Below are positions 1 to 58,579 of a stretch of 58,579 bases of DNA, one piece after another. Numbering within the stretch: the first letter of the stretch is position 1; each line of letters begins with the position of its first letter. Both the position numbers and the translations under genes were made by a program. The DNA lies in the IMG/VR virus record IMGVR_UViG_3300020034_000014, positions 1-58,579 of that record. The stretch is one strand, 5' to 3'. The stretch comes from a virus (Duplodnaviria > Caudoviricetes). The notes under the pieces are model-generated. The model had not been told where the DNA came from. It ran no database searches and was given only the letters and a program-made list of their open reading frames with translations.

Positions 1-12
1 CGCCTAATTACC
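1..12. repeat. 12-nt terminal direct repeat, left copy (probable cos end)
   Basis: CGCCTAATTACC at 1-12 is identical to 58568-58579; the junction lies just upstream of HNH-TerS-TerL. Confidence 0.8.
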
Positions 13-271
13 CGCGTTGATTTCGTTGCTCAAAAAGGACCCAAGAAAAAAAATAAAATAAAAAATTATTTTTTCCGTGATGTAATGCACACATTGATTT
101 ATTCATAGTATTAAATAAAAAATTTTAAATAAAAAAAAACTATAATAATAAATTAATTATGACACATACATATAGTGTAATGATAGCGATGAATACCCAT
201 ACTATCCTCACCATGATGCACACCCCTATGCGACACCATGACATTAGATGCTGTGTATATACACGCCTTCA

Positions 272-1021
272 TTATTTAAGCCTGCCTCCTGCACGCATGC
301 GCCTTTCGAGATTAGCCTTGAATTTGCGATCAAATATTTTTTGTGCTACCGGCCCCGGTTTAAAGCGCACTGAATAGTTTACACTGTTCACCGGCATAAG
401 CGCTGTGCGTATCGTGCTACCGAATCCCGAAGTAATGCGCTCATACACTACACCTGCTTTTAATTTCCCTCTGTTGACCGGCAACACAAAAAAGCTTCCA
501 CCACCGCCTTTCTTGCGTTGACGACGCAAACGACTGCCCCGCTTTTTTTCTGTTTCGTTTGCGGTAGGGTCAAACTGCACTGCCAGTTGTGACATTATTT
601 TAGTAATGAACTTTGCGGGTAAATTTCCATACGCATCTAGTGGCATGCTTCGGCCCGGTGTGAAAAATTTATTCCGTATGCGTGGATTCGCCTGCAATCT
701 TTTTTCAGGCGCTTTTTGCGCACGCCCGCCACCTTGCACATTGGGAAATAAATATTCGCTTGGTGGCACGCCTTTATTGACTTCTTTCCTGACAAACACT
801 TCTGCACTCAGTTTTCCCGGCGTAGCGGCTTTGAACAAAATGCTGTTTACCGTTAGTGGCCTTGGGCGGTCAAATACCCGGCGAAATTCATCCTTGAAGC
901 CATCGCGAATATCGAACGCGGTATCGTTGATCGATTTCACCATAATATTACTCAATTCTTTTTGCTCTATATCCTTGAAGCGTTTTATCAGGCGCGCAGC
1001 ATCAAAGGCAACCTTAAACAT
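272..1021 (-). CDS. Tail completion/neck protein (gpZ-like), located outside the main tail module
   Basis: SINDTAFDIR..FDRPRPLTVNSI pattern typical of this family; GGAGG upstream of ATG 1021 (ORF track start 1048). Confidence 0.6.
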   Translation of the reverse strand: MFKVAFDAARLIKRFKDIEQKELSNIMVKSINDTAFDIRDGFKDEFRRVFDRPRPLTVNSILFKAATPGKLSAEVFVRKEVNKGVPPSEYLFPNVQGGGRAQKAPEKRLQANPRIRNKFFTPGRSMPLDAYGNLPAKFITKIMSQLAVQFDPTANETEKKRGSRLRRQRKKGGGGSFFVLPVNRGKLKAGVVYERITSGFGSTIRTALMPVNSVNYSVRFKPGPVAQKIFDRKFKANLERRMRAGGRLK

Positions 1022-1316
1022 TTTTCCCTCCATTGGATTTTTCCACATGGGACAAAATCACGCCTTGCACCCATTGGGCGATATGTGAATATTCCGCGTG
1101 ATTATCAACGAACGAAAAAAAATTATTTTTCGCCAATCGGCCCGTGCCTACGTTGATCGATACCCAAAAATTTGATTTTGGCAAAGGGCGCAGGGAAATT
1201 ATTTTATAGTTTTTCCAGTGCCCCGTGCCGTGCCTTGCGTAGACACTCCATCCTGCAAGCGATCCGATGCACTCGGCGTTGTCGGGCACATTGCCCGCTA
1301 GAGTGTTTTTCTCCAA
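1014..1316 (-). CDS. Hypothetical protein
   Basis: 100-aa ORF overlapping the start of the downstream gene. Confidence 0.5.
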   Translation of the reverse strand: MEKNTLAGNVPDNAECIGSLAGWSVYARHGTGHWKNYKIISLRPLPKSNFWVSINVGTGRLAKNNFFSFVDNHAEYSHIAQWVQGVILSHVEKSNGGKNV

Positions 1317-1351
1317 TTCCTTCGCTTCACCATCACCGCTAGAATCTATCT

Positions 1352-1416
1352 GTTATCCGCCGAAGGCTACGCAGTCGCGCCTTAGTGCGGCGGTCAGCGT
1401 AGCCTTAACGGGATTA
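1352..1416. other. Long imperfect hairpin in a non-coding region
   Basis: AAGGCTACGC (1363-1372) pairs with GCGTAGCCTT (1397-1406). Confidence 0.6.
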
Positions 1417-1484
1417 AAAGTCAATAGGCTATTTTAAAATTGTTTGGAATCAATGAGTTATCATGCTTTTTATGACAAATGAAT

Positions 1485-1580
1485 CCATGTGATATTACGT
1501 GATACTACGTGATAAACCGTCAAAATAAAATTTAAGTAATTGATTTTACAGGGAAATTCTACATGATATGTATCACGTAG
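1485..1580. repeat. Iteron-like repeats (YTACGTGATA), candidate replication origin
   Basis: Three tandem 10-bp units at 1485-1514, an AT-rich spacer, then an inverted pair CTACATGATA/TATCACGTAG at 1559-1580; next to the primase-helicase. Confidence 0.6.
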
Positions 1581-1668
1581 AACGCTTTTTTCCACATAAA
1601 AACGGGTGAAATTTAGCATTTTTCTGCTTCGTGTATGATCGTGCGCCCATTAACGAAAAAGGCCTAAT

Positions 1669-1989
1669 ATGCTCAAGCCTGCAAAAATCCCGATAAGTAT
1701 TACCGTAGAAATTCGCATTTATTTAGATGACAAATGCATAAGACATAATGACCCCGACTCAAAATCTAGCGATCCTGAATTGACTTTATTGCGAGAGATC
1801 AAAAACGGAAAAGGCAATTTAACTGTAGCCAAACTAGCTAAAATTGCGAAACTGACACATATGCAAACGCGACTCAGACTTGCTAAATTTGCACAAAATA
1901 AATTAGTTGAACAGCTAGGCATCGGCTCAGGTAAAAGATACTACATTACAAAATTGGGCAAAATGCATCTAGAAAAACAAAACGCCTAG
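1669..1989 (+). CDS. Stand-alone winged-helix protein, paralog of the primase-helicase C-terminal domain
   Basis: Gap-free manual alignment gives 31/64 identities with the C-terminus of 1986..4052 (GKG, AKLTxMQTR, KRYxITKLG). Confidence 0.8.
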   Translation: MLKPAKIPISITVEIRIYLDDKCIRHNDPDSKSSDPELTLLREIKNGKGNLTVAKLAKIAKLTHMQTRLRLAKFAQNKLVEQLGIGSGKRYYITKLGKMHLEKQNA

Positions 1990-4052
1990 CAATCCCCGGC
2001 ATCGTCATTTGATTGCCGTTTTTCAGCGAATTTTGCTAATTGGGCACCACCCAATTTTGTGATGGTGTAGCGTTTCCATGCTCCCACGCCTTGCGCATCG
2101 ATTAACCCGACTTCGGCACATTTTTTAATTTCCACGCGCGTTTGCATAATCGTCAATTTTGCAGCTTCGGCCAATTCTAATAATGTCGCTTCACCCTTGC
2201 CCGCCTTTACCGCGAGCAATACCCGCTCCATGCGAGATTGATCCTCCAAGAGTTTTGCAGCCTCTTTTACGTTGCTTTCAATTTGCTGAATATCCGGCGC
2301 ATGCCTCAAAACACCGTGCGCGCCGACCTCGAAAAAAACATCCCCGGTATGCGGCCCATAATTATTTTTCACAAATCTTGCGACAACGTAGCGTCCGGCA
2401 TCATCTTCCGCCAATCCATATAAAGGCGCATCGCGTCTAGGGAGTCTGGTTAGCAACATCGATGCCCGCGCATTGTCTACCAGTGCCGAAGCCCCGCGCA
2501 CCACGCTTTGCGTCGCATCCTGTAGGCTCGTGACCTGCCCGCCTTTGCTCACATGATGCACCACGACAACCGCACATTTACACGTTGCCGCGATGCGATC
2601 CAGCGCCAGCATTAGCCGCGCCATTTCTTCGTTATCGTTTTCGCTGCCCCCGTTGAAAAATACCAGCGGATCGATTACAACTAATTTCATATCGTGCAAG
2701 GGTTTAATTTGTTCAATCAGGTAATCGACGCGATTTGTTTCCTGCAAATCACCGAATTCATCATGCGCCAGCATCCGCCAATCCAAGCCGCGCACTGATG
2801 CCACGCCCAAATGCTCTATGATCCTTTCGCGCTGTTTTTCGGTGTAGCCTTGCTGCTGTTGTATGGCATGTATGCGCCTATGGATATCATCTTTATCTTC
2901 CTCAGCAGTGAGTATCAGCGCCTTGCCCACTGTGCCCGGCTCAAATGGTCCCAGCGATTCACCGGCTGCAAAGGCTATGGCAAGTTGCAGCATTAAAAAA
3001 CTTTTGCTGCTACCGCCCGCGCCAGCGACTACCGTTACCTTACCGACTGCGATACGACCATCAAAAACCCACTCTAAAGGCACCGGCCCATGCTCATTAT
3101 TGAAGGCATACTCTGTGTCACCAATGACCCAAATACCTTGCGAAAATTCGCGCGTCAACGGCCTGTAGCCGCCTTTGCGCGCCAGCGCCATCACGCTGCG
3201 TATGGTCCAAAGCGCCCTATCCCGGTTGCGGTCAAATGTGTTCCACTTATTTAAATCATGCTCTTGGAATTTTTCACTCGACCTACTCCAATCTTCCCAA
3301 AGCGCAAAGCCCTTTTGTCCGTAGGCATGGCGCAACGCATGGCCTATATTGATCCATCGCGCATAGTCGCCTGCATCAATGTGCGCCAGCGCTTCGCGGA
3401 TTACTTCTACTTCAACCTTTGGAATTTTTGCCGTTCGTGGCGCGTCTTCGTCATCGCCCTCTATAACGCTAAACTCGCTACCCGGCCCCGTGTTGCTCAC
3501 ACTGCGCCCGCTCAAACTCTCAGGTAGTGGCACAATCTCTTGCTCCCAAGGCGCACAGTCTGCCCGCCATTGGTAGCGCCTGCCCGATTCATGCATGCTA
3601 GGCCATGCTACGACGAAGCCACGGCCCGCCTTTTTAACATCGATACCCTTGCCTAGCGTGCCGCCCGGCTCGCCTTCGTAGAATAGGTGTAGGCCACCGC
3701 CGCCGCTCTTTTGGATTACTGTTGTTGCTGCTTTGTCACCGGCCAATAATTTTCTAAGCGTGACTTCACCGCCATTACGCGGATCAATGTCAATCACGCA
3801 CGTTCCCGGCTTGGGCATGATGCCTATATGGGCATCCGGCCAACGCTGCCACCATACTACTAACTGCTTTTCGTTCGTGGTTGCTTTGTTTTGCCACGCC
3901 TTGATTAATGGGTGTTTGCCCGGCGTGTCGCATTGCACATCACCGCAGGCGCAACGCGCGGAACCATCACGCGCCTTGCGCAGCCACCAAACGGGCAAAA
4001 CGGGGAAACCCTCGCGGGCGTAGCGAAGCGCTGCGTCTTTTAAACTAGACAA
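1986..4052 (-). CDS. Bifunctional primase-polymerase / PriCT-2 / AAA helicase with C-terminal winged helix
   Basis: Prim-Pol motifs CACG..C..PGKHP, IDIDPRNGG, GGGLHLFY; PriCT-2 WINIGHAL..WEDWSR; P-loop GAGGSSKS; VVIDP, VHHVSK, RGASA. Confidence 0.92.
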   Translation of the reverse strand: MSSLKDAALRYAREGFPVLPVWWLRKARDGSARCACGDVQCDTPGKHPLIKAWQNKATTNEKQLVVWWQRWPDAHIGIMPKPGTCVIDIDPRNGGEVTLRKLLAGDKAATTVIQKSGGGGLHLFYEGEPGGTLGKGIDVKKAGRGFVVAWPSMHESGRRYQWRADCAPWEQEIVPLPESLSGRSVSNTGPGSEFSVIEGDDEDAPRTAKIPKVEVEVIREALAHIDAGDYARWINIGHALRHAYGQKGFALWEDWSRSSEKFQEHDLNKWNTFDRNRDRALWTIRSVMALARKGGYRPLTREFSQGIWVIGDTEYAFNNEHGPVPLEWVFDGRIAVGKVTVVAGAGGSSKSFLMLQLAIAFAAGESLGPFEPGTVGKALILTAEEDKDDIHRRIHAIQQQQGYTEKQRERIIEHLGVASVRGLDWRMLAHDEFGDLQETNRVDYLIEQIKPLHDMKLVVIDPLVFFNGGSENDNEEMARLMLALDRIAATCKCAVVVVHHVSKGGQVTSLQDATQSVVRGASALVDNARASMLLTRLPRRDAPLYGLAEDDAGRYVVARFVKNNYGPHTGDVFFEVGAHGVLRHAPDIQQIESNVKEAAKLLEDQSRMERVLLAVKAGKGEATLLELAEAAKLTIMQTRVEIKKCAEVGLIDAQGVGAWKRYTITKLGGAQLAKFAEKRQSNDDAGDC

Positions 4053-4207
4053 TATTTTTATTCCGGGCGCGGTTAATGGGCATCACGCACAAGCGTAGAC
4101 GTTGTGCGTAGCGCAAACTGTGCGAACGTTACGCCTTTGTGTGATGGCATTCAATACACTTTTGTAAAACTTGCAAGGCGTTGACTACACAACGAAAATC
4201 AAAACGC

Positions 4208-4236
4208 TTGAACGCCCGGCGCATGGGATATATAAT
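4208..4236 (+). promoter_or_regulatory. Sigma70-type promoter
   Basis: TTGAAC-17 nt-TATAAT. Confidence 0.65.
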
Positions 4237-4242
4237 GCGCTT

Positions 4243-4334
4243 GTCTCGCTGCTCCCCGTGGCGTTGACTGGCGCATCGTGTAGGACGCAAGGGCGGTAGA
4301 ATCCGGGCGCGGAGACTACCGCCCCTTGTTTTTT
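4243..4334 (+). ncRNA. Candidate ~90-nt small RNA
   Basis: Lies between the 4208-4236 promoter and an intrinsic terminator; no convincing ORF; start estimated from promoter spacing. Confidence 0.4.
4288..4334 (+). terminator. Intrinsic terminator
   Basis: CAAGGGCGGTAG/CTACCGCCCCTTG stem followed by T6. Confidence 0.7.
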
Positions 4335-4349
4335 CAGCACAAATAAAAC

Positions 4350-4378
4350 TTGCATTCGATTACTTGCGGGCGTATATT
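4350..4378 (+). promoter_or_regulatory. Promoter for the rightward early operon
   Basis: TTGCAT-17 nt-TATATT with GGCG before the -10, as in the other phage promoters. Confidence 0.55.
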
Positions 4379-4491
4379 TTCCGCTGCGCACTGGTAGGCG
4401 TCGCGTGCAGTCGCTTCCGTCCCCCGGATAGCGGCAGATACAACGCGCCTACTTTGTGCGCCCTCAAACGCAAGAGGAAACGGGGAACACC

Positions 4492-4812
4492 ATGCCATTT
4501 TTAGCACCAATGCCAAAGCGCAGAACGCCTATCACCGATAGGGTGTTGCTCGAAGCGCCACGCCATCAATTCGCGCCGCCCGGCGAACATTTTCTAATCA
4601 CACCAGCGCAAGCCTTGCTTGAGCAATGCAAAAAATTTGAATTACAAAATCAGGAATTATTAGCCGCGCTGAAACTTGCCGAAAAATTATGCAAAGAAGC
4701 GTTGCCTAAATTTAATTGGAGCGCATCGGCGCTAGACGCGAATGCAATCAGCCTATTGAATAATGTGCCTATCGCAATTAGCGCCGCGATCAAGAACGCG
4801 GAAAAACCATGA
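4492..4812 (+). CDS. Hypothetical protein
   Basis: ACGGGGAA RBS before ATG 4492; first of a run of overlapping ORFs. Confidence 0.7.
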   Translation: MPFLAPMPKRRTPITDRVLLEAPRHQFAPPGEHFLITPAQALLEQCKKFELQNQELLAALKLAEKLCKEALPKFNWSASALDANAISLLNNVPIAISAAIKNAEKP

Positions 4813-4991
4813 CCATCAAAAAATCAATATTGATTCAAGTTATCGTGATTGATCAAGCAACCAATTTGCAGATCACACGCGAAATACAAATTTATGATAG
4901 TGATATCGGATGGGAACTCGAAAGGCTTTTTACCCGGCTAGGCGAAAAATACGCAAAAGAAATCGATCCCGCTTTTGAAAGTAATTACTAG
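4809..4991 (+). CDS. Hypothetical protein
   Basis: ATGA overlap with the previous ORF. Confidence 0.6.
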   Translation: MTIKKSILIQVIVIDQATNLQITREIQIYDSDIGWELERLFTRLGEKYAKEIDPAFESNY

Positions 4992-4993
4992 CC

Positions 4994-5191
4994 ATGACCG
5001 CGCCACTCGGCACGCTCACCATGCCCAAACTTGACGGTATCGAAATCAAGCCCGGCGTTTGGATTATTGGCGAACCTACGCCCGTGCCCGGCACTGACAA
5101 ATTGCACGCACTCGCTGAAATCGAAGGCACGCTTTGTCTGGTTGAATTGGTATTAAAATTTCCCGTTGATGTGAAGCCCATACCATTATGA
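4994..5191 (+). CDS. Hypothetical protein
   Basis: Tightly packed operon ORF. Confidence 0.6.
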   Translation: MTAPLGTLTMPKLDGIEIKPGVWIIGEPTPVPGTDKLHALAEIEGTLCLVELVLKFPVDVKPIPL

Positions 5192-5370
5192 ATATCGCCG
5201 ATTTGATAATGGAATTACAAAAACACCCCGCTAACGCGGAAGTGTATGTCAGTGACGGTCCCGCACACGGCCAAAATATCGCGGATGAACGCGACCCGTT
5301 TATCATCAGAGACGATATCGAAATATGGGAAAACGATAAACTAAAAAAAGTTGAACGGGTGAAACTTTGA
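5188..5370 (+). CDS. Hypothetical protein
   Basis: 4-nt overlaps at both ends. Confidence 0.6.
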   Translation: MNIADLIMELQKHPANAEVYVSDGPAHGQNIADERDPFIIRDDIEIWENDKLKKVERVKL

Positions 5371-5693
5371 CCACCAAAGAAATATTTTTTATCGTCGCAT
5401 TTATTTTTGCGTGCGTAGTGTTTGTCTACTCATACATTACCGTAGGACGTGCAAGGCGTGCGGTAGCGAATGCGCAAAGGCTTGCGCGAGTCAACACCGG
5501 CAAAATGCATGCGATTGATGAAACGCTGGATATGTATATTGCTGAACTCGACACCATACGTAAAGCCGCCAAGGAATTATGTATCATCGTTATCAATGAC
5601 CGCGCCGCCGTTAAAGAAAAACAAAAACGCGCGAATGCATTAATGCTATTACTCAAAGATTCTTATCAACGCATCGCGGAGCATAGGCTATGA
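5367..5693 (+). CDS. Hypothetical membrane-anchored protein
   Basis: N-terminal hydrophobic helix IFFIVAFIFACVVFVYSYI. Confidence 0.65.
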   Translation: MTTKEIFFIVAFIFACVVFVYSYITVGRARRAVANAQRLARVNTGKMHAIDETLDMYIAELDTIRKAAKELCIIVINDRAAVKEKQKRANALMLLLKDSYQRIAEHRL

Positions 5694-6190
5694 CTGACGA
5701 AGGAAAAATTATTATCGGTATAGTCATTGCATTTGTGTGCGCTGGTATCGTTTTGTATTTTGAATTCTTCCGGCGAAAAATAAACCACATCACCGGCAAC
5801 ATACCGCCGAAGCGCAACCCGCCGCCATACGCAGCGTCGCAGCTAGGCGTATGGAAAGGACGGCACACATTTGATAGTGGCTACACAACTTGCGGATGTT
5901 TTCCAATGTGCCGCATCGATTGCCCCGACCGCGCAACGTGCATAATTGAGTCCGGCCCACTGCACTATGCGCGTCTACCATCACAACGCGCGAGTTTGAT
6001 GCCGCTGTTCAACGAAGCAAAATTACAACGCGAAGAACGCGCAGAAGAAAAGTTAAGCCGCGATCTGGCGCGCATGCTCAAAGAACACATAGACGAAAAC
6101 CCGCGCGATCACCGGGCGAAGGCGCAGTTTATCAATTTGCACAATGCTAGTGATGGTTGGGGGTCTTATCATGCTCGTAAAAGAATATGA
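5690..6190 (+). CDS. Hypothetical membrane-anchored protein with a Cys cluster
   Basis: N-terminal TM helix; CGCFPMCRIDC. Confidence 0.6.
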   Translation: MTDEGKIIIGIVIAFVCAGIVLYFEFFRRKINHITGNIPPKRNPPPYAASQLGVWKGRHTFDSGYTTCGCFPMCRIDCPDRATCIIESGPLHYARLPSQRASLMPLFNEAKLQREERAEEKLSRDLARMLKEHIDENPRDHRAKAQFINLHNASDGWGSYHARKRI

Positions 6191-6393
6191 CAACCAAACG
6201 TAAGCGCATCAAAGCGCAACACACTTTGCTGCCGCATGAAAAGGACAAAGTGTTTCTGCGCGCATGGGCAAAGCACCGGCCCAATTACCTATATGGTAGT
6301 GATGCGCTTTCTAATGTATATGTAGGATGGAAACTCGCGCGGGAATTGGCGCGCATTCGCAGTAAGAAAAAATTCGGGGGCGTGTTTAAATGA
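6187..6393 (+). CDS. Hypothetical protein
   Basis: ATGA overlaps at both ends. Confidence 0.6.
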   Translation: MTTKRKRIKAQHTLLPHEKDKVFLRAWAKHRPNYLYGSDALSNVYVGWKLARELARIRSKKKFGGVFK

Positions 6394-6686
6394 AACTGGA
6401 ACGCTGGCAGAAAATGCTCAAGGCAAGCGATGGCACAGAAATTTTATATTATATGTTGCCTGATACGCTGGAAGATGACAGTCAGGAATTATCGTGTGTC
6501 GTGCATTTTCATGATCGTTGCGTGACCGTGCATATGTTGGGAATACCGAATACAACCGCGCAAAAATTCTTTGATGAAATTGGTGCAAAGACAGCGGATG
6601 CGACGCTAAAAATGGTAAACCAACTAGACGAAGTGAAAGCGAAAAAAGAAACGGGCGCGCATCATGCCGCACCGGGAATACACTAA
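6390..6686 (+). CDS. Hypothetical protein
   Basis: Operon ORF with ATGA overlap. Confidence 0.6.
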   Translation: MKLERWQKMLKASDGTEILYYMLPDTLEDDSQELSCVVHFHDRCVTVHMLGIPNTTAQKFFDEIGAKTADATLKMVNQLDEVKAKKETGAHHAAPGIH

Positions 6687-6844
6687 GGGATAAATTAAAA
6701 TGAATACTATCATGGATAAAACCATAGATATTGATGTAACTATGCCGCCGCTGCCGTGCAATCATGAAGATGCCAAGCGACACGCCAAAAGTCTAGCGCC
6801 ACACTCCAACATCGCGCGCTGTTATCTTGACCTTGTAGCAAAAA

Positions 6845-7048
6845 TTGAAAATACAAACCATGACAACATGGCAGGATGAATATCAAACGCTGATTGATGA
6901 TTGTGTAAACCGCGAATCACGCTTGACAGATTTCGAGCGCGGATTTATCGATGGCCTTGCGCGTTACATCGATAGCGGTAAGCGCCCAACACCAGACCAA
7001 ATTGAATTGCTTAGTAATATATGGGAAAAAGCAACGGCGAAAGGTTAA
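6845..7048 (+). CDS. Hypothetical protein
   Basis: LTDFERGFIDGL..PTPDQIELLSNIW helical pattern; true start may be slightly downstream. Confidence 0.6.
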   Translation: MKIQTMTTWQDEYQTLIDDCVNRESRLTDFERGFIDGLARYIDSGKRPTPDQIELLSNIWEKATAKG

Positions 7049-7051
7049 ACG

Positions 7052-7489
7052 ATGACACCACAAAAACAACTATTCGGGCACGATCCGACACAAGGCGTCT
7101 ACGGCGATTGCGCGCGTGCATGCGTTGCGTGCTTACTGGATTTGCCTATTGAAGATGTGCCACACTTCGCCGCTAAATTAATCAACGATCCGGACGGAAA
7201 TTTTAACGAAGAAATCGAAGTGTATTTACTTTTGCAAGGCATCGCGCCAATTTCGATTGCGTGGAAAGTAGAAGACTTGCAAACGTTGCTTGACTCAGTA
7301 TCACACAATAATAAAAATATTTACTACACACTCACCGGCACATCGCGCACCAAAGTAAATCACGAAGTTATTTGTCTGAATAACAAAATTGTTTTTGATC
7401 CATCACTTACCGATTCCGGCATCGTCGGCCCGTGCGCCGATGGATTTTATTGGACAACATTTTTTACAACGACGCGATTTATGGCATAG
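7052..7489 (+). CDS. Papain-fold (C39-like) cysteine peptidase-like protein
   Basis: GDCARACVACLL..NHEVI..VFDPS gives a Cys-His-Asp order. Confidence 0.5.
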   Translation: MTPQKQLFGHDPTQGVYGDCARACVACLLDLPIEDVPHFAAKLINDPDGNFNEEIEVYLLLQGIAPISIAWKVEDLQTLLDSVSHNNKNIYYTLTGTSRTKVNHEVICLNNKIVFDPSLTDSGIVGPCADGFYWTTFFTTTRFMA

Positions 7490-7540
7490 AATCCACGGAC
7501 CCACACGGGTATTTTTAATTTAACTATAAAGGGTAATCGC

Positions 7541-7903
7541 ATGAGCAAAGCATTTTTAGAAGCACTACACGATATTATCGATGAACGATTGGTAACGCAT
7601 GCGTTGCTTGAAGAAGACAATCCCGCGCCCGCTGCGAAAAAGAAAGGCGCAGCGACAGCCGGAAAGAAAAAAAGCGCAGCAGTCGATGACGAAGTAGACG
7701 AAGAAATGTTGAAAGACCTCGCCAAGAGCGCCGCCAAAGTAGCAGGCAAGCCCGCGCTAGTGGCGTTGCTCAAGAAATACAAGGCAACATCGGTTTCAGA
7801 AATCCCCGAAGCGAAATACGAAGCCGCCGCAAAAGCAATGCGCGCCCTTGCGGAAACGGAAGACGATGACGCAACCGGCGATGACGATACGCTTTTTGAT
7901 TAA
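7541..7903 (+). CDS. Replication-module protein with acidic tail
   Basis: LLKKYKATSVSEIPEAKYEA pattern and acidic C-terminus, upstream of DUF2800. Confidence 0.6.
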   Translation: MSKAFLEALHDIIDERLVTHALLEEDNPAPAAKKKGAATAGKKKSAAVDDEVDEEMLKDLAKSAAKVAGKPALVALLKKYKATSVSEIPEAKYEAAAKAMRALAETEDDDATGDDDTLFD

Positions 7904-7953
7904 GTAATGGATAGGCTGCGCCCGGCCTTCACCACACCAAGGGAATAAAAATT

Positions 7954-8244
7954 ATGGATATGACAATTGCACAATGGCGCGAGCATCAGGACCGTTTTCG
8001 CATCACCGGGAACCGTTGCGCAACTGCGATGCAGGAAGCATCTGGCGCAGCCGACAGCCGCGCGATTGCTTATACATCATTCGCGTTTGCGATATGCAAA
8101 TTGCTTGAAGATGTTTCGTGTTCAACCGCTGACTATATGGAAGATCAGGAACGAAAAGACGCAGAACAAAAAACAGGATTTGCCAATGTGCCGGTCACGG
8201 TAAAGCCTTCGCAACCCGCACCGAAGCGCGGTAAAAACAATTGA
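7954..8244 (+). CDS. Hypothetical protein
   Basis: RBS AAGGGA; operon ORF. Confidence 0.6.
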   Translation: MDMTIAQWREHQDRFRITGNRCATAMQEASGAADSRAIAYTSFAFAICKLLEDVSCSTADYMEDQERKDAEQKTGFANVPVTVKPSQPAPKRGKNN

Positions 8245-8450
8245 GCAACACCAGCAAGCGCCGCGTATGCCCGCCCGGTTTCATTATGATGCCGGAAGCA
8301 ATCGTAAAGTTTCTGCACGGTAGCGGCCCGCATCCCGATAGCCACAAATGGTTTGAAGAATCCGCGCGCTATCACATCGGGCACTTTTGGTGGCGTGCCT
8401 ACATCCGCGACTATGCACCGCCACAACCGAAGCGCAAGGCGAAGGCATGA
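8241..8450 (+). CDS. Hypothetical protein
   Basis: Overlapping operon ORF. Confidence 0.55.
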   Translation: MSNTSKRRVCPPGFIMMPEAIVKFLHGSGPHPDSHKWFEESARYHIGHFWWRAYIRDYAPPQPKRKAKA

Positions 8451-8793
8451 AACTAGATGATATGGGCGATGGTGAAACAATGCGCGTTGTTATCGTGCCC
8501 GAAAATATTTTTGAGCGCATCGCGTGCGAAGTATTCGCAGCGCTTGCGTTTCATGCCGTGCGCCGCTCGACATTCAGCAGAGAAAAAGGCGTTTGGCATT
8601 TTTGTATTTACATCGTCGCACTAAAAGATTAATTATGAAGCGCAAATTTAAAAAGTGGTTATGCCATTGGTTTTATATGGGGCATAAGTGGGCACCGCTT
8701 AGTATGAACGAAACCAGCGCAATCTATTTTTTCACTGAGGATGTTTGTTTAACTCGCTGCGAACGTTGTAGCGCTCTTGAGCCTTACGAATAA

Positions 8794-10056
8794 ATGGCTC
8801 AACAAGTTGCCGAAGGCAAGCGCTACCATAAACGCCTTGCCGACCCCGAACGCTATCACGCGCCACTAGCGCCAAGTAGTGCATACCAATGGTTTGAATG
8901 CGCCGATTCGCTCAACGTGCGCAAGCGTGGCACGAATGAATACGCAGAAGAAGGCACCGCCGCGCATGAATTGCTAGGCTTGTGTTTGATCTGTGACCGC
9001 GATCCGCATGTGTTCATCGGCATGCATATCTATAAGCATTGGCAGGTAACGGAAGAAATGGCGGACGCGGTTCAACAGTGCATTGATTTCATTCGCGCAT
9101 ACCTTGCGAAGAATCCAAATGCAAAATTGATTTTCGATAAAACCGTTGATCCGCATTCACTTATCGGATGCGCGCCGGGCTATGCATCGGGAACGCTTGA
9201 CGTTGGCATAGATAATTTCCCGCTCGAAATTGTCATCATCGATTACAAGCACGGGCGCGTATCGGTAGACGTGGAAGATAACTTGCAAGTGTTTCAATAC
9301 GATCTAGGCTACTTCGCGCAATACGCCACGCGTCCATACCAGCAATACCGCCATGTAATCGCACAGCCGCGCAACAAGGACCGTGAAGCAGAGCGCATCC
9401 GCGAAGACGTGATAACGCATAGTGAATTGATGGCCTATCGATCACGACTAAAAAAGCGCATCACAGAAATCAAGCGCAATCCCAAACACCGCAAGGCGGG
9501 CGCGTGGTGCGATTGGTGCGGCGCAGCCGGAACATGCAAAACGTTAGCCGCGCTCAACATGAAGACGGCGCAACAGGAATTCAGTGACCTGATACCCAAG
9601 CGCAAAGGTGCTGCGCCTGTTGATCCTTTGGATATGGAACCGGAAGACGTAGCGTATATCGTTACGCAAGCGCCTTTAATTGAAAAATGGCTCAAGGCGG
9701 TATATGCGCAAGCGATGGCGAACGCGCTACGCGGCCACAAAAGCAAATATATAAAATTGGTAACGGGAATCACGAACCGCTACATATCCGACAAGGCCCA
9801 AGTCGCGCGTCAATTACTAGCGGATAATTTTCAGCCTAGCGAATTCGCACCGCGAAAATTGATAGGCATCCCCGCTATCGAAAGCTTGTATAAAAAGAAA
9901 CTAGGCCGCAGAATGCGCAAAGGCGAGCAAGCACTACCAGAAAGTATTTTGCGCTACATCAAACGCGATCCAAAACCACCGCTGCATATTGCATTGATGA
10001 CGGACGCGCGCCCGGCTGTTGCGCGCGGTCAAGAGTTTTCTGTATTGCCGGATTAA
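8794..10056 (+). CDS. DUF2800 Cas4-like PD-(D/E)xK exonuclease
   Basis: HAPLAPSSAYQWFEC, AEEGTAAH, GTLD..IIDYKHG, QPR, WCDWC..C. Confidence 0.88.
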   Translation: MAQQVAEGKRYHKRLADPERYHAPLAPSSAYQWFECADSLNVRKRGTNEYAEEGTAAHELLGLCLICDRDPHVFIGMHIYKHWQVTEEMADAVQQCIDFIRAYLAKNPNAKLIFDKTVDPHSLIGCAPGYASGTLDVGIDNFPLEIVIIDYKHGRVSVDVEDNLQVFQYDLGYFAQYATRPYQQYRHVIAQPRNKDREAERIREDVITHSELMAYRSRLKKRITEIKRNPKHRKAGAWCDWCGAAGTCKTLAALNMKTAQQEFSDLIPKRKGAAPVDPLDMEPEDVAYIVTQAPLIEKWLKAVYAQAMANALRGHKSKYIKLVTGITNRYISDKAQVARQLLADNFQPSEFAPRKLIGIPAIESLYKKKLGRRMRKGEQALPESILRYIKRDPKPPLHIALMTDARPAVARGQEFSVLPD

Positions 10057-10092
10057 AATTTTCAACGTCACACAACGAAAGGTAAAAGTATC

Positions 10093-10467
10093 ATGAAGCT
10101 AATTCCGTTAGGCTCAAAAGTAGTAATCACTGTCGGCGCGATCAAAGGCAAAATTGTTGCGCATGCCGTGTATCAAAAGCAGCAGACAACGTATTGCATT
10201 CAAACCGGCGACGGTTCGCAATGGTGGCTCGAATCAAATCAATTCGCCGTGAAGACGTTAGCCACCAAACGCAAAACAAAAAAGCGCAAGGCATACAAGA
10301 AACGCGCGAAGAAAACGACCAAGCGCACCGCGAAGAAACGCGCCTATCGCAAAAGACGCAAGCCGCGTGCAAAGAAAAAAGCAGCAGAGCGCAAGACGGC
10401 GAAGCCTGCACGCATTAAACAAATCGTTGACGAAATGAAGGCCGCAGTAAAAGCCACCAAAAAATAA
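10093..10467 (+). CDS. Basic Lys/Arg-rich (histone H1-like) protein
   Basis: C-terminal half is repeats such as KKRKAYKKRAKK. Confidence 0.6.
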   Translation: MKLIPLGSKVVITVGAIKGKIVAHAVYQKQQTTYCIQTGDGSQWWLESNQFAVKTLATKRKTKKRKAYKKRAKKTTKRTAKKRAYRKRRKPRAKKKAAERKTAKPARIKQIVDEMKAAVKATKK

Positions 10468-10493
10468 TCACGCACACCAAAGGAATTTTATTT

Positions 10494-11177
10494 ATGGCAT
10501 TCAGAGCAAAGGTAAGGCCCGGCGCGCGTGGCTCCATGAAAGCAAAGCGCGAAGACGGCGAAGGGCGCGACAAGAAAAAAGATGATCCGCGCGTATGTCA
10601 AACACCCGTAGGCCGCGTTGGTTTCTGTCACGTATGGGAACCGCACAAATTTGATGATGACGACGACGAACAGGAGGCAAAATTTTCGCTTAGTCTAGTG
10701 CTAGACGAAGACGAAGATATTTCCGCCATCAAGAAATCATGCATCGCTGCCGCATATGAAAAATGGGGAGAAGCGGAAGCAAAAAAATTAGCGAGTTCCG
10801 GCAAACTCCATTTGCCATACAAACGCGCCGCGCAAGAATACGCGGAGTATGGCGAACCATATAGCGACGCGAGCGAAGAACAAATTATGATAAGCGCGCA
10901 CACTAACCAACAGCCGGGCATCGTGAATAATCGCGGTAAGAAATTGGTAGACGAAACCGATTTTTACAAAGGCTGCTACGCGCGCATGTCGGTATTTTGC
11001 AGCGCTTACGAATATCGCGGCAAGCGTGGCATATCGTTACTGTTGAATAACGTGCAACGCGCATCACTCGGCAAGAAAATTTTAGGTAGCCGTAAGGATG
11101 CATCGGAAGAATTCGACAATATCGAAAATGACGATGATGATATTGTTGATGATGACGATGATGCAATATTCGATTAA
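10494..11177 (+). CDS. DUF2815 / gp2.5-like single-stranded DNA-binding protein
   Basis: FCHVWEP, FYKGCYAR, GISLLLNNVQ and an acidic tail ending IFD. Confidence 0.88.
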   Translation: MAFRAKVRPGARGSMKAKREDGEGRDKKKDDPRVCQTPVGRVGFCHVWEPHKFDDDDDEQEAKFSLSLVLDEDEDISAIKKSCIAAAYEKWGEAEAKKLASSGKLHLPYKRAAQEYAEYGEPYSDASEEQIMISAHTNQQPGIVNNRGKKLVDETDFYKGCYARMSVFCSAYEYRGKRGISLLLNNVQRASLGKKILGSRKDASEEFDNIENDDDDIVDDDDDAIFD

Positions 11178-11212
11178 CGGCTAACACCACACAACACACG
11201 AAGGATTTTAAA

Positions 11213-11734
11213 ATGCCAATGGCTGATGACGATTTAGACGATGTGATTAACGGCCCGGCTGCGCCGACGAAGCCCAAACCCAAACAGACCGCAACTAAAA
11301 AGGCGGTCAAGAAAACCGCGAAGAAAAAAGCTACGCCCGCAGACAAATATGATTTTGATCTTGAAAGCGGCGTAGCAATAGCCATGATGAAAGCCCTCGC
11401 AAAATCAGTGAAGGCCGAAACGGTTATCAAGGATTTTGCAGTAGCGCATGAAGTAGAACCGTTCAAAATCCGGGCATGCGCCAAAGAACTTGCGCGCAAG
11501 AAAATACTGCGCGTGGAGAAAAACAAACAAGGTTTACTGGTTATGGATGTATGGAAGCCCAAGCGAGCGCCCAAGGGCGCATCAGGCGAACGTACCACGC
11601 GCCCGAAGCAGGCGGTAATAGTAATCACCATACCCAACATACCCGCGCGTATAGCGGCCATCATACGCACCGGCTTAAAGCTAAACCTTGCGCTGCAAAG
11701 CGTTAGCGCGGATGGTGTGCTAGTGATGGCATGA
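11213..11734 (+). CDS. Hypothetical protein, possible DNA-binding (wHTH-like) domain
   Basis: RBS AAGGA; basic linker then IKDFAVAHEVEPFKIRACAKELARKKILRV. Confidence 0.5.
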   Translation: MPMADDDLDDVINGPAAPTKPKPKQTATKKAVKKTAKKKATPADKYDFDLESGVAIAMMKALAKSVKAETVIKDFAVAHEVEPFKIRACAKELARKKILRVEKNKQGLLVMDVWKPKRAPKGASGERTTRPKQAVIVITIPNIPARIAAIIRTGLKLNLALQSVSADGVLVMA

Positions 11735-11738
11735 CGCA

Positions 11739-11812
11739 GAGCCGGTAACTCAACTGGATAGAGTAGCGTATTTCTAATGCGCCTGTTGCAAGTTCAAATC
11801 TTGCCCGGCTTA
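11739..11812 (+). tRNA. tRNA-Arg(TCT)
   Basis: Full cloverleaf: acceptor GAGCCGG/CCGGCTT, D stem ACTC/GAGT with A20, anticodon stem GCGTA/TGCGC with loop TTTCTAA, T arm GCAAG-TTCAAAT-CTTGC; followed by CCT rather than CCA. Confidence 0.9.
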
Positions 11813-11820
11813 CCTCTCAC

Positions 11821-11852
11821 AAATGGCCCAATTCACCGGGCTATTTTTATTT
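11821..11852 (+). terminator. Intrinsic terminator after the tRNA
   Basis: AAATGGCCC/GGGCTATTT stem and T-rich tail. Confidence 0.7.
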
Positions 11853-11860
11853 GTGCGGAA

Positions 11861-11905
11861 CGTGACAAAATGCACTATGCAAAGTTACGCGACGGCGTAT
11901 ATAAT
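11861..11905 (+). promoter_or_regulatory. Repeated promoter/operator module, copy A
   Basis: CGTGA-N6-GCACT, TACGC-GACG-GCGTA palindrome, TATAAT. Confidence 0.7.
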
Positions 11906-11962
11906 AGGGATGTCGGCAGAATGTCCGGCGCAATAAGGGCTAAAAAAAAGAATTGCAGCGAG

Positions 11963-12005
11963 TGTGATAAATTACCGTTGACAAGGTTACGCGCTGGCGT
12001 ATACT
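11963..12005 (+). promoter_or_regulatory. Repeated promoter/operator module, copy B
   Basis: TGTGA, then TTGACA-16 nt-TATACT containing TACGC-GCTG-GCGTA. Confidence 0.8.
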
Positions 12006-12031
12006 CCCTACATCAACAACGGGGAACTAAC

Positions 12032-12559
12032 ATGAATACTAAAGAAATCCTTACCGCCACCATCGCGCCGCTTCGCAAGCTTGCCGTTGATCGCGCGGTA
12101 TCGTTTGCTCAAAAAGATATTGAGCGTATCCGCGCTATCTTCGCGGAAGCAGGCAACGATTTTAATATCGCTGCGCCATATCCGAAAGTAACCGAAGGCA
12201 ACTACCAAAGCAAATTGCAATACCGGAACAAAATCAGCCGCTTCGTTACCACCGTTGCGCCTACCTATAGAATGAATGAGCCGCGCATTGTCAAATTTGA
12301 TGACAAAAAGATAAGTGAATACCTTACCACTGTTGCAAAGATAGCGGGCGAACAGTTCGATATGTATGTCGGTAAGCTTGCAAACAAAGTAGGCGATATC
12401 AAAAGCGCGCAAATTTGCGGAACTGAATTGTGGTTTGGATCGACGTTGACCGTGACAACCCCGGCAGGCACGATAGAAAAATGGCTAACCAAGCACATCC
12501 TTAACATGAGCAAGTATCATCTAGTATTTAGCCAATTTCCTACCCGCAAAATGAAATAA
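12032..12559 (+). CDS. Hypothetical early protein
   Basis: ACGGGGAA RBS before ATG 12032; ORF track start 11777 overlaps the tRNA. Confidence 0.75.
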   Translation: MNTKEILTATIAPLRKLAVDRAVSFAQKDIERIRAIFAEAGNDFNIAAPYPKVTEGNYQSKLQYRNKISRFVTTVAPTYRMNEPRIVKFDDKKISEYLTTVAKIAGEQFDMYVGKLANKVGDIKSAQICGTELWFGSTLTVTTPAGTIEKWLTKHILNMSKYHLVFSQFPTRKMK

Positions 12560-12574
12560 AAGAATCATGTCTAG

Positions 12575-12617
12575 TGTGACTTAATGCACTAGACACAGTT
12601 ACGCGCTGGCGTATACT
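12575..12617 (+). promoter_or_regulatory. Repeated promoter/operator module, copy C
   Basis: TGTGA-N6-GCACT, TAGACA-16 nt-TATACT containing TACGC-GCTG-GCGTA. Confidence 0.8.
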
Positions 12618-12648
12618 ACCTACTCACATCAACGAACGGGGAATTAAA

Positions 12649-12849
12649 ATGTTTCTACTAAACGAAAAAATCGAAGTCTGTAATTTTAGCGTTTACCTGC
12701 CGCTAAAATCGGATGGCACCCGCGCTACTAAAGGAACCGTAGTTGAACTATTAAACCGTGGCAACTTTAGCGTTAAGTTTGAAGGCTACGCGAATACTAT
12801 AGATTACACATCACAAGAAGCGCGATGCTTCCGCGTGGTGCAATCATGA
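12649..12849 (+). CDS. Hypothetical early protein
   Basis: ACGGGGAA RBS, directly behind promoter C. Confidence 0.7.
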   Translation: MFLLNEKIEVCNFSVYLPLKSDGTRATKGTVVELLNRGNFSVKFEGYANTIDYTSQEARCFRVVQS

Positions 12850-12988
12850 ATCCGGCTCGCCCTTACACACTAGCCGATTTTGAAAAAGAACGCGCATTGC
12901 GTGACCTAGAGCAAGCGCGCCGCGATGCTACCGTGCCGTATTATTTTGGCGGATAGAATTTTAATCGCACCACTAACAGGGAACAAAA

Positions 12989-13177
12989 ATGAAATATCTA
13001 ATAGTCGCGGGCTTCGTTGCCGCATGGTTTATTGTTACGCTGCCGCTCAGCGGATGCACCACAACGCCTGCCATGCCTACGTATCGCGTAGTCGGTGCGG
13101 GAACATCACCGGGCACCGAAGCGGGCTATCTGGTGGACGTAGACGAAACGTTACCACTGGTAGCGCGTAAAGATTAG
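12989..13177 (+). CDS. Small lipoprotein
   Basis: Signal peptide ending in lipobox LSGC. Confidence 0.65.
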   Translation: MKYLIVAGFVAAWFIVTLPLSGCTTTPAMPTYRVVGAGTSPGTEAGYLVDVDETLPLVARKD

Positions 13178-13182
13178 CCGCC

Positions 13183-13428
13183 ATGATTACGCACGTATAC
13201 CCGAATTTCCGCACGCGAAAAACAAAAGTAGGTTTCACCATGCGGCCGGGTGGCGGATGCACACAGCGAGCGTTGCCCGATGGCGAAATAGCGGGCGATA
13301 TTTTAATTTCAATTGATATAGATGCCATTGTGCAAACAATGGGGCGTAAGGCACTGCTCAATAAAACGGGTAAATGCAAAGACGGTTTTGTAAGTGTGAC
13401 TGTGCGCAACAAAAGGGATATACCATGA
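13183..13428 (+). CDS. Hypothetical protein
   Basis: Operon ORF. Confidence 0.6.
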   Translation: MITHVYPNFRTRKTKVGFTMRPGGGCTQRALPDGEIAGDILISIDIDAIVQTMGRKALLNKTGKCKDGFVSVTVRNKRDIP

Positions 13429-13778
13429 AAACCCAATACCTACAACATGCCAACGGCGGAACCATCAAAGAAATTTTTTGTGTCGGGCACGAAACATATA
13501 AAGGCGTTGCCGATTGGTTCTATATGGGATCAGTCGAATGGAGCGATGGGACCAAATCGGCTAACGCAACAATCGCGCCTTGGGCGCTTTGCTGCGATCA
13601 AGAAAACCCTTTAGCAAAGGCAGAACTAAATACCGTTACTGCCATTTTAAAACGTTACCTAGACAACGCGGGAACGTGGCACGAACCGAAACAGAAAAAT
13701 GCCATGCGATACTCATGGACGCCACACAAACCAACTGGCACAAATTTAATTATCAAAGCAACGGACGCGCCAACATGA
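13425..13778 (+). CDS. Hypothetical protein
   Basis: ATGA overlap and AAGGGA RBS (start re-called from 13374). Confidence 0.6.
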   Translation: MKTQYLQHANGGTIKEIFCVGHETYKGVADWFYMGSVEWSDGTKSANATIAPWALCCDQENPLAKAELNTVTAILKRYLDNAGTWHEPKQKNAMRYSWTPHKPTGTNLIIKATDAPT

Positions 13779-14200
13779 AGCATACAGCGTATCAGCTTAT
13801 GTGCATCCGCATGTGCAAGCTAGAGATAGCTTTACAAGGGATCGCAGCGTATGCGCAAGCGAACAAAAGCACTAGCCGCGACCCTCTTGGACAAATTGAA
13901 ATTGCCGCACGTAAAGCGTTGAAAGGAAAAAAGTCATGATCCAAAATATTATGCGCGTGATTTCTATAGCGCTTGTCGTTACGTTTGCCGTGTGGTGTTT
14001 CGCTAGTGCGATGCATGGCGATTTACTTTTTGTGCCGCAATTCTTAGGCCCGGCGTATTGATCGTGCGCGATAAAAAATCACAGCAATGGTTTAATGACT
14101 ATGATGCATACGCGAAAGACAAAACGCGCAAGGCAATCATTGGGTTTGTGGTGAACTTCGCCGCGTTGCTCATTGTTTGCATTTTGATCTTGGCAATAAA

Positions 14201-14428
14201 ATGAAATTTTACCGCGTAGCCCATCTATGTGAAGGCGGATGCAGCGCCGGTTATTCATGGCATTCATCAAAAACCGAAGCGAAAAAAGAAAGCCGGAAAG
14301 ACGTTAAGGATAATCCAGATCAATACAAAGATGAACCGCCAATAATTTTAGAAGTCGTATCTAAGCCAACAAAGAAAAATATACTTTCGATCCTTAAACA
14401 ATATGCCAGTTACCCGGATAACGGATAA
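14201..14428 (+). CDS. Hypothetical protein
   Basis: Operon ORF, ATG at 14201. Confidence 0.55.
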   Translation: MKFYRVAHLCEGGCSAGYSWHSSKTEAKKESRKDVKDNPDQYKDEPPIILEVVSKPTKKNILSILKQYASYPDNG

Positions 14429-14626
14429 ATGATACGCGGTCACATCGCAGGCGCGGTAGCGCGTGAGATTCTAAACGAATACATCTATCACGATGGCGTA
14501 GCATACAAAGCCGCATGGCACGCGCTAGGCTCGCCAGCGGAGAATCATATCATCGCCGCGAATCGTGACTATCACACAATGTATATACTCGTATGGGCTA
14601 AGCATGAACAGGAACAGACACCATGA
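14429..14626 (+). CDS. Hypothetical protein
   Basis: Abuts both neighbours. Confidence 0.55.
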   Translation: MIRGHIAGAVAREILNEYIYHDGVAYKAAWHALGSPAENHIIAANRDYHTMYILVWAKHEQEQTP

Positions 14627-14853
14627 CATTTGAGCATATTCAATTTGAATCTGAATTCCAAAGCTTTTTAAAAGAGTCATTCCATTCATCACCACACCCA
14701 ATGATTATAGAAACGTTGCGCGCTGCGTTTTATGGTGGCGCAGTAGCCGGGAGACTCTTTGAGGAAACACACGGCGAATTTGAATTTGCAAAAGCGATGG
14801 CGCAATTTAGCGTTGAATGGCAACGCGGGATAGAAAAGAAAGATACAAGCTAG
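14623..14853 (+). CDS. Hypothetical protein
   Basis: ETLRAAFYGGA pattern; ATGA overlap. Confidence 0.6.
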   Translation: MTFEHIQFESEFQSFLKESFHSSPHPMIIETLRAAFYGGAVAGRLFEETHGEFEFAKAMAQFSVEWQRGIEKKDTS

Positions 14854-14862
14854 GCTATCGAT

Positions 14863-16875
14863 ATGCAGCAAGGCGAAATACATGGAGACTTTGAAACCTA
14901 TAGCGTATTAGACGTGCGCGACGTAGGCGCGTTTAAATATTTTGAGCATCCATCAACCGAAATTTTGATGTTTAATTTTGCGTTTAATGATGACGAAGAC
15001 GTAACGCGCTGGAATCCTGCAATGGGCATCACGCGCGAATTGCGCGAAGTCTACCAACGTGTAGAGAATGGCGAAACGCTTGTTGCCCATAACGCCATGT
15101 TTGAATTTTGCGGATGGAATCGGATCATGGTTAAACAGTTTGGAGCGCCACCGCTGCGCGCCAAACAATTACGATGCACCGCCGCCAAAGCCGCAATGTG
15201 CGGATATCCGCGCAGCCTTGAGAAAGCATGCGCCGCCGCGCGTGTCAAACACCAGAAGGACAAACGCGGAACGCAGCTTATCAATATCTTTTGCAAGCCG
15301 CGCCGCCCGACGAAAAATAATCCCGCGACACGCATCTATCCGGAAGATAACCCGGAAGCGTTTGAAGAATTTTGTCAATACTGCGATGCGGATATATTGG
15401 CAGAGCGTGACCTTGACAAAGCATTGCCTAACCTGCCCGCGTTTGAACGCAATGCATACTTGCATGATTTCATGGTGAACGAACGCGGTTTACCCATTGA
15501 CCTATACCGCGTGAAGCGCGCGATTAAAATACTGCGCGAATTGGAGCGCCGCGTTGTATTCAAAGTGCGCGCCCTCACCGAAGGCATTAACCCTACACAA
15601 GTTGCGCAGCTTTTGCAATGGATCAACGACCAAGGCGAATCGCTGCCCAACATGCAAGCGAAGACGCTAAGCCGCGCACTACTCCACAACACCATCACAG
15701 ATAGAAAAGTGCGCGCCGTGATTCGGCTGCGCATGGAAGCAAGCAAGGTATCGAATAAAAAACTATTGCGCATGGCGAGCGTGATAGGCGAATACTTCCG
15801 CGCACGCGGAACGATATTATTTTATGGCGCACACACCGGGCGCGCATCCGGGCGATTGATACAGCCACAAAACTTTGTGCGTGGCCTGATTGAAAAGGCA
15901 GATCAGATTGCGCTAATGGAAAAGGTTCTTGCGATGCTCGCAGACCGTTCCATTACCGCCGAAGATTTCGAGCGCGAATTCAAGCGCCCGTTGCACTCAC
16001 TGGCGCAGTGCATGCGCGGGTTTATTCGCGCGAAGCCCGGTAATAAATTAGTTGTGGTTGACTATGCGCAAATCGAAGCGCGCGTATTGGTTTGGTTAGC
16101 AGAGCAAAATGACGCAGTGCGCGAGTATGTTGAATACGATGCCGGGCGCGGCCATGATCGATATGTATTGATGGCTGCATACCTTTGGCATATCAAGCCC
16201 GAAGCGGTAAGCCCCGAACAGCGCCGCATTGCAAAGCAATTAGTTCTAGGCTGTGGGTTTGGTCTAGGATGGAAAAAGTTTATTGAGTATTGCGAAAAAG
16301 AGGATATTGTTATCGACGAAGAAATGAGTCAACGCGCGGTCAAAGCCTTTCGCACCAAGCATCAGAAAGTAAAATATTATTGGTATGACGTTGAAAAATG
16401 CGCGCTTGCCGCCATCCGCAAACCGGGAACACGCATCACGCTACGGAACATTAGTTTCTTTGTAGACGAAGAAAAAAGATTTCTGCGCATCAAACTACCA
16501 AGTGGGCGCGAATTATTTTACCCAACACCGCGCGCCGTGCCATGTTTAAAGTTTGGCAAGCCATCGCACCGTATCGAATTTCGCACCGAAATAAAAGGTC
16601 AATGGCTATGGCAAACTACTTACGGCGGTAAGCTCGTAGAAAATATTGTGCAAGGCATCGCTCGCGATATTATGGTTATTGGTGGATTGAACGCAGAGCG
16701 CGCGGGATTCAAATTAATTTTATGGGTGCATGATGAACTGGTAGCAGAAGTCTCACGACAGATTAAAAAACTATCTGCAAAATTTATGGAGTTAGTGGTA
16801 TGCGATCTTCCCGCATGGATTGGTATCTTGCCAATCAAAGCGGAAGGATTTGAAGCAGTCTATTACAGGAAATAA
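14863..16875 (+). CDS. Family A DNA polymerase with 3'-5' exonuclease
   Basis: Exo motifs DFETYS, AHNAMFE, YCDAD; motif A DYAQIEAR; motif B RRIAKQLVLGCGFG; motif C VHDE. Confidence 0.95.
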   Translation: MQQGEIHGDFETYSVLDVRDVGAFKYFEHPSTEILMFNFAFNDDEDVTRWNPAMGITRELREVYQRVENGETLVAHNAMFEFCGWNRIMVKQFGAPPLRAKQLRCTAAKAAMCGYPRSLEKACAAARVKHQKDKRGTQLINIFCKPRRPTKNNPATRIYPEDNPEAFEEFCQYCDADILAERDLDKALPNLPAFERNAYLHDFMVNERGLPIDLYRVKRAIKILRELERRVVFKVRALTEGINPTQVAQLLQWINDQGESLPNMQAKTLSRALLHNTITDRKVRAVIRLRMEASKVSNKKLLRMASVIGEYFRARGTILFYGAHTGRASGRLIQPQNFVRGLIEKADQIALMEKVLAMLADRSITAEDFEREFKRPLHSLAQCMRGFIRAKPGNKLVVVDYAQIEARVLVWLAEQNDAVREYVEYDAGRGHDRYVLMAAYLWHIKPEAVSPEQRRIAKQLVLGCGFGLGWKKFIEYCEKEDIVIDEEMSQRAVKAFRTKHQKVKYYWYDVEKCALAAIRKPGTRITLRNISFFVDEEKRFLRIKLPSGRELFYPTPRAVPCLKFGKPSHRIEFRTEIKGQWLWQTTYGGKLVENIVQGIARDIMVIGGLNAERAGFKLILWVHDELVAEVSRQIKKLSAKFMELVVCDLPAWIGILPIKAEGFEAVYYRK

Positions 16876-16877
16876 AA

Positions 16878-17174
16878 ATGCCAAAGAAAATTTACCCGGA
16901 TTTCTTATTACGCGATATTTTTATCGATGATAGGCTATCACCGAAACTAAATAACTGGAAAGTGTTGCACGCCTACATAGCTGAATTACCAGTATCGAAA
17001 GCATCAATAGATAAACTTGAATCATTGATGGTAATGGAATTCGACCGCGACGCAGGCCCACGCGCCCATATCATTGAACGCCTGCATGGTAAATATGATG
17101 TGATGCGCCGCGCCGTAGAGTTTGCCGATATGCAAAAAATCGTTTCTGACTTGGTGAAACGTAAACACATATGA
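16878..17174 (+). CDS. Hypothetical protein adjacent to the polymerase
   Basis: Operon ORF between Pol and VRR-NUC. Confidence 0.7.
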   Translation: MPKKIYPDFLLRDIFIDDRLSPKLNNWKVLHAYIAELPVSKASIDKLESLMVMEFDRDAGPRAHIIERLHGKYDVMRRAVEFADMQKIVSDLVKRKHI

Positions 17175-17392
17175 CCGGCAAAGTTTATTTTTCAGAAAAG
17201 AAAATTATTTACCAATGGCGCGCGTCAAATATCTTTTGCCCGCTCTGTGGTAAACAAAATGTTTTTGAATTCTATGAACCCGAAGCAGTAATCAGAAAGT
17301 GTGCGTGTGTCGATTGCAAAAAACATTTTGATGTATGGGTAGGCGGTAAGAACGCAGACGATAACGAACCAAGTTTTAATTTTGATATATGA
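17171..17392 (+). CDS. Zinc-ribbon protein
   Basis: CPLC..CVDC; paralog of 19265..19486. Confidence 0.65.
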   Translation: MTGKVYFSEKKIIYQWRASNIFCPLCGKQNVFEFYEPEAVIRKCACVDCKKHFDVWVGGKNADDNEPSFNFDI

Positions 17393-17856
17393 GAATATCC
17401 AAGCATCAACGCATCTTAGAGTTTGCGAATCTCAACATTGATAAGGAAAAACACGTTACAGAAAACGTGATTGAAAATTATCTAGTGCGTGAGTGTCGCA
17501 AGCGCCGTGCCATCGTGTGCAAACTACAAACCGTCTACATCGGATTATTTGACCGCTTCGTAGTTTGGTATGCGTGTGATTGCTTTCCATCTAACATTGA
17601 TTGGATCGAAGCGAAGCGACCCGTAGGCGGAAAGTATGGACCGCATCAAGAATATTGGCGCGATGAATTCATAAAGCGTGGCTGCAATGTCGGAACGCTG
17701 CGCACCAAAGACGAAATCGATACATACATTAAGGCCCGGACGTGCGAACACACGCGAATAATTATTCCAAGAAAAGACTTATACCAACTCGGCACGCTCT
17801 CGCGCTCAAAAAAGCCGCGCGCCTTGAACGCATTGAAACGCGCTACACAGTCGTAG
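17389..17856 (+). CDS. VRR-NUC domain nuclease
   Basis: ENVIENYL..DR..WIEAKRPVGG..HQ; upstream of the SNF2 helicase. Confidence 0.8.
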   Translation: MRISKHQRILEFANLNIDKEKHVTENVIENYLVRECRKRRAIVCKLQTVYIGLFDRFVVWYACDCFPSNIDWIEAKRPVGGKYGPHQEYWRDEFIKRGCNVGTLRTKDEIDTYIKARTCEHTRIIIPRKDLYQLGTLSRSKKPRALNALKRATQS

Positions 17857-19268
17857 ACGAAAAAGATAAACAGTTACGAACACACAAAGATTTTTGGGAT
17901 CACCAATTACAGAATTTTAAATTCTTATGGAAAGTCGGATGCGCTGCACTATTTTTAGATATGGGATTGGGCAAGACAACTATAATTTTGTCTTGGGTAA
18001 AAGCGCTAATCAACAAGCGCAAGATCAAACGCCCGGTATTACTTGTCGGCCCCATTCGCGTTATATACGGCGTGTGGGCGCAAGAAGCGCAAGAATGGAA
18101 ACACTTGCGCAGCCTTCGCTTTTCTATCGTGCATGGCACCGTAGCGGAACGCCTAGCCGCACTAGACGTGCATGCAGATTTCTACATGATCAACCCGGAA
18201 TCACTGGTATGGTTGCTGCGATTGTTTCGCAGTCGGCGTGCCCGTGCTAATTGGCCGTTTGATGTTTTGGTTATAGACGAATCAAGCATGTTTAAATCCG
18301 TTGCCGCGAAACGCTTCCGCGCCTTGCGCTACTTCTGCCCGCTGTTCAAACATCGCGCAGTATGCAGCGGAACACCGCGCCCCAATTCTCTGATAGAGAT
18401 ATGGACGCAAATGTATATTGTTGATCTAGGCAAGCGACTAGGCACAAGCTTTGATGTTTTCAAAAATCGATTTTTCCTGCCTGTTGGTGAAGGCAATAAA
18501 TATGTCCCGCGCCGCACATCCGAAAAGAAAATATATAAACTGATTGATGATGTTGCGGTAACAATGAAGTTATCAGATTGGAAGACTGACACACCGCCAA
18601 CATTAATAAACCCTATCGTGATTGATCTGCCGCCACACGCCCGCGCACTCTATGATAAGTTTGAAAAAGAATTATTTTTAAAACTGGATCAAGGCGACGT
18701 TCGCGCATTCAATGCTGCATCACTTACCGGCAAATGCCAACAGATAGCGAACGGCGCAATCTATACAATAGAGCGCGAAACCGAAACGACGATATGGGAA
18801 CACGTTCACGATGCAAAGCTAGAAGCACTGCGCGACGTGATAGACGAAACAGGTAGCCCAATCCTTGCCGCGTATTGGTTCAAACATGACCTAGCGCGCT
18901 TGCGTCACGCCTTCCCGGATGCCGCAGTATTCAGCCGAAAGAATCTTGACACACTCGAAAGCGAATGGAATAACAACAAGCACGATCTAGCGTTAGCTTT
19001 CCCGCGCACCGTGGCCTATGGTGGCAACCTGCAAAAAGGTCTAGGCTGCACTATCGCATGGTTTAGCTTGACGTGGAGTTATGAATTGTTTGATCAAATG
19101 AATTCGCGCATTGGTGGCGCACGCGCCCGCCGCCCGGTCATGGTTCACCAAATCATTGCGCGCAACACTATAGACGAAGCCATGATTATTTCACTACGCG
19201 CGAAAGCAAATGGCAACAGTGAATTTATGTCTGCGCTCACCAAATACCGGCGAAGGAAAGCAGCATGA
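17742..19268 (+). CDS. SNF2-family helicase
   Basis: LDMGLGKT, VIDESS, SGTP, GGNLQ; start uncertain (115-nt overlap). Confidence 0.9.
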   Translation: MRTHANNYSKKRLIPTRHALALKKAARLERIETRYTVVDEKDKQLRTHKDFWDHQLQNFKFLWKVGCAALFLDMGLGKTTIILSWVKALINKRKIKRPVLLVGPIRVIYGVWAQEAQEWKHLRSLRFSIVHGTVAERLAALDVHADFYMINPESLVWLLRLFRSRRARANWPFDVLVIDESSMFKSVAAKRFRALRYFCPLFKHRAVCSGTPRPNSLIEIWTQMYIVDLGKRLGTSFDVFKNRFFLPVGEGNKYVPRRTSEKKIYKLIDDVAVTMKLSDWKTDTPPTLINPIVIDLPPHARALYDKFEKELFLKLDQGDVRAFNAASLTGKCQQIANGAIYTIERETETTIWEHVHDAKLEALRDVIDETGSPILAAYWFKHDLARLRHAFPDAAVFSRKNLDTLESEWNNNKHDLALAFPRTVAYGGNLQKGLGCTIAWFSLTWSYELFDQMNSRIGGARARRPVMVHQIIARNTIDEAMIISLRAKANGNSEFMSALTKYRRRKAA

Positions 19269-19486
19269 GCAAAAAACCATACCAACGGATTATCATTAAA
19301 GAAAACTTTGAGCGCGCTTGGGAAACATCAGATATTTTTTGCCCATCGTGTGGCAAACAAAAAGTTTGGGTAGCTGTTGATTCAAGTATTCAATGTGCAT
19401 GCAAAGCGTGCGGAGAATATTTTTCTATCAATTCAATGATTGAAAATGAAAAAAATATGCCGCCTATGGATCAATTTCCAGAATGA
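19265..19486 (+). CDS. Zinc-ribbon protein
   Basis: CPSC..CKAC; paralog of 17171..17392. Confidence 0.65.
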   Translation: MSKKPYQRIIIKENFERAWETSDIFCPSCGKQKVWVAVDSSIQCACKACGEYFSINSMIENEKNMPPMDQFPE

Positions 19487-20211
19487 ACACGCCACTATCA
19501 ACCGCGCGCCCGCCTGTTGGTGAAGACGTGGAAATATATGTGCTATCGAAGGACCGGCACCGCCAGCGCTCCACAACGCTGCAAACATTAAAAGATTCCG
19601 GGCTAGGCCCGCGAGTCAATCTTGTTGTGCCACACGATCAAGGCGAAGACTATATAAAATTTTCAAAGCATTACCAATGCGCTAGAGTTTTAAAATGCAA
19701 GGCCGATACGCTTGACAAGACGCGCCGGGCGATTGGTGAACGTGCAAGCGAAAAATTTATATTACTAGATGATGACCTTGAATTTTTCAAAGACGCGCGC
19801 CCGCATGCGGCCCGGCCCATTGGCGAACACTTCAATAACATTTTGATTTTGGTAAGCCGCATCCTTGATACGTGCGCTAGTTGTGCGATCACCACACGCC
19901 AAACCATAGACAACAAGATTCCCGGAAGGCCTAACCGCTACGGTAGCAAAGCCCTCGCGTATCGGCGCAGAGCATTTATGCAGTGCGATCCGCCGATAAC
20001 GAAGAAACACTATCACGTAGACGTAGCCGTTCAACTCGCACACATGGGCTACGAAAATTTCCTGATTGAAGAATTTATATGTAGGCAACAATCGCCTATT
20101 GCCTCAATGAAAGGCATGAATAACGACGATGAAATACTGCTGCGAAAATTTAAAGGCATTGAATGCAATCTAACGAAGGCGCAGCGTCACGCGCTAGATG
20201 ATATTTTATAA
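19483..20211 (+). CDS. GT-A fold glycosyltransferase resembling TAGT/GREB1-like DNA-base glycosyltransferases
   Basis: IYVLSKDR..LVVP..Y..TRRAI..ILLDDDL..HVDVAVQL. Confidence 0.6.
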   Translation: MNTPLSTARPPVGEDVEIYVLSKDRHRQRSTTLQTLKDSGLGPRVNLVVPHDQGEDYIKFSKHYQCARVLKCKADTLDKTRRAIGERASEKFILLDDDLEFFKDARPHAARPIGEHFNNILILVSRILDTCASCAITTRQTIDNKIPGRPNRYGSKALAYRRRAFMQCDPPITKKHYHVDVAVQLAHMGYENFLIEEFICRQQSPIASMKGMNNDDEILLRKFKGIECNLTKAQRHALDDIL

Positions 20212-20446
20212 ACGGGGAACGCAAATGAAAGATGACCTAGACCGCCACGGATTCAAGCCCGACGATTACACCACACCGCGCACCATCAGCCGCTTCTATA
20301 GTGATGATGGATACTACTCGCCGCAACAAGTGAACCGGCGCAAGTGGCGCGGGCGTCGCAAGACTTTTCTTTTCATGGCGGGATTTCTAGCTGCGATTGT
20401 CGGGCTATTGTGGCTATTTATCAAAGTGTTAGGCGATCCAAACTGA
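20198..20446 (+). CDS. Hypothetical membrane protein
   Basis: C-terminal TM helix; an ACGGGGAA RBS suggests a start at the second Met. Confidence 0.6.
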   Translation: MIFYKRGTQMKDDLDRHGFKPDDYTTPRTISRFYSDDGYYSPQQVNRRKWRGRRKTFLFMAGFLAAIVGLLWLFIKVLGDPN

Positions 20447-20457
20447 TTGCGATCTAG

Positions 20458-20500
20458 TGTGACATATTACCGTTGACACGGTTACGCGACGGCGTATAAT
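20458..20500 (+). promoter_or_regulatory. Repeated promoter/operator module, copy D
   Basis: TGTGA, then TTGACA-16 nt-TATAAT containing TACGC-GACG-GCGTA. Confidence 0.85.
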
Positions 20501-20534
20501 GAATTACATCAACAACGCAACACGGGGAATCAAA

Positions 20535-20717
20535 GTGAGAAACACCGGCTACAGCATAGCAATAAAGAATGATGGTTATCATGTAGAGTATTTTACGATG
20601 AATAGCCAAACATTTGAAGTATCTATAATTGAAACACGCGGCCCATTCGATACATACGGCAAAGCAGAAGACGCGCAGCAATCCATGCGAACCGAACACG
20701 ATCACACGGGGAACTAA
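20535..20717 (+). CDS. Hypothetical early protein
   Basis: ACGGGGAA RBS before GTG 20535. Confidence 0.65.
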   Translation: MRNTGYSIAIKNDGYHVEYFTMNSQTFEVSIIETRGPFDTYGKAEDAQQSMRTEHDHTGN

Positions 20718-20718
20718 A

Positions 20719-20922
20719 ATGAAATTCGCAGTAAACCAAACCTACACCACACGCAGCGCTTGCGATCACAATTGTATTATCAGCGTGACCGTTAAAGCGC
20801 GCACAGATAAGACAGTTACCACAAGCGAAGGCAAAAAATTCCGCATCAACGTTTGGGAAGGCATAGAGCAAATTCGCCCTTGGGGTAGTTATAGTATGTG
20901 CCCAATAGTGCGCGCCGCTTAA
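20719..20922 (+). CDS. Hypothetical early protein
   Basis: ACGGGGAACTAAAATG; protein starts MKFAVNQTYTTRSACDHNC. Confidence 0.7.
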   Translation: MKFAVNQTYTTRSACDHNCIISVTVKARTDKTVTTSEGKKFRINVWEGIEQIRPWGSYSMCPIVRAA

Positions 20923-21067
20923 TCGAATCAACACGGGGAACTAAAATGAATTACAAAATGATAGCAGTGCCCAAACCGCCGAAGCTTATCAAGCGCCCTT
21001 GCCCGAAGTGTGGCAAGGCTGACATATCAACCGCTTGCCGCTTTTGTGGCATCAGTAAGTTAGCGCC

Positions 21068-21355
21068 GTGAATCCTGATTTTATTACGGGCTTTGTTTGG
21101 GGCGGAATCGTTACGCTTTGCGTTGTGCATTATTGGATGCGAAAAGAAATTAGATTTTTAAAAACAGAAAGACGAAAAATAAAAACACTAAACGCAATCA
21201 TGATTAAAGCCGGATACTTAGCCGCTAACGGTATGCCAATCTATCGCACAACGGACGGCGGAACGCATGCGCCGTATCCCGGCATGACTGACGATCAATT
21301 GCGCGATTTTGAAAAAGACTTAGACATACCGTCATCATTCGATAGGGGAAAATGA
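21068..21355 (+). CDS. Hypothetical membrane protein
   Basis: N-terminal TM helix. Confidence 0.55.
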   Translation: MNPDFITGFVWGGIVTLCVVHYWMRKEIRFLKTERRKIKTLNAIMIKAGYLAANGMPIYRTTDGGTHAPYPGMTDDQLRDFEKDLDIPSSFDRGK

Positions 21356-21356
21356 A

Positions 21357-21770
21357 ATGCCAAAATACAATAATGCTTCGTCACATTACTATCGATGGAC
21401 AAATAAAAAACTCATTGATGAATTGCGTAAGTATGCCAACCTTGAAAGCTTTTCAGTTAGCACAATTGGCGAAAGCGCTACGATGCCTGCAACCGATGAT
21501 GCGATACGGGAAAAGACGCGCCTGTATCGTCAGACTTGGATGGACCCGCTCATTAATGAAATCGAATCACGCTTTATCAAAAAGATAACTGTCCCGGAAG
21601 AACGCGATATAAAACAAAACGCCCGGCGCGCTGCGATCCGTGGCGACAAACCCGAAACGTGCCCATACCCGGACGGCTCACCGCTTAGCATTCAGCGCAA
21701 GCGTTATGGCCTTTGGATGGATACGTTTAACGCAGAGCGCGCAGCAATCAAAGCAGGCAAACCAGAATGA
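21357..21770 (+). CDS. Hypothetical protein with a C-terminal Rmf/CrpP-like motif
   Basis: AAIRGDKPETCPY..W pattern. Confidence 0.5.
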   Translation: MPKYNNASSHYYRWTNKKLIDELRKYANLESFSVSTIGESATMPATDDAIREKTRLYRQTWMDPLINEIESRFIKKITVPEERDIKQNARRAAIRGDKPETCPYPDGSPLSIQRKRYGLWMDTFNAERAAIKAGKPE

Positions 21771-21982
21771 ACCTAGAAGCGCTACAGGCGCACCAAGACG
21801 CAAAAGCCCGCCTGCACGTAGTTGTGCATGGTGTGACCGTTCCAACGCCCGCCTTGCTCGCCGTGCTGAAACGTGGCGTTAATACGTGGCAGGATCAACA
21901 TACCCAAGACGGCGATGCAATCCACGTGCTGATTAAGACACTGGAAGATTTACGCCCGGAAGTAACTAAATATAGGTTTTAA
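21767..21982 (+). CDS. Hypothetical protein
   Basis: ATGA overlap. Confidence 0.55.
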   Translation: MNLEALQAHQDAKARLHVVVHGVTVPTPALLAVLKRGVNTWQDQHTQDGDAIHVLIKTLEDLRPEVTKYRF

Positions 21983-22007
21983 ATGGGATAAATTTATTTT
22001 CGTTAAG

Positions 22008-22050
22008 TGTGATAAAAATCACTTGCATTATTTACGCACAGGCGTAAACT
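22008..22050 (+). promoter_or_regulatory. Repeated promoter/operator module, copy E
   Basis: TGTGA-N6-TCACT, TTGCAT-16 nt-TAAACT containing TACGC-ACAG-GCGTA. Confidence 0.75.
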
Positions 22051-22114
22051 GTGAAGCGTGGTAGATGAAACACGCCACACGAAACTAAATCAACTTAACT
22101 CTAAAGGAAATAAA

Positions 22115-22984
22115 ATGTTTGCCACGAATCAAAATTTGAATACCACGTTCGCACCGGGACAACACCGCATCCAACGCGAAGGCTTCGGCTTTACCCGCGC
22201 TCTATCGAATGATGACCTTATGAAAATTGCCCCGGCGATCTTTGCCGATGCTGCGCACGCTTCACGCTCAGCACGTTACGGCTACGTATCAACCGTGCAA
22301 CTCGTTGACAGTTTGCGCGCAGAAGGCTTTTTGCCGGTTAGCGCTAAGTTTGTGAATACCAAAGATAGTTCAAAGGATGGTTTCCAAAAACATATGATGC
22401 GCTTCCGCCGCGCGGAACAATTGGAAGCCGCAGAAGCCCGCGAAGTTATTTTAGTGAACTCGCATGACGGCTCTAGCCAGCTTGAATTAATGGCGGGTAT
22501 CTATCGCATGGTTTGCTCTAATGGTTTGATTCTCGGCAGCAATGATTTCTCTATGAAAGTGCGCCACAACGTCAACGCAGTAGACAATGTAATCGAAGGC
22601 GCGTATCACATCGTTAAAGACTTCGATAAAGTAGGCGAGCAAATCGAAGGCATGAAGGCAGTTAAACTTGAGCGCCCCTTGCAAATCGCCTACGCCAATG
22701 CCGCGCTTGCAATGCGTTACGAAGACGTGGCGAACTGTGGCGTCAAGCCGGAAGCGTTGATACTGCCGAAGCGCACCGCCGATGCAGAGCCTAGCTTGTG
22801 GAATACTTTTAACGTGGTGCAAGAACGCATGATTCAAGGCGGTATACGCGGATGGAAGAAAAACGCCAACGGCCAAACCAAACGCGGAACGTCGCGCGCC
22901 ATTAACGGGATCAGCCAGAATGTTGCCATCAATCGCGGCTTGTGGACACTTGCCGAAGAAATGCGCAAAGCGATCAACGCTTAA
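22115..22984 (+). CDS. DUF932/DUF945 family protein
   Basis: HASRSARY, KHMMRFR, LVNSHDGSS, RMVCSNG, LWNTFNVVQE, NRGLW; AAGGA RBS before ATG 22115. Confidence 0.88.
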   Translation: MFATNQNLNTTFAPGQHRIQREGFGFTRALSNDDLMKIAPAIFADAAHASRSARYGYVSTVQLVDSLRAEGFLPVSAKFVNTKDSSKDGFQKHMMRFRRAEQLEAAEAREVILVNSHDGSSQLELMAGIYRMVCSNGLILGSNDFSMKVRHNVNAVDNVIEGAYHIVKDFDKVGEQIEGMKAVKLERPLQIAYANAALAMRYEDVANCGVKPEALILPKRTADAEPSLWNTFNVVQERMIQGGIRGWKKNANGQTKRGTSRAINGISQNVAINRGLWTLAEEMRKAINA

Positions 22985-23026
22985 CAACTAACCGGAACCG
23001 CCGCCCGCAAGGGCGCGCGGCCCATC

Positions 23027-23284
23027 ATGAATACCGGCAATCTCATCACGCGCGAAGATTTAATTTTAGATGGCTACATGGACGCGCGACAATTAGAGGA
23101 TGGCTCATGGGTAGCGTTGCAACGTTTGATGTTTACCTATTCAATTGTTACCGGCGTAACAGTAACAGGATGGGCAAAGCGTTTTTGCTTTGAGCATGAA
23201 CACGAAGCACGCGAACAAATGGCGACGCTCAAGGGCGTTGACGATGAACCTACAGGATGGATAGCGCGCAGACCGCAGGTATAA
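23027..23284 (+). CDS. Hypothetical protein
   Basis: Operon ORF; RFCF..EPTGW. Confidence 0.65.
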   Translation: MNTGNLITREDLILDGYMDARQLEDGSWVALQRLMFTYSIVTGVTVTGWAKRFCFEHEHEAREQMATLKGVDDEPTGWIARRPQV

Positions 23285-23532
23285 CAATGTCAATTGATCC
23301 GTATCTAAGAAACTATGTCAATGCTGATTGGCATAGCATGCCTAACAATTGGCAAGGCGCGCAAGTCGCTTTGCTCATGGACATACGAAGCGAATTGCGA
23401 AAACTTAACGGCCTGCTGCACTGTAAAAACTTTATCCAGATTCCCGGCAAGCTTGACCGCATCGGACGCAACACTGCCAAGCCTAAACGCAAGCGCAAAT
23501 CTGTAGCAAAAAAGAAAGCAGTAAAGAAATGA
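23257..23532 (+). CDS. Hypothetical protein
   Basis: Operon ORF with basic tail; start probably at the second Met. Confidence 0.55.
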   Translation: MDSAQTAGITMSIDPYLRNYVNADWHSMPNNWQGAQVALLMDIRSELRKLNGLLHCKNFIQIPGKLDRIGRNTAKPKRKRKSVAKKKAVKK

Positions 23533-23562
23533 CACCTAACACCACAACCACGGGAAACTAAA

Positions 23563-24015
23563 ATGGAATATACGTATAGGGATATCAAGATAACGGTTAA
23601 TGAATCGGCCCAATTTTGCGCACGGGTCAACGGCAAAGATATTAAATCCGCATCGCTTGCCGCGATTAAAAAACGCATTGATACAACAAAATCATTTGAA
23701 CCGTTTGACGCGCTGACTTTAAATTGGCATTACGTCGGTAAGCACACAATCGAAAAAGTCACTATCGCAAATTCAAAAGCACCAAAAGCGCGTTATTCAT
23801 GGAGTAACAAATTACTCTATATAACAACTCAGGGTAAGGAAATCCCGGAAACCCAACTATACGCGCTAGATCAAAAAACGTTGCTGGAAAGTTACGCCGA
23901 AATATCAAAAGGGAATCACAAAGCGAAGAAAGAATTGGAGGCGCGTATAGAAAAATCAGAGCATGACGCGAAAAAGAAACTGACCTCATATGCCGAACTG
24001 AATAAAACAAAATGA
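23563..24015 (+). CDS. Hypothetical protein
   Basis: ACGGGAAACTAAAATG RBS. Confidence 0.7.
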   Translation: MEYTYRDIKITVNESAQFCARVNGKDIKSASLAAIKKRIDTTKSFEPFDALTLNWHYVGKHTIEKVTIANSKAPKARYSWSNKLLYITTQGKEIPETQLYALDQKTLLESYAEISKGNHKAKKELEARIEKSEHDAKKKLTSYAELNKTK

Positions 24016-24181
24016 ACACGCAAACATTGGCAATGGTCACAGAGTTAATAGAAGCAGTCCGCGAAAATAAAAAGCCCCGGCTAGATAGAGCCTACGAAAA
24101 ATTAATATTTCACATTGATTTTTGGGAGCGCCGCTCTATGGAATACCACAAACTGCGCGACCTCTTGCGGGAAATGATTAA

Positions 24182-24379
24182 ATGAAAACTCCAAAGCCCG
24201 GCGATAAAGTTTTAATTCAGATCAACGATGCCGCGCTATGGGCGCGTGTTATGGTAACTGCACCGCCGCTCAATGGCACGCAACGTATATGCATAAAGCC
24301 CATTGAACCAGCGAACAGCAAGCCGCGCGCCGTGACACTAGATCAAACGCACACCAAGATTTTATTTAGTAATGGATAA
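24182..24379 (+). CDS. Hypothetical protein
   Basis: Operon ORF. Confidence 0.55.
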   Translation: MKTPKPGDKVLIQINDAALWARVMVTAPPLNGTQRICIKPIEPANSKPRAVTLDQTHTKILFSNG

Positions 24380-24461
24380 CTCAACACCCGGCGAAGCAAT
24401 TTTTTGTTTGCTCGTTATCGCCGCAACAATCGTAGCATCATTATTAACGGGGAACTGAATC

Positions 24462-25301
24462 ATGGACGCGGCAACACGCAAAAAATTTATAGCAGCATTG
24501 AACGAAATAGAACCGCGATTAATGCCCGGCCCGCACCCGGTCAAGCCAATTCACATTCTTAGCCCTATCGATTTGCCCGAAAAGAAAACCGGGCGTATCA
24601 ATATCACGCATCGATTCGTAAAAGACAAAATAGAAATCATCGGATCGCGTCAAGCATTCACGCGCGGATTGCAACCTGTGATGCTCAAGCTAATTCAACC
24701 GCTCAAGATCACAACGCTAAGCGATAAAAAATCCGGCGTATGGATGACAGATTTACCGGAAGAATTATTCCAAATCCATAGCATGCTCGAAACCGTGCAG
24801 CCACGCGGCCACGTCTTGATAGGCGGGCTAGGTTTGGGTATAGCCGCGCTCATGGTGAATCAACATCCCGGCGTGAAGTCGGTAACGATAATCGAAAAGG
24901 ACGCAGACATTATAGAACTCTGCGCGCCGCAACACTTAAAGAAAAATATTATCTGCGCCGACATTACCGACTACTTAAAAAGCCACAAAGAAAAATTTAA
25001 TTGTTACTTGCTGGATACGTGGCGCGGAACAAATGAAATGACTTACTGGCGCGAAGTATTTCCATTGCGCCGGATCATTCGCAATCGTTTTGGTTTGCGG
25101 CCCGTGGTGCATTGTTGGGCGGAAGATATCATGCGCGGTCAAGTTGAGCGCGTATTGCGCGGTCCTAACCGCCATTGGAAATACCAAGACTTACCGCCGA
25201 TGACGCAGGCAATCGCGGAACGCTTTACCGAAAACGTCGGAACGAAAACATGGGAAAAAATTTATGGGGAAACAGTAGACGCTAATTTAAATCGGAGATA
25301 A
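24462..25301 (+). CDS. Class I SAM-binding protein (spermidine synthase-like / methyltransferase)
   Basis: WMTD..E, GHVLIGGLGLG, VTIIEKD, CADI, LLDTW. Confidence 0.75.
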   Translation: MDAATRKKFIAALNEIEPRLMPGPHPVKPIHILSPIDLPEKKTGRINITHRFVKDKIEIIGSRQAFTRGLQPVMLKLIQPLKITTLSDKKSGVWMTDLPEELFQIHSMLETVQPRGHVLIGGLGLGIAALMVNQHPGVKSVTIIEKDADIIELCAPQHLKKNIICADITDYLKSHKEKFNCYLLDTWRGTNEMTYWREVFPLRRIIRNRFGLRPVVHCWAEDIMRGQVERVLRGPNRHWKYQDLPPMTQAIAERFTENVGTKTWEKIYGETVDANLNRR

Positions 25302-25306
25302 TCAAC

Positions 25307-25510
25307 ATGGATGCATCCAAGCTAGTGCAACTCTACATCAGTAAAGGGTATCGCATTGAACCAAACGGCGATGTTTACCGGCCCAATGGAACACTTGCGG
25401 ATAGAGTCACCATTCAGGCATTCGCCGCAATCGACAAAGCAACGCAGGTATCGCATGACCTTTCAAGGCGTGCCATTCGATCACACGCACGAACTAGAGG
25501 GACACCATGA
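25307..25510 (+). CDS. Hypothetical protein
   Basis: GGAG RBS; operon ORF. Confidence 0.55.
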   Translation: MDASKLVQLYISKGYRIEPNGDVYRPNGTLADRVTIQAFAAIDKATQVSHDLSRRAIRSHARTRGTP

Positions 25511-25854
25511 AGAAAAGCATAGCCTATCAAGCCGCACGAGCGCGCACGATCACAAAAACAAATATTCCTTTAGCAATGGCAGAACTTGCCCGCGTGCAAA
25601 TTGCGCTTGCTAATATTTTAGCGAGTGGATGGAATGAAACCGTCGCGCCAGTAGATACAACCTATAATCTAATCCGGCACATTGTCAACGTAGAAGCACA
25701 TTTCAATATGCTTAAAACCGATATTATAGCGGTTAAAAAAGAACAGCAACGCATACAAAAAAATGTTGACGATAAAAGCAAAACTGTTGCTGCAAAGAAA
25801 ACGAAAAGGCCGCAGGTTATCCATTCGCGCCATAAACCTATTCGACAAGTCTAA
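25507..25854 (+). CDS. Hypothetical protein
   Basis: ATGA overlap. Confidence 0.55.
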   Translation: MKKSIAYQAARARTITKTNIPLAMAELARVQIALANILASGWNETVAPVDTTYNLIRHIVNVEAHFNMLKTDIIAVKKEQQRIQKNVDDKSKTVAAKKTKRPQVIHSRHKPIRQV

Positions 25855-26173
25855 GAAACGCCTGCATGTCAGCACTAGAATATTTGAACGTGATGACGGT
25901 TCACCCGGCGTGCGTGTCGGCTGTTACATGAACCGGCACCGACAAACCGCAATTGTTGTTAGTGTAGCACTCAAGAAAACCCGGTTCGTTACCACGCTAG
26001 GCAATCGCATCATGTGTTACGAATGGGGGCACGAAAGATTCAAACGCGAATTTAATTTAACGCTTCCACACTACCCGCTGCACCACGCGGCCCGGCGCTA
26101 CCTCACCGGGCACATGATGAAAAGCCCGGCGAGTATAGAAGCCTTGCAAGAAATTTTAAACGGGAAACGATAA
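25763..26173 (+). CDS. Hypothetical protein
   Basis: Operon ORF; start uncertain. Confidence 0.5.
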   Translation: MLTIKAKLLLQRKRKGRRLSIRAINLFDKSKKRLHVSTRIFERDDGSPGVRVGCYMNRHRQTAIVVSVALKKTRFVTTLGNRIMCYEWGHERFKREFNLTLPHYPLHHAARRYLTGHMMKSPASIEALQEILNGKR

Positions 26174-26523
26174 TGACAAGAGATAAAAAAGGCAAACCAA
26201 TACCAAAGCGCAAATATAAAAGCGCACGCGCTGAAACACGCAATTGGTTAATCAAGAAAACTGCCGAAGCATACGCAACAATTACTGATGCAATAGATAA
26301 CGAAGAAAGATTTATCAAACTTGCGCGAGAGAAAGTTAATCAGCTTGACAACAAGCGCGAAGCCTTAGAAAAAACATTAAGTAATTATGTGAGTGATGCA
26401 AAGCCTCGCAGGACTATTTTAGTTGAAAATGGAAAAGTTCTATGCATTGAAAAACATTTACACGATGACTACAAAGACGGTTTTTATATCAGTGTCGATA
26501 TCAATACCGCAGAAAAATTTTGA
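26173..26523 (+). CDS. Hypothetical coiled-coil protein
   Basis: TAATG overlap. Confidence 0.6.
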   Translation: MTRDKKGKPIPKRKYKSARAETRNWLIKKTAEAYATITDAIDNEERFIKLAREKVNQLDNKREALEKTLSNYVSDAKPRRTILVENGKVLCIEKHLHDDYKDGFYISVDINTAEKF

Positions 26524-26738
26524 TCATGTGCGAATCATCAAACTTTTTCTTGTCACTCGTAGCCTGCACAATTGGAATCGCTTTCACAATTAAATGGGCA
26601 TACCAGATTCAGCTTGCAAACTACCAGTCAGCGCTCAGTAGTTTGCATGCCGCAATCAGAGTGCAAGACACGACGATAGAGGTTTTGCAAACACAACTAG
26701 AGATTGCGAAACTCTCTAATCGTTCACCCCATATTTAA
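26520..26738 (+). CDS. Hypothetical membrane protein
   Basis: TM helix plus short coiled coil; last + strand gene. Confidence 0.5.
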   Translation: MIMCESSNFFLSLVACTIGIAFTIKWAYQIQLANYQSALSSLHAAIRVQDTTIEVLQTQLEIAKLSNRSPHI

Positions 26739-29505
26739 TCGCAAAAATCATATCCGCAATTTGCGCATCCGTTAGCGCCGGATCATACGGCAATCCGCAA
26801 CCGCGCCGCAGAATTTTACCTAGCAGTGCATCGTCAAGGTCACACAATTCTGCGAAGCCTATACCGCTCATTGTCTCGTATCCAGACAAGCCCAACAACA
26901 GGCCGAAAGTATCGCGCAGCAATGCACGCCCGCTAAAATACTTTGCAAAAATAAATTCTTGATCAGTCGGAAGCCTTAACGTAAACGTTCGCGCTGCGTC
27001 ACATCCAACGCCCGCCATTGCCACCAAGCCATTCGCGCAACCGACCGCCGCTTGATAAGGTATAGCACTGCACGCGGGCGCAGGCCCGCAACGTGCGCTT
27101 GCCGTCCATGTGCCTGCCGCTTCATCCCAAAATGGCGTGCCGTATGCAGTATATTTACCGTCTGCATTTTTCTGGTGAAAGCCCGCGCCGCCCCATTGCG
27201 TCCACCAAACCGAATCAATAGGCCCGCATGTGCCATCAGATAACGCTATGGTAATGTCGCGCCCGTTTTCGTTATAGCTCGCTGGTTGTGTCGGCCCGCG
27301 ACGGCCCAATGGTGCAATGTATGCATCGCTCACGGTTTGCGTTTGGATGTTAAGCGAGAACACGCAACCGCCGTGCGTTTCGCCCGTTGCATCCGTTGCA
27401 TAGCTAGAAGCGATCTGTAGAATATTCTTGCTATCCATCGCAAGCGATGCCGGATACCAGCAAGTGCCCACGCCTTGCGCCCCGGCGCGCTGGCGCAGCA
27501 TGGCGGGCGGAGTGTAATTCATTTCTGTAGACGATAACCCAAGCTTTCTAGGCATCGGCACCGGATTACGAAACACCGTTCGCACCATTTTGGTATTGTC
27601 GTTGAATTCTACAATGCGCCCGTTGTTGCGATCACTGCCATAGAATAAATGTTTCTGCACTTTGTCTTGCACGATATCCCATAGCCCATCAAAGCGCGCA
27701 GTGAGAAAGCTTCCATCACTATCGCCCTTCGTGCCATCGGCTGCACCGGCCCACACGGTAAACTTTGCCTTACCGCCCTTCGTCATCAATGGCGTAAGGT
27801 CACACTTGATAACGCGATTGTGGAACGTGTCCGCGATCAGAAACGTTTTCCAAAATAATTTAGGATCGTTGATATCGCCGTCGCGCGAGTCCCAACAAAA
27901 GCCCCACGCCTCAAGAAATCCTTTCACTGCTACCGCGTCCCAATCACCAATCAATTCAAATTCAAAATCTTTTACCGGGCGGTCATTGGGTTTGCGATCA
28001 CCGCCAATCGTAATAACGCGACCAACTTCATGAATGACGAAAAAATTACCTTGCGTGTTGAGTCCAAAGACTACGCCCGTTGATGGCGATACAAGCATCT
28101 TCCAAAAGTGCCCGCACGTTGCATGCCGTGCCTCGCCATTGCGCCCGGCAAGATCATCATTATTTTGGTCGTAATAATGGTATTGTTCAACTTCGTGAGT
28201 ATCTAAGTCACCGGATTCATTGATAGCCCAACTGCGCGCCCAGCCGTGCGCAATGGTCATCAGCAATTCGCGTGAATGAAATCCGTTCCATTGCACACCA
28301 AGGCCCGGCCCTTTTAATGGTAGCGTAGGAAATGGCGTCCGCTTGCGCTTAATGAAATTTCTTCCGCTATGCCGTGGCAACGTGCCCGGATAATCGATAT
28401 TGAAACTTTGCGCGTTTGGTTTGATGTTGCCATATTGCATATCATACCAAGGCATCGTTACGCGCGATGGTTGCGGCCCAAGCAACGGCGTATTATTGTT
28501 ATCAATCGTGATTTGATATTGCTCGCACCACATATTAATATTTTCGTGTATCGCACCCAAGTCGCCCGTTTGGTCAAACCATTGCAGCGTGTCAAGATTC
28601 GATTGCCACCATCCCGACAAGTTGCCCGGCGCGAATGTCGGCAATAACCAATCAGTGAACGGCACATTATTAAAAGTAAACTTCACGCGGCCAAACGGCA
28701 ACACCGCTTTACCGCCTTCCATTTGAATCTCAAGCTTGATTAGATTCTGACTGCCTTTGTATTTTTTAGACGGCCCTTGCCCGCGAACGTAGGAACTCCC
28801 TTTCGTCGGCGAATTTTTAATCCCGGCTTGCGGTTCAACCCAAAAAGCATACGGACTGCGTTGAACTGGTAGTAATGGTTTGGGCGGTAGTGGCGTGTAT
28901 GCGCCATTCTCAATATAAAATGTAACGCCTTTTGATAATCCAATCGGCGATGTGTCACCATTGGTAATTATCTGCACGCGATGCGGCGCAAAGTTTTTGA
29001 ATTTCGTTGTGTTGATAAAAAATGTATCTTTGTTCGCGGGCGTGCATGTTTGGGTTACGATGCCGTCTATCAGCAATTCCGCGAAGCCATCAATCCATCC
29101 CGGCGCATCAAACAACACTGGCACCACACCGCCGTATGTGCCCTCTTTGAAACTGCGAAACGTTACGATAGGATGCCCGCCTGTTGCTGGTGGCGGATCA
29201 ACGGGCGGAACATAAACGCAAGGCCGCTCACTTTCGCGTATCTCTGTCGCTTCACCAACGCACGGCGCACCGCCGCCCGATGATGGCGTCTTGACACTGC
29301 GCCGCCATACTTCGCGGTATGTCTGCATACCGTTAGGCTTGCACTGTCCTATAGGCTCAGCGCTCTCTAGCGCGAACGCGCCCCACTCGCAATTTACAAC
29401 GGGCGGAACTGGCGGCGCATCGTCGGTTATCGTCGCCTCACCATCAAAGGACTTTTTAGCACCGTCCACGTCCGCCGACCCGGTAAATTTAATTTTGGTA
29501 GTCAT
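26716..29505 (-). CDS. 929-aa protein with a thrombospondin type-1-like repeat and NHL-like beta-propeller
   Basis: VNCEW..C..G.Q..RRSVKTPSSGGGAPC..E.RPC between Pro-rich linkers; IADTFHNRV..WAG..GDSDG..ARF; SDRNNGRI. Confidence 0.65.
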   Translation of the reverse strand: MTTKIKFTGSADVDGAKKSFDGEATITDDAPPVPPVVNCEWGAFALESAEPIGQCKPNGMQTYREVWRRSVKTPSSGGGAPCVGEATEIRESERPCVYVPPVDPPPATGGHPIVTFRSFKEGTYGGVVPVLFDAPGWIDGFAELLIDGIVTQTCTPANKDTFFINTTKFKNFAPHRVQIITNGDTSPIGLSKGVTFYIENGAYTPLPPKPLLPVQRSPYAFWVEPQAGIKNSPTKGSSYVRGQGPSKKYKGSQNLIKLEIQMEGGKAVLPFGRVKFTFNNVPFTDWLLPTFAPGNLSGWWQSNLDTLQWFDQTGDLGAIHENINMWCEQYQITIDNNNTPLLGPQPSRVTMPWYDMQYGNIKPNAQSFNIDYPGTLPRHSGRNFIKRKRTPFPTLPLKGPGLGVQWNGFHSRELLMTIAHGWARSWAINESGDLDTHEVEQYHYYDQNNDDLAGRNGEARHATCGHFWKMLVSPSTGVVFGLNTQGNFFVIHEVGRVITIGGDRKPNDRPVKDFEFELIGDWDAVAVKGFLEAWGFCWDSRDGDINDPKLFWKTFLIADTFHNRVIKCDLTPLMTKGGKAKFTVWAGAADGTKGDSDGSFLTARFDGLWDIVQDKVQKHLFYGSDRNNGRIVEFNDNTKMVRTVFRNPVPMPRKLGLSSTEMNYTPPAMLRQRAGAQGVGTCWYPASLAMDSKNILQIASSYATDATGETHGGCVFSLNIQTQTVSDAYIAPLGRRGPTQPASYNENGRDITIALSDGTCGPIDSVWWTQWGGAGFHQKNADGKYTAYGTPFWDEAAGTWTASARCGPAPACSAIPYQAAVGCANGLVAMAGVGCDAARTFTLRLPTDQEFIFAKYFSGRALLRDTFGLLLGLSGYETMSGIGFAELCDLDDALLGKILRRGCGLPYDPALTDAQIADMIFAIKYGVND

Positions 29506-29591
29506 GTAATACCCCTATTGATAGTAAGGCGATAAGATCTTAAAAAGGCTCTAGGATGCGCTACGGCGTAAACGGCTAGGCGAGTGCCCAA

Positions 29592-29624
29592 ACAAAACGG
29601 GAGCGCCGCAAGGCACCCCCGTTT
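29592..29624 (-). terminator. Intrinsic terminator after the lysis-region genes
   Basis: Minus strand AAACGGGGGTGCC-TTGC-GGCGCTCCCGTTT followed by TGTTT. Confidence 0.65.
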
Positions 29625-29660
29625 AGTCACACTATACCCCATTGCCGACAGTCTTTAATG

Positions 29661-30179
29661 CTACCTGTTACGGCGTGATGTCGCTTGGGGATCAGGCACC
29701 GGATTTTCTGGATTCGGTGGCGCGTTTGGATCGACATTTTCATCGTCCAACACTTGCGCTTGCGTTGCCGCCGCAGTAGCCGCTTGTGCTACCGCTTCCG
29801 CTTTGTCGGCCTCGCCTTTCACATCGGCAATCACTTGATCGAATAGCGCGCTTTGATCTGGTGGCAGTCCGTTTTTGATGCGTTGAATATCTTCGGCAAT
29901 ATTAGTTAGCCGTGTTGAAAATTGCGTAAGCGTATCAACCAACTTTGTATTTGATGCGCCCATGCGTGTTGTGCTTTCCCTTACCGCGTCCGCCATTTCT
30001 TGCGCTGTGCGAGTTACCATTTTTGCATCCTTTTGAAATTGATTCAGATTTTTAATTAAGCGGGCGTATGGATTATCCCGCCGCCAAACTCTACGCCATA
30101 ATTCCATTGTCCAATCTGTAAGCGTGCCTAACATTAGTATGCCCTGTAATGATGTAAGCAAACGCTGCAAAAAATTCAA
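29661..30179 (-). CDS. Coiled-coil protein in the lysis region (possible spanin-like component)
   Basis: Long Ala-rich helix and Pro-rich tail; follows a lipoprotein. Confidence 0.45.
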   Translation of the reverse strand: MNFLQRLLTSLQGILMLGTLTDWTMELWRRVWRRDNPYARLIKNLNQFQKDAKMVTRTAQEMADAVRESTTRMGASNTKLVDTLTQFSTRLTNIAEDIQRIKNGLPPDQSALFDQVIADVKGEADKAEAVAQAATAAATQAQVLDDENVDPNAPPNPENPVPDPQATSRRNR

Positions 30180-30355
30180 CGCAAATTACCGATTATAGAA
30201 TCTTGCGTTTTAACCCGGCACTGTGAAAACGTTACCGAATAATTCATACCGTCACGCTCATATCTTACCTTGTCACATTGATCAATCGAAGGCATGCCAA
30301 CACAACCGGCGATCAATGGAACCATCACTATACACAGCGCGATAACTTTTTTCAT
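30176..30355 (-). CDS. 59-aa lipoprotein (o-spanin-like); not in the ORF track
   Basis: Hand translation MKKVIALCIVMVPLIAGC-VGMPSIDQC..; lipobox IAGC; 4-nt overlaps on both sides. Confidence 0.65.
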   Translation of the reverse strand: MKKVIALCIVMVPLIAGCVGMPSIDQCDKVRYERDGMNYSVTFSQCRVKTQDSIIGNLR

Positions 30356-30735
30356 GGCGATGCCTTTCTATCTGTTGATCGACTCAGCCGCCCGCGAAAC
30401 TTTAAAGCCGCCTTGCATGACTGTATGCGAATGATCACATGACGCAATAGAAAGAAAGCGACACCGCACATGATCATAACGTTAGCCCGTGAAAATCGGT
30501 AATCATACTCACCAAGCAAATATTCCATGACAATAATCAAACAGCCCAACGCGACAGAGAACAGCGCCAGCTTGCCTAAGATACCATCATTATAATGCGG
30601 CCACAAACAAAGAAACATTGCGAGAAAAAACATCACCGTTAGCGCCGCGAGCATGGCTAATTGATACCACGTTGACGCGCCAAGAATATCAACCGCTTGC
30701 GCAACGTATGAAAATACATTTTCCAGATATTCCAT
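30352..30735 (-). CDS. Multi-TM membrane protein (holin/antiholin-like)
   Basis: Three hydrophobic helices and a basic C-terminus. Confidence 0.6.
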   Translation of the reverse strand: MEYLENVFSYVAQAVDILGASTWYQLAMLAALTVMFFLAMFLCLWPHYNDGILGKLALFSVALGCLIIVMEYLLGEYDYRFSRANVMIMCGVAFFLLRHVIIRIQSCKAALKFRGRLSRSTDRKASP

Positions 30736-31076
30736 TAATCACTTTTCTTTTCAGCGCCCGACCATTTGCGGAATACGTCCCCGACTATCACGGCAAGTTT
30801 AGTTTCGCGAATCGCATCAGTCACCGAAGACATTAACGACACGCCAAAAATCCCAAGCACAAATGATACGCCTTGCTCGACTGGTGCGCTCAGCCCTTGC
30901 CATGACGCAATCGATGGCGTTGTTTGGATGGCGATAAACCAGCCATACAGCACATAGAATACACCATCAACGAAGCCCGTAGGTTTGATGTAGCGAAGCG
31001 ACACCAGCGCGCCAAGAAACCCGGCGACAAGCACCGCCTTTTTCGCACCGAACAACCCAATCATGAACGCTTCCAA
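30735..31076 (-). CDS. Holin-like membrane protein
   Basis: AGFLGALVSL..SFVLGIFG with three TM segments, after the tail genes. Confidence 0.65.
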   Translation of the reverse strand: MEAFMIGLFGAKKAVLVAGFLGALVSLRYIKPTGFVDGVFYVLYGWFIAIQTTPSIASWQGLSAPVEQGVSFVLGIFGVSLMSSVTDAIRETKLAVIVGDVFRKWSGAEKKSD

Positions 31077-31084
31077 TCACTACC

Positions 31085-31318
31085 CTATACAAAATAAGTC
31101 TTGATTGATTCCTGCCGCGCGATGCGCGATACAACGATGCCGTTGCGAATCGAAACGTTGTGACCTACTAGATATTCTACCGCGTCAACTATCTTGCATT
31201 CAAAGATTCCCGCAGGCGTCTTGACACGCGCGACTGTGCCATCGATGGCGACAATTTCGCCTAGCTGTTGCTCTGCATCGCCTGCTAGTTCCGCCTTGAG
31301 TAACGTTACTGGATTCAT
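31085..31318 (-). CDS. Small tail-tip protein
   Basis: GEIVAIDGTVARV..GHNVSIRNG beta-barrel pattern after the tail hub gene. Confidence 0.6.
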   Translation of the reverse strand: MNPVTLLKAELAGDAEQQLGEIVAIDGTVARVKTPAGIFECKIVDAVEYLVGHNVSIRNGIVVSRIARQESIKTYFV

Positions 31319-33760
31319 CTATGCCCCATCGTAGAAGCCCGAAGGTCGCTTGATATTCAGCGATGTAATCAACTCAACATGACCTAACCCCGCGCGTGAT
31401 GCCGTGTGCGTGATGCCTTCGATTTTACCAAACCATTGCGCAGCAATTGCACTATCGAAGAATTGCGCTATCTGCCCGGTTCGCAAACCATCGCGATAGC
31501 GCGCCTCTATATCCACGTCTTGCAAGCCGCGCGTTTGGCGGTCCAATTCGTTGCGCCCGCGTTGAATGGCGACACTCACACTACCAATCAACGGATCAAT
31601 AATATCATCACCGCGCCGCGATCCGTTGCCGCGTTGAACCATGATATCAACTAGCGCGCCGCTTGTAGGCGTGTCGGGATTATCCGGCTCATAGGCCACA
31701 ATCTGTAACTGAGCATCAAGAAAAGCAAATACATTATAACCAAGATAGCGAGAGAAATAATTAATCCTTGCCAGAGTTTCACCAGCAACAGAAAATAAAA
31801 TTTGTTCATCGTATGGCGCATGTGTCGGCGTGCCCAAGTTCCGGTCTATATAATCAACCGATGAAAGCGAATAGATTGGTTTAGATACGCGTGCTTCGCC
31901 CTTCACTACTTCCACAACTTCACTTAGGAACTCGGCAACACCGCCTGTAAACGAAATGATTGCTTTGCCTGCAAACAACGAATTGTCCAACACGAAATTA
32001 TTGCGCCACGGACGCGGATAGATTCTAAGGAAACCATTCGCGGGTTTATTTTCGTCTTGCGTGAACTCCATAATATCGCTACCGCTATCACCCGAAGCAT
32101 TCGCCGCGCTATCCAAGATGCGCAACGCATTTGCGAACTGTGGCAATACCGGCTGTTCCGATGAACTGAAACGATCATCGATATCATTATAGACGTGATC
32201 CGCAGTAGCAACACCATACGCAGGCACCGACACCGGGAAGTCATAGCGTATGCGAATATGCCCATCAGGATCACTCATCACAACCGCGCCCGCTGCCGCT
32301 GCAATCTGTTGCAACACGCGTAAAGGCGTTTGACCTGTTGAACCGATGCGCCCCGCAGGTATCGCCCAATGAATAACTTCCCACGTAGTATCCCCGAACA
32401 AATCGCCTAGCAGAATTGGGAGCAATTCAACCGTTGTATAAACTTGCGTAGATAGATCAATCGTCAACGGGCGGGCGCGCGGTTCCGCGAGCATGGCAAC
32501 TTTACTTATACCGCGCACCGTTGCATTGATTGCCACCATTCCCGAACGGCTTAGCGATTTGCCGTCAATGATAAAATTGTAAGTCTCTGCACCAATCAAC
32601 ACCGAAAAAGATTTATCCGCCGTGAACAATACATAGTCTGCGACGTTAAGCAATTGCATATCACATACCCATGCATATTGCCCATCCGCGCTATTAACGT
32701 TAAAGCTTTCTAATTCAACCTGCACACCGCCGACGATGGCAATGGGTTTATAGTTCGTTAAGAATTTCGTGTTTTCATCAAACAGCGAATAGACGATATC
32801 AAAATTTTTCTTTAGCGTGTTCGTTGCTTTGATATCGTAAACAATATCGAAATCTTTTCGTATGACATCTTTGAACGATGCGGCCAGATCAAACGATTTT
32901 GTGATTAGCCCGCTGAATGCGCCGTCAATGTCAACGTGTAACTCGTGCCGCCACGATCCGGCGATATCAAAATGCTTTGTGATAATCGACCCCGGCCCGC
33001 CGCCTATGTCAGATTCCGCATGTATCATCGTGAAACGTAAACTTGTCGGCGTGCTACCCGCCGCCGCAGCCGGAAATAATATACCGGCGTTATCCGGCGC
33101 AATCGATGGGCGGCCCAAGGGATCAGTCAATACCAAATCTATAAGAATGTCTGAATTGATATGATCGACAACAGTAAATCGCCGCTGCACGTCGCCCGGC
33201 TCATATGCCCAAAGTATTGTTACATCAACATTTACAACTGTGCCGGGCGGTAATGGATTGGGCACCGTCGCCAATGCGAGCCTTTGTTCATCCGGCCCGG
33301 ACGTTGCCGACGGCCCATCGTAAGACGCGCCAATATAAATTACAGTATTGCTACCGGCTTCGTCTGCGATTAAAAATAACGTTGCGGATTCGCCCTGTTC
33401 ATCAACGCCCGGAGATACGATGCTACGAAAACTAAACGGATTGAATAACTGTAAGAAAGATTCTGCGCCCGGAAAATAATTATCAGTGCCTTGCATATCT
33501 GACAGCAAATCATTGATGGTTAGCTGCACATGCAATGAATGCACATCGGGCAATGGTTCGGCAAGCGCATTTTCAATTCTGTATGCTGCTTGAGTATCGC
33601 CAAGTTCCAAGCCCGAAGGGTCAGCAATGCGCGGCTCAGCGCCCGGCGATGGCTCAGAGCCAAACGCTTGCGAGTTTAGAAAAAAGCCATCTTCCGGCGC
33701 GTAATCAAGTAACGTATCGCCCGGCGTGCCCGCGAACGTTGCATCTAAAAATGTTGGCAT
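31319..33760 (-). CDS. Tail tip/hub protein
   Basis: TPLRVLQQIAAAAGAVVMSDPDG; DIIDPLI..AIQRGRNEL; position after the tape measure gene. Confidence 0.7.
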   Translation of the reverse strand: MPTFLDATFAGTPGDTLLDYAPEDGFFLNSQAFGSEPSPGAEPRIADPSGLELGDTQAAYRIENALAEPLPDVHSLHVQLTINDLLSDMQGTDNYFPGAESFLQLFNPFSFRSIVSPGVDEQGESATLFLIADEAGSNTVIYIGASYDGPSATSGPDEQRLALATVPNPLPPGTVVNVDVTILWAYEPGDVQRRFTVVDHINSDILIDLVLTDPLGRPSIAPDNAGILFPAAAAGSTPTSLRFTMIHAESDIGGGPGSIITKHFDIAGSWRHELHVDIDGAFSGLITKSFDLAASFKDVIRKDFDIVYDIKATNTLKKNFDIVYSLFDENTKFLTNYKPIAIVGGVQVELESFNVNSADGQYAWVCDMQLLNVADYVLFTADKSFSVLIGAETYNFIIDGKSLSRSGMVAINATVRGISKVAMLAEPRARPLTIDLSTQVYTTVELLPILLGDLFGDTTWEVIHWAIPAGRIGSTGQTPLRVLQQIAAAAGAVVMSDPDGHIRIRYDFPVSVPAYGVATADHVYNDIDDRFSSSEQPVLPQFANALRILDSAANASGDSGSDIMEFTQDENKPANGFLRIYPRPWRNNFVLDNSLFAGKAIISFTGGVAEFLSEVVEVVKGEARVSKPIYSLSSVDYIDRNLGTPTHAPYDEQILFSVAGETLARINYFSRYLGYNVFAFLDAQLQIVAYEPDNPDTPTSGALVDIMVQRGNGSRRGDDIIDPLIGSVSVAIQRGRNELDRQTRGLQDVDIEARYRDGLRTGQIAQFFDSAIAAQWFGKIEGITHTASRAGLGHVELITSLNIKRPSGFYDGA

Positions 33761-33761
33761 G

Positions 33762-35816
33762 TTATGACCGCCCTATAAAGGCAATGATTCTTTCCCGCTG
33801 TGTATCGTTATACCCGCCCGTGCGAATGGGCACGCCATCAGTGCGCCGCGCATAATTCAAACGTTGGTCATTTGGCGTTAGTTCCACCAACACATCAAGC
33901 AAATTCCCGTGCATCGTTTGATTTTGCGTATCGTTTTTTGCTTTTGTTAATGGCGCTAATGGTGGCGGAAGCGCCGCAGGATGAAACAAATCGACTAGCC
34001 CGGTATTTGTAATTGCATTCGCAACAGCGGTAACGCCATAACTCAAAACATTTTTTCCGATGATGTATTGCCCATACGGAAAATACGCGACGCTTGGCGT
34101 AGTGGCTCCCGGTATGCCGCCAATGCCCGGCCCGGCAGAACCGCTATGCACATCAACTTTTGGCTCCCATGTGCCTGTTCCCGATAGTCTTGCGCCTGTT
34201 TGATTCATTTTCGTTGTGCCGCCAACTGTCGCACGATTGCCGCTAGTTACGCTTGATTCGGCCTGTTGAAACCCAAACGTAAACATGCATTCGCGATCTT
34301 CTACGCTCAGCAGACACGCATGCGTTACGCGCGTAAGTGTTGACGATCCGGTTTGTGTTTCGACATAAGCTTGGTCCTCGAAAGCATCCGTAACAGAGTA
34401 AAGCCCGGCATCACCGTTGCAGTCCGGTCCCGGTATATTTATATTTCGCACAAAGTCGGGCGGGTTACTTGTCGCGCCTTTTGAAACGCCAACTGTGATA
34501 TCGAAAATATCAACGATGGTTTGCAACGCTTGCGAACCGGGAAAAACAAACCCAACGCCAAAGGGTGTTTGCGTCACGCCCGCCGTTGCGTCGCCACCAT
34601 AAGACGGCGCGGTTCCCTTACTATAGTTACCTAGTTGACAATGCGCCGTGGTATTTATCGGAGTCGTTACCCATCCCGCAGTCCCGCCACCACTAAACGG
34701 CGTGCGCGTTGTTTCCGCGTCACGATGATAATAAACAATGAATTCGGTATCATCATTGTAGTGAACGTGAATCGGCGCATGGATCAACCCGGTAATATCA
34801 GGCTGTGGTGTTTCCAAATGCACCGTGCCTGCTGCGCGTGAAGTATATTTATATTTTGTTAAATCCCCGGACACTTCTGAAAACGGAACATACATTCTAT
34901 GATCAACGTTACCCCGATTCATTATAAAAAGTTTTTCTGCATCAGGGTTTGATAACGTAGCAGTCAAAGACAAATTACTAATATCACTCCCCGTTGTGCC
35001 AAACTCCAACTTATAACGATTCACGCGCATCAATTCAGCCGTGGCGATATCACGGTTTAATTCGTTAGGATCACTCAACGCCTGAAACACGCGCCGCCCT
35101 ACAATGTTTTGTGCTTCGTGTCCGCTCTTACTGAATGCCCATCCATACGCTTCATAGAATGGCGATTGATCACCATCAGGGAAACCGGAACCACCATATA
35201 TTTTTTCAACGCCCGGCAGCGCAACACTAAAGGCCCAAGCCAAATCTAAATTTGAATTCGTTGACGGCCCCGGAAATGCAATACTTGAATAATATGGAAA
35301 CAATGAACTGGGCTTTAACGATTTTGTTATGCTGTTCGATTCCAAAAATTGGACCGGCGCAGTGTAGATACCTTTGTCCGCGCCCGTGGTAATTATTTCC
35401 ACTACCCAATACTTATTTTTTGGCGTGCCCAATGGTGGCGGTAAGACTGTCGCCTTGCACACTATGCCATGCGTCTTTGTATACGTTGAATGGAATGGAG
35501 ATTCCTCGCCGCGCCCGTGGAACTGTGCGACAGTTAAACGCATGCGACCCGTGAAACGCGCGGATGCTTTTGTATAGCGTTGCGCGTCGCGCAATTGCAA
35601 CGGCACCTTATAATTTTTTGTCTTCACCGCTGTTTCAGGATCAGGGCGCGGTAGCCCATCAATCGGCGTTATTTCTTCGTCACCGCCATTTGTAAAATGT
35701 GCGAAGTATTGCGAACCGCTGCGCAGCAATAAAAAATCTTTGCCCGGCGAATAATGAAATTCAACAATGCGATTGAACGGAAGCCCGTTACCTGTTGCTT
35801 CCCAAGTCTCAGCCAT
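33762..35816 (-). CDS. Tail-associated structural protein
   Basis: 684-aa beta-rich ORF in the tail module. Confidence 0.6.
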   Translation of the reverse strand: MAETWEATGNGLPFNRIVEFHYSPGKDFLLLRSGSQYFAHFTNGGDEEITPIDGLPRPDPETAVKTKNYKVPLQLRDAQRYTKASARFTGRMRLTVAQFHGRGEESPFHSTYTKTHGIVCKATVLPPPLGTPKNKYWVVEIITTGADKGIYTAPVQFLESNSITKSLKPSSLFPYYSSIAFPGPSTNSNLDLAWAFSVALPGVEKIYGGSGFPDGDQSPFYEAYGWAFSKSGHEAQNIVGRRVFQALSDPNELNRDIATAELMRVNRYKLEFGTTGSDISNLSLTATLSNPDAEKLFIMNRGNVDHRMYVPFSEVSGDLTKYKYTSRAAGTVHLETPQPDITGLIHAPIHVHYNDDTEFIVYYHRDAETTRTPFSGGGTAGWVTTPINTTAHCQLGNYSKGTAPSYGGDATAGVTQTPFGVGFVFPGSQALQTIVDIFDITVGVSKGATSNPPDFVRNINIPGPDCNGDAGLYSVTDAFEDQAYVETQTGSSTLTRVTHACLLSVEDRECMFTFGFQQAESSVTSGNRATVGGTTKMNQTGARLSGTGTWEPKVDVHSGSAGPGIGGIPGATTPSVAYFPYGQYIIGKNVLSYGVTAVANAITNTGLVDLFHPAALPPPLAPLTKAKNDTQNQTMHGNLLDVLVELTPNDQRLNYARRTDGVPIRTGGYNDTQRERIIAFIGRS

Positions 35817-35825
35817 GATGCGCCA

Positions 35826-36767
35826 CTACTGACAACCGAAGCCGCGCCCGGCAATTAGATTTAGTGCGCGCTGTTTCAACGCTGGCGAAATATTTCCACC
35901 GGGGGGCGTGGTAATACACGTTTTCACCGGCTTATAGTTAGTATCGGAATCATACGGGCGCAATGTTTGCACAGTGTATGTGCGTGAATACCCACGCCCA
36001 TTTGCATCCATGAAACCCACTTCATGCACGCGCTGCGTCTTTAACGATGTTGCTGGATCAATTATCGTTGTGCTGCCCGGATAGTTTCCATCGGTAGGAT
36101 AGTTAGGCGGTAGCTCGTATTCGCCTTCTGGCGTAGCAACGCTATACGATACCAAACGGTATAACTCTATTTGCCAGTCGCCCGTATTAATGTCTACCGG
36201 CTGCACTTGGTATATAAGCATTTCTTTTGTTGGTGGAAAAAATGCCGCAATCACGCCAAACGTTTTTGTTGTGCCGCCGCCCGGTAGATTATTAGTCACC
36301 GGCCTATAAGTGAAGCGCTGCCCGGATGTAACGTAATCAGTATAGGCTATGGCTGCATAAATCTTTTTATCTGATACCACTTGCCCGAATGCATCGGTGC
36401 GAATGTTTGCGGTAGTCGGTAATCCATTTTCATCAAATGCAAAAAGCGTTGTCAACGTCGGACTAGAATATTGCGGGCGTCGCGGTAACGATACCGACTG
36501 ACTGCCACTAAATGTAATCGTGCCGCCCGGCACAAAAATGGGAATAATATCGCCGCGTTGAATTTCGCCAATGTTTGAAACCAATTGAATGCGAAGATCA
36601 GCCGGGAACAATACCAAGTGGACATTGCCATCAGCAGGGACCGCGCCTTCGTAGCCTTCGATAGCAAGGTTTGCTGCTGCGACTGAATCGCCGTTTTCAT
36701 CTATCCCCGGCGAAGTCGGGCGCGGGAATTGCGCGACTAGGTATGCGCGTATCTGTTGCTCACTCAC
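35826..36767 (-). CDS. Tail-associated structural protein
   Basis: Thr/Pro-rich ORF in the tail module. Confidence 0.6.
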   Translation of the reverse strand: MSEQQIRAYLVAQFPRPTSPGIDENGDSVAAANLAIEGYEGAVPADGNVHLVLFPADLRIQLVSNIGEIQRGDIIPIFVPGGTITFSGSQSVSLPRRPQYSSPTLTTLFAFDENGLPTTANIRTDAFGQVVSDKKIYAAIAYTDYVTSGQRFTYRPVTNNLPGGGTTKTFGVIAAFFPPTKEMLIYQVQPVDINTGDWQIELYRLVSYSVATPEGEYELPPNYPTDGNYPGSTTIIDPATSLKTQRVHEVGFMDANGRGYSRTYTVQTLRPYDSDTNYKPVKTCITTPPGGNISPALKQRALNLIAGRGFGCQ

Positions 36768-36771
36768 AAAA

Positions 36772-37821
36772 CTAACTCAGCGTTTCAGCGACGAATGACA
36801 TACGCGCAAGATTATCGCTTGCCGTTGCCGTGCCCGCAGGTATGGCGCGCACGAACCAAAGAGGGACCGCGCAAGGCGTTGTTGTAAATGAAATCGTATC
36901 ACCATCAGCAAAGCCCGACCCGCTCAAGTCCACTTCCAACAATTGAAAATATATCTTTCCAAATGCCGGATTGATTGGCGCAAGTTCACTATTAGCGGTT
37001 ATATCCACGTCGCCAAGACTACCCAATAGATGCCCGCTGATATTCCACATATCCGGCGCAGTGAGTTTGGTTAGCGTCCAATGTTGAAATATGGTTCCCT
37101 GATTATTTAAAACCAAGTCTGCTAAATCAAAACCGCCGCCTACCGAATCCACAACAAGATTATCCTTGCCCGCCGCTAACTCTGTTTCAATTACGCCCAT
37201 CACACGCGCATCAGCGAAACCAAATCCGTTTGTTAGTGGCGCGGTCAAGTTAATTGTTGCTTGCGGCCCGACAAAATTTACCGTGTCGATAGTGGCATAT
37301 TCTTCTACACCGACACCAAGCACAATGTCAGATATGCGTATCATCATGCCATCGCGGAAGATTGGATACGCTGCATTTTCACAATCGACAACTAAAACCG
37401 AATCGCCGGGATTCACATCAGCGTTTAATTTACCGCTGCCCATGATCACACTAGCAATCGGCCCAACTGAACTATTTAAAATATCGTCTTGCGTGTCCGC
37501 GAAGTTATCGGGCGGAGTCGTTAAGTCAGCACCAAGTAACCAGAAAATTGCATCCGTTGCGGGCGTTTGTATATCAAGAAACATTTTCAATGAGGGAATT
37601 TCTTCGACACCATCGGTATGCACTTTAAAAAATGCCTTGCGGTATTTAACGCTGCCCGCCGTGCGTTCATCAAGCCCGGCGCTTTGAAATAAATTAGCAG
37701 GCGCACCACTCACAACCGATGCGGTAGCAACCGCTGCATTCAGCATACCGCCGCCGTTCGCGTCAATGTCCGCTTGAATCTCACTCTTGATTAAATATAA
37801 ATCGTTATCAACAATCGGCAT
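36772..37821 (-). CDS. Virion tail structural protein
   Basis: MPI..DL.LIKS..NGGGM..NLF..ERTAGSVKYRKAF pattern of siphophage tail-tip proteins. Confidence 0.7.
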   Translation of the reverse strand: MPIVDNDLYLIKSEIQADIDANGGGMLNAAVATASVVSGAPANLFQSAGLDERTAGSVKYRKAFFKVHTDGVEEIPSLKMFLDIQTPATDAIFWLLGADLTTPPDNFADTQDDILNSSVGPIASVIMGSGKLNADVNPGDSVLVVDCENAAYPIFRDGMMIRISDIVLGVGVEEYATIDTVNFVGPQATINLTAPLTNGFGFADARVMGVIETELAAGKDNLVVDSVGGGFDLADLVLNNQGTIFQHWTLTKLTAPDMWNISGHLLGSLGDVDITANSELAPINPAFGKIYFQLLEVDLSGSGFADGDTISFTTTPCAVPLWFVRAIPAGTATASDNLARMSFVAETLS

Positions 37822-37830
37822 TTGAAAATC

Positions 37831-38220
37831 CTAGACAGTAACAAAGCGAAGGAAACCAATGAACGCATCTTGTGCGCCTTCATTGGTATATTTTTCTACC
37901 GGCTCAAGATCGACCGCAGGCCCGCTAGTGAAATCGAAGATTACTTGATACGTGCGCCCATTGAATGAAAGCGTATGAAACGCGCCGGGAATCTCCGACA
38001 ATGCTATAAGAAAATCCCGCTGCGTCGCCGTCAACCATCCGTAATCGTCACCCGCTTGCAACGTCACCGGGATTCCTGCTAACAGCGTGCCGCTGTAGAC
38101 AACCGCGCCGCCACCTAGCGTGCGCTTGATACTCATGGAGTTTTTTAATTGCTGCGAACGCTCAAGCAATCGCATATCACCATTCAGCGGGAAACCATCA
38201 ATCGTTAAAACTACCGGCAT
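37831..38220 (-). CDS. Distal tail-like protein
   Basis: RTLGGGAVV..GIPVTL..GWL; directly after the tape measure gene. Confidence 0.65.
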   Translation of the reverse strand: MPVVLTIDGFPLNGDMRLLERSQQLKNSMSIKRTLGGGAVVYSGTLLAGIPVTLQAGDDYGWLTATQRDFLIALSEIPGAFHTLSFNGRTYQVIFDFTSGPAVDLEPVEKYTNEGAQDAFIGFLRFVTV

Positions 38221-40688
38221 TATGTGCCCCGTGCCGCTGATTGTATGGCGTGCCCCAAGTCGCGCAGTGTTTCGCGCGTGCCTTGCACCTTGCCAATGTT
38301 GCGCCCGCCTACCATCAATTCAAGCGTGCCCATATTCTCAGCGTCCGCAGTGTTACCACCGCCGACTATGCCGCCTTCCGCGAAACGCGGCAAGCGCATT
38401 TTATTGATATCATCCATGAACTTTGTGCCGTAGTATTTTACAGCGGGAACTTGTGTGATTGCTTCGCCCGAAGTTATCCGCGCCAGAATGTTATCGGCGC
38501 GCGGGTTTGGCGCGATGCCCGGCGCAATACCACCGCCCGCGAATGCTTGGACCGTTGTATTACCCGGCCCGTTGATCTGCGCGGCAATGGCGATTTGAAA
38601 CGGCGTATCTGTCAGTGCCTTTTTAATTTTGTCTATCGTGCTTTGCAAACTTGCGTCATCGATGCCAACTTTCAATGATGACGCATCGGTTTGTAATTTT
38701 GTAATACTCTCCTGCAACTTTGATATTTGCGCGGTAACAGCTTCAATACCTTTCTGTGCGGATGTAGCTTGAGCAACTTCGGCTTCGCGCTTTTTGTTGA
38801 GTAATTCTTCAACTGCTGCGTTTGCTTCACCAAAAATTCTTTCGCCAATAAGGATTGCGTTAGGATCGATTTTTGTTGATTTTGCAATTTCACCGGCAAG
38901 CCCGGTAATCTCTTTGCGTATCTCCCGTGCGCGATCAAGGTTCCCGCGCAATACGGCGGATTGTAATTCATCAAGCTTTTCATTCGCCGTGCGAATCTTA
39001 ATACCGAACTGCTGTTGCTCTGTGAATTGCGAAAGACGTAGGCCCGCGAATAAGTCTTCTCCCTCTTTTCGATTGTCACGAATCTCTTTATCTATATCCG
39101 CTATTGCTTGCTGCGATTGTTTGTATTGATTAGTGAACTGCTGTTGTAGTTTTACCAAGTCGCCATAGTAGGCAACCGAAATATCAAGGCGTTGCTTTGA
39201 AGACTGCCGCGTAATCTCAGCCTGCACGCGCTCATTATTTTTTGTGTCGCCTAGATTCTTTTGAGCAAGTGCGCGCAGTGCGTTTTCTTTTGCTTGTGCT
39301 AACGCGATTTCAACCGTGAAAGCATCGCGCGCCGCGCGTATGCGTGCATCGGTTTGTGCGCGCTCCAATTGCGCTAAGCGTTGCGCCGCGCCTACTTGGT
39401 CCGGCCCGCCCGTGGTGCGCGCTTCAAGCAATGCGCGTTGTTGCTGAATTTGATCTTCAATAAATTTCCGGCGTAAGTCGGACTGCGCTTTTAATGATTT
39501 ATCGGTATCGTCGCCAATCTGTTTATTGAGTATGGCGAGCGCGTCGCGTGCCGCCTTACCTGCTAATCCTAGTTGATCTTTGATATCTTGCGTAGTCTTA
39601 TTCGTAACAACAGGTTTAATCGCCAGCTTGGGCGGTTCTTTAGCTAGATCAGTGAATATCTTTATAACATCGTCAACAGCGCCGAATCCAACGTGTTGCA
39701 AATTTTCAAAGAATTTAGTTGATGCATCGTTCGCTACTTGAATTGCGCCTTTAACATTTCCAGAAAACAAAGCAACAAGGGAAGCGCCAAGGCCCGTAAT
39801 AACATCGGTAACTGTAATTACGCTTCGTCCAATTATATTAGTGAATACACTAACTAGGTTAATAATAAACTCTAGCACTTTTCCGGTAACTTCACCGAAG
39901 CGTTGCATAGAGTGAACACCCTTATCTGTAACGGCTTCATTAAATTCATTAAATGTTTTTTGAATTGCTGGAACTAGTCCAGTTAAAAACTGTAATGCCA
40001 ATCCCTCAGAGCGTTTTTGCATCAACGTGAAATTATCATTCATCGATGCAGCCGCATCCGCAAGTTCCGTTGACACAATCAAGCCTAGACGTTCCGCTTC
40101 CGCGCGCACCGCCGCAAAACCTTTCGTGCCCACGTCATTCAATAGCGGTATCAGCTTCGCCGCGTCTTTACCGAATATGGCAATCAATGCATTAGTGCGA
40201 TCCAAGCCCGCGCCCATACCCGCCGCCGCGCGTGCGATCTTTTCAAACGATTGGTTTACATCCAATCCAACAAGATCACGGCCCGCTAATCCCAAATCAG
40301 CGAACGCGGTAGTCTGCGCCTCAGAACCGGCGAGCAATTCGCCGAGTGAACGATTCAAACGAACTAATGATTTTGCCAATTCTTCATTAGATACATTCGA
40401 CATATTCGCGGCAAAAGAAAGCGCGCTCAAGTCTTCGGTAGTGCCGCCTACTTTTTGTTGTAACTTGCCGATTTGATCAGCAGCGTTTAAGGCACTCTTG
40501 CCAATGGCAACCATGCCCGCTGTGATGGCGGTAAATCCAATCGCAGGAATTAAATTTTGTAAGCCGCCGAAAGCTTTTAATACACTGTTGCCTGTTGTCT
40601 TGCTCTGCGCGCTAATGCGCTGCATGCCTTTAATAATTTCGTCAATCCCTTCTGGCGAAATTTTTACGCGGATATCCGGCGTTGACAT
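38220..40688 (-). CDS. Tape measure protein
   Basis: Long Ala/Gln-rich helical protein; C-terminal FAGGG..DNILARITSGE..FAEGG. Confidence 0.9.
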   Translation of the reverse strand: MSTPDIRVKISPEGIDEIIKGMQRISAQSKTTGNSVLKAFGGLQNLIPAIGFTAITAGMVAIGKSALNAADQIGKLQQKVGGTTEDLSALSFAANMSNVSNEELAKSLVRLNRSLGELLAGSEAQTTAFADLGLAGRDLVGLDVNQSFEKIARAAAGMGAGLDRTNALIAIFGKDAAKLIPLLNDVGTKGFAAVRAEAERLGLIVSTELADAAASMNDNFTLMQKRSEGLALQFLTGLVPAIQKTFNEFNEAVTDKGVHSMQRFGEVTGKVLEFIINLVSVFTNIIGRSVITVTDVITGLGASLVALFSGNVKGAIQVANDASTKFFENLQHVGFGAVDDVIKIFTDLAKEPPKLAIKPVVTNKTTQDIKDQLGLAGKAARDALAILNKQIGDDTDKSLKAQSDLRRKFIEDQIQQQRALLEARTTGGPDQVGAAQRLAQLERAQTDARIRAARDAFTVEIALAQAKENALRALAQKNLGDTKNNERVQAEITRQSSKQRLDISVAYYGDLVKLQQQFTNQYKQSQQAIADIDKEIRDNRKEGEDLFAGLRLSQFTEQQQFGIKIRTANEKLDELQSAVLRGNLDRAREIRKEITGLAGEIAKSTKIDPNAILIGERIFGEANAAVEELLNKKREAEVAQATSAQKGIEAVTAQISKLQESITKLQTDASSLKVGIDDASLQSTIDKIKKALTDTPFQIAIAAQINGPGNTTVQAFAGGGIAPGIAPNPRADNILARITSGEAITQVPAVKYYGTKFMDDINKMRLPRFAEGGIVGGGNTADAENMGTLELMVGGRNIGKVQGTRETLRDLGHAIQSAARGT

Positions 40689-40689
40689 T

Positions 40690-41022
40690 TTATTTTAAAA
40701 TTTCCGGTTTCATCGGTGCTTTACTTTTCTGTTTCGTGTGTGGCGCAAGGCTTGCCCATACAATCATATCGTGCCGGTAAGACTCTAGCGCCGCCTTAAT
40801 CAAAACACTTTGCGCCGCGTGCATCAATTCATAGATAGGCCAATTCGCAACACGCAACGCTTTATCGTAATCAAATCCGCAAACTTCCCGCGCAACTTCG
40901 GCCCACTCACCAAGGACTAATGTAAGGCCGTAACTCCCGGCGTTTCGCTCGGCCCGCTCTGCCCCTTGTCGGCTAAAGAGTTTTGGAAACGATTCAACCA
41001 GTTTAGTCCTTGCCTGAAAAAA
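40690..41022 (-). CDS. Tail assembly chaperone GT extension via -1 frameshift; not in the ORF track
   Basis: Slippery T-TTT-TTC at 41022-41016; the -1 frame stays open (QARTKLVESF..KPEILK) to TAA at 40690, 1 nt before the tape measure ATG. Confidence 0.75.
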   Translation of the reverse strand, partial: FFQARTKLVESFPKLFSRQGAERAERNAGSYGLTLVLGEWAEVAREVCGFDYDKALRVANWPIYELMHAAQSVLIKAALESYRHDMIVWASLAPHTKQKSKAPMKPEILK

Positions 41023-41369
41023 CCGAATGTAACTTCCATCGCGAGCGATAAAACCTGTTCGCGATCATCTTGTGTATCGCACTTGTTAATGTGCGCAGCG
41101 GTAAGCTTTGCAACTTCGGGCGTCCACGATTGTTCGTCAACGCCTTCCGGTAACAGATAGCCCGCGATCAATTCTGCCGCTTTGCCTGAATCAAGTATGC
41201 AAGTTTGCAAGCGAACTAAATACGCTGCGCTATCTTCACCTTCCATTGCAATAACTTTATCCGCGCCTATGAAGCGTATCCACTTCATAAGGTAATGGTC
41301 ATTGATGACGGTGCGCCGCTCAAAATCTATGACACGAAAGCGACGCCCGCCTAGTTTAATTTCATCCAT
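40917..41369 (-). CDS. Tail assembly chaperone (gpG-like)
   Basis: Between tail tube and tape measure; contains a GFF slippery site. Confidence 0.8.
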   Translation of the reverse strand: MDEIKLGGRRFRVIDFERRTVINDHYLMKWIRFIGADKVIAMEGEDSAAYLVRLQTCILDSGKAAELIAGYLLPEGVDEQSWTPEVAKLTAAHINKCDTQDDREQVLSLAMEVTFGFFRQGLNWLNRFQNSLADKGQSGPSETPGVTALH

Positions 41370-41376
41370 AAACTAA

Positions 41377-42171
41377 TTACAGCGATGCGCCCGCGCGGTC
41401 AAGCGTCCCGAAAGGGTCAGCCGGATGGTTTTCTGCGTCCGACAGAATCGAAAACGACAAATTGAACGCTGCATAATCTTCACCAATCAGGCCCAAGGCA
41501 CCATCAGGCGCAATCGATGCACGCCAGATTTCCAGCTTGTCATGCGCGCCCTTCGCGTCGTTATTTGAATCGTCAGCAAGGAACAACAGTGAACACGTTT
41601 TCCCAGACTCGCGGGCGATGGCGATGTTTTGCACATTCACTTGCGCCGCGTCAAAATCAATCGTCAAGTTGTCATCGTCTACAATCGTTACCGCCAATGC
41701 GTTGTCAAGAATTTGCACAACACCGAACGCGGTATTTACTTTGTAGTCTACATCCGCTTGAAGAATCACCGAACCGACAGCAACGACAACGTTAGAAACG
41801 CTGCGCTTACCAAGTTTGTAATACCCGCCACGTTTCACATTGGCGATATTGACAGTCAGACCGGGCGCAGCCGCTTGGTTATCTGTCAGCTTCGTGCCCA
41901 ACAGGAACAGCGCGAGATTGTTTAGCGTTTGTTCATTGAGCGTTGCCGTCAACGTATAACTTGAACGCAATACGCGCCGGTCAATCAGTGCGCCGCTTTT
42001 TTCCGTTGAACTGAATAGCTCAGCAGTCGTGATATCCGAAGTTAAATCAATCTGGTTTGCGTTGCCAACGAAATCATACTTGCCGCTCGGCAACCCATCA
42101 GCCCCATATACATCAATCAGCAACGAACCTTTGCCGAGTTTTACATACTCACCGCGCGCCGGAAATGGCAT
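41377..42171 (-). CDS. Major tail tube protein
   Basis: LGKGSL..FVGNA..IAPDGALGLIGEDY; GGAG RBS; gene order. Confidence 0.85.
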   Translation of the reverse strand: MPFPARGEYVKLGKGSLLIDVYGADGLPSGKYDFVGNANQIDLTSDITTAELFSSTEKSGALIDRRVLRSSYTLTATLNEQTLNNLALFLLGTKLTDNQAAAPGLTVNIANVKRGGYYKLGKRSVSNVVVAVGSVILQADVDYKVNTAFGVVQILDNALAVTIVDDDNLTIDFDAAQVNVQNIAIARESGKTCSLLFLADDSNNDAKGAHDKLEIWRASIAPDGALGLIGEDYAAFNLSFSILSDAENHPADPFGTLDRAGASL

Positions 42172-42183
42172 TTTAATTTGCTC

Positions 42184-43008
42184 CTATGTTGTGATAACAG
42201 ACTTCAAAAGCCCCCACGTTGACGGCTGTGCAAATTCTTCTATTTGCCACTGCCGCCACGCCAAAGCGTGCGCCCATTTCGTTCTATCAGGCTGCACCAG
42301 AATATCTGTAAAGTGATGCGCTGCCACGTCCCAAGCCATCGCGCCCGCATCCGTAGCGATCACTGAAACACCCGCTAACGCTGCATCAACGCCCGCATTA
42401 CTATTATACGTTACCGCTACGATTGCATGATTCAATGCGTTTTCCAGCGTGCCGCCTGCAATCTGCACATCTTTAGCGGTAGGCTTGAAATTCGCCGCTA
42501 TAGGATGCGGCCTGAATGTTACGGGATATCCGCGCGCCTGCATAGCTTCGCACGCGCTGTTAGCCCACTTTTTAAAATCAACGCCTCGCAATGATGTGTC
42601 TGTAGGCACCTGCCCCAAGACTAGCGCGTAGCTGCCGTCCTTTGGATCACGCCAAGGCTTTATCAGATCATTAAAATGGTTGCCCCAACGCAAGCCGCTA
42701 TCGTTGCATGCCGGGAACTTCGCGCGCCCGTTAAGCCCATTCCATCCGGCGCTATACCAGTGGAAACGGTCAGCGACATACCCGCGCTCTATGACTAAAG
42801 TGTTTATGCCTTTTTCATAGAACTGCCGACCAATGCGCCAGCCCCACACAACAACAGCGTTGAAATTTAGCTTCGTGTGTAGAACATCAAAACTCCGAAT
42901 GTGTTCTATCGTCGGCACATCACCACACACACGCATTGAATCCGCCAACAAGTTAGCAATACAAACTTGGTCATCGTAGGCGCGGTTCAACGCTATCAAT
43001 ATTTTCAT
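42184..43008 (-). CDS. KpsS/KpsC-like (capsule synthesis) glycosyltransferase
   Basis: IERGY, LVLGQVPTDTS, FRPHP, VTYNSNAGVDAALAG. Confidence 0.75.
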   Translation of the reverse strand: MKILIALNRAYDDQVCIANLLADSMRVCGDVPTIEHIRSFDVLHTKLNFNAVVVWGWRIGRQFYEKGINTLVIERGYVADRFHWYSAGWNGLNGRAKFPACNDSGLRWGNHFNDLIKPWRDPKDGSYALVLGQVPTDTSLRGVDFKKWANSACEAMQARGYPVTFRPHPIAANFKPTAKDVQIAGGTLENALNHAIVAVTYNSNAGVDAALAGVSVIATDAGAMAWDVAAHHFTDILVQPDRTKWAHALAWRQWQIEEFAQPSTWGLLKSVITT

Positions 43009-43820
43009 CGATTACCACCGTTGAATTCTTTCCAGCAAGAACCATTCATGATTTCCGCCATGCTCCATTGATTCGCGGCCAATTCACATGCCCACGCTAA
43101 ACGATTAAGTGGATAGTGTGGCGTTTCGATTTTCGCAAAATCCTGTTCACACATATGGTATGCGCTGCATTCAGTTTTAGGCCCATCACAAAACACGGGC
43201 ACACCCTCTAATAACGCTTCCGTTGCCGTGTTGCTTGCGTATGTCACCAATGCATGCGCGCCTTGCAATGCCTCTTGTATGGGACTGCTGCGCCGCTCGT
43301 GTGGGCTAGGTTTGGTGCGAACAATAATATCTCTGTCAGTGTTCGCGCGCAGCGTTTCAATTGTATTTTGTAACCATGTGCCAAGGTCAAGCCCGCGCCA
43401 TCGGCCATACGATGCACCGGGCGGGCACACCAATACAAAATTACCTTGTGTCCACGGTTTAATTTCGAGTTTCAAATCTTGCCATCGGCGCAAATGATAC
43501 CGCGTAATCTCTCTAGGCTCGCCGCTCACCGCATACGCGCCGCGCGTGACACGGTAGTAGCCGCTGAAATGTCCCGGCTTGAAGTAGCCGTTATCGACAT
43601 ATACCCAATTGCGCCCGCCCATGATTGCATCATCAAGAAACGAACGCAGCCCGTAAGCGTCACCATACACAACGATACCGCCAGGCGACAAACCTACCGC
43701 ACTTTGATTGATGATGCGATACGGTAACGCGCTACCCATTGCGAAGCGCCGCCCGACACGATCAGAATTGCGGTTTCGCACACCGTAGACAGTATAGCGA
43801 GCGCCGTTAGAAACGTTCAT
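43005..43820 (-). CDS. KpsS/KpsC-like glycosyltransferase, second paralog
   Basis: YVDNGYF, IIVRTKP, LVTYASNTATEALLEGVPVF; ATG 43820 overlaps the upstream stop. Confidence 0.7.
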   Translation of the reverse strand: MNVSNGARYTVYGVRNRNSDRVGRRFAMGSALPYRIINQSAVGLSPGGIVVYGDAYGLRSFLDDAIMGGRNWVYVDNGYFKPGHFSGYYRVTRGAYAVSGEPREITRYHLRRWQDLKLEIKPWTQGNFVLVCPPGASYGRWRGLDLGTWLQNTIETLRANTDRDIIVRTKPSPHERRSSPIQEALQGAHALVTYASNTATEALLEGVPVFCDGPKTECSAYHMCEQDFAKIETPHYPLNRLAWACELAANQWSMAEIMNGSCWKEFNGGNR

Positions 43821-44527
43821 GGTGCATGCACCTGTTGATACCATTCCTGAATGTAAGGCATCATATCCGGCGTACCATTTGTAAAATGAATTGCTTTAGG
43901 AATAATGTTAGGGTCACTTACACCGTAAAGCCAATTCCATTCTAGCGGCAACGCGCCTATCAATTCGTCATCACCTAACCATTTGAATTGATGCAGCCAT
44001 AGGCCCGGCATCGTGTTTAACTTTTCAATCGTTAGCAACGCATTCGCAGAATGGCGCAAGTTGAACAGCATCAAACTAGACCAAAGTTTTTTATCATAGT
44101 CTGTTTGCAAATATCCGCGCATTTTTATATCTGACGCACGTTTATAACTTTTATGTTTAACACACATCACTGCATAGCGATCATCGGCCAACTTAAACAA
44201 TTCGCCAACATTCGCGCGGAACATGAAATCCCCATCGCAGAATAAAGCCCAATCTATATTTTCCGGCGCTATGTGCGGAACGAAAAAACGTGATAGCGCA
44301 AATTGTGTTGCCATCGGTGCGTTACTAATCACATCATACATTTGCCCATTAGCGTTTTGCTTCATTGGCCTACGATACATTCCAGAATTTATCAATGGCG
44401 CAAGGTCTAAATAGGCTACGTCATATCTTCGCGGGCGTGCCATCGTTCGCAACAATGAATAGTGGCACACATCCGCGCTCACTGTTTCCCGCGAATCGCG
44501 CCCTACAAAAATTGTGCCTATCGTCAT
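43817..44527 (-). CDS. GT8-like glycosyltransferase
   Basis: IFVGRDSRE, TQFALSRF, LFCDGDF, WSSLMLFN, LPLEWN, IHFTNGTP; start re-called to 44527. Confidence 0.8.
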   Translation of the reverse strand: MTIGTIFVGRDSRETVSADVCHYSLLRTMARPRRYDVAYLDLAPLINSGMYRRPMKQNANGQMYDVISNAPMATQFALSRFFVPHIAPENIDWALFCDGDFMFRANVGELFKLADDRYAVMCVKHKSYKRASDIKMRGYLQTDYDKKLWSSLMLFNLRHSANALLTIEKLNTMPGLWLHQFKWLGDDELIGALPLEWNWLYGVSDPNIIPKAIHFTNGTPDMMPYIQEWYQQVHAP

Positions 44528-45180
44528 CAATCCCAACTCAAAATAAAATCGCCCGATATTATGTCGCGCAATTTCGCGCCATGATCTTGCAACCGTATTA
44601 CTGCTTGTGTTTCCTCTAAGCCCCACTTTTGCGCGCGGCCCGGTTTCTGTTCAACGATGATGCACGGCTTGTCTCGCAGTATGGTTTTCTCACCGCCTTG
44701 CAAAGCAAATAGCTCGTAACCTTCGCAATCCAATTTGACGAAATCGACCATTTGCAAATTGAAACCGTCAAGCGTTTTTAGTGGCGTATCCCCGCCTTGC
44801 GCCTGATTTACCCAAGTATCACCGCTACTGTGTGGGCTTGTGTGCATCGTCACCATTGAATCCTCAAACCCTAACGCGCAGTGATGTAGCTGCACGCCTG
44901 AATATTTAGGGTCAAGATTTTTCACGAAGCACTGACGATGCGCTTCCATCGGCTCGAAAGCGTGAAGCATTTTAAACTTCTTCACTAGATGCATTGACCA
45001 TAGACCGCAGTGCGCGCCAACATCTACCGCCGTGCGGAATTGTTTGACATGCTTCAATGCTGCCTCTAGTTTATGGTATTGGTATGTTGGTTTGCCATCA
45101 ACAACCTTATTAATTTTTTCCATCCATTCCACTAGATGCGTTTCACCATCCGGCAAAAATAGACCTTTGTAATTCAGCAT
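44527..45180 (-). CDS. FkbM-family methyltransferase
   Basis: VDVGAHCG, AFEP, ALG, VKLDCEGYE. Confidence 0.9.
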   Translation of the reverse strand: MLNYKGLFLPDGETHLVEWMEKINKVVDGKPTYQYHKLEAALKHVKQFRTAVDVGAHCGLWSMHLVKKFKMLHAFEPMEAHRQCFVKNLDPKYSGVQLHHCALGFEDSMVTMHTSPHSSGDTWVNQAQGGDTPLKTLDGFNLQMVDFVKLDCEGYELFALQGGEKTILRDKPCIIVEQKPGRAQKWGLEETQAVIRLQDHGAKLRDIISGDFILSWD

Positions 45181-45983
45181 AATTTTGTTCCCAATAATTT
45201 GAATGAATCAAGCACCTGTTTTACTGAAATCTTTTCCATTTCCGCCCTACAGTGCGCGCATGGAAACCGACTCCCGCAAGTATCTTCTGTGCCTAAATTA
45301 ATATGCCCTTCGTATCCGGTCATCGATGGCGCAGTAAAGCCGCCGAAGATAACCACGCTTGGTTTGCAAAATGCAGCCGCCGTATGGTGTAACCCGCCTT
45401 CTGGCAATACGCATGCGGTAGCCCGTGCGATCACAGCGGATGCATGACGCATTGTCGGCGTGCATACCCAATGCGTGCCCGGTAGATTCTTTCCGCCTTC
45501 CGGCCCTAGTTGCACAACAGTAATTTTTGCCGCGCGAAATTCATCGACCAACGCTTGCCATTTTTTAATACCCCATTGCTTATTTATAGTTGCCTTCGCT
45601 TTGCTACCTGTTGCCTTGTTGTGAGATTCAATCACAACGAACGGCTCAAGGCCGCGCGTTGCATTGCGCCCAAAAATAATTTCTTTATCACTTAACGTAA
45701 TGATGCCCCGCTTTGCACGGTAGGCGCGATTGTGTAGCATGTGTGTATCGTTATAGCCCAACAGATACCCGCGCGCATGGCCTGAATTAATAATATCGGT
45801 GCAATCACGGCCATCAACCAATTTAATATTTTGATCGATGAATTCCAAATTTTCCCAAGCTAAATGCAGCGGGCGAACGAAGCGCCGATAATCAAGTATC
45901 CGCACCTTGCGCCCCGTCGCCTTGTATGCCGCGTAAGCTTCACCACTGGCAAGCACTTCGTCACCCCAGCCCACAATTTTCAC
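45174..45983 (-). CDS. GT9 (heptosyltransferase-like) glycosyltransferase
   Basis: GWGDE, NKQW..WQALV, VVQLG, EGGLHHTAAA..VVIFG. Confidence 0.8.
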   Translation of the reverse strand: MKIVGWGDEVLASGEAYAAYKATGRKVRILDYRRFVRPLHLAWENLEFIDQNIKLVDGRDCTDIINSGHARGYLLGYNDTHMLHNRAYRAKRGIITLSDKEIIFGRNATRGLEPFVVIESHNKATGSKAKATINKQWGIKKWQALVDEFRAAKITVVQLGPEGGKNLPGTHWVCTPTMRHASAVIARATACVLPEGGLHHTAAAFCKPSVVIFGGFTAPSMTGYEGHINLGTEDTCGSRFPCAHCRAEMEKISVKQVLDSFKLLGTKLC

Positions 45984-46546
45984 CTTTCGTATTTATGGAA
46001 CGTGCCTTCTAACGGCCCGCCGATAATTTTTATATTGGCATCAGGCACCTTGCGCGCGAACGATTTCCAGCGGTTAATATGATGCGAAATATGCTGCACT
46101 GTGCCGCTACTTTTTGCGTCCGGCGTGTGAAAATATACACCGTCGCCAGTATAACAATCGATACCGATAATAATTACAGGATTACATCCCATCTTGTAAG
46201 CACAGTGCGCTGCTACAATTGCGCCATTGTGTTCCACGGGTTGCCGTGCTAACAAAAAATCACCATCGGCAACGGCGTGCGGAGAGAGTATAGGCACGCA
46301 AAATTTTGTTAGCTTCGCGGTTTTTCCGCCACCTATCGGTAACGGCTTATCTAGGATGCGATCAATCGCTACGATGTAATCACATTTACATTTATCCATA
46401 ATGCAACCGTGCTGATTTACACTTATACGCACAGCAACTTTAGGACATTTTAAATATTGTAAAGGCGCGGAAGGCCCGCCGCCTATAATTATCGCAGGGT
46501 AGTTTTCATATATGCCATACAGATTTTCAAACGGCGCAGCACTCAC
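45980..46546 (-). CDS. Maf/DUF115- or sialyltransferase-like Rossmann protein
   Basis: AIIIGGGPS, ISVN, DYIVAID, AYKMGCNPVIIIGIDC. Confidence 0.7.
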   Translation of the reverse strand: MSAAPFENLYGIYENYPAIIIGGGPSAPLQYLKCPKVAVRISVNQHGCIMDKCKCDYIVAIDRILDKPLPIGGGKTAKLTKFCVPILSPHAVADGDFLLARQPVEHNGAIVAAHCAYKMGCNPVIIIGIDCYTGDGVYFHTPDAKSSGTVQHISHHINRWKSFARKVPDANIKIIGGPLEGTFHKYER

Positions 46547-46983
46547 GATTCAGTATCTAAATTATCGCGTTTAGTTTGGTAGTCAACATTGAACACAATT
46601 GAACCAGCGATATAGATACGATCCATAATGCCACTTTCCCACTTAGATTCTAGCTCAGTCATTTGCATAATTTTTGCGCTGTGCAAATCACCAAGGCGCG
46701 CGATGGCATGAGAAATTAGCGGTTCTATACTGTCATCCATTTGGTCCGGCGTATCGCAAGCGTTAATGCATTGCACCGCGACGCGCAGCGATCGCCGTGC
46801 TACAGGCCCGCGCGAATTGCCCGGTATGGCTACGTCTTCATTGACAAAGAACACCGCTATAGCCGCTTCCCGGATCACGTTACCCGGAATCCAACGGCGT
46901 TTAGTAGCGGGCGGAATGTCTACCGGCAAATCAATATTAAGCGCCGTAATTATTTCATCGCGAATATCAAGGCGTCGTGACAT
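46543..46983 (-). CDS. Tail terminator protein
   Basis: RRLDIRDEII start; size and gene order. Confidence 0.7.
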   Translation of the reverse strand: MSRRLDIRDEIITALNIDLPVDIPPATKRRWIPGNVIREAAIAVFFVNEDVAIPGNSRGPVARRSLRVAVQCINACDTPDQMDDSIEPLISHAIARLGDLHSAKIMQMTELESKWESGIMDRIYIAGSIVFNVDYQTKRDNLDTES

Positions 46984-47290
46984 TTTTAGTTGCCAAGTCT
47001 ACGGTAACTTTTGTGGTTTCGTCGCCATGCTCAGGAAAACAGCGCCGAAAAATATATGCGGTATTGCCTATGGTCACTTCGTCGCCTTCAACCAACGTAT
47101 TCACATCGTTAAATTGGCAATCGAAAGACAGATCAAACGAAGCAATAGAACCATCTTGTAATTCAACAACACGGTAGCGCTTGAAAAATATCCCTTTTAC
47201 TTCATTGCTGCCAAATACCATAGTCTCACCGATTGCACCGAAAATAATTCTATCTCCGGTATTGCGCATCCAATCGGCGAGACTCGGCAT
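46967..47290 (-). CDS. Head-tail joining protein (gpFII-like)
   Basis: Follows the capsid gene; VKGIF..GDEVTIG. Confidence 0.7.
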   Translation of the reverse strand: MPSLADWMRNTGDRIIFGAIGETMVFGSNEVKGIFFKRYRVVELQDGSIASFDLSFDCQFNDVNTLVEGDEVTIGNTAYIFRRCFPEHGDETTKVTVDLATKNVTTP

Positions 47291-47303
47291 CTTTCAATCA
47301 CGC

Positions 47304-48317
47304 TTAGCTGTGCGCCAGACCTTGACGCAGAACGCTAGGACGTGTGCAATAAAACAGCGGATTGCTTTGAGCGTAAACGTCAACCCAACGCTCAGCGGGA
47401 TCAGGCACGATCTTAGAGTAAATCGGAATGCCTACCGTGTTCACCGTATCGATAAAATTAGCAGGCCCAAAAACAGCGCGGAACAATCCCGGCACGCCTA
47501 GCGGAAAAAAGCGTGCTTCCGAATCAGCGATGAAATCGACACTGCCAACCTTGCCCCGGTATTCTTCAAACAAAATCCCCGCATAGCCGAAAGTGCGACG
47601 CGCAAAAGTATCGCGCAACATTTCGCCTTCGCGCCATCGCTCATACGCTACGCGCGTTTCCGGCTCGGCTACGAGCATATCCATGAACTCCGAACCTACC
47701 AGCGCGCCGACACCACGCGACGGCGTAGCGCCTAGCAAATCCTCTTGCCGCCGTTGAATCTGGTGTATAGCCGTCCGGATGCTGCCTAGTGGCGGAGTAG
47801 AACCAAAATCAAAGTTTACCGGCGCATCTTCGGTAACTCCGAATTCGTCAAACAGATCATATAAAACTGTCGTGCCGTCCGCATCCATCACCCGGCCCTT
47901 AACAGCGCCAACGCGCATATGCTCGAAAGTAGCTTCCAAGCCTTGCACCATCGTTGCTTGTTTCTCGGCAACCTTGCCTTGAATGGTTTCAAGTTCCGAC
48001 TCAGTGCCAAACGCGCGGATGCCTTGAATTTCGTCAGCCATCAAACGATCTTCTACCGGCAAGTGAACAACATTCAACGGATGCACCTTACGGCCTTCTT
48101 TCAAATTCTGCGCCGCAGGCCCGCCGCGTGGTGCGGTCGGAACCAGATACAACACACCGCCCTTTTCTTCAATCTGTGCGGTCAGTGTGTTAATGCCCGA
48201 CTCCTCAAAAAGCCCCATAGCGCCAAGGCGTCCCGGCACAAATGGAATCTTATTGATTTTGTCGGTTAGTGTCGTGAGCGAAAATGCATCCGCCCGGAAC
48301 ATATCTAACATGGACAT
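47304..48317 (-). CDS. Major capsid protein (lambda gpE family)
   Basis: FSLTTLTDKIN, ADEIQGIRAFG, EHMRVGAVKG, QSNPLFYCTRP. Confidence 0.93.
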   Translation of the reverse strand: MSMLDMFRADAFSLTTLTDKINKIPFVPGRLGAMGLFEESGINTLTAQIEEKGGVLYLVPTAPRGGPAAQNLKEGRKVHPLNVVHLPVEDRLMADEIQGIRAFGTESELETIQGKVAEKQATMVQGLEATFEHMRVGAVKGRVMDADGTTVLYDLFDEFGVTEDAPVNFDFGSTPPLGSIRTAIHQIQRRQEDLLGATPSRGVGALVGSEFMDMLVAEPETRVAYERWREGEMLRDTFARRTFGYAGILFEEYRGKVGSVDFIADSEARFFPLGVPGLFRAVFGPANFIDTVNTVGIPIYSKIVPDPAERWVDVYAQSNPLFYCTRPSVLRQGLAHS

Positions 48318-48368
48318 TTTAAATTTCTCCTAATTTTTAGTAGTGCGTTTTTCTTTGCTGCCGTTCGC

Positions 48369-48746
48369 TTACGTGTTTTGTGTTTCTTTGGTAGTCGGCC
48401 CGTAGCGCGTGATGATGCCTTGCGCCAACAGATCAACAATAGCGCTATCGCGCGCCGCGTCGTTTTGTGAATCCAGAAATACCAAGTCTTCGCGCCGGAT
48501 TTCGGCATCACGGCGAATCACTGCGCCGCGAACAACACCGTCCGTTGCATCAACTTCGGAACACAAAACGCCTACCGCCGTGCCACCAACGAACGGCGTA
48601 TAGTTCGCGCCCGACAACTCAAGCACGGTTCCCGCTTTGATCACAGCCGCGCCGGTAATATTTGCGTTTTCACGCGAGCGCGAATGATTTGCTTCGCTAA
48701 CAATAAAGCCTTCATTGTGCGGAAGCACTTCGGTTTTCGTAACCAT
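48369..48746 (-). CDS. Head decoration protein (gpD-like)
   Basis: FIVSEAN..RSRE..AGTVL..R.AE..L..QGII. Confidence 0.88.
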   Translation of the reverse strand: MVTKTEVLPHNEGFIVSEANHSRSRENANITGAAVIKAGTVLELSGANYTPFVGGTAVGVLCSEVDATDGVVRGAVIRRDAEIRREDLVFLDSQNDAARDSAIVDLLAQGIITRYGPTTKETQNT

Positions 48747-48786
48747 AGTTTTTTGCTCCTAATTTTTTAATGCGTTGAAATTTTGG

Positions 48787-49248
48787 TTATGCGGCCTTTT
48801 GTGCGCCGCCTTTGAAAAAGCTTGCACGCGTCTTGTAAATGTCGCTAGTCGTTGCAGTCGCCGCGATTTTCTCGCCGTCATCATTTGCGCCCGCATTCGG
48901 GATACGTGGTTGAAAGTTTTGCATCGCCTTATCCAGCTTGTTACCGTTCGCTTTTGTCGGCGCGATAGCAAGCAATTTTTTCGCTTCGTCAACGCTCATA
49001 TCAGTTGAGTAGGCTAGATGCTTTGCCATATCTTCGCGGCCCTTTGCCTCCTCGCAATCGATGATGCCGGATATGCGCGCCCGCTCAAGTTGTGCGGGCG
49101 AAGCGTTTGCCGCGCGTGCATCGGCTTCCGCCTTTGCTTTTGCATCAGCTTCCGCTTTGATTTTGGCGTCCGCTTCCGCTTTTACTTTCGCTTCGGCTTC
49201 GGCTTTGTCCATTTCGATTTTTGCTTGTGCCTCTTTTTGCGTATTCAT
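48787..49248 (-). CDS. Nested in-frame scaffolding protein (Nu3-like)
   Basis: AAGGA RBS before in-frame ATG 49248 (MNTQKE); KAEA repeats; ERARISGI..EAKGRE. Confidence 0.7.
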   Translation of the reverse strand: MNTQKEAQAKIEMDKAEAEAKVKAEADAKIKAEADAKAKAEADARAANASPAQLERARISGIIDCEEAKGREDMAKHLAYSTDMSVDEAKKLLAIAPTKANGNKLDKAMQNFQPRIPNAGANDDGEKIAATATTSDIYKTRASFFKGGAQKAA

Positions 49249-50208
49249 TTCAATTTCCTTTTGTGAGTAAGTGAGTCTAATCGGCCCGGTCAAGCCCTGT
49301 TGCCGTATCAGTGCGTTACCTAATTCATTTGCGAATGAATTAACGCGATGCGCTAATCCAGATTCAACCGCCTTAAAGCCGGTAAACATCCCCGCCTTTG
49401 TGCCGCGCAACTTGTCAACACTCAGCCCGGTATTGCGCGAGACAGTATCAACAAAAAGTTTATAGATGGCGTCAATTTCCTCTTGCCATTCCTCTTTAAC
49501 ATTTTGCGATAGCGGTAAAAATGGATTGCCATCAATCTTTTTATCACCGGCATAGACATAAGTAATTGCAATGCCTTTTTTCTCTACTGCGCGCGAATAG
49601 TCATAATGCGCCGCCACAACGCCAATACTACCGACCGTGCCCGTGCGCGGAACAACAATTTCATCGGTTGCGCTCGCGAGTAGGTAGCCCGCCGATGCTG
49701 CAATTTCCGATACAGCCGCAGTGATTTTCTTCCCTTTGCCGCGTAGCTCATGAATTCTGTCCACCGCATCAAAGACGCCCGCGACTTCACCGCCGCGCGT
49801 ATCAAACTCCATGACAATTTCACCAACACGCGAGTCATGCATAGCCGCTGATAACATTTGTTCAATATTTGAATACGACACTAGCCCGCTCATGGCATCC
49901 ATATAATCCGCGCGCTGCACAAGTGAACCAATGACCGGCACAACCGCAACACCGTGGCCGACATAGTGCCCTTCCTGCCTCGGTTCAAATTCAGCACCGC
50001 CCATTGTTAGGATGCCATCCAAATGCGAAACTTCCGGCACACTCTCGCGTGCGTCGCCATCATCCATAAGCGACGGCTTAAACTCCACGATGCCAAGACG
50101 CGGCCCAATGACTTCCAAGATTTCGATTAGCTTGCGCTCTTGGATCATCAGCGGTTTATTAAAAACGCGCTGAATCAAATTTGCATAGCGGCCTGAATTT
50201 TTAGTCAT
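48787..50208 (-). CDS. S49 prohead protease with fused scaffold (lambda gpC-like)
   Basis: DTRGGEV, AASAGYLLASA, GSIGV; start re-called to MTKNSG. Confidence 0.92.
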   Translation of the reverse strand: MTKNSGRYANLIQRVFNKPLMIQERKLIEILEVIGPRLGIVEFKPSLMDDGDARESVPEVSHLDGILTMGGAEFEPRQEGHYVGHGVAVVPVIGSLVQRADYMDAMSGLVSYSNIEQMLSAAMHDSRVGEIVMEFDTRGGEVAGVFDAVDRIHELRGKGKKITAAVSEIAASAGYLLASATDEIVVPRTGTVGSIGVVAAHYDYSRAVEKKGIAITYVYAGDKKIDGNPFLPLSQNVKEEWQEEIDAIYKLFVDTVSRNTGLSVDKLRGTKAGMFTGFKAVESGLAHRVNSFANELGNALIRQQGLTGPIRLTYSQKEIEMNTQKEAQAKIEMDKAEAEAKVKAEADAKIKAEADAKAKAEADARAANASPAQLERARISGIIDCEEAKGREDMAKHLAYSTDMSVDEAKKLLAIAPTKANGNKLDKAMQNFQPRIPNAGANDDGEKIAATATTSDIYKTRASFFKGGAQKAA

Positions 50209-50221
50209 GGTGTTTTTACCT

Positions 50222-51148
50222 TTACGCGGCCAGTAATAGAAAAACCGGATCACATCCTATTGTGAATTCGCAGGCCGCATTATATCTGACATATTTGCGT
50301 CTTGTTGGGTATGGAATAAACTGGTAAACGCGCGCCGTTTGAAGCGAACACGCGGCCTCACCACCGAAGCGTAGCCCGCCCGATGCAACGTAGACATACT
50401 CGCGCGCCCGCGTAGGCGGGATAGGTTTGTAGCGGTCAAGTGTCGGGAAACTGCCGCGATGCTCAAACACTGTGCCCGCACCGTGCCCAATGCCGCCCGT
50501 GACACTCGCGCGCCGGTAAGACGTGACCGCAACGCCACCGAAGACAACACCGCCCGCTGCAATGTAGTTATAAGGCGTTTTACTGGTAAGCGCCGCACCG
50601 CCGAAGTGAAGCCCGCCCGATGCCGCGTAAGTATCCGACTCAACAACATCAGCCGCACCACCAAATCGCGCGCCACCTGTTGCGACGTAGATATACTCAT
50701 TTTCTTCTGAGCCTGCTTCATACTCGGTATCAGCCTCGCCGCCTAAACGAATCCCGCCCGTTGCTTCGTAAGAATCTGATTCAGTTACATTTGCATCACC
50801 TGTAAAAACAATACCGCCTGTTGCAACATGAACAGCCACGCGCACAACATCAGCAACACCGCCAAAAAGTAAGCCACCTGTTGCCTCGTATGAATCGGAT
50901 TCAATTACATCCGCTGCGCCGCCGAATATCGCGCCGCCCGTTGCAAGATAATTGATTGTGCGCGCGATGCCCGCCGCGCCGCCTAGTGTTGCCCCGCCCG
51001 TTGCTTCGTATGAGTCAGATTCAATTACATCAGCGACACCACCATAAATCAGCCCGCCGAATGCAATGTATTCATAAACGGTAAAACTAGGCGGCGCGTC
51101 TTCGTCACCAGCAATCGGAAAATCAGATAGTGGTGAATTTCCGAACAT
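50222..51148 (-). CDS. Repeat-containing structural protein (about ten 20-aa units)
   Basis: Units like YEATGGxxFGGxADVxESDS. Confidence 0.7.
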   Translation of the reverse strand: MFGNSPLSDFPIAGDEDAPPSFTVYEYIAFGGLIYGGVADVIESDSYEATGGATLGGAAGIARTINYLATGGAIFGGAADVIESDSYEATGGLLFGGVADVVRVAVHVATGGIVFTGDANVTESDSYEATGGIRLGGEADTEYEAGSEENEYIYVATGGARFGGAADVVESDTYAASGGLHFGGAALTSKTPYNYIAAGGVVFGGVAVTSYRRASVTGGIGHGAGTVFEHRGSFPTLDRYKPIPPTRAREYVYVASGGLRFGGEAACSLQTARVYQFIPYPTRRKYVRYNAACEFTIGCDPVFLLLAA

Positions 51149-52519
51149 TTAAAAATCCGGATGGGGTGCGATTGGTGGCGTAAAATTACCGTTGTAACGT
51201 GCAACGCCTTTTGTTACGCGGAATTCATCAATGCGCCCGTTGAATGATGCCGTTGCCGCATTGCTCGCCGCACCAATTGCGAATACATTTGTATTATTTA
51301 TAATTGATGCGCTAGAAGTTCCAGTAGCGCCCGCGACGCCATTTAAAAATGTGCGGAACGTATTTCCTTCACGACACACGGCAACATGATAAGTTGTATT
51401 CGCTGCGATAGTGCCAATTACAACCGCGCTGCACATATCCCATGTTGTGCCGTTTGATGAACAATACCATTCTAAACTTGCACCGTTTCGATAAACAGTG
51501 TAACCAATTCCACCAACATTTATTTTTGAGAAAATATAAGACGTTCCAGTAACGACCACCGGGCGTATTAATAACTCAATTGTAAAATTGCCCGTGCCGA
51601 ATTCAAAATCTGCATGATCCGGCGTTGTAATTACGTCGCCCGTGCCGTCGCCAACATACGATGATATGCCGCGCAATGGCGTTGTTGTTGTATGTATTGC
51701 ATTGCCCGCCGCCGTCCAAGTTTTTCCTTTCACATCGATAAACGTAATCGAATTAATTACGTCTTCAAAATGCATCAACGAAACGACACTAAGAAAGAAC
51801 GGATCACCGTCCGGTATAGTTTCAAAAATAATGGTGAACGTTGCATTTAAAAATACCCCACTCATATCAGAATTTAACGCGGGATTGCCATCATATTTTT
51901 CTATGAAAGCAAAGTTACCACCTTGCGCAACGGCAATAACTTTAAGGTCAAGATTATTTGAATAGGTAATGCTCCCCTGTTCATGAATCGCGCCCGCAGG
52001 CAACGTAAAAGGAAAACTGCCTAGTATTGCTTGGTTGCTGTTTGCTGTTGTTGGGTATTCAATTTCAATGGTCATCACCAATAGATGCCCATGTTTCCAG
52101 TAGCGCCCATTCCTAGTAACCAGTGTAAGCGCCGCGCCGCTGCCATCGGTAAGCAAAAAATTACCGTGTTGTGGTTGAACAATATTCCCAAGCGCCGCAG
52201 TCAGCGCCGCCGCTGGCAACACCAGCGAAATAAAAAGCGCTTCGTTTATTGTCGCGAAATCAACCGGCGCATCGCTATTGCTAGATGAATATGTAGAAAT
52301 GCGCTCAAGCGTATTTAAGCTTGCGTTGTATCGGCAGTGCGCAACTTCCCAATCGAAAAACGTTGCACCATCAGCGACGCGAATTACGGCATCAACCGTA
52401 TCATTATTGAGGCACACCGCAGCAAAAGAACGATACGAGTCTAACGCTCCCTGTAGCTCAAAATCGGCGCTAAAGGGAACAGCATTTTCTTTGATGCGGT
52501 CGGCTCTTACATACGGCAT
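51149..52519 (-). CDS. Fibre-like protein with a C-terminal LamG/ConA-like domain
   Basis: N-terminal ADRIKE..WEV..SSNS; C-terminal GNFTIE..HVAVCR..FNGRIDEFRVTKGVARY. Confidence 0.8.
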   Translation of the reverse strand: MPYVRADRIKENAVPFSADFELQGALDSYRSFAAVCLNNDTVDAVIRVADGATFFDWEVAHCRYNASLNTLERISTYSSSNSDAPVDFATINEALFISLVLPAAALTAALGNIVQPQHGNFLLTDGSGAALTLVTRNGRYWKHGHLLVMTIEIEYPTTANSNQAILGSFPFTLPAGAIHEQGSITYSNNLDLKVIAVAQGGNFAFIEKYDGNPALNSDMSGVFLNATFTIIFETIPDGDPFFLSVVSLMHFEDVINSITFIDVKGKTWTAAGNAIHTTTTPLRGISSYVGDGTGDVITTPDHADFEFGTGNFTIELLIRPVVVTGTSYIFSKINVGGIGYTVYRNGASLEWYCSSNGTTWDMCSAVVIGTIAANTTYHVAVCREGNTFRTFLNGVAGATGTSSASIINNTNVFAIGAASNAATASFNGRIDEFRVTKGVARYNGNFTPPIAPHPDF

Positions 52520-52533
52520 GCGCTACCCCTGAA

Positions 52534-52962
52534 TTAATCCGCCGATTCGGAAGCCGCAGTAAAGCGCGGAGTCACTTTTATTTGATCACCCAAATTTTGA
52601 ATATTGTAAGGCCCGTTGCCGAATCGCTCAGCCCAACGCACTACGCCATTAGAACCGGGATTGCGTTCCACAACATAATAGCCATACACATCCTGATTTT
52701 GTGCGCCCGCCGTGCTTGTAAAAATAACTTGCGGATGCTCGGCATCGCTAGGCGTGCCCGGCGTAAATACCCAATCGCCCGGATCAATTTCAATAGGCGC
52801 GTAGCCGGTAAAATCAGCTTCGTCAAAATTGCCCAAGTGCGAACCGTTGACCGGCGTGTAATTGTTTTTAAAAAGCTTGATGTCCAGATCATCCGGCGCG
52901 TCTACATTCAACAGGATTTTAAGCGCGCGATCTTCCGCAAGGTTTGGCACTACTAAAGTCAT
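52534..52962 (-). CDS. Virion structural protein
   Basis: KLFKNNYTP..EADFTGYA..VYGYYV..WAERF; GGAG RBS. Confidence 0.65.
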   Translation of the reverse strand: MTLVVPNLAEDRALKILLNVDAPDDLDIKLFKNNYTPVNGSHLGNFDEADFTGYAPIEIDPGDWVFTPGTPSDAEHPQVIFTSTAGAQNQDVYGYYVVERNPGSNGVVRWAERFGNGPYNIQNLGDQIKVTPRFTAASESAD

Positions 52963-52978
52963 ATTATTCTCCGATTGA

Positions 52979-54964
52979 TTAAACTTGGTTTACGCGCTGC
53001 GCATGCGACAATTTGCCGTCCTTGTAAACCGGGATAACAGGTTTTGCCAACTCTTTAGAGAGTGTTTCAGCGATCACCCGCGTATTTTCATCTTGCGAAC
53101 GTTGCAATGTTTCCGCTAGATTGCGTTGATACTCGGCAAGCGCACCGATGGCGTGCGCAATCTGCCCCATTGCATGTTTAATACCTGCATCATCACCGGC
53201 GGGCGCTACATCGCCTAAATGAATGTGTGTCGCGCCAAACTTGACCGCTTGCTTTTTCTTTTTATCTGCCGCAGGCGTATTTTGTTCGTCTTCGTCTTTT
53301 TTCGCGTCTTCATCTTCGGTATCGGCAGGGTTTCCCGCGCCATTTTGCTTTTTGTCTTCATCGTCTAACTGTTCCGACGTTTTCGCAGCGCCATCGATGA
53401 CCGGATCAAGCGCGCCTTTTTCTAAACCGTATTCTTGCTCAATTTTCCGGCGAAACTGGATTTCTTGTGCGGTTTGCTCTAACAATTCTTCCCATCGCAA
53501 GCCCTCTTGTGCCGCTTCGATTTCCATTGTGGTTAGACCCATGCTAAACGCAACTTTTGTTGCTTCGCGTTCACGCAACGGATCAAGCGTGCCGCGTCCC
53601 GGACCAATCCACTCGCAACCGCACCAAGCGCCCTTTGCATCGTAAAAATCAGGCGTGCCCGGCAGTGTGGTTATCGTGCCATCGTTGAAAGCTTCCTCTA
53701 ACCATAGGCTATAGATGATCGACGCATCGCGCCCGCCAATAAACACTTGCCGCCCGGCGAAAAACTGCCATGCGGTCAACATCGCGGCCCGGAAACCCGT
53801 GTAATTGGTTTGCGAATAGTCGCGGCTCAATTGTTCATACGGCATATTCCAGCCGGCTGCGATATAGCGCAATACCGACCGCTCGAATTGCTCATATTGC
53901 GCGGTCGGATGTTCGACAGAATTAAATTTCAGTTCTTCGCCCGGATATAAATGCGGAATGCGAACACCGTTGTATTGAATTGTTTTTTCTTTATGGAATG
54001 CAGCTTTTTCCTTTGTGTATTGCGCCATTGGTGAAGCGTTGTTAGGCCCAACGCCTAACGCGCTGCCGACAGAGTGCCAATCCATAGGCGACTCTATCGA
54101 AGCCGCATACATTGCATTCAACACCGCCGCCTGCAATGTGACTTGCGAAAATTTGTCATGCATTTTTAATTTCGTAAGTGTCGCGGCAACGCCCGTATTT
54201 TTTCCGCGCGTTTGCCCGGCGCGCTCACGATCATAAATATGGATCACCATAGGACGGCCCCACGGCGTTTCCTTTGGCACGAATTGCCATTCGCGCATCT
54301 TGTATGAACCGGATGCAGAATCATTTTCAAGACGATTTACAAACCAATAGCCAACGGGAACGCCCAATTCATCAAACGCGACACCATCGCGTAATCTGTC
54401 GGTGTTAGGTTTACCGTTTGGGTTACTGACGCGCATCGGCTCTATCGTTTGAATTGCCGTCTTTTTTGTGCTGCCGCGATCCGGCAACCATTCGACAACC
54501 TGAAAAATTTCAAACGATGTAAGGTAACTGCGGTAACTTTGCGCGAGAATTTCACGAAAGCGCATCCCGCGCGATGCATCGCAATAACAATCAGGATCAT
54601 CCGCCCATTGTCGGAATTTTGATTCTGTGTCGCGCTCCCATTCGCGCGCCGCGTCTTTATCTTTTATTTTTAGTAGCTTCCAATCCGGTTTGCAATTCAA
54701 CTCTAGGCCGCTACCGATAATCCAGTCCAAATGTGTTTGCACCGCGCCACTGGTTAACCCATTATTGCGAATTAAATCTTGCGTGCGCGCCAAAAGCTTT
54801 TTTCTGTCGCGCAGAATTTCATCATCCGCGCTGTAGTATGCTGGTTGCCAAGTGCTTGTCTCATTCAGCACATTAGATGCACCGTCATGCGGAGTATCTA
54901 CTGCCAAGCGCGCCAGCGGATTACCGCGAGCGTCCACAAGTTGCGGAATGTTTGCCTTATCCAT
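52979..54964 (-). CDS. Portal protein (lambda family) with a C-terminal extension
   Basis: RTQDLIRNNG, GQTRG, LSRDYSQTNY, WIGPGRGTLDP..E. Confidence 0.93.
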   Translation of the reverse strand: MDKANIPQLVDARGNPLARLAVDTPHDGASNVLNETSTWQPAYYSADDEILRDRKKLLARTQDLIRNNGLTSGAVQTHLDWIIGSGLELNCKPDWKLLKIKDKDAAREWERDTESKFRQWADDPDCYCDASRGMRFREILAQSYRSYLTSFEIFQVVEWLPDRGSTKKTAIQTIEPMRVSNPNGKPNTDRLRDGVAFDELGVPVGYWFVNRLENDSASGSYKMREWQFVPKETPWGRPMVIHIYDRERAGQTRGKNTGVAATLTKLKMHDKFSQVTLQAAVLNAMYAASIESPMDWHSVGSALGVGPNNASPMAQYTKEKAAFHKEKTIQYNGVRIPHLYPGEELKFNSVEHPTAQYEQFERSVLRYIAAGWNMPYEQLSRDYSQTNYTGFRAAMLTAWQFFAGRQVFIGGRDASIIYSLWLEEAFNDGTITTLPGTPDFYDAKGAWCGCEWIGPGRGTLDPLREREATKVAFSMGLTTMEIEAAQEGLRWEELLEQTAQEIQFRRKIEQEYGLEKGALDPVIDGAAKTSEQLDDEDKKQNGAGNPADTEDEDAKKDEDEQNTPAADKKKKQAVKFGATHIHLGDVAPAGDDAGIKHAMGQIAHAIGALAEYQRNLAETLQRSQDENTRVIAETLSKELAKPVIPVYKDGKLSHAQRVNQV

Positions 54965-54974
54965 TTTTCGCCTG

Positions 54975-55220
54975 TTAGAAAGTTACATTAAAACCACGAC
55001 GCGGCCCGTAGCAAGGCCCGCCATTCGGCCCGCCGCAAAGCGCTTCAAGTTCTAAAATGTAAACACGTAACTTGTTTATGTCATCGGAAGACGAATTACG
55101 AAACGACACCCCGCGCCCTTCATATGTCACCGATACTTGAATCGTGCCGGTCAACAATGAATGTAGCGCCGCGCGTGCTTCCGCTAATTTTTCAACGCAG
55201 GTAAGTGCAGCCTCAGCCAT
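54975..55220 (-). CDS. Head-to-tail joining protein (gpW-like)
   Basis: ARAALHSLLTG..V..GRGVSF..LRVYILELE; between TerL and portal. Confidence 0.88.
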   Translation of the reverse strand: MAEAALTCVEKLAEARAALHSLLTGTIQVSVTYEGRGVSFRNSSSDDINKLRVYILELEALCGGPNGGPCYGPRRGFNVTF

Positions 55221-57315
55221 TTAGCGCCCTCGCTAGTTCCGCTATCGTGTCTTGCTTCACCGGCTCGCCACTAGTAGGCCTGATGCGTTTCAATGGATCA
55301 AGCGCCCAAACTGGCGGATCATCCCAATTGATTAAATGCGCCTTGAGCATTTGACACCCGCCGCGATTATATACTTTTAAGTCAAGCGCTTCATTTCTTG
55401 CGGCATTGTTCTTTTTCTTCCATCCATCGATAGCGCGGGTTTCAGCAGTCAACTCATTAAAAAAGTCCTTATCTAGCCACGTTGCAAAATGGCAGTAGCC
55501 CGGCCCCGGTTTTTCGCGGCCCAAATCACTCGCCAAACCATCTTTGATCAAGTTGACGTTAAGCAACCACACCGGCACGTCGCCCCGCGCGAACATGCCC
55601 CGCTTGGTTTGCCCGCGCGCATCCGGCCACGATTCCGCCGCTGTAGGTATCGTCAACCGTGCATCACCCTTCACAAGCATAAACTGCCGCCCGCGCCCCA
55701 TCTTATTCAACATGCGCCAATAGTCATAGGCGCGCTCTGTCACGCCTTCGCGCCCGCCTGAATCGCACACGGTTAAAACAATTTCGAGTTTTATTTCTTC
55801 ATGATCGATTAGCGGATACGTGCGCTTCATAACTTCTTCATGAATACAATTCCAATCCTCAATATAAGATGCCGGATTTGTATTCATGAAGAAGTCGGCA
55901 GACTCCATGCGTTTGCCCGTTGTGATTTTGTAGCGATCAATTACCCATGACTGCAAACCATTACCGAAGCCTTCTACCTGCACACTAAAGCCATATGATT
56001 GCACGTCAACCGCTGCCGTGAGAAAACAAACACCGGGCGGAACCTTGCCCGGTTCCCAACTCTCAAGACGTGACAACAACGCTTCCGGCCCACGATGGCG
56101 CGCGAGTGAACGCGAAAGGTATGGTGTCGCTTGGTCCGTTAGCGTGGTTGCCTTTAATGTTTCCTCTTGCCCGGTCAACGAATACGTCAATACGCCTTGG
56201 AAATATTTCTGCAATAGATTATCCCAACGTTGATACGTTGCCGCGACACCGCCTAACCAATACGATGCAATATTTGAATTGCGCCGCTTGCCTGTTATCT
56301 TGCCTTTGATAATGGTTTCGCCTTCGTGCAACCAACGACCCTTTGCATTCATCTTCAAACGATCTTCCATCTTATGCACCGTTGCGCATTTTTTGCATGT
56401 GATGAACGCGAATTGCTGCGCCAAGTCCGCAGGATTGGTAGCCTTCACCAATTTTTCTAATTCCTCGAATGGCGGTAGATTAAATAATTCAAGGCCCGGC
56501 TTTGCTTGCGTGAATTCGCCACACTCCAAGCACGGCCAAAACCAGCGCGCCCGCGTGCCTTGGTTGTATATTGCAAGTGAACCGCGCACTGGTGGCGCTT
56601 CGTGTTCCGTTTGCGGCCTCCAATTCGGATCAGTCAACGCCTCACCGGGCGAAGTTTCCGCCACACATTTTCCGCGTGACATATAAGTTTCAATACGTTT
56701 CATTGCCAAATTCCAGATTGGTCCCTCACCGTCTACGTTGTCGCGATTTTCCGGGCGATCATAGTCAGTGATAAAAACATATTGCAGCGTCTTGGATGAT
56801 AGTTGTGATATCGCAGGCCAGCCAATTTTTAAAAACATACCGCTGCGAAAATGTTTCGTGTGCAACGAATCATCACGCATACGCGTAGAAATGCGCGCCT
56901 GCAAATCGGGCGACTCGCGCAACGCGCGGCCAATATCACCGCGCGACATATCGCGCGCAGCATCACCAGACATTTGAATCATCAACGTATCACCGGGCGA
57001 ACACGTCACGATGTAGCACAACCCGCCTAGCAACATTGAATAGGTTTTACTTGAGCGCGCAGGCCCGACAAAAATTATGCCTTGATAATCGCGTGATGCG
57101 AGCATGTCCAACGGCTCAAGCATCATGGGCACCAGCGATCTATCCCATCTACCTTTTTCATTTCGCAGTGATGCGTGCGCCGCTTCCGATGGCGACAACC
57201 GGCGTGGTGGTAATACCATTTCCGCAATCCCGGCCAACACATCGCGCGTATCACCGAAGCGCGGCAAACATTTAGAACTAATCCTTCTGTCCCTTTCCTC
57301 CATTTGTATCGTCAT
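55213..57315 (-). CDS. Terminase large subunit (lambda gpA family)
   Basis: GPARSSKT, CxxC pairs, LTAAVDVQ, DSGG, RNEALD. Confidence 0.93.
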   Translation of the reverse strand: MTIQMEERDRRISSKCLPRFGDTRDVLAGIAEMVLPPRRLSPSEAAHASLRNEKGRWDRSLVPMMLEPLDMLASRDYQGIIFVGPARSSKTYSMLLGGLCYIVTCSPGDTLMIQMSGDAARDMSRGDIGRALRESPDLQARISTRMRDDSLHTKHFRSGMFLKIGWPAISQLSSKTLQYVFITDYDRPENRDNVDGEGPIWNLAMKRIETYMSRGKCVAETSPGEALTDPNWRPQTEHEAPPVRGSLAIYNQGTRARWFWPCLECGEFTQAKPGLELFNLPPFEELEKLVKATNPADLAQQFAFITCKKCATVHKMEDRLKMNAKGRWLHEGETIIKGKITGKRRNSNIASYWLGGVAATYQRWDNLLQKYFQGVLTYSLTGQEETLKATTLTDQATPYLSRSLARHRGPEALLSRLESWEPGKVPPGVCFLTAAVDVQSYGFSVQVEGFGNGLQSWVIDRYKITTGKRMESADFFMNTNPASYIEDWNCIHEEVMKRTYPLIDHEEIKLEIVLTVCDSGGREGVTERAYDYWRMLNKMGRGRQFMLVKGDARLTIPTAAESWPDARGQTKRGMFARGDVPVWLLNVNLIKDGLASDLGREKPGPGYCHFATWLDKDFFNELTAETRAIDGWKKKNNAARNEALDLKVYNRGGCQMLKAHLINWDDPPVWALDPLKRIRPTSGEPVKQDTIAELARALNG

Positions 57316-58063
57316 TGCTTAATTTCTCCGGTTCGTCGGCGTCTTCCGCAAGTAAATCTTTATACATATCTTCGCGCAAAGAATCTAGCCGTTGCTCTAT
57401 TGATTTTAAAAAATCCGGCTTCGCGCCGCAGTCACGCTCTAAAATATCCGGTAACGTGTCGCAGAATTGCGCAAAAAGTTTGGCGACTGCCGCTAAGCGT
57501 TTTTCAACACCGGCAATCGGCACAAGTTGCCCACTCGACACCATGAGTTTCAAGCGATCATTTTCCGCCTGATAGTGTGCCTTGCGTTTCAGCGGATCAA
57601 GCTTATCAATATCTAATTTGCCTTCGTCATCACCAAGCATCACCGCAATAATTAAATCGCGTAGGCGGTAGACAGTCACGCCCAAAGTATTTACGCGACC
57701 TTTGATGCCGGATTTTCGCGCACGTATTATTGTTGTTTGCGGATCAACATTAGATTCCTTCGCAAATTGCGCTGTGCCCATCAAAATAACGCCATCTTCC
57801 AACATCAATGTGTTAGGCGTGCCCCGCATTTTTGCATTGCGATCTTTCGCCGCTGAATCTAACGGCGTGCGCTCACGATGCACGCCCAACACCGAATCTA
57901 TAAGTTTGTCTTGCCGCTTTAATCTTTTCTCACTGCGCGATGTAACGGGTTTCGCATTTTTCGCACGCACGGATTTTTTAATTGTGTCTTCAAGTTTCGC
58001 GCTGGCGCGTGCGCGCTTAAATAGCGTGGAAAAATCTTCGTTAGTTTCGGATGTTGCTGCCAT
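57278..58063 (-). CDS. Terminase small subunit (Nu1/DUF1441-like)
   Basis: RKAHYQAENDRLKL..DTLPDILERDCG; upstream of TerL. Confidence 0.85.
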   Translation of the reverse strand: MAATSETNEDFSTLFKRARASAKLEDTIKKSVRAKNAKPVTSRSEKRLKRQDKLIDSVLGVHRERTPLDSAAKDRNAKMRGTPNTLMLEDGVILMGTAQFAKESNVDPQTTIIRARKSGIKGRVNTLGVTVYRLRDLIIAVMLGDDEGKLDIDKLDPLKRKAHYQAENDRLKLMVSSGQLVPIAGVEKRLAAVAKLFAQFCDTLPDILERDCGAKPDFLKSIEQRLDSLREDMYKDLLAEDADEPEKLSNDDTNGGKGQKD

Positions 58064-58087
58064 AGGTATCTGAGAAAAAGCAATAGT

Positions 58088-58489
58088 CTATACCCTACTG
58101 ACTATGCCCCAATAATACCAAAATGAAAGAGAAAAATTATCGGCAGGTATGGCCGACCCGCGTTTTCGATTGCAACTAAAACAAACCGGCTCTACAGCGA
58201 GAGGTTTATTATAGTCGCGATGCTCCCATACATGCGCCGATTTACCACAATCGGCGCATTTATATTTAGACGCTTTTTGTCGATAGCCCTTGCGCACTTG
58301 CCGACTAATTATATTAGTAGCTACCCGGCCACCGGCAATACGATTAGCACCAATATTCCCAATGCGTTGGCGCTCAGAAAGACACACTAAGCAATAACGA
58401 CTTGTTTTAAAACGAGCGTTTGGCCTGTGGCATGCGTAACAACATTTTATTTTTATATACCCGCGTGAATTGTTGATCCTTTGTGCCAT
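58088..58489 (-). CDS. HNH-like endonuclease
   Basis: CADCG..EHRDYNKPL..VCFSCN; between the genome end and TerS. Confidence 0.7.
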   Translation of the reverse strand: MAQRINNSRGYIKIKCCYACHRPNARFKTSRYCLVCLSERQRIGNIGANRIAGGRVATNIISRQVRKGYRQKASKYKCADCGKSAHVWEHRDYNKPLAVEPVCFSCNRKRGSAIPADNFSLSFWYYWGIVSRV

Positions 58490-58567
58490 ATAGGATTTCT
58501 ATCGAAAATGAAAAGTTAATAGTATCTCTTGCATTGCTGTGAAATTTTTTTAGCAAAAATTTACGAG

Positions 58568-58579
58568 CGCCTAATTACC
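58568..58579. repeat. 12-nt terminal direct repeat, right copy (probable cos end)
   Basis: Identical to positions 1-12. Confidence 0.8.

Follow-up and report, generated by a model that had tools for sequence, protein, structure and literature searches.

Why should a phage carry, tail-to-tail with the gene for its primase-helicase, a second and free-standing copy of the DNA-binding end of that enzyme? The question is raised by a soil phage of the Caudoviricetes (IMG/VR record IMGVR_UViG_3300020034_000014), in which an earlier note had recognised such a duplicate by eye, attributed it to an inverted duplication, and proposed that the free domain competes for origin repeats or acts as a transcription regulator. 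Origin choice and the timing of replication are almost unstudied in phages that use Prim-Pol-type primase-helicases. In this report, we examined the locus within the window, that is, the whole stretch of 58,579 nucleotides, and compared it with the primase loci of other phages, of metagenomes and of bacterial genomes. The two genes are paralogues that have a winged helix-turn-helix (wHTH) fold in common, the copy is old and has been conserved, it stands beside a cluster of repeats, and pairs of this kind recur elsewhere; from these observations we propose a role for the free domain and weigh four others.

Two convergent genes with one winged helix in common

The larger gene (1986..4052, minus strand) encodes a primase-helicase of 688 amino acids, identified from Pfam, from a match to PDB 1g8y and from its orthologues. 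Prim-Pol (residues 8-178; PF09250, 116 bits, E 2.6e-33), PriCT_2 (218-291; PF08707, 47.6 bits) and a RepA/AAA_25 helicase (321-586; PF13481, 137 bits, E 8e-40) follow each other in this order, all above the Pfam threshold, and residues 322-586 match RepA of RSF1010 (PDB 1g8y, E 4e-23). The C-terminal end consists of a wHTH domain (about 605-674) and a short acidic tail (675-688). Eighteen orthologues with the same domains are 42-65% identical to the enzyme, and precomputed HTH_24, MarR_2 or TrmB matches fall on the C-termini of several orthologous primases. A word-indexed protein search with residues 560-688 alone found only the protein itself, and no record from a cultured phage covers 80% of the primase. 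The label 'P4 alpha-type', under which the enzyme had been described, does not apply: this is an archaeo-eukaryotic Prim-Pol joined to PriCT_2 and a RepA/AAA_25 helicase, not a DnaG/Toprim primase with a superfamily-3 helicase, and Pfam finds none of the P4/D5 superfamily-3 domains in it (PF08706, PF19263, PF03288).

The small gene (1669..1989, plus strand), located from the list of open reading frames (ORFs) and by BLASTP to the primase C-terminus, runs from an ATG to a TAG at 1987-1989 and encodes 106 amino acids with a pI of 10.0 for the whole protein. A candidate Shine-Dalgarno-like AAAAAGG, read from the sequence, lies 7 nt 5' of the ATG (1655..1661, plus strand). The G+C content of the gene is the fifth lowest among 85 ORFs. 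Residues 36-105 (1774..1983, plus strand) make up a wHTH domain in the AF2 model of residues 34-106, which was built on a 20-sequence alignment and has a mean pLDDT of 93.1 and a pTM of 0.78. The model contains helices at its positions 3-14, 20-26, 31-43 and 62-72 and strands at 47-50 and 57-60; in the protein these give H1, H2, the recognition helix H3 (residues 64-76, HMQTRLRLAKFAQ), a beta-hairpin wing (80-93) and H4, that is, a bundle of three helices that includes the recognition helix and leads into a hairpin wing, the arrangement by which a winged helix-turn-helix is defined. Foldseek matches the domain with probability 1.00 to many wHTH structures, the top ones being MarR-family and small wHTH proteins (TM 0.77-0.82). 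By sequence, the protein falls outside Pfam MarR_2 (13.9 bits against a gathering cut-off of 27, E 0.062), it matches PHROG 2440 ('transcriptional regulator') weakly (E 0.006), and a search of PDB sequences returned nothing below E 0.5. Since the full-length AF2 model is of low confidence (pLDDT 58.7 on a 3-sequence alignment, residues 1-32 below 50), we make no structural claim for the N-terminal 35 residues.

The likeness of the two proteins, first counted by hand, is fully borne out. BLASTP of the small ORF against the 688-residue primase gives a single match, in which residues 40-103 align without gaps to primase residues 611-674 (2031..2222, minus strand) with 31 of 64 positions identical and 43 positive (E 4e-16), and both AKLT-MQTR and KRY-ITKLG are present. 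[quoted passage not shown] A six-frame search of the whole record found only these two copies of the domain. The copy is domain-precise: the 39 N-terminal residues of the small ORF have one identity to the aligned primase linker, and the small protein has neither the catalytic domains nor the acidic tail of the enzyme. The free domain has a pI of 10.7, against 9.5 for the domain of the primase.

The DNA of the two copies makes an inverted repeat: its coding arms lie at 1786-1977 and 2031-2222, 53 nt of spacer separate them, and the axis falls near 2004. The arms are 58% identical overall and still contain two collinear segments that blastn detects, one of 45 nt with 73% identity (E 4e-4) and one of 27 nt with 81% (E 1e-3). 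As had been noticed, a single CTAG (1986..1989) holds both convergent TAG stop codons, at 1987-1989 for the small ORF and on the complement of 1986-1988 for the primase. This geometry fits the proposed inverted duplication, and it also fits the inversion of an older tandem copy. The interval first delimited for the duplicate, which ended at 2240, takes in the primase copy of the domain, and the full parent gene reaches 4052. No convincing terminator was found between the two genes; a candidate for the primase transcript at 1680-1660 (minus strand, -9.4 kcal/mol) was rejected as no better than shuffles (z -0.48). Rfam over 1-4600 gave no RNA family, and no tRNA lies there.

Closest relatives of the free domain

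Among 5.8 billion proteins, a word-indexed search with the small ORF returned only itself, and HMMER, run exhaustively over 1.84 billion representatives, returned the small ORF itself and P0003, a protein of 934 residues with 13 near-identical repeats that we judged to be a spurious summed match. A tblastn search of 50,697 phage records with the small ORF gave no match, and nor did a blastn search with positions 1-6000. Relatives of the small ORF were detectable in two places only, at the C-terminus of its own primase and at that of P0004, the closest orthologue of this enzyme. The earlier note had asked whether such a protein would be nearer to its own primase than to the copies of other phages. 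The tree agrees, placing the three domains in one clade (support 99/98) and the small protein with its own primase (95/81), and the AU test leaves the alternative arrangements of the trio standing (p 0.153). Overall identity is 31/73 to the domain of P0004 and 31/73 to that of the own primase. Over the turn and recognition helix, the small protein has 10 of 17 residues identical to its own primase and 5 of 17 to P0004; in segments outside the recognition helix, its similarity to P0004 is equal or higher.

Scans of IMG/VR with the primase, P0004 and P0017 gave no close locus. Among the matches listed, a metagenome scan gave one full-length close orthologue, L083, two others (L084 and L086) ending at a contig edge. 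L083 (51% identity), the sole close orthologue with a readable flank among those matches, is without such a small gene.

An origin-like repeat cluster upstream of the small gene

A repeat search identified three direct repeats with a 10-bp period at 1486..1515 on the plus strand (CATGTGATAT, TACGTGATAC and TACGTGATAA). They are followed by an A+T-rich spacer of 41 bp (1516..1556), possibly an unwinding element, and by a palindrome (1557..1582) in which two inverted repeat units, TTCTACATGATA-TG-TATCACGTAGAA, form a candidate operator or initiator site; its 12-nt arms, 2 nt apart, are 92% complementary, and it ends 87 bp 5' of the ATG. Of the word ACGTGATA, 1.7 copies are expected in the genome and 7 are present, three of them at 1486-1515, and 4 of the 18 genome matches to TACGTGATA with at most one mismatch lie within 1496-1579. 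This is the genome's only cluster of TACGTGATA repeats, and it stands 87-183 bp upstream of the small gene's ATG. Phased copies next to an A+T-rich stretch, unique in the replicon and beside an initiator gene, are the layout expected of iterons, and the cluster at 1486-1582 may be said to resemble a replication origin. By a generic 9-mer repeat score, the region 1269-1668 does not stand out (its value is reached by 24 of 145 genome tiles), and repeat-rich DNA downstream of primase genes is as common where there is no paralogue (p 0.20).

Because a duplicate of the reader domain adjoins origin-like repeats, the small gene probably tunes replication or nearby transcription. The explanation that we favour, with a confidence that is about even, is that the free wHTH copy regulates the loading of the primase-helicase at shared origin repeats, and also its own promoter. 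ORF 1669-1989 would then be a real, expressed-type gene for a basic wHTH protein of 106 residues, derived from the origin-recognition domain of the enzyme. The free domain would most likely read the same DNA word as the C-terminus of the enzyme, namely the TACGTGATA-type repeats of 1486-1582, and this cluster, downstream of the primase gene, would be the origin or a cis-required replication region. The free domain, which would probably sit on the palindrome as a dimer, would through its occupancy of the repeats govern both the manner and the timing of primase-helicase loading; the direction of its effect would be negative or one of timing, its own promoter would be regulated as well, and convergent transcription of the two genes would add mutual interference.

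The repeats lend themselves to another reading, which we consider rather unlikely: the small protein could be an ordinary phage transcription factor that acts on five promoter modules, and perhaps on its own promoter, with no continuing link to replication. The conserved modules lie in the early/middle region (11862, 11964, 12576, 20459 and 22009), and in all five GTGTGAYA...TTAC stands just upstream of a TTGACA -35 element (AACGTGACA in one of them). This element and the 10-bp unit GTGATAyTAC of the cluster (1488-1515) have a GTGAYA core and TTAC in common, but the common core spans 6-7 nt, its spacing to TTAC is off by 2 nt, and module 12576 has GTGTGACT. YGTGAYA occurs 40 times genome-wide against 24 +/- 4.7, a count reached in 0 of 100 shuffles, with four matches in the modules and four in the 1488-1577 cluster, whereas the 15-nt module element in full shows no enrichment (6 matches, a number reached by 36 of 100 shuffles). 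Viral wHTH proteins of 90-120 residues are common, and the weak PHROG match mentioned above points the same way; a transcription factor nevertheless leaves unexplained the stand-alone copies beside primase genes, with their repeat-rich spacers, in six other phages.

Free winged helices beside other primase genes

These copies were found among 111 distant phage and metagenome loci, taken from the best 80 matches per scan and with at least 400 bp readable downstream of the primase gene. Six of the loci have a small ORF that matches the last 130 residues of its own primase (phmmer, 38-67 bits), against 1 of 125 in a control with mismatched loci; among primase loci of bacterial genomes, 0 of 51 have a stand-alone C-terminal copy. 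In the five that were inspected of the six, the spacer before the small gene contains direct and inverted repeats. The small proteins of L037, L045 and L050 are 34-45% identical to one another and are therefore conserved genes; within this clade, the closest relative of a small protein is not its own primase. On sequence comparison, there appear to be at least four or five unrelated instances, represented by the phage under study, by L037/L045/L050, by L022, by L140 and by L029. Weaker candidates were set aside: the L036/L032 match (13 bits) is spurious, involving an Arg/Cys-rich, antisense-looking ORF, and those of L076 and L155 (14-18 bits) were left as weak. BLAST (E below 1) revealed no C-terminal paralogue at any of three cultured loci (Serratia BUCT805, Pseudoalteromonas H40/1 and Shigella Sf11), and two small paralogues from other loci had no match in the phage collection.

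The survey also bears on the sign of the effect. With the same anatomy as our preferred explanation, the free domain could be a positive accessory factor that marks or bends the repeats, aids loading, or activates the origin by its own transcription, with no competition. Transcription of the small gene would begin beside the repeats, and two parallels come to mind: in lambda, transcription near ori is needed, and in P4, Cnr stimulates the binding of alpha to DNA. The partner is dispensable for this class of enzyme, however, because L083, 105 of the 111 phage loci and all 51 bacterial loci do without one, and the free copy has no part of the enzyme beyond the wHTH through which recruitment could occur; we regard a positive factor as improbable.

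Age and upkeep of the copy

Comparison of the small ORF with the primase domain by four methods gave dS values of 0.88-1.85 and dN/dS values of 0.26-0.62, on 64 codons that are near saturation. The same codon is used at 14 of the 31 identical residues, where codons chosen independently would agree at 11.7. With stops at a frequency of 0.068 per codon, a frame would stay open over 106 codons by chance with a probability of about 6e-4 per frame. As judged from its sequence, the small ORF is an old duplicate that stayed a gene. Contigs that span this stretch in three DNA runs of soil metagenomes, from two studies, show no variants and so carry no information on within-population selection.

A functionless relic, left when the 3' end of the primase gene was duplicated in inverted orientation and with a frame open only by chance, would accord with two very large searches of proteins in which no homologue apart from the parent domain appeared, with a consensus scan that detects no sigma-70-like promoter 5' of the small gene on the plus strand, with a G+C content of 37% against 53% in the parent, and with absence from L083. 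Yet 48% of the residues and the fold-defining pattern have been kept with synonymous sites near saturation, 106 codons have remained open at the low probability just given, the ATG is preceded by a Shine-Dalgarno-like AAAAAGG, the low G+C content is still within the range of the phage's small genes, and three other phages have conserved copies of an analogous kind; such a relic is very unlikely.

Precedents and differences

The earlier note knew of no described equivalent. At the level of genes this holds, the open-access papers searched having yielded nothing on a stand-alone paralogue of a primase-helicase winged helix; functional precedents exist in RepR/RepR' and Odn/RepA. RepR' of pIGRK, an N-terminally truncated RepR, binds origin and operator DNA, antagonises initiation and aids autoregulation (PMC6854812). 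Like the small protein, it is short and contains the DNA-binding part of the initiator (here with 48% identity over the wHTH), but it arises from an internal start in the same gene with identical sequence, whereas here a phage has a separate, convergent, 48%-identical paralogue of its primase-helicase. ICP1 Odn and PLE RepA have DNA-binding domains that are 42% identical and recognise the same iterons (PMC8263062). Odn, too, is a second protein with a copy of the initiator's origin-binding domain; unlike the small protein, it is a nuclease fusion, belongs to an element other than the initiator's and destroys the origin, and its domain is RepA_N rather than a C-terminal wHTH. That the free domain acts on proteins rather than on DNA, capping or poisoning the DNA-recognition ring of the hexamer by pairing with the enzyme's own wHTH, or is a conflict factor directed at the origin of co-infecting relatives or satellites with the same initiator, is the least probable reading and a very remote one, for although a domain 48% identical to its parent could use the same interfaces and Odn shows that conflict between phage and parasite can make use of a copied initiator DNA-binding domain (PMC8263062), the small protein has no nuclease or other effector domain and the phage's own origin would be hit too.

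Among primase-helicases with a C-terminal winged helix, P4 alpha differs in that its primase is of the DnaG type and its helicase belongs to superfamily 3 (PMC2777425). P4, like our phage, has a small neighbouring gene, cnr, which in P4 controls copy number (PMC8628076). A further likeness is that cis-required crr repeats are annotated just after alpha. The P4 ORFs between epsilon and alpha, ORF151 and ORF106 (the latter of which we take to be cnr), have no similarity to alpha (E 2.5 and 14, respectively); the small ORF of our phage has no significant match to P4 alpha (BLASTP, E 0.9) and none to ORF106 (E 0.027 over 23 N-terminal residues). ORF904 of pRN1 likewise combines Prim-Pol, a helicase and, at its C-terminus, a winged helix with a proposed role in finding the origin; its helicase is of superfamily 3 and not of the RepA type, and the portion of that source at hand does not report the partner DNA-binding proteins ORF56 and ORF80 as winged-helix paralogues (PMC2777425). 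In pRN1, an essential non-coding region lies downstream of the replicase gene (PMC4234260, PMC2777425). Regulators of the MarR/HTH_24 type have a DNA-binding core alike in fold and size; the small protein descends instead from a replicase domain, and the long helices at both termini through which MarR proteins dimerise are not evident in it. RepA of RSF1010, which the helicase core of the parent resembles, is a stand-alone helicase with neither primase nor wHTH, and the origin of RSF1010 is recognised by a separate protein.

Implications for replication control

Were the free domain to regulate transcription only, it would be a small regulator of an ordinary kind, unusual only in its descent. 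Under our preferred explanation, in which it regulates loading of the primase-helicase, it would follow a logic already known from the in-frame short Rep proteins of plasmids and from DNA-binding mimicry in the ICP1/PLE conflict. That similar pairs seem to have arisen independently in other phage lineages suggests a general route, in which the reader domain is duplicated and the duplicate regulates the initiator. We raise only as a tentative possibility, and one we rather doubt, that Prim-Pol primase-helicases have repeatedly spun off a free winged helix beside repeats, the pair forming a two-part replication module that works as an occupancy switch. If so, one set of iterons would be read both by the free domain and by the enzyme, and the module could have a role in the timing of origin firing, in copy control, or in excluding co-infecting relatives or satellites; in the phage under study, convergent and stop-overlapping transcription would wire the switch further.

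Gene pair and parent enzyme

The small ORF (106 aa, ATG start, 1669-1989, + strand) and the 688-aa primase-helicase ORF (1986-4052, - strand) are convergent, and the CTAG at 1986-1989 is common to both TAG stops. Residues 40 to 103 of the small protein match residues 611 to 674 of the primase-helicase without gaps (31/64 identical, BLASTP E 4e-16); the earlier note had described the pair correctly in each checkable detail. A six-frame search found these two copies of the domain only in the record; the stretches that encode them (1786-1977 and 2031-2222) are the arms of an inverted repeat, 53 nt apart.

The enzyme had also been called P4 alpha-type, and this part of the description does not stand, because Pfam detects no P4/D5 superfamily-3 domain in it. 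Pfam assigns instead Prim-Pol (residues 8-178), PriCT_2 (218-291) and AAA_25 (321-506), and the helicase core matches RSF1010 RepA (PDB 1g8y, E 4e-23). Among 18 metagenomic orthologues (42-65% identity), the catalytic domains are well conserved and the final 90-100 residues highly variable, with an acidic tail at the end in most; such C-terminal variability would suit a specificity domain, and several orthologues have precomputed HTH_24, MarR_2, MarR or TrmB hits. The acidic tail of the window's enzyme, encoded at 1989-2030, is missing from the small ORF; orthologues P0004-P0022 likewise have short acidic tails, most of which finish as D plus hydrophobic residues (DLI, DLM, DIL, DLF). T7 gp4 and gp2.5 have similar, polymerase-binding tails, and the window itself encodes a family-A polymerase and an SSB that is Gp2.5-like; by analogy, the enzyme's tail may contact the polymerase.

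Genome setting

IMG/VR describes the 58,579-bp record as linear and 84% complete, and soil-metagenome runs contain contigs of this virus. PHROG scans reveal a siphovirus-like layout: terminase, portal, head, tail and lysis genes run from 58.5 to 26.7 kb on the - strand, and a + strand block from 4.5 to 26.5 kb holds an exonuclease, the SSB, the DNA polymerase, a helicase and methyltransferases. The primase-helicase gene runs leftward from a divergent control region (4053-4455). Two left-end ORFs lie away from the tail block, a homologue of PHROG 1924 'minor tail protein' (272-1048, - strand) and a 100-aa ORF lacking an assignment (1014-1316, - strand); on a circular map both would fall upstream of the small terminase gene. 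About 10 repeats of 60-nt period (50346-51070) lie within a 308-aa ORF (50222-51148, - strand) that had no match in the PHROG scan and is probably a repeat protein of the head/structural block. The single tRNA gene, tRNA-Arg(TCT), is at 11739-11814, with two promoter modules just downstream. A 20-nt translation-start module, ACGGGGAACTAAAATGAA, occurs in seven copies (12017, 12974, 20210, 20520, 20704, 20931 and 23548), two of them identical.

Fold and maintenance of the small protein

Modelling of residues 34-106 with an alignment of 19 primases gave a mean pLDDT of 93.1, with three helices followed by two strands and a fourth helix; model confidence is low for the N-terminal 32 residues. Among solved structures, the closest (TM 0.77-0.82) belong to regulators of the MarR family and to small DNA binders of winged-helix fold (AspA, Sso10a, TubR, AF1382); among viral models, uncharacterised small winged-helix proteins come nearest, and a language-model atlas agrees. 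The winged-helix nature proposed for the copied domain is thus borne out by model and neighbours alike. The Pfam MarR_2 score is well under threshold, and the assignment is therefore one of fold, without family membership.

Third codon positions of the two copies are 50% identical, dS is 0.88-1.85 by four methods, and the same codon is used at 14 of the 31 conserved residues, against 11.7 expected with independent codon choice; judged from these values, the copy is old. Even so, 48% of residues are still identical, dN/dS is 0.26-0.62, and the frame stays open for 106 codons although chance would bring one stop per 15 codons (P 6e-4). The copy is domain-precise, with a single identity between the first 39 residues and the aligned primase linker, and AAAAAGG lies ahead of the ATG. 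G+C is 37% in the small ORF versus 53% in its parent, and four other small phage ORFs are equally low or lower. The small ORF is very probably a maintained gene.

Ancestry of the copy

Two very large protein searches found no other relatives of the small protein. P0003, a 934-aa database protein with 13 near-identical 57-aa repeats, scored E 8e-11 in the exhaustive search and was judged a false hit, produced by weak matches summed over the repeats. In a comparison with the C-termini of all 19 primases, the small protein is 42% identical (31/73) to its own primase, likewise 42% (31/73) to the nearest orthologue, P0004, and 12-24% identical to the other 17. A maximum-likelihood tree unites small protein, own primase and P0004 (99/98) and, within them, small protein and own primase (95/81); the AU test retains both alternatives within the trio (p 0.153). 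Tree and test therefore point to a duplication in this sub-lineage, and dates before or after the P0004 split both fit. The proposed closer kinship to the own primase stands in part, favoured by the tree and weakened by the equal identities and the AU test.

In the turn and recognition helix, the small protein (AKLTHMQTRLRLAKFAQ) and its own primase (AKLTIMQTRVEIKKCAE) agree at 10/17 positions, and the small protein and P0004 at 5/17; in H1, wing and H4, P0004 is as close as the own primase or closer. The recognition-helix resemblance has the pattern of a shared DNA specificity and, with few positions, is suggestive only. The convergent layout can have arisen by inverted duplication in situ, or by inversion of a 'repeats plus small gene' unit from the tandem layout (small gene on the primase strand), which is the commoner of the two.

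Recurrence in other loci

The last 130 residues of each primase were compared with the other ORFs of its locus (phmmer, E < 1e-3) in all loci fetched with the primase alignment, among the matches listed. Viral and metagenome loci (125 complete primase ORFs, 111 with at least 400 bp downstream) gave 10 matches, against 1/125 in a mismatched control; bacterial-genome loci (53 and 51, respectively) gave none, with a control of 0/53, and neither did three cultured phage loci with complete primase ORFs by BLAST at E < 1. Six matches are strong (38-67 bits), all from uncultured phages and all on the primase strand: L037 (10034-10711, two domain copies in the protein), L045 (7595-8020), L050 (4838-5350), L022 (7429-7998), L140 (2799-3170) and L029 (2445-2753). 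Two are weak (L076, L155), and those in L036 and L032 were judged spurious-looking. The six strong loci cover two helicase classes, AAA_25 and DUF3987, and their small proteins form at least four sequence groups without mutual matches. By these comparisons, uncultured phages hold several independent pairs of this kind, the window's among them.

The small gene lies 139-495 bp past the primase in five of these loci and about 3 kb past it in L037. The L037, L045 and L050 small proteins are mutually 34-45% identical, showing long retention, and their own primase is not in every case closest. In Pseudoalteromonas phage H40/1 (L170), a 79-aa 'putative transcriptional regulator' (7368-7607) is encoded 34 bp past the primase/polymerase gene and tail-to-tail with it, as in the window; BLAST finds no similarity between it and that primase's C-terminus.

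Adjoining repeats and possible role

Downstream of the primase gene and immediately upstream of the small gene lie three direct repeats of 10-bp period (1486-1515), a 41-bp A+T-rich stretch, and two inverted repeat units that together make a palindrome with arms of 12 nt (1557-1582). ACGTGATA has 7 copies in the genome versus 1.7 expected, 3 of them in this cluster; TACGTGATA with at most one mismatch has 18 matches, 4 of them in an 84-bp part of this region, and no second cluster of such matches exists in the genome. By a generic 9-mer repeat score, the cluster's tile reaches just the top 17% genome-wide. Elsewhere, direct and inverted repeats occupy the spacer in the five strong loci inspected, and repeats follow the primase gene with or without a paralogue (median 72 covered bases versus 15 in shuffles; paralogue-bearing versus paralogue-free loci, p 0.20).

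P4 alpha and pRN1 ORF904 resemble the parent enzyme in joining primase, helicase and C-terminal winged helix (PMC2777425). The annotated cis-required repeats of P4 directly follow alpha, and pRN1 has an essential non-coding region downstream of orf904 (PMC4234260; PMC2777425), much as the window's cluster follows its primase gene. The P4 control gene cnr is one of a pair of small ORFs located between epsilon and alpha (PMC8628076). Neither ORF is similar to alpha, so the P4 control gene is not a paralogue of the initiator's winged helix and, on sequence grounds, the window's pair does not belong by descent to the P4 type. Precedents for a free domain reading an initiator's repeats come from pIGRK RepR', a truncated initiator that works against the full-length form and joins in repressing its promoter (PMC6854812), and from ICP1 Odn, which depends on the same iterons as PLE RepA and has a DNA-binding domain 42% identical to that of RepA (PMC8263062).

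The most economical reading is that the free domain would read repeats also read by the enzyme's winged helix, and would thereby control both primase-helicase access to the origin and its own promoter. The main rival is that the small protein may be a plain transcription factor. It draws on five conserved sigma-70-like promoter modules on the + strand (11862-11901, 11964-12003, 12576-12615, 20459-20498 and 22009-22048), ordered AGTGTGAYA..TTAC, TTGACA, a conserved 17-nt spacer GTTACGCGmnGGCG and TATAmT, in which an element with a GTGAYA core and TTAC lies immediately upstream of the -35; core and TTAC are common to this element and the 10-bp repeats at 1488-1515.

The overall interpretation in the earlier note is partly supported, keeping paralogy and winged helix and losing the P4 alpha type. 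As far as sequence can tell, the small ORF is a separately encoded, diverged copy of the initiator's reader domain, and its significance would be greater if common binding and competition prove true.
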